DNA of 64,000 bases from Mytilus trossulus (Eukaryota), in assembly GCF_036588685.1 (NCBI RefSeq), contig NC_086378.1:82336001-82400000 (forward strand). Direction: 5' to 3'. A program made the translations under genes and the position numbers. This document shows, in pieces, positions 1 to 64,000 of this stretch. The notes beneath the pieces are model-generated. The model was not told where the DNA came from. It saw nothing but the letters and a program-made list of their open reading frames with translations, and made no database searches. Every line of letters begins with the position of its first letter. The stretch's first letter is position 1.

Positions 1-2517
1 AACATTACACAGGAATTTAACATCATAAATAAAATCTCTGTGACTCTCTTTGTCTTTTAAAACATAACGATTATGATGTGGATATTTCTGATGAATTTCA
101 CTCAAAGTTCCTGGTATAATGAGTGGTCCCTTAGCACCATAGATATCTGGATCATCTGGGTAAAGATCATCCCCTGAAACATAATTTTATATCATTAACA
201 CAGAATTTATGTTATCATTTTTAGTTTGATTTAAATGAAACAAATATTTATAATTTATAAGTTAAAATAAAATCTACGTGGTTAATGTCTGTCATATTTG
301 TTCTTCATAAATTGTTTTATAAAAAAGGGTTGTTAATTTTCTGATTTTCATGTTTTGGCCTTATACCATCATGATCATGTTTATAGCTGACTGTAATATA
401 TGAGTTTTACCCATTCTTAAAGGCCATACAGCATGTACAGAGACCTATAAATAAAGAATGATGGCAATCATATTTTTGATGGTGACTTGACAAACAGGGA
501 TTTGTTTTGGACCAATTCATTGACAATATGCACATTTGTTAGCAAAAATTTTTGTTTGATTTAGGTTTAAGAATATGCAAAATCAATACAGTATGTTTAG
601 ATTTATAATCTCCTTTTTTTTAAGTTCTCCCTTATCAATTTATTCAGACCACAAGACAATAAAAAAGAAAACATTTGTCATGAAAAAGACTCTTAAAGTT
701 AAGAAGTATGTAAAATGTTGGGTATTTGTGTCTTCTTACAATTCTGAAGTGGAATGTTCCCTGAAGGCATATACAAGTATATATACTAGCTATCAACAGA
801 TTTGAATTATCAAATATTTGACAGAATCCTCAGATATATATATATATGCCTTTAACTATAAAACTTTGTTAAAGCAAAAAACTATTCAACATTTTCTATA
901 AATGTACCTGGATATAGAATAAAGATTCCATCATCACAGACAGCAGGTACTGGAAAATTTCTCGTTACTCTTTTGTCAATTCTGGTCAGACAAAATTCAT
1001 TTAACTCCTCCATATCTTTAAAGTTTAGAAATCTACATATTTCATAGATCTGTGGTGGAGCCAGTTTGACTTTAGATTCTAAATGACTTTTTATCAGCTC
1101 ATCTGGTGGAGACCACTGAAGATAAAACAAGGTATATTAAATCTAGATTAATGACATTGTTATTGTAATACATGTATACGTACAAATGTATTCTGATTAT
1201 TCCAGTCAGTATTGTGTTAAATATTCAACCAAGTCATTATCATTGATCATGGTCATACATGTATCATTGTTAATAAAATTTGTGAAATATAAATTATGTA
1301 TCTATAGTTGGCTGTTATCTGCTCTTTGGTTGGGTTGTTGTCTCTTTGACACATTCAACATTTCCATTCACAATTTTATCATAAATTGTGGTCATGGTAA
1401 AAAATTAAATAAATAAAATAAATTGCAACATTGAAAAGAATATGACACAAGTCAATGTGCAAGCTGTAGATATATATTTAGCTGTAATTTTTGGGGCCCT
1501 TTATAGATTTCTGTTCCGTGTGAGCCAAGGCTCTGTTTTGAAGGCTATAAGGGCCCTTTATAGATTGCTGTTCTGTGTGAGCCAAGGCTCTGTGTTAAAG
1601 GCTATAACTTGACCTATAATGGTTAACTTTTATCAATTTTTACTTGAATGGAGAGTTGTTTCATTGGCACTCACACCACATCTTCATATCTATTTGAAAT
1701 GTTACAAAACTGAAAATTATGGTAGTTTAACATACATGACATAAAAACAAGAATGCACATAGTAGTATTAAAGAGAAGTAGGCAGAATTTTAACCTGTAA
1801 ATGTACTGTTTCTTTGTCATCGTGGACAGCATCTGGTATAGTGTCCAGTAAACAAAGAAAGAATGCAGTATCATATCTTCTTTTGGAACCTTCATCAGTT
1901 CCAGACGATTTTCTTGCCACAGTGACAGGTGTCAACCAGTTTGACCATTCTGTTAATGACCATATGTCAGGAACCATATTAAATTCTTGACACATTTTGA
2001 TGAATTGTGTTGCATCTTTATCGACCTTCTCCCTCCATATCTCAGAATCAGAAATACCAATATTACCAATTGTTCCATAGAGCTTTGATACATTTGAAGT
2101 CTCTGTTAAGAGGTTGATTTTATTGTCATTAGAAGATCTGGTAAGTAATATTCCACATTCTTCGAATGTCTCTCTTATAGCACATATTCTAAAGGCAACT
2201 TCACTTGGTATTTTCGAAAAATGTTCATCCCTTTGTCTGCTAAACATTGGAGGACCTTGTCCCACCTTTGAAAAATGAGCAAATGTTTTGGCCCATATAT
2301 CATTGTCAAGAGAGGAAAAAACATCCACCCATTCTGGGGAAAAGTCTGCTTCTTCTGCCACGCCCCCTGGAAACACACTCAAGCTTGGCATAAATTTGCT
2401 TTTTCCACTTCTTTTCAACATTAAAATTTCATACGAGTATCTGTTTGCAATGTTCTTCGATTTGGCAGCAATAATCAGAGTAGCTGCCTCCCTCCAATGT
2501 TTTAAAATAGTAGCCAT
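1..2517 (-). CDS. NUDT19: Nudix hydrolase 19-like acyl-CoA diphosphatase, 3' end beyond window start. Exons 2517-1795, 1115-908, 173-<1
   Basis: Starts MATILKHWREAATLII. Has the split Nudix box FPGG...AIRETFEECGILL, WSNWLTP...RRYDTAFF, LAPPQIYE and YPGDDLYP. GT-AG boundaries have compatible phases (0, 1). Confidence 0.88.
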
Positions 2518-3059
2518 TTTATAAAGAATATTTGTTAAATCAAGTTGACAATCATTCAATGGGGGCAGCCATTTTTAAATTTATAGGTTTAGCTATGTTT
2601 ATGAAATTATTTTAGTGTTTCAATCTTCATAAATTCATAAATTCTATTTCAAAAACAAGATTTTTATTTTTTTTATTGCTAAAAAGTAAAAACAAATACC
2701 AAATTTAATTTTTGTATAACACTATTATTGGAAAAAAGTATCGATAATTTCCAAAATGAGAAAAGGTAATTTATCTTTTAGTCAAATCCGTAGGAAGGTT
2801 TGTAATAATACCGAAGAGTAGATAGATGCAAGAAACATTGTATACACAAATAAATATGTTTCGCCATTGTATTCCTCATTTTTAGAATAACGATTATGAA
2901 ATACGTGTGCCTAAAATGTTATAGTTTCATCTCAAACAAATCCTATGTCAAATAAAAATGTGTGACAAGGAAATTGGTTTGAGTGAAATTTTTTGTTGGT
3001 TTTCAGATCCTTTTGAAGTTGTCTTGTGATCATCTTTGACACCAAGCAAGAAGAGTGAA
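2518..3059. promoter_or_regulatory. Putative bidirectional promoter NUDT19/PEPD
   Basis: 542 bp between divergent ATGs. DRE-type TATCGATA at 2739-2746 and YY1-like GCCATTTT at ~2568-2575. An acceptor at 3006 suggests a 5'UTR intron in PEPD. Confidence 0.55.
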
Positions 3060-6000
3060 ATGGCAGCTTCTAGGGCTCAGTAAGAACATTATTTTACTCA
3101 ATTGATATTAATTTCCTGAACGTATAAAATGAATTCCTTAGGAAAAATGATTTATTTTCTAATTCTGAAAATAATTGTGTTATAAAAAAAACATTTGTTT
3201 AGGCTGATATGTCATGATATGGTACATGTATCACAAAACACAATTGTTCAAATCAACAAATTATCGAAGAACAAATTCAAAAAATGTGATTGAATAAAAT
3301 TACTAATGCATAAAGATGCATGTTCAAAAATTTAAAAAAAAAATTATATATTTGAAGATCGAAGGCTTTCCTAAGTGATCAATCTTTAAAGGGAAGGTAT
3401 CAAAAAAGGGGCCTTGCATGTAAGGAGGGGTGGTAGAATTGAAAAGATAATTTAATTAGAATATTCACTTATGTTTACCCCCTTTGTTTTTAATTAGATA
3501 AAGTGGAATTTTTTTGTACATGTAGGTTAAACATGTTGAAAGACATTAGAAAAGTTATATTCAGGACAAAGTATTTTGTAAATTAAGACTATAAAACCAT
3601 AACTGTGTCTTGCATGCAATCTATCTGTTTATAAAGCTGTAAAATATCTAAGAGTTAATGTTAACAGTGTTATTCTTCGTCCACTATGTCGCTAACAGTA
3701 TATATATGTACATCCAAAGTACCCAACATTATACTTATCTTGGTGTAACTTTTAGTGCATCTGGCAGCTTTTCAGAAGCCAAAAACATGTTATATAAAAA
3801 AGGCTTCAAAGCATTCTTTAAATATACAAAATATTTTACTAATTATAAACCTAATATCTCCACTCTAATGCACATTTTTGATCACACAGTGAAACCTGTA
3901 TTATTATATGGTTCAGAAATATGGGGCTGTTTTAATTCTAAAAAGTTAAATAATGACACAGAACTTAATTATTTCTATAGATTATGTAAAGATCTAAAAA
4001 ATGAAAAAGTGCATCTAAAATTCTGCAGATTTACATTAGGAGTGAATAAGCACGCAACAAATTTAGCCATATTTGGCGAATTAGGTCGTTATCCTCTAAT
4101 GATAGATATTTTAACAAACATGATTAAATATTGGAAAAGAATTCATATTAAAAATAATATTTTATTAACAAATGCATACTCTCTCTCAAATACATTATCT
4201 AAAGCTGGGAAGAATTGTTGGGCTAGTAGTATTGATGCTATCTTAAAATTACTTGATTTAAAAGAGTATCAGGTGCTCTCATCTAAAATAAACATTAGAA
4301 ATATGGTGAAAAAGAAATTATATTTAAAGTATTGCAGCATATGGAAGAAAGAATTATTTAATGATAAAAGACAAAATAAGACCTCTGGAAATAAACTTAG
4401 AACTTATCGATTATTTAAACCAAATTTTAATTTTGAGCCTTACTTATTGAAATTACCATATATTCAAAGATGTGTTTTAACAAGATTTAGAATTGGAGCT
4501 CACAAACTTGAAATAGAAAAAGGTCGTTATTTTAATATTAAACTAGAAAATAGAATATGCAAACTCTGTAATGAGGAAATAGAAGATGAGATGCATTTTC
4601 TTTTAACATGTAAAACTCTGGATAATGTTAGAAATCCCTTTCTAAGCAAAATATATAGTAAAAATAAAAATATTTCAAAACTTGATAACAAATCTCTTTT
4701 TATTTGGCTAATGGGAAATGAAGATAAAAACATTTTGATAATAATTTGTCAGTTATTAGAGATTTTAAATATAAACAGAAATACAATATTAAATTAGATT
4801 TCTCTATATAAAATTATGTATGATCAAATATGCATTTACATAAGTTATTTCTTTTACATTTGATAAATTACTAGTATATACTACGAGGTGTGCTGTCCAA
4901 TAAAGGGACCAGAATAACAGACTATTGGTCATATTGTATAATATATGTTTATTATTTACAAATTGTCTACTTCATTTTCTTTAACATTATATCAATCAAC
5001 TAAATCAAAATCAATCATATTATGTACTTTGTTTAACCTATTTTGAATTTACTTTACATTATGTTTGAAAATTGTATTATAATTATTCTGCTCATTCTGG
5101 GCGCCGTGATTGGCAAATTAAATATTTGTTTGTTTGTTTGTTTTTGTGTACTTTTCATTTCAGACCAGCATTTTGTAGAGGTCCACATACACTCACTGTT
5201 CCAGCAGAATTATTTCAGGAGAACAGACAAAGGTTATGTGAAAGGTTAAAGGGTAAAGTTCCAACTGGTGCCATTGTATTGTTGCAGGGTGGAGAGTCGC
5301 AGACTAGATATTGTTCCGACCATGAACCTATATTTAGACAGGTAACATTATACTGTAACTCAATTTCCATGAAAATAAAAGAATCTATAGTATTAGGGAA
5401 CCATCTTATTTGCATATATATGCAGTGGTATACCTGTAGGAGAAAGTAAGCTTTGAATAAAATTTCTTCACTTGAAATTTGTAGCTTCATAATACATGTA
5501 TCAATTTCAGGAGTCACACATGTATTATATTGATTGCATGAAGTGCCATATTATTTTAATGATTTCTGTGAAATAAGTATTGAGAAAAATAACATGAATA
5601 AATAGTATGTTATTCATTTTAGAAATATAGCATATTTAAAGCACGATATGTAAAACTGCTTTTGTTTTGCCTATTGTTATTATAATATACAGTTATTCTT
5701 CAACAATGCAATCAATCTAAATAAAATGACAAACCCATTCATGCCATTAGGGTTAATATTTAAAGTGTTACCATGATATATGGTATAGACTTATAATTTA
5801 CATAACACCAAGTCTGAAAAAAATGTCACTTTCTTTTATTGGAGTGGTACAATTATGTTCTATTTTCCAGGAGTCCTACTTCCAATGGGCTTTTGGAGTA
5901 GAAGAACCTGATTTTTATGGTGCCATTGAGGTAGATACAGGAAATGCAATATTGTTTCCTCCCAAACTTCCAGATGCTTATGCTGTCTGGATGGGAAAGT

Positions 6001-9000
6001 AAGATATTTACAAAAGAGAACATAGTGTATACATTGTATTGCCCTTCAGTGAAATGTTAATACTGATTTTAAACGGCTTGATGACATCACTTGTGTGTGA
6101 CATCAATTAGATTGTACAATAACAGATGTTTTTCAAATAGAATTTGAAAAAGATCTTGTAGGAAAAAATACTTAAATTTGAAATACTTATGTGTTGCTTA
6201 GAATATTTTCTTGTTGGGGTAGATAAACATCTGTACAGTACAGTGCAGTACCAAATTTACAGTACTAAAATTACAGTGTAAGAAAAATATGATTTCCAAA
6301 TATTGAATGTCACTTCATCTTTTTAATTATTTAGAAACTTTGCTTTAATTTTGTAAAATTCAAAGATGGTCAAACACACTGCATGAACCTCAAAGTTGAT
6401 TACATTTAAGCCTTAAAATTGCTGATGACAGAATGTAGGAATAGTTTTTTTCTGGCTTTCACAACCATCAATGCAGGCAAGTCAGAAATCAAACAAGGAA
6501 AAACATGATCATGAATTGATAATGATGACATACTGTTAAAGATCATCTTTTTTTTTTTTTAATAACATATCTGAAAACAACGAAACAATACATTTTATTA
6601 ATGTAGATGCTGTTTGAAGTTTTTAAGGAACAAAATAACTATATTTTCAGGTTACTTTCATGTGAAGACTTTAAAGAGAGATATGGTGTAAATGAAGCTC
6701 ATTGGTCATCAGATGTAAGATAATATACAATTGTATTTTATTCTGCAACTTATGAGAAGAAAATTGTTAATTTGGGGCTCTGAAAACATTCAATCAATAG
6801 GGAAGAATAGACTTTTCATGAAATAATGAAATTAATTTAATAAGGAAAAAGTAAACAACAAATAAATTTGAAAGAATATAAATTATTTTCTTAGGATAAA
6901 AAATCATATAACCATTTTCTTATGAAAATAAAGATGATTTTTTTTTTAACCAAGACCCAAATCTCTTGGTCAATATATATCATGCATCCACAAAAAATAC
7001 ATTTTCCCCTAAATCTACAAAAAATGATACCCACAAAAATATATGAATCTACACTACACTGAAATTTTGTCCTTTTGTATCTTCTTTCCAATAAATTATT
7101 TTAAATAAATTGTTTATTGCTGTTTTATTTCAGATCCCTTCAGTATTGAAAGAAAGAAACCCAGCAGTCCTGTTAACATTGGTAAGTAAGTGTATAAAAC
7201 CCAGCAGTCCTGTTAACATTGGTAAGTAAGGGGAAGAAACCCAGCAGTCCTGTTAACATTGGTAAGTTGGTGTATAAAACCCAGCAGTCCTGTTAACATT
7301 GGTAAGTAAGGGGAAGAAACCCAGCAGTCCTGTTAACATTGGTAAGTTAGTGTATAAAACCCAGAAGTCCTGTCAACATTGGTAAGTTAGTGTATAAAAC
7401 ACAGCATTCCTGTTAACATTGGTAAGTAAGGGGAAGAAACCCAGCAGTCCTGTTAACATTGTTAAGTTAGTGTTTAATTTTAACGTTCACTGTTTGATTT
7501 TACTCTTTATTGAAAAATTTTAACAAATTGAAAAGTTTAAATCTGGTTAAACCATAAAGCTGAATACATTTGAGCTGCGTCAGATAGGAATGAACCTTGT
7601 CCAAGTGCAGGATACATGTAAATGTAAAAGGCTTTGATGAATTTTGGAACATTCACATATGAAATAAAAGATGCATTTGGTAGATATAGGAAGATGTGGT
7701 GTGAGTGCCAATGAGACAACTCTCCATTCAAATAACAATTTAAAAAATTAAACCATTATTATAAATGTACGGCCTTCACCACGAAGTCTTAAGTCTTAAT
7801 TTTTCTTTAGATTTTACCTACATTGATCTTTGATGGATAACAGTCTCATTTCAATTCAATGTGTGGCCTTCAACACGGAGCCTTGGCTCACAACGAACAA
7901 CAAGCTTTTGGTCTGTTTTGTAGGGTTTTTATAACAATTCATTTTCAAACAGTTACAGACTTTTCATAGTGATTTGTTCAACCCCTAATATAAAGTAAAC
8001 AGATGTATTGATATTCATTGGCATACGGTCGATCTGATCTATCTGACCCAGCTTATTTATTTTTTGATGATAAAATAAAAATGATATCTCCATATGATCA
8101 TGATGATACACTTTATTTAAATGGAAGATAAATGTAAAATATTATTTTCCAGAAAGGACTGAACACAGACAGTGGTAACTATAGCAGAGAAGCAGCATTT
8201 GATGGAATCAGTCAGTAAGTATAGTTCAGATTGTTTTGATATACCATTAAAATCATGATATCTAAATTTAAGTTTCTTTTCTTTATTTCCTGTGAAATAT
8301 TAAAATGTAAGTTCAGTAATATTCACCTTTGGTTTAATTTTGGAAGTTAAAGTTTACTCTTTTATTTTTAATAGGAAATTAATTTCATTTGAAAGGTTAT
8401 TTTTAAGCAATCTTTGGAAGTAATACCTATTGGAGAAGAAAAAAACTTATTAATTTTTTATGGCATCTTGGTCAAAAGCCAAGGTTACAATATTAGTTAA
8501 AGCTGATTGCATTGATTGTGTAGGTAAAGGTAATATCTTTGGTTATCTTGCTTGCTAGCTGAACCATGAAGTCATTATTAGGTTAGGTAAACTACTCTCC
8601 TTTAAGAGTAGACTAGTCTAAAAGATAACCAATGTTTCTATCTGTAGGATAAGGCTACTTTGAAAGGAGGGTAGTATACCTTACCTACTAATGACTTCAC
8701 GGTTCAGCTAGCAAGCAAGCTTACCAAAGATATTACCTTTACCTACACACTCAATGCAATCTGCTATAATACTGTAGGAACTCAAATATAAATCTGAAGT
8801 TTGGGAGTAAAATGATTGACTTGCACACATGACATTAGTTTTCAGCATACTATACACAAATCCTTATCAAAACTGCAATAACTCATTTCTTGTCTTCAAA
8901 TTTTGACAGATTGCAACTTGACATGGTTATTTTGTATTTTCAACATGTTTAATGGAAATTTTCTAAAGAAAATTTTTTAATGTTTCAGATTTAAAGTAGA

Positions 9001-12000
9001 TAATACAATTCTTCATCCACAGATCAGCGAATGGTGAGTATATGAAAAAAGATTTTAAGACTTGACCTGAACACAAGTTTTTAGAACAGTTTTTTTAGCT
9101 ATATATATGAACTTTTACAATATAATATATTCCAGATTCTTAATAGATATAGGAAGATGTGGTGTGAGTGCCAATCAGACAACTCTCCATCCAAATAACA
9201 ATTTAAAAAAGTAAACCATTATAGGTCAATGTACGGCCTTCAACACGGAGTCTTAAGTCTTAATTTTTCTTCAGGTTTTTCCTACATTGATCTTTGATGG
9301 ATAACAGTCTCATTTCAATTTAATTCACATTTATTCTTATTGTAATCAACATGAATATTGTTATTTTATATTTATATCTTTTCATTAAAACATTTGACAT
9401 AAACATAAACATTAACTTTTGGCTTATCTAAGTACATGTACAAACATTGAAGCCTGATGTCCTTTAAAGCAAGGGAAGTAAATATGTAGTTGCTAAATGT
9501 ATTTGAATTCCATTTTTCAGTAGAGTTTTCAAGTCAGACAAAGAATTAGATGCTTTGAGATATTCCAATAAGATTAGCAGTGATGCTCATAAAGAGGTAT
9601 GGGAATATGTACTATTAGATCTGTCAGATTAGCCAAATTCTGGAGCATTTGAGTTTTTGTTTTTGAGATTAGTTCATATTGTCTCCTATTGTGTGTGTTT
9701 TTTTTGTCATTTTCTTTTGTCTATGCTGTTTTCTGATTTCTTTGACATCTCTCCATCTAATTCTTGCTTAGAAGAATCAGTAGACAAGAAGATTGCCTTC
9801 AGAGTCACTAGCTTTTCAACACATAATGTTGTGAGTTTTAAGAACAACAATTTTTAGTAAATTTTTGTTATCTTTTACAAAAATCTTCCCCTCTGAAACA
9901 ACTGAGACATAATTTGAATAAACTAGGCCACACACATCATCAGGGTATCTACTATACAAAAATGTGTCAGATGCCCACCAACATGCTGGATATGGCTCAA
10001 TGAGAAACATATAGAGGTAAAATACAGTATTTGGCTGAAAATCTCTGAAATTAAAGCGAAAGTATAATTGTTGTATCATTTCATATGTAAATTGTAAACA
10101 AAAATATCAAGTGAGCTTTTGTTTCATTTTTCATGGCTGTTCATAAGGAATCATTTGATGGCAATTTTACTTGATTGCTACAATAGAACTGTTCTGGTGT
10201 TTGTAATTCACAGTTTTATATTAACAGAGTGGCCCATTAACAAAAATGATTGTAAGATCTCCTGAATAAAAAACATACTCCTTTATACTGTATTTCATTA
10301 AACCTTGAAATAAAAACATGTTGTTTAATTAGCTGCCTCCTTGATGTCTAACAAATAATATGTTTATAAATTAATGGTCTTTTTCTTTATTTTTTCTTAC
10401 AGATAATGAAATCAATCCGACCAGGAGTGTACGAATACCAGATGGAAAGGTAGGCATATCTATTAAAAATATTAAATAATATACAATTATGGCCCTCGGG
10501 CTGCGCCCTCATTGAAATAACCTTTTCGTGTTGACAATTTTGGATATTCATCGATTCTAAGGGGCCACAATTGATTTATTATACCAAACTAACAGTGGAA
10601 AGGCATTTCGAAAACTTTCTATACGTTTACATAACAAAGTCAAAGACAAGTTGACGACAATTGAAAATACATTTGTGTTCTAGAATTTCTAGAATGTACA
10701 ACAAAGGTAGAATCTTTTTGTAAAATATTGATGGCCCTGAAAAGGACCGTAACGTTTACTCTTTAAGAACTATCATCAGCTGCTGGCACTCTATTCATGT
10801 CTAATGCCTTATTTCCTCGTCTCTTCTTATTCTTCGTCTCTTCTTATTCTTTGTCTCTCGGTGAGCTTTAAGTGTAATGTGAACGCTGCCATTTTGTTTA
10901 TTTACGTCTGTGACGTCATAATCATGTGAGATAACTCAAGTACAAATCAACAATCTCAAAAGGTTATTCGCTGGTGAATAATAGGGTTATTTACCGCTAG
11001 TGGAAATTTTTAGGGTTATTTGTCCTTCCTTGCAATTGAATGAAAAACAACTGAATTATTCCATGTCACGTGATAACGTTTCACCCAATAGAATTGTTTA
11101 AAATATATGTAAGGTATAATAATAAAAGTTAACTTATTGGCTTATACTTGATCTTATATAACTGATGCTATTTCCTAAAAAAAATTGATGTCACAAAGCA
11201 AATATTTTCACATCACAATGTCCCATGGCGTCTTTCCTCCAATGACCTTAAGTCAGCTGGGATATTTCATTCATTAAATGGAAATTGAAAACTTGTCTAT
11301 TCTGGTATTCTACTAAATAAATGTTCTGAAGAATACTTGTTTGGTGATAGAGCAGTAATCTAAAGTTAAATAACATACAATATGCATATAAATTGTATAT
11401 GTGTCATGTTTTAAAAGGTAACTCTTCTTAATAAAGGAAAATGCAAAGCAAATTAACTGTTAATGTTGCGGGAATTGGTTTTTAACTTACCTCAACTCAA
11501 ATTAAGGGAATCTGAGCATACCTAGCTGTAGTTGTAGAATCAGAAAAGAGGATATATTTTCTCTATATTTACTGTCATAGAGAAATTCTATCCTTGTTAA
11601 TGCTATTTGAAATTATAACAGATTTTCCAAATGAATATTATTAAATCAAAATACCTATCATACAAATTTATTTTCTAAGTTGACAGAATGCACTATGTAA
11701 AGTTAAGGGGTTAACTATCGTTATATAAGTGTAGCCTTTCAGTACATGAAAATGTCTTGTCAAACTATGTTGTAAATGCGATATTGAGAGTTTTCAATCC
11801 ACCTGACATTGTCAGTATACAAATAATAGTAGTGAGGTTTGAGTTTTTTTTGGTCATATCCATGTGATGTCACATGTGAATGTTTGCAAATGTGTGAATT
11901 TAATACAATTCTTGACAAGAAATTGTTTACATTACACAAGTTGCAAAAAGTAGAGTGAAGTGTATAAATGGAATGTATACCTAACTCCAAATTATTCACA

Positions 12001-15000
12001 ATCACTTTGATTTTAATTGTCCTTTGTCTTTTATTTTTTTAAATTTTGATTTCAGTTTATTCAAGCATTACTGTTATTTAACATGTGTAATGAGAGATGA
12101 AGCTTACACTTGTATTTGTTTTGACTTCTGATTTCAGTTTATTCAAGCATTACTGTTATTTTACGGGTGGAATGCGAGGTGAAGCTTACACTTGTATTTG
12201 TTTTGACTTCTGATTTCAGTTTATTCAAGCATTACTGTTATTTTACGGGTGGAATGCGAGGTGAAGCTTACACTTGTATTTGTGGAACGTAAGTATTTAT
12301 TGTTCACTGTTTACATTTCAGTCTGTTTAAACATTATTGTTATTTCACTGGTGGAACAAGAAATGGGGCATATGCTTGTGTTTGTGGATCGTAAGTACTA
12401 TGCACAATTACATATGCATGAAGATTTTCATTTAATACATTAGATTATTAGAGAACTGTGGAATCTTTAATATTCATTTGATACCAACGCTCATGGATTT
12501 CATGTGTAAAGGTAAATCACAAAAAAATTCAGTGACATACACATTTTCTATTGTTACTTATGCATATATACTTTGGCAAAAACATAAATCAAATATTTTT
12601 ACGAAAAATTGGTATCAACAAAAATAAAAGAAACTACAGTACTTCTTTTGAGTTTATATATCTTACCATCTTACAATCTATTCTCTTTCAAAAATAATAC
12701 TAAATTTTATAGTAATTGGCATTAGACTATAATGTGATTGATCGGGTCTCCTCTATACAAAAAGGTATATAAGTTAATTGGAAAGAATAGAATAATTGCC
12801 ATCTTCTCATTAAGTTTCCATAGTTGTAAAAACATTTTCCCATTAGATTGATTGATTGTTGGTTGCTTAACATCCAGTGGCAAATATTTCATGCATATTC
12901 AGGACGATTTTCCCATTAGAAGAAGAATAGTTATTTTATCTTGGCCATAAAATCACTTGAATGAAAATGTGATTGGGACACTCAAATAAATAGTCAGAAA
13001 GATGCATGTTCCTGTCAACTATAGAAGACTTGAGAAAAGGTATGAGGCAACGGGTTCTCTAGCAGGCGTTGATAATTATTCAAGGAACCTTTCTACTATT
13101 CTTTCAGTATAATTATCCTCAGAGAAATAACTGCATGGTTAGATCATAATGGTATATTTTCATTCTTCTACAATATTTAGTAGTCATTTTTAAGAGGCAA
13201 CTACTGTTCATCTGTTGTTAACAAATAGGCAGTGTGACAATTTTAAGTGTATATTTTCAGTGGAGACAATGGTTCTGTATTACATTATGGCCATGCAGGT
13301 GCCCCAAATAGTAAACTGGTGCAGGATGGTGATATGTGGTAAGTTGGTAATAAGACACAATTATATCTTTTTGCTACATAGGATTCTTCTAGCGCTGGAA
13401 TTGTTATACTTTTAAGGACTTTGTAAATGATAATTATTTCACACTTATTAGATTATTTCTTTTAAGATGTTCTTTTTTTCCTGTGGAATAATTGTTGCAG
13501 CTTGAAATTAAGAAATTGGTAAAAGTTGCAATATTTCAATACTTGTTTCTTTATGAGTTACATCTAAGTTTGTCATGCAAATTATACCACACTTGTAATT
13601 CAAAGTATCAGAAAACAGGGAGTAGATGTTTCTGTAGGTGTGTGACAGATTCAAATAGCATTCACACATAACAACTCATCACTGTTGACCTGAAAACCAA
13701 AAAAAATATGAAGTCATTCTGTTCTCTCATGCAAGTGTGATGAAAACTTTTGTTAGAAGAACAAATGGACCAATGGATATAGGGACAACATGATTGAGAT
13801 TTTTTTTTAGATTTCAGACAATGTTAATGAAAATACCTTTTTACTAATTAATTCCATGTTGATGTGTAGATTGAATTATTTTCCTTTCAGTTTATTTGAT
13901 ATGGGCTGTGAGTATTATTGCTACACATCAGATATCACATGTTCCTTCCCAGCCAATGGAAAGTTTACAGAGAGGCAAAAAGGAATATATGAAGCTGTGT
14001 ATAAATCTAGTAGGGCAGTAATGGCAGCTGTTAAACCAGGTACAGTCTCATCAAGTCATCTTGTGATTACTTAAGGATTTCTCATGTTTTTAGAATTTGA
14101 TAGTTGATTAGATATTAAAAAAAATCAAGAATTAATGTATTGTACAACAATGTAAAGCTTTTCCCATTTATTCCATCATTCAAGTTCTTGGATGAGTTAT
14201 TCCTTTTATTACATTGCCTTTTAATGCCAATAGGTAAAAAAACAAATAGAAGCACCTACATATTTTCAACACATTCTTACTTTATGTAGATGCAACTTCA
14301 TTGTCAACAACTATTGTTTTGTATAACAGATGTGAAATTACAGAATTTATTTCTCATGCGGAATATCAGTTCAAATGACTGGAAAATCACAATCTTTCAT
14401 GTACTGTCCTATAACAATGTTATTTTTTTAAGAGTAAAATAGAGTTAAGACGTATTTATACATCTTCTTCTGAGAACAATACAGATATCTATAAATTTGC
14501 TATTGTGTTTAGGTGTTTGTTGGGTTGACATGCACTTGCTGGCAGATAGAACACACCTAGAGGAATTGAAGAGACTTGGTCTGGTTACAGGAGATGTTGA
14601 TGAGATGATGAAAGTCAGACTTGGGGCTGTGTTCATGCCACATGGTCTGGGTCATTTTATGGGACTAGATACACATGATGTGGGAGGATACCCAGAGGTA
14701 TGGATTCAATTTTAAATGGGAGAATTAATAAATAGTTAATCTTTAATGGATGAGATAAGTGAATAAATATAGATTCCACAACTGCAACAAGTGTATTACA
14801 ATATTTCTCCACTCGAGAGAGTTAAATTTTAATATTTAAAGCGTGAGGCTTTCCAATCTTTTTAAATTATTAAGAATTAACTATTGAGAGGGAAGAAATA
14901 TCACAATACACAAATTACAGTGGTGGAATCTGTTTCCCTCCTAACATGCCTAAATTTTTATCCTTTTTTTTCAAAGATTTGAGGAAAGATGTGTACTTTT

Positions 15001-18000
15001 GATGTGACGTCATCAGGCATGGTCGCCTTTTTCATGACAATACAATAAGAAAATTCAGAAGAAAACAAGAAAACGTCACATGTTAATTTCAACCAATCAT
15101 TTGCAGAGAACTGATTTTTCAGTAGAGATGAGAAAAAAAATTCTCACACCGGTCTGGAATTGAGAAAATAGCACAAAAATTAGAGAAACTTACAAATACA
15201 ACTAGAATATTTTTACAGTGATAAATGTATCTCATAAAACTAATTAAATCTTATGAAATCATTAAGTCTTTGACAAGCAAATTAAATACCAGTCTATCAT
15301 TCTTATGATTTCAGGGCACTGAGAGAAGCAAAGAAGCAGGATTGAAATCCCTGAGAACAGTAAGAACTCTACAACAAAGAATGGTTCTCACCATTGAACC
15401 TGGAATATATTTTATTGATGTGGTGAGTTATTTATATATACTTTCTGGTAATGGTACTATATATGTAGATAAAGTGAGTGAGACAGAGAGCAAACAACTC
15501 AAAAACCAATGAGAGCAGTGGGATGCATAATGTTGTAACTTATTGATTTATCTCATCATGTGTCCTATCTTAATAGATTTATATCCAAAATAGTTTACAA
15601 GGGCGTTTATTTGCAAATTGCAAATGTTTACAGTTCATACTTAAAATCAAAAATCCTCTAATTGTCTGATTAGTTAAAGGGGAGGCATAAGGTCTTACAT
15701 TCTAATGATTTTTGTAAATTTTACATATTTGTATTGTTTAAAGTTGTTATTTGTTGTTTGTATTTAGTAGCAATCCATTTTACGGATTTTATACTCATAA
15801 AATATTATATCTGATAGGTGTACTAAGTGTAAACAGTACTACATTGTATTCATTTAATCACATAAAATAATTATTTGATTTATATTATTCCAGTTATTGG
15901 ATGCAGCTTTGAATAACCCTGAACAAGCCAAGTTTTTAGTACGTGAAAAGATTGACAGCCATCGAGGCTTTGGAGGGGTAAGCTAAATAATATCTTCAAT
16001 GCTAGGTCAAGGAAAAGTTCAAATATAATACCTTAAACAATAGCTAGAAGGTGTTGTATGAAGCTTCAATCTGTGTAGATGAAATATAGAAACATATTTA
16101 GTTTGCATTATTTTGCACTTGATTTTGTTTTAAAAACATTTTAAATGAGGCTTACAACCTGCCAATTATATAGAATATATGTGGTAAAATTGAACCTGTG
16201 TAAGCTACATTTTGAGATACATACTGTTAACTTATTTCTCCAAATCTTCGTCAATTTATCCCTTTCTGCATCCATTGAATAAAAAATTTAATCAACATGT
16301 GGTTCGTTTGATCTCAGTTCTTCATTGGTTAAAATTCGATTATGACGTCAAATTTTCTTGTTTTCCTCTTGATTTCCTATTGTGATGGCATGAAAAAAGG
16401 CAACCATGCCTGATGACTTCACATAGAAAGAACACATCTTTTTGCAGATCAGTCGCAAAGAAGGAATAAGTTTGCTGTGTATTGTTTGAAAAACATTAGA
16501 AAAAACAGATTCCACCACCAAATCTCGTGTAATACCATATTTAACCACTCTCGACAGTTAAATTTTAAATATTTAAACATTTAAACTGTCTCGTTTGGAT
16601 AAATATCGTATTACGCTCGATGCAGTGGTGGAATCTATAGTAATATTACTAATGATTGTTTTCCAGGTCAGAATAGAAGATGATATAGCCATAATTACTA
16701 ATGATTGTTTTCTAGGTCAGAATAGAAGATGATATAGCCATAATTACTAATGATTGTTTTCTAGGTCAGAATAGAAGATGATATAGCCATAATTACTAAT
16801 GATTGTTTTCTAGGTCAGAATAGAAGATGATATAGCCATAATTACTAATGATTGTTTTCTAGGTCAGAATAGAAGATGATATAGCCATAATTACTAATGA
16901 TTGTTTTCTAGGTCAGAATAGAAGATGATATAGCCATAATTACTAATGATTGTTTTCTAGGTCAGAATAGAAGATGATATAGCCATAATTACTAATGATT
17001 GTTTTCTAGGTCAGAATAGAAGATGATATAGCCATAATTACTAATAATTGTTTTCTAGGTCAGAATAGAAGATGATATAGCCATAATTACTAATGATTGT
17101 TTTCTAGGTCAGAATAGAAGATGATATAGCCATAATAACTAATGATTGTTTTCTAGGTCAGAATAGAAGATGATATAGCCATAATTACTAATAATTGTTT
17201 TCTAGGTCAGAATAGAAGATGATATAGCCATAATTACTAATGATTGTTTTCCAGGTCAGAATAGAAGATGATATAGCCATAATTACTAATGATTGTTTTC
17301 TAGGTCAGAATAGAAGATGATATAGCCATAATTACTAATGATTGTTTTTCAGGTCAGAATAGAAGATGATATAGCCATAATTACTAATAATTGTTTTCTA
17401 GGTCAGAATAGAAGATGATATAGCCATAATAACTAATGATTGTTTTCTAGGTCAGAATAGAAGATGATATAGCCATAATTACTAATGATTGTTTTCTAGG
17501 TCAGAATAGAAGATGATATAGCCATAATTACTAATGATTGTTTTCTAGGTCAGAATAGAAGATGATATAGCCATAATTACTAATGATTGTTTTCTAGGTC
17601 AGAATAGAAGATGATATAGCCATAATTACTAATGATTGTTTTCTAGGTCAGAATAGAAGATGATATAGCCATAATTACTAATGATTGTTTTCTAGGTCAG
17701 AATAGAAGATGATATAGCCATAATTACTAATGATTGTTTTCTAGGTCAGAATAGAAGATGATATAGCCATAATTACTAATAATTGTTTTCTAGGTCAGAA
17801 TAGAAGATGATATAGCCATAATTACTAATGATTGTTTTCTAGGTCAGAATAGAAGATGATATAGCCATAATAACTAATGATTGTTTTCTAGGTCAGAATA
17901 GAAGATGATATAGCCATAATTACTAATAATTGTTTTCTAGGTCAGAATAGAAGATGATATAGCCATAATTACTAATGATTGTTTTCCAGGTCAGAATAGA

Positions 18001-21000
18001 AGATGATATAGCCATAATTACTAATGATTGTTTTCTAGGTCAGAATAGAAGATGATATAGCCATAATTACTAATGATTGTTTTTCAGGTCAGAATAGAAG
18101 ATGATATAGCCATAATTACTAATAATTGTTTTCTAGGTCAGAATAGAAGATGATATAGCCATAATAACTAATGATTGTTTTCTAGGTCAGAATAGAAGAT
18201 GATATAGCCATAATTACTGATGATTGTTTTTCAGGTCAGAATAGAAGATGATATAGCCATAATTACTAATAATTGTTTTCTAGGTCAGAATAGAAGATGA
18301 TATAGCCATAATTACTAATGATAGTTTTCTAGGTCAGAATAGAAGATGATATAGCCATAATTACTAATAATTGTTTTCCAGGTCAGAATAGAAGATGATA
18401 TAGCCATAATTACTTATGATTGTTTTCCAGGTCAGAATAGAAGATGATATAGCCATAATTACTAATAATTGTTTTCTAGGTCAGAATAGAAGATGATATA
18501 GCCATAATTACTAATGATTGTTTTCTAGGTCAGAATAGAAGATGATATAGCCATAATTACTAATGATTGTTTTCTAGGTCAGAATAGAAGATGATATAGC
18601 CATAATTACTAATGATTGTTTTCTAGGTCAGAATAGAAGATGATATAGCCATAATTACTAATAATTGTTTTCTAGGTCAGAATAGAAGATGATATAGCCA
18701 TAATAACTAATGATTGTTTTCTAGGTCAGAATAGAAGATGATATAGCCATAATTACTAATGATTGTTTTCTAGGTCAGAATAGAAGATGATATAGCCATA
18801 ATTACTAATGATTGTTTTTCAGGTCAGAATAGAAGATGATATAGCCATAATTACTAATAATTGTTTTCTAGGTCAGAATAGAAGATGATATAGCCATAAT
18901 AACTAATGATTGTTTTCTAGGTCAGAATAGAAGATGATATAGCCATAATTACTGATGATTGTTTTTCAGGTCAGAATAGAAGATGATATAGCCATAATTA
19001 CTAATAATTGTTTTCTAGGTCAGAATAGAAGATGATATAGCCATAATTACTAATGATAGTTTTCTAGGTCAGAATAGAAGATGATATAGCCATAATAACT
19101 AATGATTGTTTTCCAGGTCAGAATAGAAGATGATATAGCCATAATTACTAATGATTGTTTTCTAGGTCAGAATAGAAGATGATATAGCCATAATAACTAA
19201 TGATTGTTTTCTAGGTCAGAATAGAAGATAATATAGCCATAATTACTTATGATTGTTTTCTAGGTCAGAATAGAAGATAATATAGCCATAATTACTAATG
19301 ATTGTTTTCCAGGTCAGAATAGAAGATGATATAGCCATAATTACTAATAATTGTTTTCTAGGTCAGAATAGAAGATGATATAGCCATAATTACTAATGAT
19401 TGTTTTCCAGGTCAGAATAGAAGATGATATAGCCATAATTACTAATAATTGTTTTCCAGGTCAGAATAGAAGATGATATAGCCATAATTACTTATGATTG
19501 TTTTCCAGGTCAGAATAGAAGATGATATAGCCATAATTACTAATAATTGTTTTCTAGGTCAGAATAGAAGATGATATAGCCATAATTACTAATAATTGTT
19601 TTTCAGGTCAGAATAGAAGATGATATAGCCATAATTACTAATGATTGTTTTCCAGGTCAGAACAGAAGATGATATAGCCATTATTACTAATGATTGTTTT
19701 CCAGGTCAGAATAGAAGATGATATAGCCATAATTACTAATGATTGTTTTCTAGGTCAGAATAGAAGATGATATAGCCATAATTACTAATGATTGTTTTTC
19801 AGGTCAGAATAGAAGATGATATAGCCATAATTACTAATGATTGTTTTCTAGGTCAGAATAGAAGATGATATAGCCATAATTACTAATGATTGTTTTCTAG
19901 GTCAGAATAGAAGATGATATAGCCATAATTACTAATGATTGTTTTCCAGGTCAGAATAGAAGATGATATAGCCATAATTACTAATGATTGTTTTCTAGGT
20001 CAGAATAGAAGATGATATAGCCATAATTACTAATGATTGTTTTTCAGGTCAGAATAGAAGATGATATAGCCATAATTACTAATGATTGTTTTCTAGGTCA
20101 GAATAGAAGATGATATAGCCATAATTACTAATGATTGCAGAGCTCCAGATAAGCTGCGTATTTGCGTGATCACGCAATTCAAATAATAGAAAACCCAATG
20201 CAATTGCCCATTGCAGGGTATAATAACCCAATTAATTCAAAGGAAAACCCAATTATATACCAAAACCATGAGTTCTCAACCCTTTTGTTGGCTACCGTTT
20301 GCGTTATTTACCCTTATCTGTTTTCACTTGTTGCGTAATCTATTTTTATTATATTTATAATTGGAAATGTCCTTTCGTTCTTAAAATAGATTCCTGCATA
20401 TCAAGTAGCTGAAATGGGTCCCTGTTGGCATTTTCCCTTGCTCAAAAGGTACACGTGGTTTTGAAATCATTTCGATCTTCTCGGCGTTTATCCGATTAGC
20501 GTGCGTCATATTGTCATATTTTTTTTCGAATTGCTCGAGATTTATCAAAACATACATTGAATTAAAACGAAAGTGAATGTCCGATAAAAATATTGAATAG
20601 AAGCATGTTTTCAGCTTCTTTTGCATAGCTGAGGGAAAGATATGATGATAACAACACTCAGCCAGTGTTTTTAGGAAGCGTCCGTCGAACGCATGGGCGT
20701 GTTTGCGTACCTCAACGAGAACATAATTTGCTAATAAACACAGGACTTCGTCAAAAACTGAATCAGTTGCCGTTAGAAAATGTGAAAGGCCAAATCAATT
20801 ATGAAATGATATGTAATTGGAAACCAAAAGTTCTAATAAGGGATGAATTAACCCAGATTTATGTAAATTGAATAAAACAAAAACATTCAAGTATATACTA
20901 TTTTTTTTTTTCGTTTTCACGGTTAATGAGTGAATACACACACAGGTACTCCTCTCAGAATTTTTAAATAAAGGTATATAAGAGAAAAAAAGATTTGAGA

Positions 21001-24000
21001 CGAGTGCTTGGGAATGCACATATCCGTTATATACAGTTTACATTATAAGTTGTGAGAAATTACAAAACTGGCAGAAGGTTAAAAACGGGACACAAATGAA
21101 ACCTACAATTGCTCGTCAGTGACTTAAGAAAATAAAACAGCTATAGCACATATTATTCAAAGAAAGAAACATACTTAAGATGGAAAAACATCCGGGGTTG
21201 ATATTGCCTAAATATTCAATAGTGTGTTGATGAAAAAACCCAATACACTAAGGAGCTTGGTGGTGAAAAACCCAATTTGATATTTACTTGAGGGGTGAAT
21301 TGGAATTGATAATGCAATTGAAAATCTTTATCACCCAATTACATAAGAAAATGGTGGGTAAAAACCCCAATTTGTGAATTCTTATCTGGAGCTCTGTGAT
21401 TGTTTTCTAGGTCAGAATAGAAGATGATATAGCCATAATTACTAATGATTGTTTTCTAGGTCAGAATAGAAGATGATATAGCCATAATTACTAATGATTG
21501 TTTTCTAGGTCAGAATAGAAGATGATATAGCCATAATTACTAATGATTGTTTTCCAGGTCAGAATAGAAGATGATATAGCCATAATTACTAATGATTGTT
21601 TTCTAGGTAAGAATAGAAGATGATATAGCCATAATTACTAATGATTGTTTTCCAGGTCAGAATAGAAGATGATATAGCCATAATTACTAATGATTGTTTT
21701 TCAGGTCAGAATAGAAGATGATATAGCCATAATTACTAATGATTGTTTTCTAGGTAAGAATAGAAGATGATATAGCCATAATTACTAATGATTGTTTTTC
21801 AGGTCAGAATAGAAGATGATATAGCCATAATTACTAATGATTGTTTTCCAGGTCAGAATAGAAGATGATATAGCCATAATTACTAATGATTGTTTTTCAG
21901 GTCAGAATAGAAGATGATATAGCCATAATAACTAATGATTGTTTTCTAGGTCAGAATAGAAGATGATATAGCCATAATAACTAATGATAGTTTTCCAGGT
22001 CAGAATAGAAGATGATATAGCCATAATTACTAATGATTGTTTTCCAGGTCAGAATAGAAGATGATATAGCCATAATTACTAATGATTGTTTTCCAGGTCA
22101 GAATAGAAGATGATATAGCCATAATTACTAATGATTGTTTTCCAGGTCAGAATAGAAGATGATATAGCCATAATTACTTATGATTGTTTTCTAGGTCAGA
22201 ATAGAAGATGATATAGCCATAATTACTAATGATTGTTTTCCAGGTCAGAATAGAAGATGATATAGCCATAATTACTAATGATTGTTTTCCAGGTCAGAAT
22301 TGAAGATGATATAGCCATAATTACTAATAATTGTTTTCTAGGTCAGAATAGAAGAGGATATAGCCATAATTACTAATGATTGTTTTTCAGGTCAGAATAG
22401 AAGATGATATAGCCATAATTACTAATGATTGTTTTCCAGGTCAGAATTGAAGATGATATAGCCATAATTACTAATAATTGTTTTCTAGGTCAGAATAGAA
22501 GAGGATATAGCCATAATTACTAATGATTGTTTTTCAGGTCAGAATAGAAGATGATATAGCCATAATTACTAATAATTGTTTTCTAGGTCAGAATAGAAGA
22601 TAATATAGCCATAATTACTAATGATTGTTTTTTCAGGTCATAATAGAAGATGATATAGCCATAATTACTAATAATTGTTTTCTAGGTCAGAATAGAAGAT
22701 GATATAGCCATAATTACTAATGATTGTTTTCTAGGTCAGAATAGAAGATGATATAGCCATAATTACTAATGATTGTTTTTCAGGTCAGAATAGAAGATGA
22801 TATAGCCATAATTACTAATGATTGTTTTCTAGGTCAGAATAGAAGATGATATAGCCATAATAACTAATGATTGTTTTCTAGGTCAGAATAGAAGATGATA
22901 TAGCCATAATTACTAATAATTGTTTTCTAGGTCAGAATAGAAGATGATATAGCCATAATTACTAATGATTGTTTTCTAGGTCAGAATAGAAGATGATATA
23001 GCCATAATAACTAATGATTGTTTTCTAGGTCAGAATAGAAGATGATATAGCCATAATAACTAATGATTGTTTTCCAGGTCAGAATAGAAGATGATATAGC
23101 CATAATTACTAATAATTGTTTTCTAGGTCAGAATAGAAGATGATATAGCCATAATTACTAATGATTGTTTTCTAGGTCAGAATAGAAGATGAAATAGCCA
23201 TAATTACTAATGATTGTTTTTCAGGTCAGAATAGAAGAAGATGATATAGCCATAATTACTAATGATTGTTTTCTAGGTCAGAATAGAAGAAGATGATATA
23301 GCCATAATTACTAATGATTGTTTTCTAGGTCAGAATAGAAGATGATATAGCCATAATTACTAATGATTGTTTTTTCTAGGTCAGAATAGAAGATGATGAT
23401 ATAGCCATAATTACTAATAATTGTTTTCTAGGTCAGAATAGAAGATGATATAGCCATAATTACTAATGATTGTTTTCTAGGTCAGAATAGAAGATGATAT
23501 AGCCATAATTACTAATGATTGTTTTTTCAGGTCATAATAGAAGATGATATAGCCATAATTACTAATAATTGTTTTCTAGGTCAGAATAGAAGATGATATA
23601 GCCATAATTACTAATGATTGTTTTCCAGGTCAGAATAGAAGATGATATAGCCATAATTACTAATGATTGTTTTTCAGGTCAGAATAGAAGATGATATAGC
23701 CATAATTACTAATAATTGTTTTCTAGGTCAGAATAGAAGATGATATAGCCATAATTACTAATGATTGTTTTCCAGGTCAGAATAGAAGATGATATAGCCA
23801 TAATTACTCATGATTGTTTTCTAGGTCAGAATAGAAGATGATATAGCCATAATTACTAATGATTGTTTTTCAGGTCAGAATAGAAGATGATATAGCCATA
23901 ATTACTAATAATTGTTTTCTAGGTCAGAATAGAAGATGATATAGCCATAATTACTAATAATTGTTTTCTAGGTCAGAATAGAAGATGATATAGCCATAAT

Positions 24001-25686
24001 TACTAATGATTGTTTTCCAGGTCAGAATAGAAGATGATATAGCCATAATTACTAATGATTGTTTTCCAGGTCAGAATAGAAGATGATATAGCCATAATTA
24101 CTAATGATTGTTTTTCAGGTCAGAATAGAAGATGATATAGCCATAATTACTAATGATTGTTTTCCAGGTCAGAATAGAAGATGATATAGCTATAATAACT
24201 AATGATTGTTTTCTAGGTCAGAATAGAAGATGATATAGCCATAATTACTAATAATTGTTTTTCAGGTCAGAATAGAAGATGATATAGCCATAATTACTTA
24301 TGATTGTTTTCCAGGTCAGAATAGAAGATGATATAGCCATAATTACTAATAATTGTTTTCTAGGTCAGAATAGAAGATGATATAGCCATAATAACTAATG
24401 ATTGTTTTTCAGGTCAGAATAGAAGATGATATAGCCATAATTACTAATGATTGTTTTCTAGGTCAGAATAGAAGATGATATAGCCATAATTACTAATGAT
24501 TGTTTTCTAGGTCAGAATAGAAGATGATATAGCCATAATTACTAATGATTGTTTTCCAGGTCAGAATAGAAGATGATATAGCCATAATTACTTATGATTG
24601 TTTTCTAGGTCAGAATAGAAGATGATATAGCCATAATAACTAATGATTGTTTTCTAGGTCAGAATAGAAGATGATATAGCCATAATTACTAATGATTGTT
24701 TTTCAGGTCAGAATAGAAGATGATATAGCCATAATTACTAATGATTGTTTTCCAGGTCAGAATAGAAGATGATATAGCCATAATTACTAATGATTGTTTT
24801 CTAGGTCAGAATAGAAGATGATATAGCCATAATTACTAATAATTGTTTTCTAGGTCAGAATAGAAGATGATATAGCCATAATAACTAATGATTGTTTTCT
24901 AGGTCAGAATAGAAGATGATATAGCCATAATTACTAATGATTGTTTTTCAGGTCAGAATAGAAGATGATATAGCCATAATTACTAATAATTGTTTTCCAG
25001 GTCAGAATAGAAGATGATATAGCCATAATTACTAATGATTGTTTTTCAGGTCAGAATAAAAGATGATATAGCCATAATTACTAATGATTGTTTTCCAGGT
25101 CAGAATAGAAGATGATATAGCCATAATTACTAATGATTGTTTTCCAGGTCAGAATAAAAGATGATATAGCCATAATTACTAATGATTGTTTTCCAGGTCA
25201 GAATAGAATATGATATAGCCATAATTACTAATGATTGTTTTCTAGGTCAGAATAGAAGATGATATAGCCATAATTACTAATGATTGTTTTCTAGGTCAGA
25301 ATAGAAGATGATATAGCCATAATTACTAATGATTGTTTTTCAGGTCAGAATAGAAGATGATATAGCCATAATTACTAATAATTGTTTTCCAGGTCAGAAT
25401 AGAAGATGATATAGCCATAATTACTAATGATTGTTTTCCAGGTCAGAATAGAAGATGATATAGCCATAATTACTAATAATTGTTTTTCAAGTCAGAATAG
25501 AAGATGATATAGCCATAATTACTAATAATTGTTTTCCAGGTCAGAATAGAAGATGATATAGCCATAACTGAGAATGGAATGGAACTTATGACATGTGTTC
25601 CTAGAACTGTGGAAGAGATCGAGAGATTAATGGAGGAGGGTAGGAAACAACCACCAATACCTCTCCCACAGGACATGAAAAAGTGA
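3060..25686 (+). CDS. PEPD: Xaa-Pro dipeptidase (prolidase, M24B). Exons 3060-3079, 5164-5341, 5871-5998, 6651-6714, 7134-7181, 8153-8214, 8989-9033, 9521-9596, 10403-10449, [12220-12288 or 12322-12390], 13261-13338, 13891-14039, 14513-14697, 15315-15422, 15894-15977, 25540-25686
   Basis: Spliced ORF is in phase across all GT-AG junctions. Prolidase motifs [13 protein letters not shown] and [10 protein letters not shown], plus all five metal-ligand motifs: LFDMG, SDIT, PHGLGH, TIEPG, GGVRIEDD. C-terminal [11 protein letters not shown]; AATAAA near 25730. Confidence 0.96.
3710..5140 (+). mobile_element. 5'-truncated non-LTR retrotransposon (LINE ORF2 C-terminus, 3'UTR, (TTTG)n tail) in PEPD intron 1
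   Basis: ORF 3658-4797 has [44 protein letters not shown] and CKLC...[14 protein letters not shown] repeat tail at 5125-5140. 5' boundary is approximate. Confidence 0.85.
7157..7470 (+). repeat. 40-bp tandem array x8 containing the PEPD exon 5 3' end and splice donor
   Basis: Unit AAACCCAGCAGTCCTGTTAACATTG|GTAAGT-N9. Donors at 7182, 7222, 7262, 7302, 7342, 7382, 7422; the last copy is mutated. Confidence 0.95.
8491..8773. mobile_element. Foldback MITE (~280 bp imperfect palindrome)
   Basis: GATTGCATTGA..TGTAGGTAAAGGTAATATCTTTGGT..CTTGCTAGCTGAACC is mirrored by GGTTCAGCTAGCAAG..ACCAAAGATATTACCTTTACCTACA..TCAATGCAATC. Confidence 0.8.
12047..12282 (+). repeat. 82-bp tandem array x3 containing the acceptor and most of PEPD exon 10a
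   Basis: TGATTTCAG|TTTATTCAAGCATTACTG... begins at 12056, 12138 and 12220. Only the last copy has the GTAAGT donor. Confidence 0.93.
12220..12288 (+). CDS. PEPD: PEPD exon 10a, (S)[22 protein letters not shown](T)
   Basis: 69 nt, ttcag|...|gtaagt, phase 2-2, fits exons 9 and 11. Confidence 0.85.
12322..12390 (+). CDS. PEPD: PEPD exon 10b, (S)[22 protein letters not shown](S), putative mutually exclusive alternative
   Basis: 69 nt, ttcag|...|gtaagt, same phase as 10a, many synonymous differences from 10a. Confidence 0.8.
14770..15190 (+). repeat. Interspersed repeat with terminal hairpin (AGATTCCAC...GTGGAATCT), copy 1
   Basis: Reverse-complement match to 16230-16638; shared core GTCATCAGGCATGGT.GCCTTTTTCATG. 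Confidence 0.7.
16230..16638 (-). repeat. Interspersed repeat with terminal hairpin, copy 2, inverted relative to copy 1
   Basis: CATGAAAAAAGGCAACCATGCCTGATGAC core; hairpin at 16508-16637. Ends just before the 49-bp array. Confidence 0.7.
16645..25567 (+). repeat. 49-bp minisatellite, ~156 copies, made of the PEPD last-exon acceptor plus the first 28 nt of the exon
   Basis: Unit TTACTAATGATTGTTTTCTAG|GTCAGAATAGAAGATGATATAGCCATAA. First junction at 16666/7, last (true exon) at 25539/40. (8873-1265)/49 is about 155 intervals. Confidence 0.98.
20138..21396. mobile_element. Non-autonomous TIR DNA transposon (hAT-like, 6-bp TSD) inserted in the 49-bp array
   Basis: Perfect 16-bp TIR CAGAGCTCCAGATAAG...CTTATCTGGAGCTCTG; TSD TGATTG at 20132-20137 and 21397-21402; subterminal ACCCAAT repeats; no long ORF. 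Confidence 0.9.
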
Positions 25687-27449
25687 TTTACAAAGAACTT
25701 TATATACCAGACTGTCTCAAACAGACACTAAATAAACATGTCAAACATGTAGTCCCTAGTCAGTTTTTTTAGGGGGTATGGGTTGCTACACATTTTAAAT
25801 GTATAATGACTAATATAAAATAAATTATAACCAACAGTATTGACCAAATAACTAGGAAATCATGTTTACATTCATGTTTTTTCCATTGTTAATTAACTGT
25901 TTGTAATATCAAGACCAAAATAATACAATCTTTGTTCAGTCATTGAAAATCAGTAAGTTAACATTCCAAAATTAGGGTATTATTTTGATAAATGCTAGTT
26001 GATAGAACATTTTTCTATCTAATATGTCATGATAATTTCATTTAGGATTTTTTTCAGCTTTTAGACAAGTCATCTATAAAATTATTATATATACTATATA
26101 TATATCCAAGATAATGTTAGGCTGTGAAAGTATTCAGTTTCTACTAACTATATCTGATTTTAAACATAATATGTATCTTTCAGTCATAATTATTTTTATT
26201 CAATTACATTTTGCAATTGAATGCACATAACCATATATACAATATGAATAGTATGAAGAGTGTGTGATAAAATCCTTCCACACTCCAACATTTTTAAAGT
26301 ACCAATATTTTAGGATTTTCTTGTGGTTAACTCAATAAAAAATGATGATATAAAAAGAAAAAACATTTATATATTACTCGCCATATATGTAAACCACTGA
26401 ATTAAAAATTGTGGAAATTGTACACTTCTGGACTAGAAAATTATAAAATGCCTACATGTAATACAATGATAATGTGAATTGATGTATGTAAATTATTATA
26501 AAACATCTCAAGTGCCATATTAAAGTATTATTTTCAGTATAATCATCATAATATTTTTTATATTAAGATCCTCCTCACTGTGATATTCAAATAAATATTT
26601 CATCATTGGTGTATTCTTATTCATATTAAACAAAGATACTTGTGTACAAATTGGAAATAAGTATGGCGTTCATTATCACTGAACTAGTATATATTTATTT
26701 ACGGGCCAGCTTTAGGATGCCTCTGGGTGCGAGAATTTCTCGCTACATTGAAGACCTGTTGGTGACCTTCTGCTGTTGTTTTTTTCTATGGTCAGGTTGT
26801 TGTCTCTTTGACACATTCTCAATTTTATTGTTCATCTCCTGTATTAATAATTCTCTCCAAGTACCTGCTAGTTTTTTTGAACAACCCTCAGGTGTCCTGG
26901 GTAAAACTATATGTTTGTTCATCATATCTAGCTATAATATATGACAGTTGCAAGAAATTTGACATGACCCTTCTTTTCTGAATCTGCTTATGGTATACTT
27001 TAGGTTGAAAGTAATATGATAAATTCAAACCAAGAGTTCCAAGTGGTGCAGTTGGAAGTCTACCTCCTAAAATGTTAAGGATGCCACCTACATTATTTTG
27101 ACCCTTATGGAATATCTGTTTCATAGAGAATGACAGATATTTTCCAATTGTTGTAATCACTAACCCATCCTCTTTTCTTTGAAAGTGACCTATTAAATTA
27201 TACCATATCAATGTGTAATGAGCAACACAATGGGTACCACAAATGGACCAGTATTTGCTTACCATTCTGGAGCACCTGAGATCAACTACAGATTTAAGTG
27301 GAGTTCCTGTCGCACAGTCTCTGGTTTTCTATGTTGTGTTGTGTGGTCTCTTTTGTCTTTTGTCTTTTGTTGAGATTTTTTGCCATGTCATTTTTGAATA
27401 ATTAGGATTATATAATGCTTAAAAGTAATTGGAAAACAGACCAAAACAC

Positions 27450-28240
27450 AACAAGAGTGTGCACCTGAAATGTTGCATTTGCTTTACTGTCCATTAAGTC
27501 CTCAATTCAAAAGGTTACTTTAAGTATCACATTACCATGACATAATCCAAGAAAATGAAATCAAGGTCAGACAAACCAAGCAATAAATACATGTATACTT
27601 TACCTTGAAAATTTTATGCTGACCAATGAACCATGAAAATGAGGTCAAGGTCAGATGATCCTGCCAGACAGACCTGTACATCTTATGGTGATTCCATGCA
27701 TCACATAAAATTAAGCAATTGCAGGTCTGATAAAAATTTAACATTGAGCAATGAACCATGAAAATGAGGTCAAGATCAGATGAAACATGCCAGACTGACA
27801 ATTACCCCTTACAATCAATTCATACACCACATATAGTTCACTGTTTATAGTGTCTAAGAAATGGACTTGAGCAACTTCAACCTTTATCCATGAAATGAGG
27901 TCAAGGTCATGTGAAATATGCCTAGACATGTAAACATTGCAAGATACCTTTCTACTTAATTTAGCTATCCGATTACTCATAATAAGTGAGATATTCACCT
28001 GACTAAAAATATTTGTTTTCCAGCGATCACTGAACCATGAAAATGAGTTCAAAAATAATGGATATATAACAGTTGAAACTATGTAACATAACATATCTGC
28101 AAACAAAGTATGATTCATCCAGGTCTTCTACCTTCTGAAATATAAAGCTTTAAACAAATAGCTTACACCCTTGTCTGATTGTAATCCCTAAATATATGTC
28201 TTACTTTCTGCAATCTGTAATCATGTAATCGGCATGATAT
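27450..28240. repeat. Interspersed repeat with internal tandem subunits (GAACCATGAAAATGAGGTCAAGGTCAGA); fragments also at ~35980-36110 and ~46600-46790
   Basis: The motif recurs about five times at roughly 120-140 bp spacing; the element begins AACAAGAGTGTG. Confidence 0.65.
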
Positions 28241-28614
28241 TTGGTGGTTGACAAAATGTAGAAATAAAAAGAGTCCATGTTTAATCATGGGAACCCCAAA
28301 ATTCAGAAGATAAATTAACACAGACAACAGCTACAACTTGTCCTAGTCTTTTAAAGTAATTCAGCTATATTATTTTTTAATAACCTTCCTGTGTGCAACA
28401 GCCCTTTTATCTATTTGATATCAGATTAATACTTGGTCATGTTGGTGAGAAAGAGAGAATAGACGAAAACAATGTTTACCAAAAAAGAGTTCTATGTTTT
28501 TGCCGTACAAAAATTGGTGAACTTATTAACCTCTTGACTTGGTAATTGATACCATAGAAATATATTAATTAAAGATATATGTCATAGATAAAACTAAAGT
28601 ATTTGTTAAAATTT

Positions 28615-31600
28615 TTATTTCTTTTTTTTCTTCTTTCCAGTTACTTCATCTAACAAGTGTTTCATTTTCTTGTCTTTTAATTGATATTCTTTTGATTGTT
28701 TTTTACTTCCTGGTATTGTTTGTTCATATCCTAGTTTCCTTTTATACAATACAGGTTTCTTGGTTTTAGGTTCCTCTTCATCATCACTGTCCTGTAAAAT
28801 AAACAAATACTTAAAATATTTCTCTTCGCTTTTTAAAATATATTACAATATTCAATAGGCTGCTGATAAATACTAATAATGTAAACCAACTTATTTTCTT
28901 GGGTACTTTATTTTGAGTTCAGCCAATTCTAGACTATTTTGCACCTATTTAGTTACACAATTTCCAAATTGACTTGATGTAGATAAGTTAGGAAAAATTC
29001 AAGTCTAACATATTTGAGACAATCTATATTCACAATATTTTTCTTCTCTAGAAAATAAATTACTCTCGTAAAATTAGTGTGTTTACAGTAATATAAACAC
29101 TTTCACAAATATATTATAAGTATGTGTGGCCTTAATGGTTTAGTGGCAGGGTGCTAGTCTCCAAGTGTAGGAGGTCATGGTTTCCATTCTAAGTTGAGCC
29201 TAATGAGACTTGTATTCAATGCTTTACTGCCAAGCATGCTGCATTTATGGGTAAGACCAAAGACTGGTGACACAGAGCCATAGTAATGTGTCCAGGTAGT
29301 TTAATAATATAAAGCAGAGGTCATTATCATATCACAAAAGCATGGTTTTGTTCTGACATATTTAGTTGATGTAATATTTGCAACTGTTATCAAACACTTC
29401 ATCAAATTTATTAGTTCAAACTGAAGAAACCAGGTATGTTTGTGATGATGTATAGGTAACCAGCAAGTGGATGGTAATAAATATTGTTATGTGAATACAA
29501 TTGTATAGCAAACATATCTTGTGATGTAAGCTTACAATTTGTGATGCAAACATTATATGACAAGTTAATGTGAGGTATATATACAAGACTCAATGAAAAA
29601 ATAACAAGAGTGACATGAACAGAATTCTCTTAAGATAAATAAAAAAATCATCAAAACTGTACCTCTAGCTTAAGTTGATTGTCTTCAGCTTTACTACTGC
29701 CTTTCTTCTTTTTATTTCCTGAGGAATCAACTGTAAAATAAGAAGAAATATTATCCCATTTGTCGCAATACAATGATCAACTCATTTAGTTTAATCCAAG
29801 TTAACAATATGATACTAGAGTTAAAACAGCAAGTGTCTTTTAGCATTTTAGCTACAGCAATTTGGCATTTTTTCAGACACCATGTCCTTTTTTTCAAACG
29901 ACATGCCCTTTTTCTTCTGCATGTTGTTTCATGAAGACAATATTTTATATCACTTCCACAAGACTCTACATCAAATCATTCTTACAGTTGGGTGCAGACC
30001 AAGCATTACATGTAAAAGGGTCTAAAAAGTTAACGTGGAGTTTACTCGTGTGCACTTCATGTAAACGCCGCGTTAACTCTGCGTTAACTCTGCATTAACT
30101 TTGAAATTTTAATAGACATAAATAGTAAATAGGCGTTTACTTTCGCATTTACCTCCACGTTAACGCTAAAACCGTGCATCTTCTAATTTTGAAAATAGTC
30201 AACAGGCGTTTACTTATGCGTTTACTTCGCGTTAACGCGAAAAAGGCGTGTCTTCTATTTTTGTTAAAAAAAAGTAAACGCCCATTTACTGTTTGTAGTA
30301 AACGTGCGTTAACGCAGATTGTCCTCATATCCTGGATACACTGACCTAATATATCACATGATAAGGTACATCAAAATTTCCGTGTGTCCTTTTATGATCA
30401 ACATATTGACGATTGCATTTAATGAAAGTGAGTCGATATTTGTACATATAAATTTTGAACAGAAAAAAAGAAAATTCGCTGTTGGAAGTTTTTGGAACTG
30501 ATTTTTTTTTGCATTTAATAAATGTTTATATTTCTAATAAAAAGTATTTTTGAATGTTAAGGTTTTATAATTTTATAATATACACAATTAGTTAAAGTGA
30601 AAAGTAAACACGGGTTTACTTTCAAATGAATGTAAATATACAATTGAGAAATCTGTAGTAAACACCCTTTTACTTTTACGTGCACGTAAAATTAAACTTG
30701 TGAAATCTGAAGTTAACGGCCGTTGACTAAAGGGACACACAGTAAATGCGCGTTTACTCGAGTAGACATTAGAAATATCCATTTTGACTGTGTTAACGTA
30801 AATGAAGTAAACAGGCGTTTACTTTATGTAATGCTTGGTCTACACCCAACTGTAGTTTCAGCAAATGTTACTGCATTAGAGTGATGAAAGTTGCCTGAAG
30901 TAAATGTGTAGTCAATTTATTGCATTAAAATGTCATATTTATATCCAAATTATGTTTGAAGAGAATTGCTTTGGGTCAGGTGAGCTCAAATACAAATATA
31001 AAATTCATGACTTTACAAGGGCTTACAAACCTCCTAAAATCTCTTCGAATAATTTTCTTTTCTTCAAATTGGCATTTAGATTTTCTTCCCAATCTTTCCT
31101 CCGTTGAACAAATTGGAAAATTCCAAAGTTTTTATGAACAAAGAATCCAAATCTGTCTCCCCTAATTTTGTGTTCCTGTTTACCAAGTTCTGTCGCTATA
31201 GCAATTTTCTGGCTTGTATTTACATGTTTCCAAATCATTTCCAATGTTCTGCTGCCATTTTTATTACAAGCAATATCAAGATATTGACCCTGCATTGAAA
31301 CAAAGTGATAAAATAGTGATTATAACAAATGCATGCATTAACCTGCTAAATTAAACATTCATGAAATCAATGAGCTAAGACAACATTTTGTTTTATTCTA
31401 TTGTGTTGTTGGTCTGCTTTTTCATTGACCTAAACCCCTCATCCCTTAAGATACACTCCTATTCCTAACTGTCTTAACTATGACATTAATGTTATCAATG
31501 AAAGTGACAATCATCTTGAGATTCAAAGTTTTATTTAAATTTGATATTCAATAAACTACTTAAACTCTAGTGAGCTTATCAAATCGACTGAATAACTTAT

Positions 31601-32364
31601 TTGTTGCATTGATGAAAATTCTTGAAAACTTTATTATCTGCTGTGATCTTTATTCAGCATAAACAAGAAATTACCTTTATTCTGTTTACAAATGCCTCTC
31701 TACTTTTTTCTCCGATTGTTTTGCTCTGGAAAAATGCATCGACCACATGACTACCACATGGGTTACATGACAAATTCTTCAACTCAACTGGTTTCAGTTC
31801 TAGTAGACTGGTAACCATCTGTTTAGGATTACCAAACTTCAATAAATGTTGAAGTAACATGGATCCATGGTAATTAATATCTGTTAAAACTGGATCTTTC
31901 TTTACTTGTTCTTTCTGAAATATAAACATCGTTAAATCACAAACTATTTATTTTAGGTTTTTTTTTCCAAACTTATTTATTTTTCATCTGGAATTTGAGG
32001 ATTAGAATGAACACAGTAATAACGCCTTATCTTTTGCTTTAGTATTAACAATGATTAAAGGCTGTGAATGTAAAAATAATAATTTCGATGATTCATAGTT
32101 CACTGAAAGCTGAAAAGTGGGATACTATAAACCCTGGTTCATTAGAAAGTGTTTGCACCTCATCAGGACCATGACAGTTGTATGTCAATTATTCTTGTTT
32201 GAAGAGATTGTTTAGGAGGTAGCCAGAATATGTTGACCCAGATAGTTTTAGAATTTGCCTTTAATATATTGTTATTTTCCTTCAGGCCATGGGAAAATAA
32301 TTCATGGTTTCCCCTAACCCGACCGGGTCACTGTTTTACCGCCGGGTCATTCAATTTTTTTGAG

Positions 32365-32405
<41 letters not shown>

Positions 32406-32483
32406 ACAACTAAAAGTGTGTTGGAAGTATGCAAGATTAAAGTTACGCTGTAGAAACAATACATATGGATATAAAATTATGCA

Positions 32484-32522
<39 letters not shown>

Positions 32523-35500
32523 CCTGCCGGGTCTTTAAAATTTTCCCATGTTAGGGGAAACCAACAATTAATTTTCCATGGCCTCAGACATAGATGACCA
32601 GAAAAGTTTAGTCCATAAAGCATGTTGATTTTAGTTCATTTTTATTGTCCCTCAACATTATCTGACAAGATGAGTACACTACTGTGAAAGTACTTTTATT
32701 CGTGGGGTACCAATTTTCGTGGCTTTCGTGGATGACTCTATCCACGAATTTAAGTGTCCAACGAAATGAAACAACCATTGTCCAAATCAAGACAAGAAAG
32801 ATCCACATGTATGTTTGACTACTGATATGATCGAAAGAATGTATTGAATAACGCCAAAAAGAAGTCACAGAACTACACCTGCGTGCAAGATTATACTCAT
32901 TAAATCTTTAATAATCTAAACTGTACAACTTTTAATCTTTTAATTCTCATAAAATATATTTTTGACGATGAAAGTCAGATTTCCGGTATTGGTATGCTAG
33001 TATGATAAAGTGTTCATTTTATATCCTCATAGTTTTTGTACACATGGGAAATAATAATTTCATGCTGGGCTTGATTATGATTAAAATCATTTGACAATTT
33101 AAGATATGTTTATAACATTTGTTAATGTTGCTGTTTTTTTTAGGTGACATGTTTATGGCCTAATTAACACTTTGATGGTATTTAATCTGTTGATCACTTT
33201 ATCTTGGGTTAATTAGTGTTGTCACTAGGATTTACACGGGTTAATGTTTTCTTTGCAATCTCCTTTAATCCAGACTATGTGTAACCTTCGTGTCTAAAGG
33301 CTTTAATTTTTTCAATTTTTTTTTAAGAAAACTAAAATCCACGAATTTGAAAACCCACGAACATGTAAATATTGCTCAAACCACGAAAATTGATACCCAC
33401 GAATTAAAGTACTTTCACAGTATAATAACAATTGAATTGAAAATTGGGAATGTTAATATAATGAGTAAGTGCCTATCGGTGTCACTTTGCACCAATGGAA
33501 GACAAAATGAATGTACCCTTCATATCTTTCAGATAATATTGTGACAAATCTGGACTGATTATTGTTATTATTTAACGTATAATTTATTGTATATTACATG
33601 TATTTATTTGAATATTGCCGGGTGGTCAACTTATCGGGTGTGCACAAACACTGATAAATGCATTGACTTAATTCATACTCATGATTTAAACTATTTGTAC
33701 TTTGCAAGCGATAAGGACCAGTTTTATATGTATATCTTGGTAATGTTTACCTATGAAATACTTTGATTTTCCCGCCATATAGTGATTTATTTTTACAAAT
33801 ATCGTCGTGAGATTCAACTTGTTTACATCTACCATGACACCGTTTTGTACTTTCACTTTGCAATCTCATATTATTATTTGTTTAAGTTAACACTTTATCA
33901 ATGCAGATACATTGCATATTTATTATGTTTGTGCCTCCCTTTTCATTAACATTGTCTATATATATGATAGAACAGGGTTTTCATTGATCTCATTTCAGCA
34001 TTATATTTAGTGGGTAAGGTTATGTAAATTACACCCAAGTTCATACGCCGTATCGAGAAAGGAATTTACTGTCCGTTTAAAAATAGCATTATGTAGAAAT
34101 GTCCTTTTAGTTTCATACGCTTTTAAACATAATTCAGTCACGAAGGACAAAGTTAGGACAACTTAATAATGTTTCTTTACTTAAGAATAATGAAATCTGT
34201 TTGTCTTTATGAACGTTTCTAGCCGAAAGACGTAAGAAACGTTGCTTTTGACTGGACGATAAGTTGTTTACTCTAACGTCTTAGTTAGTGCCAAAAGACA
34301 TAAATAGGAGCCTGTAGACAAACATGGCATTCTGAATCAAGCCTTTGAGCTGTCAACTATCTTTTATATTGACCACCCGATTTATTGGTTATCTGTTGAA
34401 TGATGACTGTGTACTATAGTATTTGATGTTTATATTATATTGAAAGAAGAAGTCAAAATGCGTCTTAAAATAAATACTATTGTTATGTATTACAAATCTT
34501 AGTGTTTCTTCACACTGCCGTTGATTCCACTCCTCCTGAATGATGGTTATAAACTAACAGCCTTATACCAACCCTAGGTTTGTTACAATATGGATAAAAA
34601 TGGTACAAAGGGTGTTACTTTTTAAGTCCTAATTTTATTGTCAGAATAGTATCAGTCATATCTTCTTAAAAAGACATTAAAATAACTTACATCAGTTTTG
34701 TCTTCTTTCTTTTCATCAGTTTCGTCTTCTTTCTTTACATGACTGTCTGTGATACCATAATATATCTCATAGGTAGTTAGTGAGAGCAACAGTGGCGCCA
34801 CCTTGGTTTCTCTTTCTACTGGTTCCAAACAATGAAACGCTGCCTTTAGAGACTACAACAGTAATACAAAATCTTAAAATCAGTAAACAGTTTATACCCT
34901 CAACTATAATATTCCGTCTTTTCTACAAGAAAGATCCATTACAGCTATCTCTTATTTAATTACTTTTATTGTATGTTCTTTATGAACTTTTTGTTTTCGA
35001 CTGCTAAGAGATTGAAAGCGTCAGGGTGGGGTCTCAAAAAACTATATCAGCCCAGAAACATAATCACTTTTGCTAAAAAAAAAATCAATAACAATCCTAT
35101 TTTCATTTTTTTTAATTTTTTTTCAAAAACATCTGAATTCCCAATAGAAACAAAAGAAAATATATCTATTAAGGTAAAGGAACAGTAAATGGTCTATGTC
35201 ACAGATTTTGCTACAAAATTGCATACAACCTTGGCTCGTTCAACTACAACTGAAAATCGAAAAAATAATACATTTATCTCTTTTATTTGCTAAAAAAAGT
35301 TGCAGATTGATTTCTCTTAATATGGGTGAACATTTGTATAGAAAGCACATAAAATCGGCGAAAAACCTTCTAAAATTTGTCTTAAACTCGCCAAATCTCT
35401 AATTCTACTCCATAGATTTTTCTTAAAAAACTATATATTGTTGACACATAAATTTCTGTTTTAATGATATAAAATAATCATAGGGTCACCGACTTCGTTT

Positions 35501-38500
35501 TTGATCTAATAATCAATTTGTTACCTTATTGGTAGTGAAAAACGTCAAAAATCAACGTTTTACGGCCTGCAACGTGATAACATAACGATTATTTCGACAT
35601 TTTGTTGGATTTTTTCACAAAGAACGCAACCTTGAATGATGTATACTGTAAAAACGAAGTCGGTGACCCTATCTTTATATTGCATCAGTATAACAGAAAT
35701 TAATGTATCAACAACATATAGTGTTTTTTTTTTTTAATCTATGGAGTAGAATTAGAGATTTGGCGATTTTAAGACAAATTTTAGAAGGGTTTTCACTGAT
35801 TTTATGTGCTTTCTATACAAATGTTCACCCATTTTGTAAGAATTCAATCAGTAATATTTCGAATGATAATTGAGATAAATGCATTATTTCGATTTTCAGT
35901 TGAAGTTCATCCAGCCAGAGCTGTATGCCAAATTTTACTGAAATCGAAGACATAGCCCATTTACTGTAACTTGACCTTAAAACAAGAGTGCACATATAGT
36001 ATATGCTATTATCTGTATTCTGAGATACAGATTGACCAAGTAACTTAAACCTTTATATGAGGTCAAGGTCAGATTAACCCTACCCGAGGGCCATTAAGAT
36101 GTTGCAATATATAGAACACCTACTCTTAAAAGTTTTTCTTGATTACATCCCAGCCTGTGACAAGTGTCTGCTAGCCTAGTCACTACTCCCAAATGGTTTA
36201 CAGCTAACATGTCTTCTAAATATCCACATAATTCTCCAAATATCTCCTCAAACTAAAATGAGATAAATATACATCTTCATACATTTCTTAAGAGCACAAG
36301 AACATAAATTTATATGACAACTTTCTTTAATAAAACATATATATTTATGACAACTTTCTACAATAAAACATATATATTTATGACAACTTTCTTCAATAAA
36401 ACATATATATTTATGACAACTTTCTTCGATGAGTATAAGAATGCTCATTATGCTATAAAGAAGATACATCAAAATGTGTATTTGAAGTGTTTCATATAAA
36501 CACAACAGATAGTGTAAAAATCACCTGAAACTTTTTATCACGTTCTATTTTTAAGGAAAGGTTATGCTTCTCATTGATCAAAATAAGGGTTTGTTAAACT
36601 GCTATACATGTATATCCAATGAAATTTTACCATATAGGTGTGTGGTTCAATTTTTTTAATTTTTTGTCTACGGTTCAAAGTAAATATTTTGTTAAAATGT
36701 TATGAAATTTAAATGAACCAAATTAATTTTAGTCAAGGTGTTAGGTACCACCTTACAATATAAGTCCAGTGTTATTTTTCTTAACATCAACAGACATATA
36801 CAATTTTCATGAAAAATCAAACAAGGTCAATTTCCTAAAAATTATATATTTTTAATTTGACTAAGTGTAACAATTAAAGATCTTATTTCTTAAAAATGAC
36901 ACTAAAAAATCCTTGAAATTTGAACAGCAGTATAGACATTGACATTAAACATGGAGTTGAAATAAAAGAAAAATATAGACTTGGTCATAAAAACATTACA
37001 GTAAATAATGATCTTACATGCTCTTTTTCTTTAACATTTGTGATCAGTCTCTGAAGAATAAAATTTGAAACTGGATGTACTGCATACAAGAGAAGTTTCC
37101 CTTTAAATAACTTTTTGTACAGTTCAGTGTAAAAATCTCCTGAACCCAGATTTAAAATTTGCTCCACCATAAAAGATCCAACTTCATCCTTAGCAATAAC
37201 TGGAAGGCTGCAAAATAAAACATCATCATATTTTTTTCTGGTAAAATGGTATACAAATATTAATCCAATTATTGACATTCAAGTATGTGTCAGTTCTTTA
37301 GTAAAATAGCAACAGCTGTTAAAATTAACTTCCTATTTTTGTCAAAAGATTTTGTAACAAACAACGAAAATGCCTCTTGCAATTAACTAACACCATAGGG
37401 GCCTCTAAAATATAACTGGTGTATACATATGTTATCTCACTGCATCATTTTTATTTTATCAAAACCCTTTTCTGTAAGCATAATCTGTAAGTGTAAATAA
37501 TCTCTAATTCTTATAACAAGTCATTGACAGAACTTTTAAAATGTTCTATATAAACAGAAAAAAAACAATTGATTCCTAATTTCCTGTTGATATGCACATC
37601 TACATACATGTAGTATGTCCTCATTATCAACAAAGTTCTGTTGAATACTGTTGTTTAGTTTCAGATGAGTTGAGATGACAAGAACAGGACTGATGGTTTG
37701 CAAAACAGACAGACTGACAAATGGCCAGACGAACAGACTAACAGATTAACCAAAAAATAATATACCCTACCCAACAAAATGAAGTATGTCCAAGTACATC
37801 ATGTACTACAAAAGACTGAAAAATAATTATTGATGTTATTTTGCTTGACCATACCTCTCCTCGTTCGAATCAAAGAGTCCAGGAATACAGAGGAGTTTCT
37901 TTAAGTATTTCTGACACTTTTGGTCATTAACTTTGTGTAAAACCAGAAGTACTGTCTGAATCAGAGGGTTATTCGTAGCACTACAAATCTCAACTGAAAA
38001 ATAAAATACAAATTTATGCATATTAGAGGTACAAAAATGTATTACAAATAATGATGATGCAGGAGAAATTATGGTTTTAAAATTCTAAGCAAATAAAAAT
38101 CATTACCTATTTTGATATTTGATTTCAGTGATTATCTTTCTCTTCTCTGTCTGCATTGTTTGTTATATATATTTCATGTCACTCAAAACCAAGAGCAGGT
38201 ATTTATCATCATTGTTACAAGTAGTACTAGTGATATTATTTGTTCCTTACATCTAAGTTTTTCCTATTCAAGCGTTTATAAATGGTTGCTTCAGACAGTG
38301 AACCAATATTCATGACATTGCCTCTAGGTTATTTTTAAAATCAATCTCATACTACTTTTCTCGAGAAAACAAAGAACTGGCTGACAAAGTTGTCTCAATT
38401 TCATGTAGGTGCTTGACCTTTTTATATTCAGTCAGGGGTACTACTTGTACAATTGTATTTTATTTACATGAAGAAGTAAAAAAAAATATACACACATAAG

Positions 38501-41500
38501 TAAATTTGTATGATACTTATACAAGTGAATTTTATTTACTTGTATAGGTAAAAAAAAATTGGCTGAGTTATGTCCCTTCCGCATTCAGATTTTTTTTTAC
38601 TTGTATAGGTAAAAAAATCATCCTTTCTTCTTTTCTTGAATTCTGAAGATTTCTGTGCTCTAAAAGAATTTTAAATTGTGTACCCTTTGCAGATGTCTTT
38701 ACTTCAAGTGTAATTTCATGGACAATGAAAGTCCCATTTGTCTGTTATCTTCTTAACACTGCTCATTTACAAGCCCCAAATGAGCAATTTTTGATTGCCT
38801 TGCGCAAATATACAAGATCTCTGCCCAATCAGTTTCTTTGATGAATTAATGAGATGAAACATTAAACTTTATTGAAAAAATTTGAGCAAACCTGGGGAAA
38901 ATCATTAAAGGCATGATTTTACATCTCAAAACTTGAAGATTTTTGTGGGATTGTAAGAAAAATTTACTAGTACAAGTAATTTTTTCAGAAAATTAAGGGG
39001 AGATTATTCAAACATTATTTATTTACTTATACATGTATGTGTATATTTTTTTTCACTTCTTCAAGTAAAAAAAAACACTTGTACAAGTAGTACCCCTGAC
39101 TGATATTTGTGCATGGGTCATGAAATTAACCAACATTTTATTAATGTGTTTACTTACTATTTAAAGACTCAGAACTTAATATGACTTTGGTAAATTTCAG
39201 TAATACTTTCTTGAATTTGTCAGATGGGCTGAAATTGTCCATGTTAATTTCATCTTGTCCATCTGTAAAAATTTACTTCAATTTAGCATATTTAAGAAAA
39301 ATATATAAATAGATTCAATACAATACACCATATGCATGTACATCTTACTTGGAAGGTGAAGCAACAAAATCTACTTTAATATATAAATGGTAAACATGAT
39401 TGAAAAGGAAATACAAATGTAATGTCAGCCATGTAGTTGAGAGGAAAAATAAAGAACTGAAAAAGGCCAATGGCCAAAACGTCTCAAAAAATTGGTTTAT
39501 TGATACAATTATATAAAGTATGTTCCCTATTGGAATTTTGAAATCAAGGGTTATTATTCTAATAGAATTATAAATTTGAAAGACAATTTCCTCTTCATAA
39601 CACATGCAATTATCTTTTTCACAGAATCTAAGCTTCCTCTTAAATTTAAGAATAAAAATACATATATATCTTTTAATCATTTCCTGAAAAACATTTAAAC
39701 AATTTACCTTTATCCTGATTTCTTGAAAGACGACTTCTAACAACTTGTTCACCAACATTTACACCACCTAAAACTTGTAAAACCACCCTCAAAATATGTG
39801 AGGCATACAAATCTGTCCTTGCGTCAGAAATGTTATCCTTAAGAAAGTTACAAAGATTTAAGAAATATGTGTAAATTGTTTCATCCTCTGTATCCTCTTC
39901 ATTTGAAATCTTAGACAAACATCGTGGAATTTTACAAATTAGTTTCTGTAAAACATGGCTTCCAAATCGGTCTGACAATAATACAATCCAGTCTTGGCTA
40001 AAGGCTTTTAATAATTGTAAAATATTTTTGTCTTGCGCATCTAGTATAAGTTTTTCTAACACACGACTAGTACTTGCTAGTCTGCACACTTTTGGTCCAT
40101 CCTCTTCAAGCTGGTTAAAAACATTATCCAAGAACAATTCTGAAAACACAAAAAAATGTTCATTAAAAAGACATTTAAATGATATTATATTGAGGACTTT
40201 GAAATACATGCATGTACCACAAAAAGTAGTTGACAGAAACTAGGATATCTGGTATTATTCATTGTTATTGTTAATGAGATTAGTATTCACCAACATGACC
40301 AAAGACCGAATGACAAGTGTGCGAATAACCTAAACAAGTGTATGGCTTTCAAAATGAGCAAATCATATACAAAATAACAGGTCAAGGAATGACAAAATGT
40401 GAAACAATTGAAAAGAGAGAACAACAAAACAAAGCTTCAAAAGCGCAGACAGACACCATTTATCTCAAGGTTTGTACTACAGTGCATCAGGGTTGTTCTC
40501 ATTTAATTTGTTATCAGTAAATCCAAGCATACATTGTGTAATATGAAAATTAGTAGATATGATACCATAAATTGTGAATAACATCATCTAATCAGCAATG
40601 TTGATACAATGTAGCTTAGCATATTTAAGACATGTTTGAATAGAAATTCAATCATCTTGTAAAAAAAAGATGTGGTATGATTGCCAATGAGACAACTCTC
40701 GACAAGAGATCAAAATGACACAGAAATTAACAACTATAGGTCACCATAAAGCTTTCAACAATGAGCAAAGCCCATACAGCATAGTCAATTATTAAAGTCC
40801 CCGAAATAACAATGATTTTTATAGTTCGTTCTTATGTTGTACTGTTATACCACTGTCCCAGGTTAGGGGAGGGTTGGGATCCCGCTAACATGTTTAACCC
40901 CACCACATTATTTATGTATGTGCCTGTCCCAAGTCAGGGGCCTGTAATTCAGTGGTTGTCGTTTGTTTATGTGTTACATATTTGTTTTTCATTAATTTTT
41001 TTACATAAATAAGGCCGTTAGTTTTCTCGCTTGAATTGTTTTACATTGTCTTATCGGGGCCTTTTATAGCTGACTATATGCGGTATGGGCTTTGCTCATT
41101 GTTGAAGGCCGTACGGTGACCTAGCTATAATTGTTAATGTTTGTGTAATTTTGGTCTTTTGTGGATAGTTGTCTCATTGGCAATCATACCACATCTATTT
41201 TTTTATATGAACAATGTTAAACAATTCAAACAAGAAAACTAATGGCCTTATTTATGTTTTCCTAATGATTTTAAAAAATTGACAATAAAATTAAAATTAT
41301 ACATGTACAATGTTTATTATAGTTCACCCATCTTGACCATTCTGGAAATATTGATACTAAATCGCTTTTTTTTAGCTTCAGACTATATAATTTGTGACCT
41401 TATTTAGTTTATTATCTTCATGGAGAAAGTAAATCTTCGTTCCCTGTTACAGCAGAAACATCAAATAACAAATTTATTTATTTTAAATCGGCCTGAAATT

Positions 41501-42296
41501 TTCATTGTGAAAATTTCAGGAAATTTTTCATTGTACTAATGAACTTAAAATCATTAACTTTTTTTGTCACTTTTTTTAATTTACACATTTGCGGTCTCGT
41601 TGGCATGAGACTTTGAGTAATCTAATTCTTTGTCTATGATATGAATAAACATTTCCTGATGATTGCATTTCTTTGTTTACATTGAACTTGAAGTCATAAC
41701 TTAAATAGCGTCACAAGTAAAATCCCTAACAACAGAACCAAAAGCAGAAATATTACGGTATTTCTATTTTGAAGTTTTGAAATTGGAATATTGTTTTAGT
41801 CATTCAACAGTTGTTCAAAGCAAATGTCTTAACTTACATGTACAGTTACACCTACTGACCAGTGGCAGATTCAGAACTTTTCATAAAGGGGGGGCTGACT
41901 GACCTTAGGGGGGCTGCTCCAGTCATACTTCAGTGATTCCCTTTATAATCAACCAAATTTTTCCCACGAAAAGGGGGGGGCCTCCATCTCCCACCCTGGA
42001 TCCGCCTATGGACCTAGTCATGACAGTCAGTAATTTATTATGTTTAAATAAAAAAAATATATGTGGTCTATGACTTCATCATGTCTAGTGTAAATGTAAA
42101 TGTCACTATAAAAAAAAGGAAAGAAACAACTCAGATAATTTTGATAGCTTTTACCTCTATCTTCATCTGTTGAAAATCCCTCATTCAATGTCTCTGTGAC
42201 TCGTCTGTAATAGTTAATTGTATTTTCATCAACCCTTTCTTTCTTTTGAGAAAAGTTTGAGTCATTTTCATCCTTATTTCTTCTGCTTTTGCCCAT
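28615..42296 (-). CDS. NOP9: Nucleolar protein 9 (PUF-like 18S rRNA biogenesis factor). Exons 42296-42155, 40139-39708, 39262-39158, 37993-37855, 37207-37018, 36252-36124, 34852-34691, 31914-31675, 31289-31031, 29730-29663, 28791-28615
   Basis: In-phase spliced ORF with degenerate Pumilio repeats: SRVLEKL, DRFGSHVLQ, DLYASHILR, HPVSNFILQRL, HGSMLLQHLL, NPCGSHVVD, NKNGSRTLE. Lys-rich C-terminus. Confidence 0.9.
29124..29300 (+). mobile_element. Degenerate tRNA-derived SINE (Meta-SINE-like core)
   Basis: A-box-like TGGTTTAGTGG and a decayed B-box, followed by GCCAAGCATGCTGCATTTATGGGTAAGACCAAAGACTGG..TAATGTGTCC. Confidence 0.5.
29985..30852. mobile_element. Tc1/mariner-type MITE
   Basis: 27-bp TIR CAGTTGGGTG(C/T)AGACCAAGCATTACAT; TA TSD; internal GCGTTTAC and GTTAAC repeats. 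Confidence 0.88.
32284..32584. mobile_element. MITE with internal poly(A) tracts
   Basis: AGGCCATGGGAAAAT..GGTTTCCCCTAAC mirrored by GTTAGGGGAAACC..ATTTTCCATGGCCT. Confidence 0.75.
32682..33420. mobile_element. TA-TSD MITE; decayed relatives at ~12455-12640, ~28880-29090 and ~49070-49282
   Basis: TIR CTGTGAAAGTACTTT.ATTCGTGGG...CCCACGAATTAAAGTACTTTCACAG, flanked by TA. Confidence 0.85.
35173..35976. mobile_element. Foldback element with TTAA TSD (Kolobok-like termini GG..CC)
   Basis: TTAA|GGTAAAGG.ACAGTAAATGG...CCATTTACTGTAACTTGACC|TTAA; ~350-bp inverted arms. Confidence 0.85.
36311..36428. repeat. 33-bp tandem repeat x3.5
   Basis: Unit ATGACAACTTTCTTTAATAAAACATATATATTT. Confidence 0.9.
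38429..39102. mobile_element. Non-autonomous TIR element, 5-bp TSD (hAT5-like)
   Basis: TIR CAGTCAGGGGTACTACTTGTACAA...TTGTACAAGTAGTACCCCTGACTG; TSD ATATT. Confidence 0.85.
40668..41260. repeat. Two nested, opposite-orientation copies of the dominant interspersed repeat (..GAGTTGTCTCATTGGCAATCATACCACATCT..); about ten other copies in the window
   Basis: Inner copy 40815-41209 is flanked by AACAATG. Other copies at ~1490-1690, 7681-7900, 9143-9250, 43840-45065, 46870-47060, 48790-48940, 50765-50870 and 60920-61020. Confidence 0.8.
41860..42010. mobile_element. Short MITE
   Basis: Imperfect TIR CAGTGGCAGATTCAG...CTGGATCCGCCTATG; G-rich interior. Confidence 0.6.
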
Positions 42297-42482
42297 TTTC
42301 GCTTGTTTTTATTATGTTTTTAACTTCACATGGCATGTGTTTTCACCGGAAGTAAGACTAGATATTCTAATTACTGTACCGATAACGGTGTGATTGAACT
42401 TTTCTGTGCCTTCAAAATCAAAGCCGTCAAAGCCGGTTAAATCATGATACGGTGATATCAAAGATCATCAAACTCAACAACA
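42297..42482. promoter_or_regulatory. Putative bidirectional promoter NOP9/PYCR
   Basis: Only 186 bp between divergent ATGs; ETS/GABP-type CCGGAAGT at 42346-42353. Confidence 0.65.
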
Positions 42483-43367
42483 ATGGAATCATCAAATACT
42501 CCAGCCGCAGCTGTTGGTCAAAAGAGGAAATATGTTTCCGAAGACTTGACTATTGGGTTTATAGGGGCTGGCAAAATGGCCCAAGCAATAACAAAAGGTT
42601 TTGTTACCTCAGGAATCATAAAAGGAAAGAACATTACACTTTCAGATGTTTCAGCAAGTAATGCAGATCCCAGAATGCTTCAGTTTGTTAAGGAATTTGG
42701 AGTAACAACAACACAAGATAACAAAGAAGTTGTGAATAAGAGTCAAGTTGTGGTTATATCTGTCAAACCCAATGTTGTCAATAAAGTACTCAAGGAGGTT
42801 AAAGAACAGGTGACAGAGGACAAAATAGTTGTATCAATAGCAGCAGGAGTACCACTCTCTACATTTGAACAAAACTTGCCTCCTGGTTCCAGAGTTGTTA
42901 GAGTTATGCCAAACATTACTGTCACTGTACAGGCAGCAGCCTCAGTGATAGCACCGGGTACCAGTGTCCAGCTAAACGATAGTGAACTTGTAAGGGAACT
43001 TTTTCAGAGTATAGGAATATGTGAAATTGGATCTGAGAATCTATTAGATGCAGTGACCGGCCTAAGTGGTAGTGGTCCTGCATATGGATTTATTGCAATT
43101 GAATCTCTAGCTGATGGTGGTGTAAACATGGGACTCCCACGAGATTTAGCATTGAAACTAGCTGCTCAGACTTTATTGGGAGCTGCTAAAATGGTTTTAG
43201 AATCTGGTAAACATCCAGGACAACTAAAGGATGATGTCTGCTCACCAGGAGGAACCACTATAGCTGCAGTTCAATCTCTTGAGAAGTCTGGATTTAGATC
43301 ATGTTTAATTGGTGCTGTTGAAGCAGCAACATTAAAAGCACAAGAACTTGGATCTAAAAACAAATAA
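42483..43367 (+). CDS. PYCR: Pyrroline-5-carboxylate reductase, intronless CDS, 294 aa
   Basis: Rossmann motif IGFIGAGKMA, SVKP, VSIAAG, RVMPN, DAVTGLSGSGPAY and LKDDVCSPGGTT. Confidence 0.96.
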   Translation: MESSNTPAAAVGQKRKYVSEDLTIGFIGAGKMAQAITKGFVTSGIIKGKNITLSDVSASNADPRMLQFVKEFGVTTTQDNKEVVNKSQVVVISVKPNVVNKVLKEVKEQVTEDKIVVSIAAGVPLSTFEQNLPPGSRVVRVMPNITVTVQAAASVIAPGTSVQLNDSELVRELFQSIGICEIGSENLLDAVTGLSGSGPAYGFIAIESLADGGVNMGLPRDLALKLAAQTLLGAAKMVLESGKHPGQLKDDVCSPGGTTIAAVQSLEKSGFRSCLIGAVEAATLKAQELGSKNK

Positions 43368-43959
43368 CAGTGTTAATGTTTTGTCTAACAGTAACATATC
43401 CTTATTTTAATCTGGAACTAACCATGTAACAGTGAACATAAACTTTAACAAGACATAACAAAGTTGAAATCCTTGTTTTATACATGTACATGTATGTTAT
43501 ATATTTGTGAACATGAAATCATTGACATTGTATTGTTTTAAAATTCATATATTGTTATTCATTTTTAATAGCACTGTTTGGTCAAAGACTATTCAACATG
43601 TATAAAAATAAATATAATGGTATATTGCATGGGTTTGCCATTTCTTGTTGAAAACAATTTTTTTATTAAGTATTAATCCTTATTTTAAAAGCATATACAC
43701 TGCATACAATTTAGGATCTTTTAATGAAGAAAACTATGCACAACTCACCATGCTAACCAAACTTTTATATAAGCATGATATAAGTAAATGGAAACTTAAA
43801 GGGAATCATCATGATCATGATTTGTTCTTATTTTGTTCATAAATTATGCTGTTAGTTTCTTGTTTGAATTGTTTTACATTGTCATTTTGGGCCTTTTATA
43901 GCTGACTATGTGCATGATGTGGTATGGGCTTTGCTAATTGTTGTAGGCAGTATGGTGAC

Positions 43960-45001
43960 CAGGGGCGTGTCCAGGATATTTGAAAGGGTAGAATAAAATA
44001 TTTCGGACCTTTTTTTGGCTTAAAAACATAAAATTATAGAGAATTGCACTAATGTAACGGTTCCTGACTTGGAGCATGTATATTTTATAGTTAAAGTGTC
44101 AGGGTGTGACATTTTTTATGCCGAGTTCCCTCCATTAATTGTCTATGGTATATTAAAATGATTGGATGGATCTTAACAGCAGTAGACCAATAACGAGAAA
44201 TTCCAAACTCAAGGGTCTACGGAGTTACTTAACATTTCAATTCCTAGGCCAGGATTTTATGAACGAGAGGCGTGATTACGGTTGAGTGTCCATGGAGAAG
44301 CTCCTGAATTTCAACAATTTAGCATGAAATTGTGAAGTAATCCCTCTATTTTTTATTAAGTTCGGGTTTCGTTGAACGACACATATGATACAAGACAAAT
44401 AAACACTGATGAATAAAGTTCTTTCGTTCTGAGTATTGCTTTAATGTGGAAATATACATATTTCTTGTATACATGTACCTTGACGCAAAACCTTAAATGA
44501 ACACAGAAAAATACTGACGGACTCTCATTTTCAATTACTAGAGTGGATTCATTAGAACCATTTTACGTGGATTTCTCATGACGTAATCGTCAATAATTTT
44601 ATCAAAATCAAGTTTAATGTCTCTGTGAACATATAAAAGAAGCAGAGCATTTAGGCGATCCTCCTTCATGGTGCTTCTCAAATCATTCGTTTTTAAGGTC
44701 TTTTGACGTTTTTTTTTTGGACATAGAAATCTTTGGCGAATTCTTTATCACATCAACAACAATGGATACTAATCGCATAGTTGAACACGCCGGACTCCGA
44801 GAAACGAAATTTTACGGTTGATGATGACCCATCAGATTGGGGAATCAGAATAAAAAGAAATCAGAGTCTGTGTTTAATTAATGAATATGATAAATTGCCA
44901 TTATTCAATACAATACTAGCAGATTATAAAGATAGTTTTTATTTTATTTTTTTTAAAGGGGGGGCGTACGCCCATTACGCCCTTACCTGGACCCACCCCT
45001 G
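43960..45001 (-). mobile_element. Internally deleted hAT-like transposon, 5-bp TSD
   Basis: TIR CAGGGGCGTGTCCAGG...CCTGGACCCACCCCTG; TSD GTGAC. Minus-strand remnant LRSTMKEDRLNALLLLYVHRDIKLDFDKIIDDY (~44580-44690) resembles a hAT C-terminal dimerisation region. Confidence 0.85.
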
Positions 45002-46429
45002 GTGACCTATAGTCATGATAGTTGTTAATTTCTGTGTCATTTGGTCTATTGTGGAGAGTTGTCTCTATTAATATAACTGGATGATGTCATGAAATAAGAT
45101 TTTGGACCAAATTTGTTTTTTAAGAAATTGACTTAAAAAACATGTGAAAAATAAAAAGGATTGTGTATAAATTAGATTTAATTTGTTTCCCTTTCAAACT
45201 GATGTGTTACAGATTCAACATCTTTGATGTCAACATAAAAGAAATAATGAGGTCAGTGTAAGGTCTTCAACAACAATAGTCAATACAGTACTTATAATAT
45301 GTCAAGCTCTAAATTGGCATAGATATGTAAATTGAACGAAGAGACATCAAAAGATCTGAAGATCTGTTTTCAACTAAAAAATCTTACAAAAACAAAACAT
45401 AAAGCTTAAAAAAACATTTTTGACAAGTTTCCTTGTAATTTTGTGCAATGAGGAACACAAACTTTCAAAATAAAAATCAATTACATTGAAAAGTTTTCAC
45501 ATGTATTTTCATCTCTTCAGCTCCTTGTAGTATACTTTTCAGAAACTGTCTGAGCTATACAAGTGTTTTACATTGAATCAGCTGATTGTTGGACTTAAAG
45601 TCAACAAAGGTAGATACAAATGTAACAATATTAAAACCAAACAAATGAATACATTGACAATATACTCTTGTTAACCTGTCATTTTGCAAGTGTAGTTGGA
45701 AATTTAAAAACATTAGATTATTGACAAAAAAAGAAAAGCAATCCAAATTTTATTCTTTTATCGATCACTTTTATTTCAAACAAACATACATGTACAACAG
45801 CAAATATCACAGATGACTCATAAAGTGTTGAATATTTAACAAGATCATTCCCAAAAAAATTGAATAGCTTTTGTGTTGCATGAGAGGCTATGAGCTCATT
45901 TGGTGTAAAGAAAGGTAACATTTTACCAGAAACAATCGAATTTCTGAGTGTTTTACACTTACTTATTGCTGACAGTAACCTGTAATGGTTTTAAATAAAA
46001 AGAGCAAAAAAATTCACAATTGTAATGTCACAGGACCTTATTCAACCATATATTTGGTACTTTATCAATCTTGTGTTAATTGCAGTTTATTTCATGTAAC
46101 ACAAATCCTAAAGTTGACCATGAAGATGGACTAAAATATATCCTCTCCATTACTGTATCCCCTTACAGCAGATAGTACCAATTTCTAATGGCCACAGTCG
46201 TTTTACTCAAACAGATACATGTTGTATATTGCATTGGTGCACCAACAATTACTACTGGATCCCTGCTATTTTATTCTGTTATTGGAGAGAATCATATATT
46301 GAGTTATAGCAACATCTATTGTATGGAGAGAGAGTTCACATCTGCTTGAATATGATTATCATAATTATGGCACCAAATTAACAAAATGTTTCACACATTT
46401 CTGTTGATAGGATAAGATTTAAATGAGTA

Positions 46430-49400
46430 TCAACTTTTTGAAACATTTTCATCTTCATTATCATAATCATTTATAACATTTATTTCCAAATATAAATCTT
46501 GTAGCATTTCTATTGTCTGTTCTTGTATTGATTCAACTTGAGCTGGTGGACAATATTCATCTGTTATACTGGATCTACAAAACATAAAACATTATTAAAA
46601 AGAAACAAACGTGATCATGCTGAAATGTCTCACCTACTATACTTATGAATTGATGTTGAAAGTCTAACATGAAGTTTTACTATAGCTACAAGTATGACAT
46701 AAACTAAATATTATCAATGATCAATGAAAATAAGGTTAAGGTCAGATGAACCATGCCAGACAGATATACATGTAAGAACAGACAATTATCAAAAATAAGA
46801 GTTTATTTAAAATTCTAGAATGAAGATAAACTTTAAATTTGAGAGGCTTTTCAAAGTTAGTAAATTTATATGGGTTTTGTTTTTTCTTGTTTGAATTGTC
46901 ATTTCATGCCTAAAATTCAGGGCCTGTAAAAAAATTGTGTGGTATGAGTTTAGCTCATTGTGGAAGACCAATCGGTGAACTATTTTTGTTAAATTCTGTC
47001 TCATTTTGGTCTCTTGTGGAGAGTTGTCTCATTGGCAATCATACCATATCTTTTCTTTATATCTGACAATTGTTGACAGCTCAATTATAACCTACAATAG
47101 CTGGCAAGAACATCATTTGGACTGAACAGAATTTTATTCACATTAGGATTGTCTCCCTTTTTTTTTTTATTTATTAAAACAGCTTCATCAGCTGATGCAT
47201 AATGACAAAACATATAGTATTTTATGAAGCAAAAAGACAAATCAACAGTAAATGTATGATAAACCATAATTACCTTGCCATTGTAATCATCACAGGTTTA
47301 TGAAAGTGGCTGATAGTTTCCTGGACAGCAGAAACAAGTAGAGTTATCTGCCCTTCAGAGCTGACATGATGAGGTAACTCTGTGTCGTCACATGTACATC
47401 CTGCGTCATGGAGTAACTGAAAATCAGGACTTTCCTCTTTATCAAATAGAGCATCTCTCAGGATCAGTATTAATTCTTTGCTGTTTAGAATAAAACAAAC
47501 AAATTTTGTTGATGCTTGATTAGGATGATTGCATGTTGAACATTTGCTGAAAAATTCTGTTGAAAAAAAATTAGAGGAGTTATAGATCTTAAAAAACTAT
47601 AAACTTTGTATATTCTAATTTGAGGTATTGTATCAAAAAATTAATAGCTTCTATAATAAAATATTTTGATTTATTTTGAATGAAAAATGAAAATCCAACC
47701 TTGTACTTATTATTTTCTAAAATTTGCTGTATACAGAATATTGCTACCGGTAGCTTAAATCAAAATGTGAATAGTTTTCGCATTTATAATAAATGGATTT
47801 CAGAAATAGCAGTACCAATATACAAACTTTTGACATTATACCTTGGATGATCAATTTCAGCATGTCTATCCTGATGTATGTTATAAAACACTGCCTTCAG
47901 TTCTGATAACTGTTTCTGTCTCCCTGTAGTACATTTAGATATTTCTTCATCTGATAAGTTTTTAGGTTTGTCAAATCTATACAGATCTTTTAGCATTCCA
48001 TAGATTTTGTCTGAATACATAACTTTGAATGGATTCTGAGTTGAAAAGAAATCAAGGTCAATGTCTAAAATAAAATGTTTGTCACAAAAAGATTTGTGTA
48101 ATATTTCAAGCTGTTTGTTCAAATTTTTTGAAGTTGTTATAATATCATTATTTGAAAAAGAATTAGAATTTTTCATCAATTCCTCTGTACATAAGCGTTT
48201 AGTATGTTGACTTGAATTGTCATCATCACATCTAATTTTGTCACAGTTTTCACTTTGATCTGATGTACATGTATCATTTTCAGTTGATAAACTGGTTCCT
48301 ATTTCAATGTCAACTTTTATTCCTTGTTTAGCACTACTTGCTGGTTCCCTATCATTACATGACAGTTCCCATCTATTAGGAACTATTTTCAATACTGTGA
48401 GTTTGACCTTTTTCTTGTTCTCTAACTTTTCTTCTGGACAGTATAAAGTTTCACTAACAAAATAGTTTTCTTTGCATGTTGTTCTGAAACAAGTTGAAAG
48501 GATAAATTGTATATACAAAAATACTTTTTTTCATATTACAACTTTTGGTGTTTATTTTTTTTTCTCAAAAGGTTACCTTCTCTTTGATAGGAAGGACACT
48601 CAGGAACTTGGTCAAGTAAAGCAATGTAAAGAAGTCAAATCAAGCTTTTAATTGGTTCAATTTGCAGGAAATAAATTGTTTTTTGTTCCTATACACAACA
48701 AAATAATCTGAAAACAGTAAACTTTAACCCAAAATAGCATTGATTATACCAGTATGTCAAATTTTATTCCTTTTGGTGTCACAAGTCAAGAACCTGTAAT
48801 TTATTGCTGTTAGTTTTCTCATTTGAATTGTTTTACTATAGTCTAAACAATTTGAGGTTTTCCATTGTTTAAAGTTGTTCTTCGCCATTTGGTCTTTGAT
48901 GGAGAGTTGTCTTATCAGCAATCATACTTCATCTTCTTGTTTTTTATATAATAGCAGTGACTACAAAAATTAGTAGAACCTTATCACATGTATCAGTGAT
49001 ACTAAGCTTGTAATTTTTTATGCCACACGTTTTGTTGTGCAAATAAGACTCACCAGTGGAACTTGTATTACTGTGGATTCATTTATTTCATTGGTACCAA
49101 TTTTTGTGGATTAAGGAAAACAAACATGTTCGTGGATATTTAATTTCATGGATTTGCAGTTCTAAGTATGCATACAAGCCAATAAAAAATGTTATATTCA
49201 TTGAACATTTAAATTCCTGGTTTACATGTTGCCATAAAAGCCACGAAATTGGTATCCAACGAATAATAATGAATCCACAGTCAAACATTTGGAAGGCATA
49301 TAAAACCGATGTTAAATTATACACAATTATGAAGTTCTAGTAGACATTTTTGTTTAGGGGCCAGCTGATGCCCATCCCTAAGTGTTGGATTTTCTGGCTG

Positions 49401-52400
49401 TGTTGAAAACCCTTTTGTGCCTTCAGATATTTTCTACTCTTTGACACCTTACCCATTTCCATTCTTAATTTTACTGTAAATGTAACTACCTGATACAACC
49501 TGTAGTGTTACACTTCCCAACATAGAACTGGATCTCTTTATCCTGGATTTGTTCACACCATGGAGGTTTAAACCAAACAACATGACTGATATGTCCTGCA
49601 TACACCATTGGTATAATCCAGTTCTCTATACTTGTTGTCCTGAAAAAATACAATCATATTAAAATAATGGTTTGTTTTTCTGTTCATCATTTTTTTTAAA
49701 TATTATAAATAAACTCATTATCATAGACACAATGCTTAAAACTATGTACAGCAGACATGCGGTACGTCTAAACACTGCTAAGGACTCCTTAGTGCACTAA
49801 GGACTATACAATGCCACTAAGGACTAGAAGAACTACTGTTATACGTGTTATTTTTGCATATTCTGTTAAAGATTGATATTTAATGCATTAATTTCAAATT
49901 TTATTGAAAAATAATCATAAATAAAAAAGATATTCAACATTTTCTAGGCACGTGCCCATTTTTCTTTGATATACCGAAAATCAATGAACCGATTGACACG
50001 TGCCAAATAAAATAACAACTGATTAAACAATCATATATTCTTTAATTTAAGAAATTGACAATTGTATCGAAAAGATTAATACTTGATTATCATAATAAAA
50101 TGTGTTGTTCTTATTTAATAGTTAAAATGATTAAAAGGACAAATAATTTTGCTTTTGTTTCATTTATTTCCCCACATAGTTATTTGCCATAGGTTTTAAT
50201 GTTGATGAGCGCCAACTAATAAGTAAGAGTGTGGTCAGCTTGGTAAAATGTTTATGTAAGACTCATGAAGACAAAATGAATATATATATTTATAACTTTT
50301 TTGTTTTTATTTTAATTCCGACAAAGATGCGTTACGAGTGGCTTCACTAAAACAGTAAATTCCGAAAAAAAAACCCTAAAAATCATGATTTTTATTTGTC
50401 CACTTTCTATTACTGCTTTTTACGTACTAGTACGAAAAACGATTGAATTGATAAAAATCATGTGGCGTCCTTGTGATTTATCAAAACCACTAGTTTTCAA
50501 CCAGTTTGATATCAGTTTACAAAGGCGGTACTTATTAATTTGAAATTGTTTGACATTTGTTTTCTTTTTTTCTTCTAAAAGTAAAAGAAGTTTAAAATAA
50601 TCATTTAACGAATTTTAGTCAGATAAGGTTTTATTTCTAATATATGAAAGAGAAATGTTTTTCAAAATGTTCCACAGTGTTTAGTACATTATTTACGAAT
50701 AATTTCCTGCATTTGTTAATTTAAAGTTAAAGATATAATGTTGAGAGTGCTTTGTAAAAATTACTCACTGTTGAAGGCCGTATGGGTAACTTAAAGTTAT
50801 TAATTTCTGTGTCATTTTGTCTCTTGTGAATAGTTGTCTCATCACCAACCAGAGTACCACATCATTTTTTATATTGGTTGCAAAAATTTATTATCGTATT
50901 GAACTCGTTTTTGTCCAGAAATATATTGCTCAAACGTGTTCTTCATATGATAATAAAATTTGAAAATGAACCATAGCATACGCACACTGTTTACTTGTAG
51001 CTTGCATTAAATAAGTTTGGTTACATGTAGTAAATATTTTTTTCTCAGATGGATTTTTTTTGGTCCCCAAATACATTGCTCAAACGTCTTCATATGTAAA
51101 TTAAAAAAAGGATAAAATTTGAAAAAGTACCATAGCAAACGCACAAGGGTGGTTGCATGTAGTAAAAAGTTTATTATCTTATTGATTACGTGTTGTCCAG
51201 TAATACATTGCTTAACGTCTCCATATAAGAAAATAAATTTTGAAAAAGTGCAACACAAGAAACAAAATAATGTGTTTCGGTTCCAAACCTGTTCGAACGC
51301 ATGTCCGTCGTCGCCCGTATTCTGTCATTTATTAATATGAACATCCAATTAAAAAACCTTCAATACACTTGAGAAAAATACTTCTTCATTCTGAAAAAAA
51401 CCACATTAATAGTATTTCAACAACAATTCATTTTTTACCAATCTTGTCCATTAAACACAACAAATACCATGATTCCCGTGAAATCCGTTATGTAATATGA
51501 CACGTGTCAAACGGTTCATTGATTTTCGGCACATCAAAGAAATACGGGCACGTGTCTAAATAATGTTGAATATCTTATTCATCTATGATTATTTTTCTAC
51601 AAAAATTGAAATTTATGCATTAAATATCATTCTCTACCATAATATGAAAAGAAATAGCATGTTACAGCACCCCATCTAGTCCTTAGTGGCATGCTATAAG
51701 TCCTTAGTGCACTAAGGACTCCTTAGCAGTGGGGCTGCTTCATTTGTTCTAGGTCGGGCTATGCCCGGTTCGCCCTATCACGTGACCGGGTTAAATATGG
51801 CTGAAAATAAAACGAGTGGAACTGGCTGATTTAAAGATGGCGACAGAAGTTCAAATTTATACTTTTTTGCTTTCTAAGCTAGGGAATATAAAAGATGAAC
51901 CTATTAACAATAAATATATATTTTTAAGATGCAGACTTTTTTTCTGAGGCCTTATTCATCCTTAAAACGTTTCTCCGAGATAATTTTATGAATTTGAAAA
52001 TAAAATATAGCATGGCAATTTAATATCGTCGTAGTGGACTAATTTAGTATCATGTATCATACTAGTCTGATTGACAAAAATCAATATTCACCTTTTAAAT
52101 TCCGATAATTTATCTAAAATTGCACTTTCCGCCATACTTTTATGACCGGCTGATTGCTTGCCGGTTAGTGTACACCGGCGAGAGCGGCGTATGCCTATTT
52201 GCGCCGGCGGCTGATTTTACAACAAATGAAGCGACTGTGCCTATACCGGAAGCGTCAACCGGGCTAAGCCGGGCTAAGCCGCTGTGGCAAATGAAGTACT
52301 ACCAGTGTTTAGACGCACCCGCAGACATGTGTTTCTTCTATAAATATATATTAGTGACTCTCTAATCAAAAAGTGTAACAATCAAATAAATTACTAAGTT

Positions 52401-55400
52401 GAAGAGCATCAAATAATGATAATATTTATAGTGCTGCAATGTCCAGACAAAAAATATTAACTAATAAATTAATTACTTTTCTGTCTTTTTTTAATATTTA
52501 TTTTAATAGTGGTAAAATTCAATCCAACTTGACATTTAAAATTCAATCATTTTCCTACATGTTTTCCCCTTTGTAGTACCCCAGTATTTAACACGATGTA
52601 CAGTGTCAAATAAAATTTATATATCTGATATCATACTTATTCATTTAAAAATATACTTATTTAAATTATCACTTTTAAATATCAGGAAACTTTGTTAAAC
52701 TGAATGCTAATTTAAAATAATATCTGTAAAGCGTCATTAAATATGATGTTGTTCAGTACACGCTTACATATTTGACCTCGTTACCTGATCACCTTTGTGT
52801 ACCTTGTTATGCATCATTAGTTCTATTGATAAAGAGACAAGCTAAGGACACCTCGTCAAAGGTAACAAACCTGTAATCAGTGAATGATTTATGGCTTCAA
52901 TATAACTTATTGAAGGGATAATTGTTTGACAGCTTGTTGTTATTTAAATAAAAGAAAACATGTTTTTTCTACTTTTTATTGATGTACACAAGCTAAAGAC
53001 CAAGCCGTACATTTATGTTCCCAGAGAATTAGACTAACTGAGACACTTCAAAGAATCTTAAATATGCTGCATCTGTTGTAATAAACCCAATTATGACCGA
53101 AATATCTTTCTGAAATAGTATGCCCAAGCGGACATGTCCAAAACCCAAACGGACATTTTTAATGATCGAAAGTTGTTCAAAATTGAAATGACCGTTTTAT
53201 GAAAAATGTCTTGAAAAAAATAATTCTATTAGACCGTTTGAGGCTGAGAGCAGCCGGTCTTTTTATAAAAGTTCCGGTCATGTCCGGAATATATGACCGT
53301 TTTGGAAGCCTTGGTTTCTATAGAGAAAAAAAATATATACAAGTCATATCTTAGATTTGAAAATGAAAAACATTGTTAATAAAAATGCCACAAAATTATA
53401 ATTATTTTAATATAACAAGCAATTTTTGTGGTACAACCTGACATTTAAAAAAAATTATCTTGTTTTTAAATTCAAAGGGAGACAATTCATGTCCTTAGAG
53501 CAGAGTATCCTGAGTAAAATAAGAATCTGCATTGATAATTTAATGAATTGCTTTTATCTATTTTGAATTTATTGAACCATAAAACTAATTTTTGACTCTT
53601 TACATTGAATAATCTGCGAAGCGGATTATGTAAAATGATATTACTCATATAAGACATCTTTCTGGTATACATCATCTGCCTTCATATCACATGGAATCAG
53701 TAGATCTGGATGGGAGTCATAATGTACAAATACAATGTCCTCAACAGGGAGGTGTTTACTGCCAATACCTCTATGGATGAATGGTACGACCTGAAATGTA
53801 CAAATACAATGTCCTCAACAGGGAGGTGCTTACTGCCTATACCTCTATGGATGAATGGTACAAACTGAAATGTACAAATACAATGTCCTCACTAGGGAGG
53901 TGTTTACTGCCAATACCTCTATGGATGAATCATGAATGGTACGACCTGAAATATACAAATACAATGTCCTCAATAGGAAGGTGCTTACTGCCAATACCTC
54001 TATGGATGAATGGAACGACCTGAAATGTACAAATACAATGTCCTCAATAGGGAGGTGTTTACTGCCAATACCTCTATGGATGAATGGTACGACCTGAAAA
54101 ATACAAATACAATGTCCTCAACAGGGAGGTGCTTACTGCCAATACCTCTATGGATGAATGGAACGACCTGAAATGTACAAATACAATGTCCTCAATAGGG
54201 AGGTGTTTACTGCCAATACCTCTATGGATGAATGGTAAAAAAAATTGGAAAAAAATCATCAAAGATCTTCCATTGTCTTCATAATATTTTAATTTCATGT
54301 GTTTTTCATGTTTGATATATATATTTCTTGTCTCATGTTTGGCTGCCTGCTTTGTGTTTGCCCTTATTCATTTTCCATGTTTCTTCAATGCAAAAAATTT
54401 CACTGCTTACAGTTTTCACTGTTGATTTTTTATTCACGTGTGTACTCAAATTTTAAAATCAAATGTTTTCAGGTATCTTATTTTTTTTGTCAAGGCTTAC
54501 TACAAACTTTTACTGTTTCCGATTATTTTGTGATTTTTGTATGTAAAAAAAAATGGTGTCATATGTTATCTTTAAACTGGACCCCTGTTGTGTTCACTTA
54601 TCGCTACACTGACAACAAGTATGGCCTAAATCCCGTGGTCAGAAATCTGACCACGGGATTTAATAATTCGACGAGACTAGTACATCATGAGCTATGTTTA
54701 ATTATGTATTATACTGATAGAAATCAAAGAAAAATTAGCACATTTATTACCCTACTGAGTTCTTAAGGGAACAAAAGATACCGGCTCAGTTTGTCAAGAA
54801 CGTGTTAACACGCTCGTTGGTCATTTATCTGTGCTACTACCGTAGGGTTGATTAACAGATCCTTGGAACAGTAGACGGACAGGGCCTAAAATAAAATATT
54901 GTTTGTTTCCCTAATCTAGTGATGCATATTTTTTACATTTAATAAATAAGGCTAAACCGTTCAATTTTATTTAATGTGTTCTAATGTCTTTTAAAGTGAC
55001 TTTGAATACGTTTTAAATTTGTCAAGTTGTTATAAGTGTTGTAGTTGGTCCAAATATAGAAACCAATAAACACATCACAATATACGTGTGTGAAATTAAT
55101 CTAAACCAGTGATAAATGGATGATACAAAATACATATGACATATGAAAACATATGACATATTAAAACGGGAAATGAGGTCTAGCGTGACCCGGGAACTGC
55201 CAAATAATGAGAATTGCTAACATATACATTATTTTTATAAGCGGGATACAGGAATCTGACAAAACAGTAACATGAGTAAGGGGGATCTGGGATCGGAACC
55301 CCCCCAATGAGACCCGCTACATAATTCATAAATTTGACAGTGAGATGTAAAAATCTTAGTAGATAAAATCCCTAACAAAAGAAACAAAATCGGAAACGTT

Positions 55401-55739
55401 ACAGTATTTCTGTTTCTCTTTTTTTAAAACATTGTTGATTTAAAAAATAATCATAGACTTCCTCCCCATTCACAGGTAATTCCTACCTCTTATTAGATAA
55501 AATATTTAAAAAAAAAAAGGCAATCTTCAAAAGGTAAAAAAAAAAACAAATAATCACAAAAAAAGTAAACAAATATTTATGTCAACAAACAAACAAAAAA
55601 CTGAAAAAAAACTAGTCATTCAATGATGACAATTTGTCAAACTTGACTTATTGTAAGGCATTACTTCGTTATGATCTTCTACAATATGAAGAGGTGTGAC
55701 GGCAAATTTCTTTAGTGCTTTGTTTTGTTGTCGAGCCAT
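46430..55739 (-). CDS. C5orf22: UPF0489 protein, C5orf22 homolog. Exons 55739-55665, 53790-53645, 49639-49490, 48483-47842, 47480-47274, 46574-46430
   Basis: In-phase spliced ORF: HIVEDHNE|[74 protein letters not shown]. Confidence 0.92.
49760..52320. mobile_element. Non-autonomous Mutator-like element (long TIRs, 9-bp TSD) with a nested insertion in its right TIR
   Basis: TSD GCAGACATG at 49751-49759 and 52321-52329. Termini CGGTACGTCTAAACACTG / CAGTGTTTAGACGCACCC. ~240-bp inverted arms at 49774-50010 and 51490-51731. Confidence 0.85.
51732..52302. mobile_element. Nested TIR-like element
   Basis: Flanked by duplicated CAGTG; inverted termini ..CTTCATTTG / CAAATGAAG..; GC-rich subterminal CCGG repeats. 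Confidence 0.65.
53721..54237 (-). repeat. 74-bp tandem array x7 containing the acceptor and 5' half of C5orf22-like exon 2
   Basis: Minus-strand unit TTCAG|GTCGTACCATTCATCCATAGAGGTATTGGCAGTAAACACCTCCC..GTACAT. Acceptor G at 54168, 54094, 54020, 53946, 53865 and 53791 (true). Confidence 0.95.
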
Positions 55740-55985
55740 TTTTCAATTTTTTGAAAACGAAAACACGGGCGCAGACATGTTGAAATTCAGCAGTGAATGA
55801 ATTTAAAAATATAATTAAAAACTCTGAGAATAAATCTTCTTTTGTTACAATTCAGATACTTTTGTTTTGTATCAAACTTCTTTTATATCAAAATAAGTTT
55901 TTAATTGATAAAATGATCATAAAGACATGTTTTGTAGAATTCCGAACTATAAACTCGTGTTTGTGCCGTAATTGTTTTTCTAATC
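55740..55985. promoter_or_regulatory. Putative bidirectional promoter C5orf22-like/PRMT5
   Basis: About 246 bp between divergent start codons. Confidence 0.6.
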
Positions 55986-58900
55986 ATGCCGGTGGTAAAA
56001 ATGTCCACACGTGTGTCCTGTGGCAGAGACTTTCATTGCTGTCCAAACATTAATGATACGTTAGATCAGGCTTGCAAGTCTGGGTAAATTAAACTAAACC
56101 TAGTGTTACTTCATGTCACAATCTGTACTTCTGTTTTTTTGAAGATTTTCAACATCCTAAATTCCAAAATTCCAAGACCCCATCATGGGCCCATGACATG
56201 AGGCTGAGCATGAGAATCCAACCTTTCAGGAAAACTCTTATATATTTTGATGTATTTACTCCTTTTATATTGTTATAACAAGTTGTTATATCCACCATTT
56301 GACGAGTGGACCTAACATTATATGAATCCGGGTCTGTTTGCGCCCATTCACGTTCGCACCCACTCATGTTTGCCCCCTTTCACTTTGGCACACTACATGT
56401 TCGCGCCCAATTTTACATTAGTTTTGTGTTTAATAACTATAGCTTTGTAATCAATTTTTGGCAAGTGTATTCTTATATTTGTTGTCATTGTCTCAAAATA
56501 AAGTGAGACAACATTTTTTTTGTGTTGAATAAATCTTAAGCATGTTTTGGATAGTGTATTGTTAAAAAATAATCCTTTCAAAATAAAGTGGGATTCTGTC
56601 AACGTTTTATTTTGTGTTGAATAACTCTTAATCATGTTTTCGTTAGTGTATTGCTATAACTTTGTTTCATTAACTTGTTTCAAAATGGAGTGAGATTCTG
56701 ACTACGTTTTTTTTGTGTGTGTTAAATAAATTTTATCATGTTTGATCATGTTTGGTTATATTAGTGTATTGATATATTTTATTGTTTCATTGTTTCAGTT
56801 CAAAGGGACCAAGCTGTTAAAAACAAGTATCTTTTGTGTTTTTCATTTAAAATTTTCAATCATTTACTCATACCAAGCTATCAATACATTCAGCATTTAC
56901 ACCAAAGCATTTAAAAACAACAATCATGATTTTCCAATTATTCAACTGGAATTTGAATTAAAATTTGGCCCGAACGTGTAGAGTGCGAACGGACCTTGGG
57001 TATGAAGGTGCGAAGGTGTAGGGTGCGAAAGTATATTGAGCGTGAATGGACCTGATAGCACATTATATAGATTTTTGTCTACCTGTTTACTGTTATATGT
57101 AAAAAATCAGCCACATGAAGACCTTGTCCATAATTTCTTCATTCATGATTAGTCTAAGATCACTCTGATGTCCAGCAGCTGTTTTGCCAGACAAGCTGAT
57201 GCCATGAGACGTCAGAGCTTGTCCTATATCAAAAAGTTGATATTTGCCCATCCAAAAATGAATGTGTTGCTTCTTGAGCCAATTGACAGCCTTGTATCCT
57301 TGTTTCTCACAGGCACTTGTCTAAGAAAAAAAAAATCCTATATATCTTGATATAATACAAGGTTCTTAAATTGCATTCTAGAAAAATGTCAGCTGGTGGC
57401 GAAATTCCATTACATGCCAATTTCTCTGCTGTCAATCCCACTAAAACTAGTTACATAATGTATGTCGTAAATCTAAATTGATTTTTCTACACAATGGTGT
57501 ATAACACACCTCTTTTGTTTGTCAGAATTATCTGTAGCAGGCCTACCGAAGTATAACAATTGTAATTATTTTTAAATATCATAGATATTTCACATTTTAC
57601 ATTTTAGATTTGATTTTGTATGTTTTCCCATTGTCAACCCTCGTTACAAGAGAGAATTCATCCATGGACCTGCCAAGAACAGACCAGGAGCCATTACTAG
57701 ATCTGACATGCTTCTCACAGGACAAGGTTTGTTTTAGTTCTTATTAGCAGGTATTATTAATATTCTATATCAATAATATTGAGATTGGAAATAGGGAATG
57801 TATCAAAGAGACAACAACACGACCATAGAAAAAACAACAGCAGAAGGTCACCAACTGGTCCTCAATGAAACGAGAAATTCCCGCACCCGTAGGCATCCTT
57901 AATATATACTAGTTCAGTGATAATGAATGCCATACTAATTTCCAAATTGTGCACAAGAAACTAAAATCAAAATAATACAAGACTATCAAAGACCAGAGGC
58001 TCCTGACTTGGGACAGGCGCAAAAATGCAGCAGGGTTAAACATGTTTATGAGATCTCAACCCTCCCCCTATACATCTAGGCAATGTAGAAAAGTAAACAC
58101 ATAACAATATGTACATTTAAAATTCAATTCAAGAGAAGTATGAGTCTGATGTCAGAAGATGTAACCAAAGAAAATAAACAAAATGACAATTATACATAAA
58201 TAACAACAGACTACTAGCAGTTAACTGACATGCCAGCTCGAGATTTCAATTAAACTGATTGAAAGATTATGATTTCATCATATGGCCCGAGAACACAGTT
58301 ATTTCGTAGTGCATTTCTTTTAAACAATAAATTCAAATTAAAAAAATCGCACCTGCTCTTTCTCAAAAATATTTTTACAGTGTAGACCAGTGAGACAAAT
58401 AATATCAAAATTATAGAAACAAATATACAAAATATGCTGCACATTTTTTCTGTGATAATCTACTTTTCTCTTTATTCAGAGTTCACAAATGGTTAATTGA
58501 ATTTGATTTAAGCATAGAAACACAAATATCAGGAACAAAAAAGCTGTCAGATAGAAAGTCAGCATGCCTCTTGGGCATTAAATGTAAACTGCTTTAAAAT
58601 GCTTATTATAGCCGTAGAATGCCAAAATGGCACTTTTTAACAGAGTTTCTGTAAACCAAAGATGTAAATCCTTTACTTTTATTGAGTTTGACAAATTGAA
58701 ACCAGCAAATCATTCAGGAAAGTTCCCAAAGTACAGAATCTAGATTTCAGGAATCCATCTCTTAGGCCCGAGAACACAGTTATTTCGTAGTGCATTTCTT
58801 TTAAACAATAAATTCAAATTAAAAAAATCGCACCTGCTCTTTCTCAAAAATATCTTTACAGTGTAGAGTACTACCAGTGAGACAAATAATATCAAAATTA

Positions 58901-61900
58901 TAGAAACTTCTACCAGCTCTTAACTCAAAATATTGACAATTCTGTGTTAAGGGGGTGTAAAATTCAGTTTGACAGCTTCAGACGTGATAAAATTTGACCT
59001 TTTAGAACTGGACCAATTCACTACTTAACATAAAGTTTCAGCACCCAAATTTGTTTGACATGTAATTACATCCCCCTTCTTAATATTTCATGCATTTAAT
59101 ATAAATAAATAAATTGGGACAGTGTATTAAATAAAACATGCAAGTTATACACTGTTTACACTAGGGACTATATTCGTAGACAACGAAAACCAAAGGACGA
59201 TAACTGTGTCCTTGGACCATATGAATATCAGGCACAATCCTACCCGTTAGGGGTTTAGTATCATACCATCATAACATATATGAGAAGAACTTAACCCATG
59301 TCATGCCAACAACTGTTTTTGGATAAATGTGTTTAGTTCCGATGCAAAGACCCTATAAGTGAATCAATATTAACGCCAAAATATGCAATCATTTACTCAT
59401 ACCAAGCTATCAATACATTCAGCATTTACACCAAAGCAATTAAAAACAACAATCATGATTTTCCAATTATTCAATTATTGGCCGCGAACGTGTAGAGTGC
59501 GAACGGACCTTGGGTGTGAAGGTGCGAAGGTGTAGGGTGCGAAAGTATATTGAGCGCGAATGGACCTGATAGCACATTATATAGATTTTTGTCTACATGT
59601 ACCTGTTTACTGTTATATGTAAAAAAATCAGCCACATGAAGACTTTGTCCATAATTTCTTCATTCATGATTAGTCTAAGATTACTCTGATGTCCAGCAGC
59701 TGTTTTGCCAGACAAGCTGGTGCCATGAGACATCAGAGCTCGTCCTATATCAAAAAGTTGATATTTGCCCATCCTAAAATGAATGTGTCGTTTCTTGAGC
59801 CAATTGACAGCCTTGTATCCTTGTTTCTCACAGGCACTTGTCTAAGAAAAAAAATTCTTAAATGACCTGACAACAGTATCGTAACTATATTCCTTCTTAA
59901 TAAGTCTATTTAAAGGTTTTGTTAGTTTCTGCGGTGAATACTGACATTTTTGTGCTTTATAAAGAATATTTTCATCAAAAATTGGATGTGAAAGACCTAA
60001 ACGTATAAGAAGTCTGCATGTTGTCAGAGCTATATTTACGAATGATGTCCTTATACCGATGATAAAATTTAGTATTAAAATGTTTTGACTAGTTTGTGAT
60101 ATTGAAAACCCTGGTGTAATAATTTTTCAGTAATACATAAATTTCTCTCGTTAAAATCTAAAACATTGTTACATACACGAGTGAATCGTACAAGTTGAGA
60201 TATATAAACTCCCTAAGATGGTGACAAGGGAACTTCACTATCTAAAAATGGATAATTAACGATAGGAAATGAAAAATCATCTCTTTTATCATAAATGTTA
60301 GTATTAAGCTTTCGGTTAGTGATATAAATATCAAGATCGAGGAAAGAGCAGTGGTCATTGTTAGTATTAGCTTTATTTAAAGTAAGTTCAACAGGATACA
60401 TTTCTTTAGTATTCATACTGAAGTCGTCATTATTGAGAGCCAAAATGTCAACCAAATATCTAAAAGTATTATTAAATTTGTTTATAAGATGTTGTTTCGA
60501 TGGGTCTTTGCTGATTTTTGTCATAAATTGTAACTCATAGCAATACAAAAAACAGGTCTGCAATAAGTGGTGCACAGTTAGTCCCTATTGGAATACCGAT
60601 AACCTCACGATATACGGAATCTCCAAAGTGAACAAGAATGTTATCCAGTAAAAATTCAAGGGCATATATAGTATCAAAGCATGTCCAATTGACATAGTTT
60701 TTTTGTTTATTGCTACTATAAAATGACCTAAAAGAGTTTGAACATATATATTCACATTCTGACTTTTTAAATGCCCATTTAATTAGGTGGGTGAAATTTT
60801 TCTCAATGAGAATGTGAGACAATGTGGTATACAGTGTTATACAATGTTTGTGAGGCAATGTGGTATACAGTGTTAAACAATGTTCATAAGGTCACGTCTT
60901 TGAAATGTTTAATACAGTACTGTATTATGTGATTTGCTAATTGTTGAAGAAAGTACAGTGACCTATTCTGTCTTTTACCTAATTTGGTATTTGTTGGGCG
61001 GTTGTTTTGTTGGCAATAGTACTACTGCTTTTGAGTTTTTTTAATAATTCTAATCAAACACAAAAAAGGGGAGATAATTGAATTAACTTTCTATTTTATA
61101 GACTGGAATTCATTGGTTGTTGGAAAGATATCTCCATGGCTACAACCAGATTCTCGAGTTGACGTGATTAGAAAGAACTCAGAGGCTGTAAGTTTATACA
61201 TTTATTGGTTTCAATAGAAATAAAGTATTATGGTATGTATATGTTGCCTGAGTTATCATAAAAAGTTAAATGAGAAATTTGGTCTGTTCCATTTACAGAA
61301 TCAATGTATGGTATTCACATATACAGTTGAACCTTGTTGTGTCGAAGTCGAAGGGACCAGACGAAAGTATTCGACTCATCAGAGGTCGAGTCTGACGTCA
61401 TATATTTGAAATGTATGAAAATGTTTACACAGCTTTAATCACTTGTGGAAATGAAAAGGTAAAACAAGAAAAACATCTGTTATGAATTTTATTTTCAAAA
61501 TTGCTGGGTTTTTTTCGATTTATTTTTTAAATTTTGAACTTCGTGACCAGGGTCAATTTACATCAATTTTACATCGACGGGACTTTAGAATTACATCGAC
61601 CTTACCGAGAATTCGAATCATCCGAATTTCGACTCAACAGAGGTTAAAATGCATTGATCAAACCGGAATTATGCCGGAACCGAGAAATTACTTCGACTCA
61701 ACCGAGTTCGACACAACGAGGTTCAACTGTATCATCTTGGATGGATGCTTTATCTACTCAGAAACAAAATTAGTGGCTATATATATATCAGCATGCTATT
61801 AAATACAAACAAATATGATTTAATATCTTTTTTAAACTTTAAATTAGTAGAGTCTTATAATATTAATCAGACTTGATATTTACCATAATACCCTCTCCTA

Positions 61901-62938
61901 TTTACAGGCTTTAAGACAGGAGTTAACTTTTGCTAGTCACTTAGCTATACCGTCTGTACTGATACCACTGAAGAATGGAAATATCACAAATCTAGCCAGA
62001 ATACTGAATGAACATCTTGTTAACAGCTATGCTAATCAGGTAAGTAATGTTATCTATCAATGATGTGATTGTCAAATAAACTTTGAATGCATCTGACATA
62101 ACTACTGGATAAAATATGTTATCCTGATTCACAGTAATTTCTCACAATTTGATTGGCTGATATTGTCCTAATAATTTTAGTGCAATTTTTTATCATGTCA
62201 TTTGGAATTATCTCCCTTATTTATGATGTCAATTGGAATTACCATAGACCTAATAAAAAGATAAAATTTGAGTTGCTTTAAACCTGGTTTAAAGTGGAAA
62301 TTTTTTAAAAGTTTCAGATTAAATATCTATAATATATTTGATTGCTATATTGTCCTAAAATTAAATTTGAATATGATATGTAAAATAACAAAATCAGGAT
62401 AAATTAGTTACACAGTGTTCAATTGTCCTAATACAGAATTTGTCAGGTCAATAAAATTCATATCGTGGTTTGGCTTCGCCTCACCTGATATGAGTTTTAT
62501 TGACCCGATGAATTCTTGTATTCAGACATTTGCACACTGTGTAACTAATAGTATCCTTAGAACTTTATATTTTGATGTTATACCTAGTCTTTTATAGATT
62601 AAATTTTAATGTTATATGCTAAGGAAAATGATTTAATGAAAGAACATTTTATTATGAAATGAGAAGAAAAAAGAAATTGACTTTGATTATTGCACATTCA
62701 ACTTTAATAAGTATTACTCTGACATGTTTCAGTTTATGCTAAACGTAGATATTTAGATTCTACTTAAATCAGAATGGATTATATAATAAAGTTTTTATTT
62801 ATTTTAGTCATACAAACTTCTTGTTTAATTTCAGCAATACTGGATCCATGTCCCAACAATGTCTCCACGGGACCAGATTGATCCATTGATTGAGGGTCAG
62901 ACAGAGGAGATAGAAAACCCAGAAGACACATGGACATG
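55986..62938 (+). CDS. PRMT5: Protein arginine N-methyltransferase 5, 5' part; continues past the window. Exons 55986 (or 56001)-56083, 57608-57726, 61102-61187, 61908-62039, 62835-62938
   Basis: Spliced translation [11 protein letters not shown]...[18 protein letters not shown]...[34 protein letters not shown]...[18 protein letters not shown]...NLARIL...WIHVP...DTWTW matches the PRMT5 TIM-barrel N-terminus. Confidence 0.95.
56325..57056. mobile_element. Non-autonomous repeat with subterminal GTTCGCACCC / GGTGCGAA inverted motifs and AT-rich internal tandem subunits
   Basis: CGTTCGCACCC/GTTCGCGCCC at left, GTGCGAACG/GGGTGCGAAAG at right; repeated TCATGTTTTGG.TAGTGTATTG inside. Confidence 0.65.
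57775..60885 (-). mobile_element. Decayed Penelope-like retroelement (RT remnant plus 3' region), interrupted by insertions
   Basis: Frameshifted ORFs 60858-60535 and 60575-60213: [24 protein letters not shown] (catalytic DD lost), [24 protein letters not shown]. Confidence 0.8.
58284..59218. mobile_element. TIR element flanked by ATAT, with its 5' end duplicated internally at 58765
   Basis: GGCCCGAGAACACAGTTA...TAACTGTGTCCTTGGACC; 58284-58420 is repeated at 58765-58907. Confidence 0.7.
61324..61729. mobile_element. Tc1/mariner (pogo/Tigger-like) MITE
   Basis: TIR CAGTTGAACCT(T/C)GTTGTGTCGAA; TA TSD. Confidence 0.88.
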
Positions 62939-63027
62939 GTAACTTTATACTTATATTTAATTCAAATAAAGGAATGCTGACTTGTAAAAAATCTAAAGGA
63001 TATTTCAAACTCTACCTAATGCATGTA

Positions 63028-64000
63028 CCGTAGATACTCGCTTATAAGTCGGAAGTTTGGGAGTAAAATTCAGAACCCAGAGAGGGGTACCGACTTATAA
63101 GCGAGATTTAGAGACCAGAGGAAAAATCCAAGCTCGAGAAAAGTGGTCAGGAGTGAATTTCCTGGTCAAAACTACGTTGGTGATTACCAAACCTACATAA
63201 ATCCCTAAATTGAAAGTTTTTGGCGAAAATAAATGACTACAATACTGTCTTTGTGTTTTATTTGTTCTCTGTTAACCTTTTTTCTGACAATTTGTGTTGA
63301 ATTGCCGACTGTTTACGGTTTGTGTATTGATTTTCATGGTCAAATGGTTTGTGCATAAACCCAAAAGAAAGAGCCAAGAACCAAAAATGTAAACGAAATT
63401 ACAATGTACCAACTATGTAAAAGGATGAATTCAGTTGAGTTATTGTGTCATTGTTGTGATATAATGATATCAATTCAATACTTATAAATCATACAATAAT
63501 AAAAAATAATTTTGATAGTCATTCCTAAGATCAACATATTATTCATTAAAATGTCTCAGGTAAACACAAAGATTACAAAATTAATAGGCAAGCCAATATA
63601 ATCCATTGATAACCCCTAATTAAGAGACAAAGAGTTGTATTCACTAAAGGTGTGAAAAATATCAGAGATAGGTGAACAGATGACACTAATGAGTTGGGAG
63701 GTATTTTAATATAAAGTTGATTAGCTTCACTTAATTTTTTTTAATCCTTTAATCATCACAATATAAAAAGAATTATGAAGTCTACATGCTTCTTTAACAC
63801 TGAGTTATTTGTGCTGGGAAAAATATTGATTGACTTAAAAAATTTTAAGGTTCATATTGGTTTAAGTTCGCTTTTCTCAAACAATAGGTTGTTAGTCATA
63901 CCCTACAAAATCATTGATGCATTACGTAAACAACACATGGCCAATCTGTAATCAAACAGTGAACAAAACAACAGGAATAAATACATCTTTATTATTAAAA
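63028..64000. mobile_element. Left end of a probable mariner-superfamily element running out of the window
   Basis: TA|CCGTAGATACTCGCTTATAAGTCG with inverted CGACTTATAAGCGAG at ~63091. Right TIR not seen. Confidence 0.55.

Follow-up and report, generated by a model that had tools for sequence, protein, structure and literature searches.

Results

The 49-bp array in the PEPD gene

The last intron of the PEPD gene contained a 49-bp tandem array at 16645-25567 of the window, the whole 64,000-nucleotide stretch of Mytilus trossulus DNA that was analysed, and TRF reported it as a single array. In our interpretation, the array was likely a junction-spanning ("mirage") minisatellite, a tolerated by-product without function whose decoy splice sites were silent. 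The array, its units, the transposon inside it and the exon, intron and repeat segments described below were all on the plus strand. Tiling gave 156 units; an insertion had split one of them, with 71 units to its left and 84 to its right. The total corresponded to 155 decoys and the genuine copy at 25518-25566. The length was exactly 49 nt in 150 of the 155 unsplit units. Each unit combined 22 nt of intron end (TACTAAT, a short pyrimidine tract and AG) with the first 27 nt of the terminal exon, which translated as VRIEDDIAI; TRF and tiling thus recovered the unit that a sequence-only reading of this DNA had described. As that reading had also stated, unit 156 (25518-25566) was the only one that continued, with ACTGAG, to the stop codon, and the genuine copy formed the edge of the array. 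Three properties of a mirage were present together: an exon edge and an intron end within the unit, the genuine copy at the edge and a minisatellite type of turnover.

The earlier reading had counted about 155 decoys filling 8.9 kb. The count held with 155 decoys, but the extent did not, since 1.26 kb of it belonged to a transposon and the net array was 7.66 kb (7,658 bp). The array was divided into a left block of 71 units that ended 14 nt into the split unit (16645-20137) and a right block with the rest of the split unit and 83 decoys (21397-25517). Between them, within one unit, was a non-autonomous TIR DNA transposon of 1259 bp (20138-21396), with the 6-bp sequence TGATTG duplicated at 21397-21402. 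Among the 44 matches scored, the best other copies were 98% identical, and 7-bp target-site duplications flanked three other copies. The transposon was young and would have landed after the amplification of the array. Such a clean insertion with a target-site duplication in one unit argued for real DNA and gave a relative age.

Variation among the units

The sequence-only reading had placed most of the variation in the intron part, and the comparison of units agreed with it. Inter-unit diversity was 6.7% over the 22 nt of intron vs 0.78% over the 27 nt of exon. The five common variant sites, at unit positions 3, 7, 10, 19 and 20, were without exception intronic (p ~0.02 by position). Diversity was 8.6-fold lower in the exon half of the decoys, an observation that pure neutrality did not predict. 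The acceptor tetranucleotide was CTAG in 90 units, CCAG in 39, TCAG in 26 and TCAA in one, and YAG was thus kept, as had been claimed, in 155 of the 156 units with a single exception. The branch motif TACTAAT was intact in 130 units and read AACTAAT in 17. The acceptor was followed by GTCAGA in 152 of the 156 units and by GTAAGA in only two, the decoys at 21585-21633 and 21732-21780, where AG/GTAAGA made a strong donor-like start.

The only unit without AG (TCAA/GTCAGA) was the decoy at 25469-25517, immediately 5' of the genuine acceptor. This loss in the decoy adjoining the genuine site was a 1-in-155 placement that was noticed post hoc. A rule that the decoy nearest to the real site was always disabled failed in the 82-bp acceptor array and the 40-bp donor array of the same gene.

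The units fell into 33 distinct variants that followed one another without periodicity, and the right block was more heterogeneous than the left, the two differing in variant make-up (chi-square p 0.013). CCAG was retained by the first and last units, and CTAG dominated the interior. Moreover, units 3-17 (16743-17477) were repeated exactly as units 18-32 (17478-18212), a tandem block duplication of 735 bp. The block duplication, the differences between blocks and the CCAG edges pointed to real tandem turnover. The length of the array was known from one assembly. A search of this 1.3-Gb assembly found the 49-bp unit at the PEPD locus only, which ruled out a dispersed satellite that merely resembled the exon.

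The boundary between units had been attributed to microhomology between the exon sequence ATAACTGA and the intron sequence ATTACTAA. This was not borne out, since the two matched at six of eight positions but 3 nt out of register, and in register they shared 1 nt.

The PEPD gene and its other arrays

The PEPD exons, searched individually, matched AMP_N and then Peptidase_M24 in colinear order, and the gene was intact. Residues 449-487 of human prolidase aligned with the terminal exon at 25540-25683 (E 7e-9), which placed the Glu of the array on E452, a metal ligand of human prolidase. The sequence gave a penultimate exon of 28 residues at 15894-15977, directly followed by the authentic donor GTAAGC at 15978-15983. 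The unrepeated 5' part of the last intron comprised 667 nt (15978-16644). Its end, from 16235 to ~16644, was identified by a search of the own genome as a dispersed repeat of ~410 bp with a long internal palindrome, adjoining unit 1 (at least 3134 first-look candidates in this genome, 83-90% identity, four copies aligned). At the other side of the array, the genuine 3' splice-site module ATTACTAATAATTGTTTTCCAG (25518-25539) was the intron half of the last unit. The coding part of the terminal exon (25540-25686; 48 codons and TGA) began with the 27 nt that formed the exon half of the repeat unit and ended with the stop codon at 25684-25686. The 3' UTR extended from 25687 to at least 26500, contigs of the runs X1, X12 and X20 covering 25539-26500, and these transcript contigs gave a terminal exon of at least 960 nt. 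A search of the assembly found no second PEPD 3' end and no haplotig without the array.

Two sister arrays were found in PEPD, a donor-side junction array with eight units of 40 bp (7157-7477) and an acceptor-side junction array with three units of 82 bp (12028-12283), the latter with AG/TTTATT and hence no GT after AG. Seeding of the arrays by transposon ends was considered and rejected: a repeat adjoined unit 1 of the large array, but neither sister array was adjoined by repeats. The position of the dispersed repeat next to unit 1 was probably a coincidence.

Transcripts and RNA structure

The mature mRNA of PEPD carried the canonical join 15977/25540. It was seen in a 1511-nt contig from the PacBio transcript library X20, where the join was followed by unique exon sequence; the aligned part ran from 25539 to 25690, and the loose end was identical to 15947-15976, corresponding to the last 30 nt of the penultimate exon. 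The X1 contigs began 7 nt before 25539. Four runs were examined as Logan contigs, three of them RNA or guessed to be RNA and one (X4) labelled "DNA?". In X1, X12, X20 and X4 there were no contigs on 25420-25538, the units next to the exon, and no decoy-joined contig, although Logan contigs drop rare forms and would miss low-level use of decoys. In the exon and UTR, the RNA contigs were 1-5% divergent from the window and may derive from alleles without the array; zero-difference contigs were present only in X4. Both allelic contigs of X4 ended at 25543, which was explained by a SNP at 25573, and no X4 contig extending left into the single-copy intron was found. In the read search, no run had more than 54% of the query words, and the material consisted entirely of Logan contigs, none of which lay on array units. 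Scans of metagenomes matched neither the unit-to-unit junction nor the genuine exon, and because the exon was also blank, the result for the junction carried no information.

RNA folding showed a hairpin between the pyrimidine tract and the purine stretch at the decoys and equally at the genuine site. An RNA structure masking the decoys but sparing the real site was rejected, since three units folded no better than shuffled sequences (z -1.24).

Discussion

Origin of the array and silence of the decoys

Our preferred reading would start with the tandem duplication of a 49-bp segment across the 3' splice site of the last intron, 22 nt of intron and 27 nt of exon. Amplification to 156 units may then have come about by slippage or unequal exchange, as ordinary minisatellite turnover with higher-order blocks. 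The copy at the exon-side edge is by construction the only one contiguous with the remaining exon and is thus the sole source of prolidase mRNA. The 155 upstream copies were probably essentially silent, and the likely reason is that commitment to a 3' splice site requires exon sequence past +27, through exon definition and exon-proximal choice. Rare decoy-spliced RNAs would reach a stop after 21 codons and then be lost. The array is probably variable in length and may reflect a repeat-forming tendency at exon edges.

The earlier reading had stated that the spliceosome must bypass about 155 equivalent acceptors. This part stood in that the acceptors were identical from at least -49 to +27, lay upstream of the real one and canonical mRNA was made; the mechanisms proposed for it are hypothetical. 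Definition of the terminal exon from the poly(A) site cannot by itself separate steps of 49 nt, which are beyond its resolution across a terminal exon of at least 960 nt. Both scanning and first-come-first-served choice predict the wrong acceptor at PEPD. With identical acceptors on the upstream side of the real one, the deciding factor must be in the exon past +27 or in re-splicing. For a probability p of use per decoy, the canonical yield is (1-p)^155, and a yield of 90% requires p below ~0.07%. At sites identical from -49 to +27, this is a strong demand on exon-side discrimination.

Alternative explanations

Re-splicing was the other mechanism in the earlier reading. If it were self-correcting, any decoy could be used, the donor GGG/GTCAGA would be regenerated and all paths would reach the canonical mRNA. 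The GT directly after AG in the units (152 with GTCAGA, two with GTAAGA) is consistent with this, and the authentic donor GGG/GTAAGC differs from the regenerated site only at +3 and +6. Such recursion would account for the tolerance of 155 competent sites and perhaps for the low variation of the exon half. However, metazoan donors rarely have C at +3, and the C at this position put GGG/GTCAGA ~4 bits below GGG/GTAAGC by a consensus matrix. Known ratchet points have GTRAGT-type sites, and the strong regenerated donor AG/GTRAGT that marks them was replaced by AG/GTCAGA in 152 of the 156 units. Contigs of intermediates were not seen either, though contigs cannot exclude them. Moreover, the sister acceptor array at 12028-12283 (AG/TTTATT) cannot recurse and is nevertheless tolerated, so that recursion is not required for such arrays to be tolerated. 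We therefore regard recursion as unlikely.

Carried in a highly polymorphic population, the array haplotype could also be a hypomorphic, mis-spliced allele in which the first competent decoys are used, the RNA is truncated or unstable and the canonical mRNAs come from other alleles. The difference of 1-5% between every RNA contig and the window, with zero-difference contigs only in X4, would fit this, and first-come-first-served splicing and the duplicated-site experiments (PMC1557585) make the use of decoys plausible. On the other hand, the mirages of amphioxus leave splicing undisturbed (PMC3087553), and no other PEPD 3' end was present in the assembly, which makes a defective allele improbable.

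It is quite improbable that the array exists but that its length or order was inflated by the assembler. The exact 735-bp duplication in the left block and the lack of contigs on the units in the DNA-like run X4 might be taken in this way; against it are the 33 variants in non-periodic order, the heterogeneous right block and the transposon with its target-site duplication inside.

Finally, a functional array, whether as a sink for SF1, U2AF or SR proteins (their titration by the intron RNA, suggested earlier, is pure speculation), as a timer of terminal-exon splicing or as a local concentrator of 3' splice-site factors, is very improbable despite ~147 intact CTAAT branch motifs and 155 modules of pyrimidine tract plus AG per pre-mRNA and a well preserved exon half, since arrays of the mirage class are unstable in length (PMC3087553), a transposon resides in the array, the intron of a single gene is a small and short-lived pool of sites and RNA folding shows nothing distinctive (z -1.2). 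Most likely, the array as such is without function.

Possible significance

As a mirage minisatellite, the PEPD array is a natural experiment in a housekeeping peptidase gene, and on its own it is a curiosity. The three PEPD arrays prompt one to ask why, in some marine invertebrates with high polymorphism, minisatellites are seeded at exon edges. We tentatively suggest, as a long shot, that exon-intron junctions are preferred seeds of minisatellites in this hyper-polymorphic bivalve, as in amphioxus, which would mean junction-targeted duplication. It could occur, for example, by template switching of repair synthesis where the exon homology between haplotypes ends abruptly at diverged introns. 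If so, the downstream exon alone would have to favour the last acceptor more than 1000-fold among 156 that are identical between -49 and +27, or AG/GTCAGA recursion would have to rescue wrong choices.

Comparison with known systems

Our literature search found nothing on acceptor-side VNTRs outside amphioxus or on junction arrays in bivalves. Among the arrays with a description that we found, the PEPD array was the largest acceptor-side junction minisatellite.

Recursive splice sites, the ratchet points of long introns, have a 3' splice site directly followed by GT. The PEPD units resemble them in the GT straight after the 3' splice site, from which a donor could be regenerated after splicing. 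However, the donor is GTCAGA instead of GTRAGT, there are 156 sites at a spacing of 49 nt, and the ancestral intron was only ~690 nt, for which stepwise removal is unneeded.

The mirage of the amphioxus Adh3 gene was reportedly first described by Canestro et al. in 2002. The class as such is already known, and the array is not unprecedented: mirage minisatellites have been described (PMC3087553, PMC3902484), and the VNTR in F7 IVS7 is their counterpart on the donor side (PMC1557585). In amphioxus, they occur in Adh3, the globins BflGb6 and BflGb9, PGBD5 and TnC, they are found at both exon boundaries, and splicing is regular by RT-PCR (PMC3087553, PMC3902484). Like the PEPD array, they have a unit that spans the exon-intron boundary, AG/GT signals kept in most units, and the genuine copy at the edge. 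Regular mRNA is made from the amphioxus genes and probably also from the array allele of PEPD. In both cases, interior units evolve in concert and edge units are left out, and there are several arrays per gene or genome. The PEPD array differs in its presence in a mollusc, in its 155 decoys and 7.7 kb vs 3-6 units in the globin case, and in the transposon inserted within it.

In human F7, a 37-bp VNTR of intron 7 presents five to nine identical donors, of which the exon-proximal one alone is used, although the pseudo-sites of IVS7 are functional when tested (PMC1557585). Classic experiments with duplicated sites, as summarised in that paper, used the proximal copy in one study and gave the opposite in another (PMC1557585). 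The F7 VNTR is similar to the PEPD array in an edge element that spans the exon boundary, in identical pseudo splice sites and in the choice of the exon-proximal copy. However, the decoy donors of F7 are downstream of the real site, and a 5'-to-3' scan or a first-come rule picks the right copy. In PEPD, the 155 acceptors are upstream of the real site, so the first-come rule of F7 would pick the wrong copy.

Host gene and last intron

The array lay within the PEPD (prolidase) gene. In the source assembly (1.3 Gb, 31% G+C, with the window near 82.3 Mb), the terminal exon at 25540-25683 aligned to residues 449-487 of human prolidase (E 7e-9), and an exon-by-exon search of upstream stop-free segments returned AMP_N and Peptidase_M24 in colinear order. 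The penultimate exon ended at 15977 (GGAGGG|GTAAGC), so the last intron extended from 15978 to 25539; the array and a transposon account for all but about 690 nt of it. A search of the assembly returned no second PEPD 3' end. Another observation in a PEPD intron was a 381-codon open frame (3652-4794), a candidate for the C-terminal region of a protein of a non-LTR retrotransposon.

Structure of the array

Tandem Repeats Finder reported one 49-bp array at 16645-25567, whose unit, by direct reading, was ATTACTAATGATTGTTTTCTAG|GTCAGAATAGAAGATGATATAGCCATA; an assembly search found no other locus with this unit. The 182 copies given by the program were the span divided by the period, with a 1259-bp insertion (20138-21396) counted in. 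Tiling gave 71 units, one unit split by the insertion and 84 further units, 156 in all. Namely, there were 155 decoys, i.e., upstream copies of the terminal-exon acceptor, and one genuine copy (25518-25566) joined to the rest of the exon. The sequence-only reading had estimated about 155 decoy acceptors in the last PEPD intron, in agreement with this count. It had also described 8.9 kb filled by copies; the single array does have this span, but 1259 bp of it are transposon and the net length in the assembly is 7,658 bp. The microhomology that it placed at the unit boundary was out of register by 3 nt and is corrected here. Apart from these two points, the earlier observation stands.

There were 33 distinct units in non-periodic order, and a block of 15 (units 18-32) exactly repeated units 3-17. 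Moreover, the variant make-up differed on the two sides of the insertion (p 0.013), and CCAG was kept in both the first and the last unit, the interior being mostly CTAG. Judged from sequence, these features fit real tandem turnover.

The insertion itself was a non-autonomous TIR DNA transposon with the ends CAGAGCTCCAGATAAG... and ...CTTATCTGGAGCTCTG. Its best copies elsewhere were 98% identical (40 scored of 499 first-look candidates), which points to a young family. Three other copies were flanked by 7-bp target-site duplications; at the array, 6 bp of the unit were duplicated, and removing the transposon with one duplicate restored a perfect 49-nt unit. This fits a real array older than a recent transposon insertion. 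In the sense orientation of the PEPD intron, the transposon carried four AATAAA motifs. Upstream of the array, a dispersed repeat of about 410 bp (16235-16644) had an internal palindrome (arms about 65 bp) and, genome-wide, at least 3134 first-look candidates; it ended no more than a few bases from unit 1, at a distance of about 27 nt from the ancestral acceptor. No repeats abutted the other two PEPD junction arrays.

Variation among units

The acceptor AG was kept in 155 of 156 units (CTAG 90, CCAG 39, TCAG 26), and TACTAAT was intact in 130, with AACTAAT in 17 more. All five common variant sites (unit positions 3, 7, 10, 19 and 20) fell in the intron half, the exon half having rare variants only; diversity was 6.7% in the former versus 0.78% in the latter. 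A GTAAGA start replaced GTCAGA in two units. In two decoys, a G-to-A change in the exon-derived half created AATAAA (25055 and 25153).

Two features were unexplained by pure neutrality: the 8.6-fold lower diversity of the decoy exon half (chance about 0.02), and the position of the only AG loss (TCAA, 25469-25517) in the decoy immediately upstream of the real acceptor (chance 1 in 155, noticed post hoc). Each could be chance, or could be a sign of competition between nearby decoys and the real acceptor.

Transcripts and choice of the acceptor

Part of 25540-26000 was present in 20 public runs from 11 studies, and four of them (X1, X12, X20 and X4) were aligned on 25420-26500. All run records were assembled contigs, in which rare isoforms are dropped. 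In the PacBio transcript library (X20), a 1511-nt contig aligned at 25539-25690, and its loose end, AAAGATTGACAGCCATCGAGGCTTTGGAGG, uniquely matched 15947-15976. Position 15977 is thus joined to 25540 in this contig, which continues past 25567 into unique exon. Both the anatomy of the array and a canonical mRNA were observed. Contigs of X1, X12 and X20 covered 25539-26500 and none covered 25420-25538, so the terminal exon is at least 960 nt. Compared with the window, contigs from other individuals (transcript and DNA) showed 1-5% differences and several 3' UTR indels over 25540-26500, and may therefore derive from alleles without the array. Zero-difference contigs occurred only in X4, probably a DNA run; two haplotypes were visible in one run, and the species is highly polymorphic.

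Decoys and genuine site share their sequence over at least -49 to +27, so any discriminating information can lie only downstream of +27. We infer that the decoys would be essentially silent because commitment would require exon sequence beyond +27. The demand on such exon-side discrimination is heavy: canonical yield is (1-p)^155, where p is the per-site use, and a 90% yield needs p below about 0.07%. By translation, decoy use would yield a 21-residue stretch and then a stop.

Recursion through the decoys is possible in principle because the units are AG|GT. Against it, the donor that splicing would regenerate, GGG|GTCAGA, carries a C at position +3, and a sister acceptor array in the same gene, AG|TTTATT, cannot recurse and yet is tolerated. 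Definition from the poly(A) site was rejected as the sole explanation, since that site and the acceptor are separated by 960 nt or more, and the site alone cannot resolve 49-nt steps. RNA folding was also rejected as a discriminator, being alike at decoys and genuine site. The earlier interpretation was supported in part: the need for a bypass is genuine, with 155 upstream acceptors and a canonical mRNA made, but the solutions proposed for it are putative. Selection through exon sequence beyond +27 would remain our preferred reading.

Other junction arrays in the window

A PEPD donor array at 7157-7477 (8 x 40 bp; exon end NPAVLLTL + GTAAGT) had a unit combining the 3'-terminal 25 nt of a 48-nt exon with GTAAGT...; seven donors were intact, the last was broken (GTTAAGT), and a 120-bp higher-order period was visible. 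The sister acceptor array at 12028-12283 (3 x 82 bp; 29 nt intron + 53 nt exon) had a degenerate first copy. A diverged full duplicate of its exon, with its own GTAAGT, was located at 12321-12391, and the two are a possible mutually exclusive pair. A putative neighbouring gene contained a 74-bp x 6.9 array (53721-54237), in which each unit appears to include a mini-exon flanked by AG...GT.

Comparison with known systems

The array is a very large further case of a described class, the mirage minisatellites, and no new kind. Mirages are tandem repeats spanning the intron-exon boundary in amphioxus, where they occur at both boundaries of globin genes and also in Adh3, PGBD5 and TnC; AG/GT signals are kept, length differs between haplotypes, and splicing is undisturbed by RT-PCR (PMC3087553, PMC3902484). 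In human F7, a 37-bp VNTR begins on the exon 7 donor and produces 5-9 identical donors, of which the exon-proximal one alone is used, the others being competent (PMC1557585).
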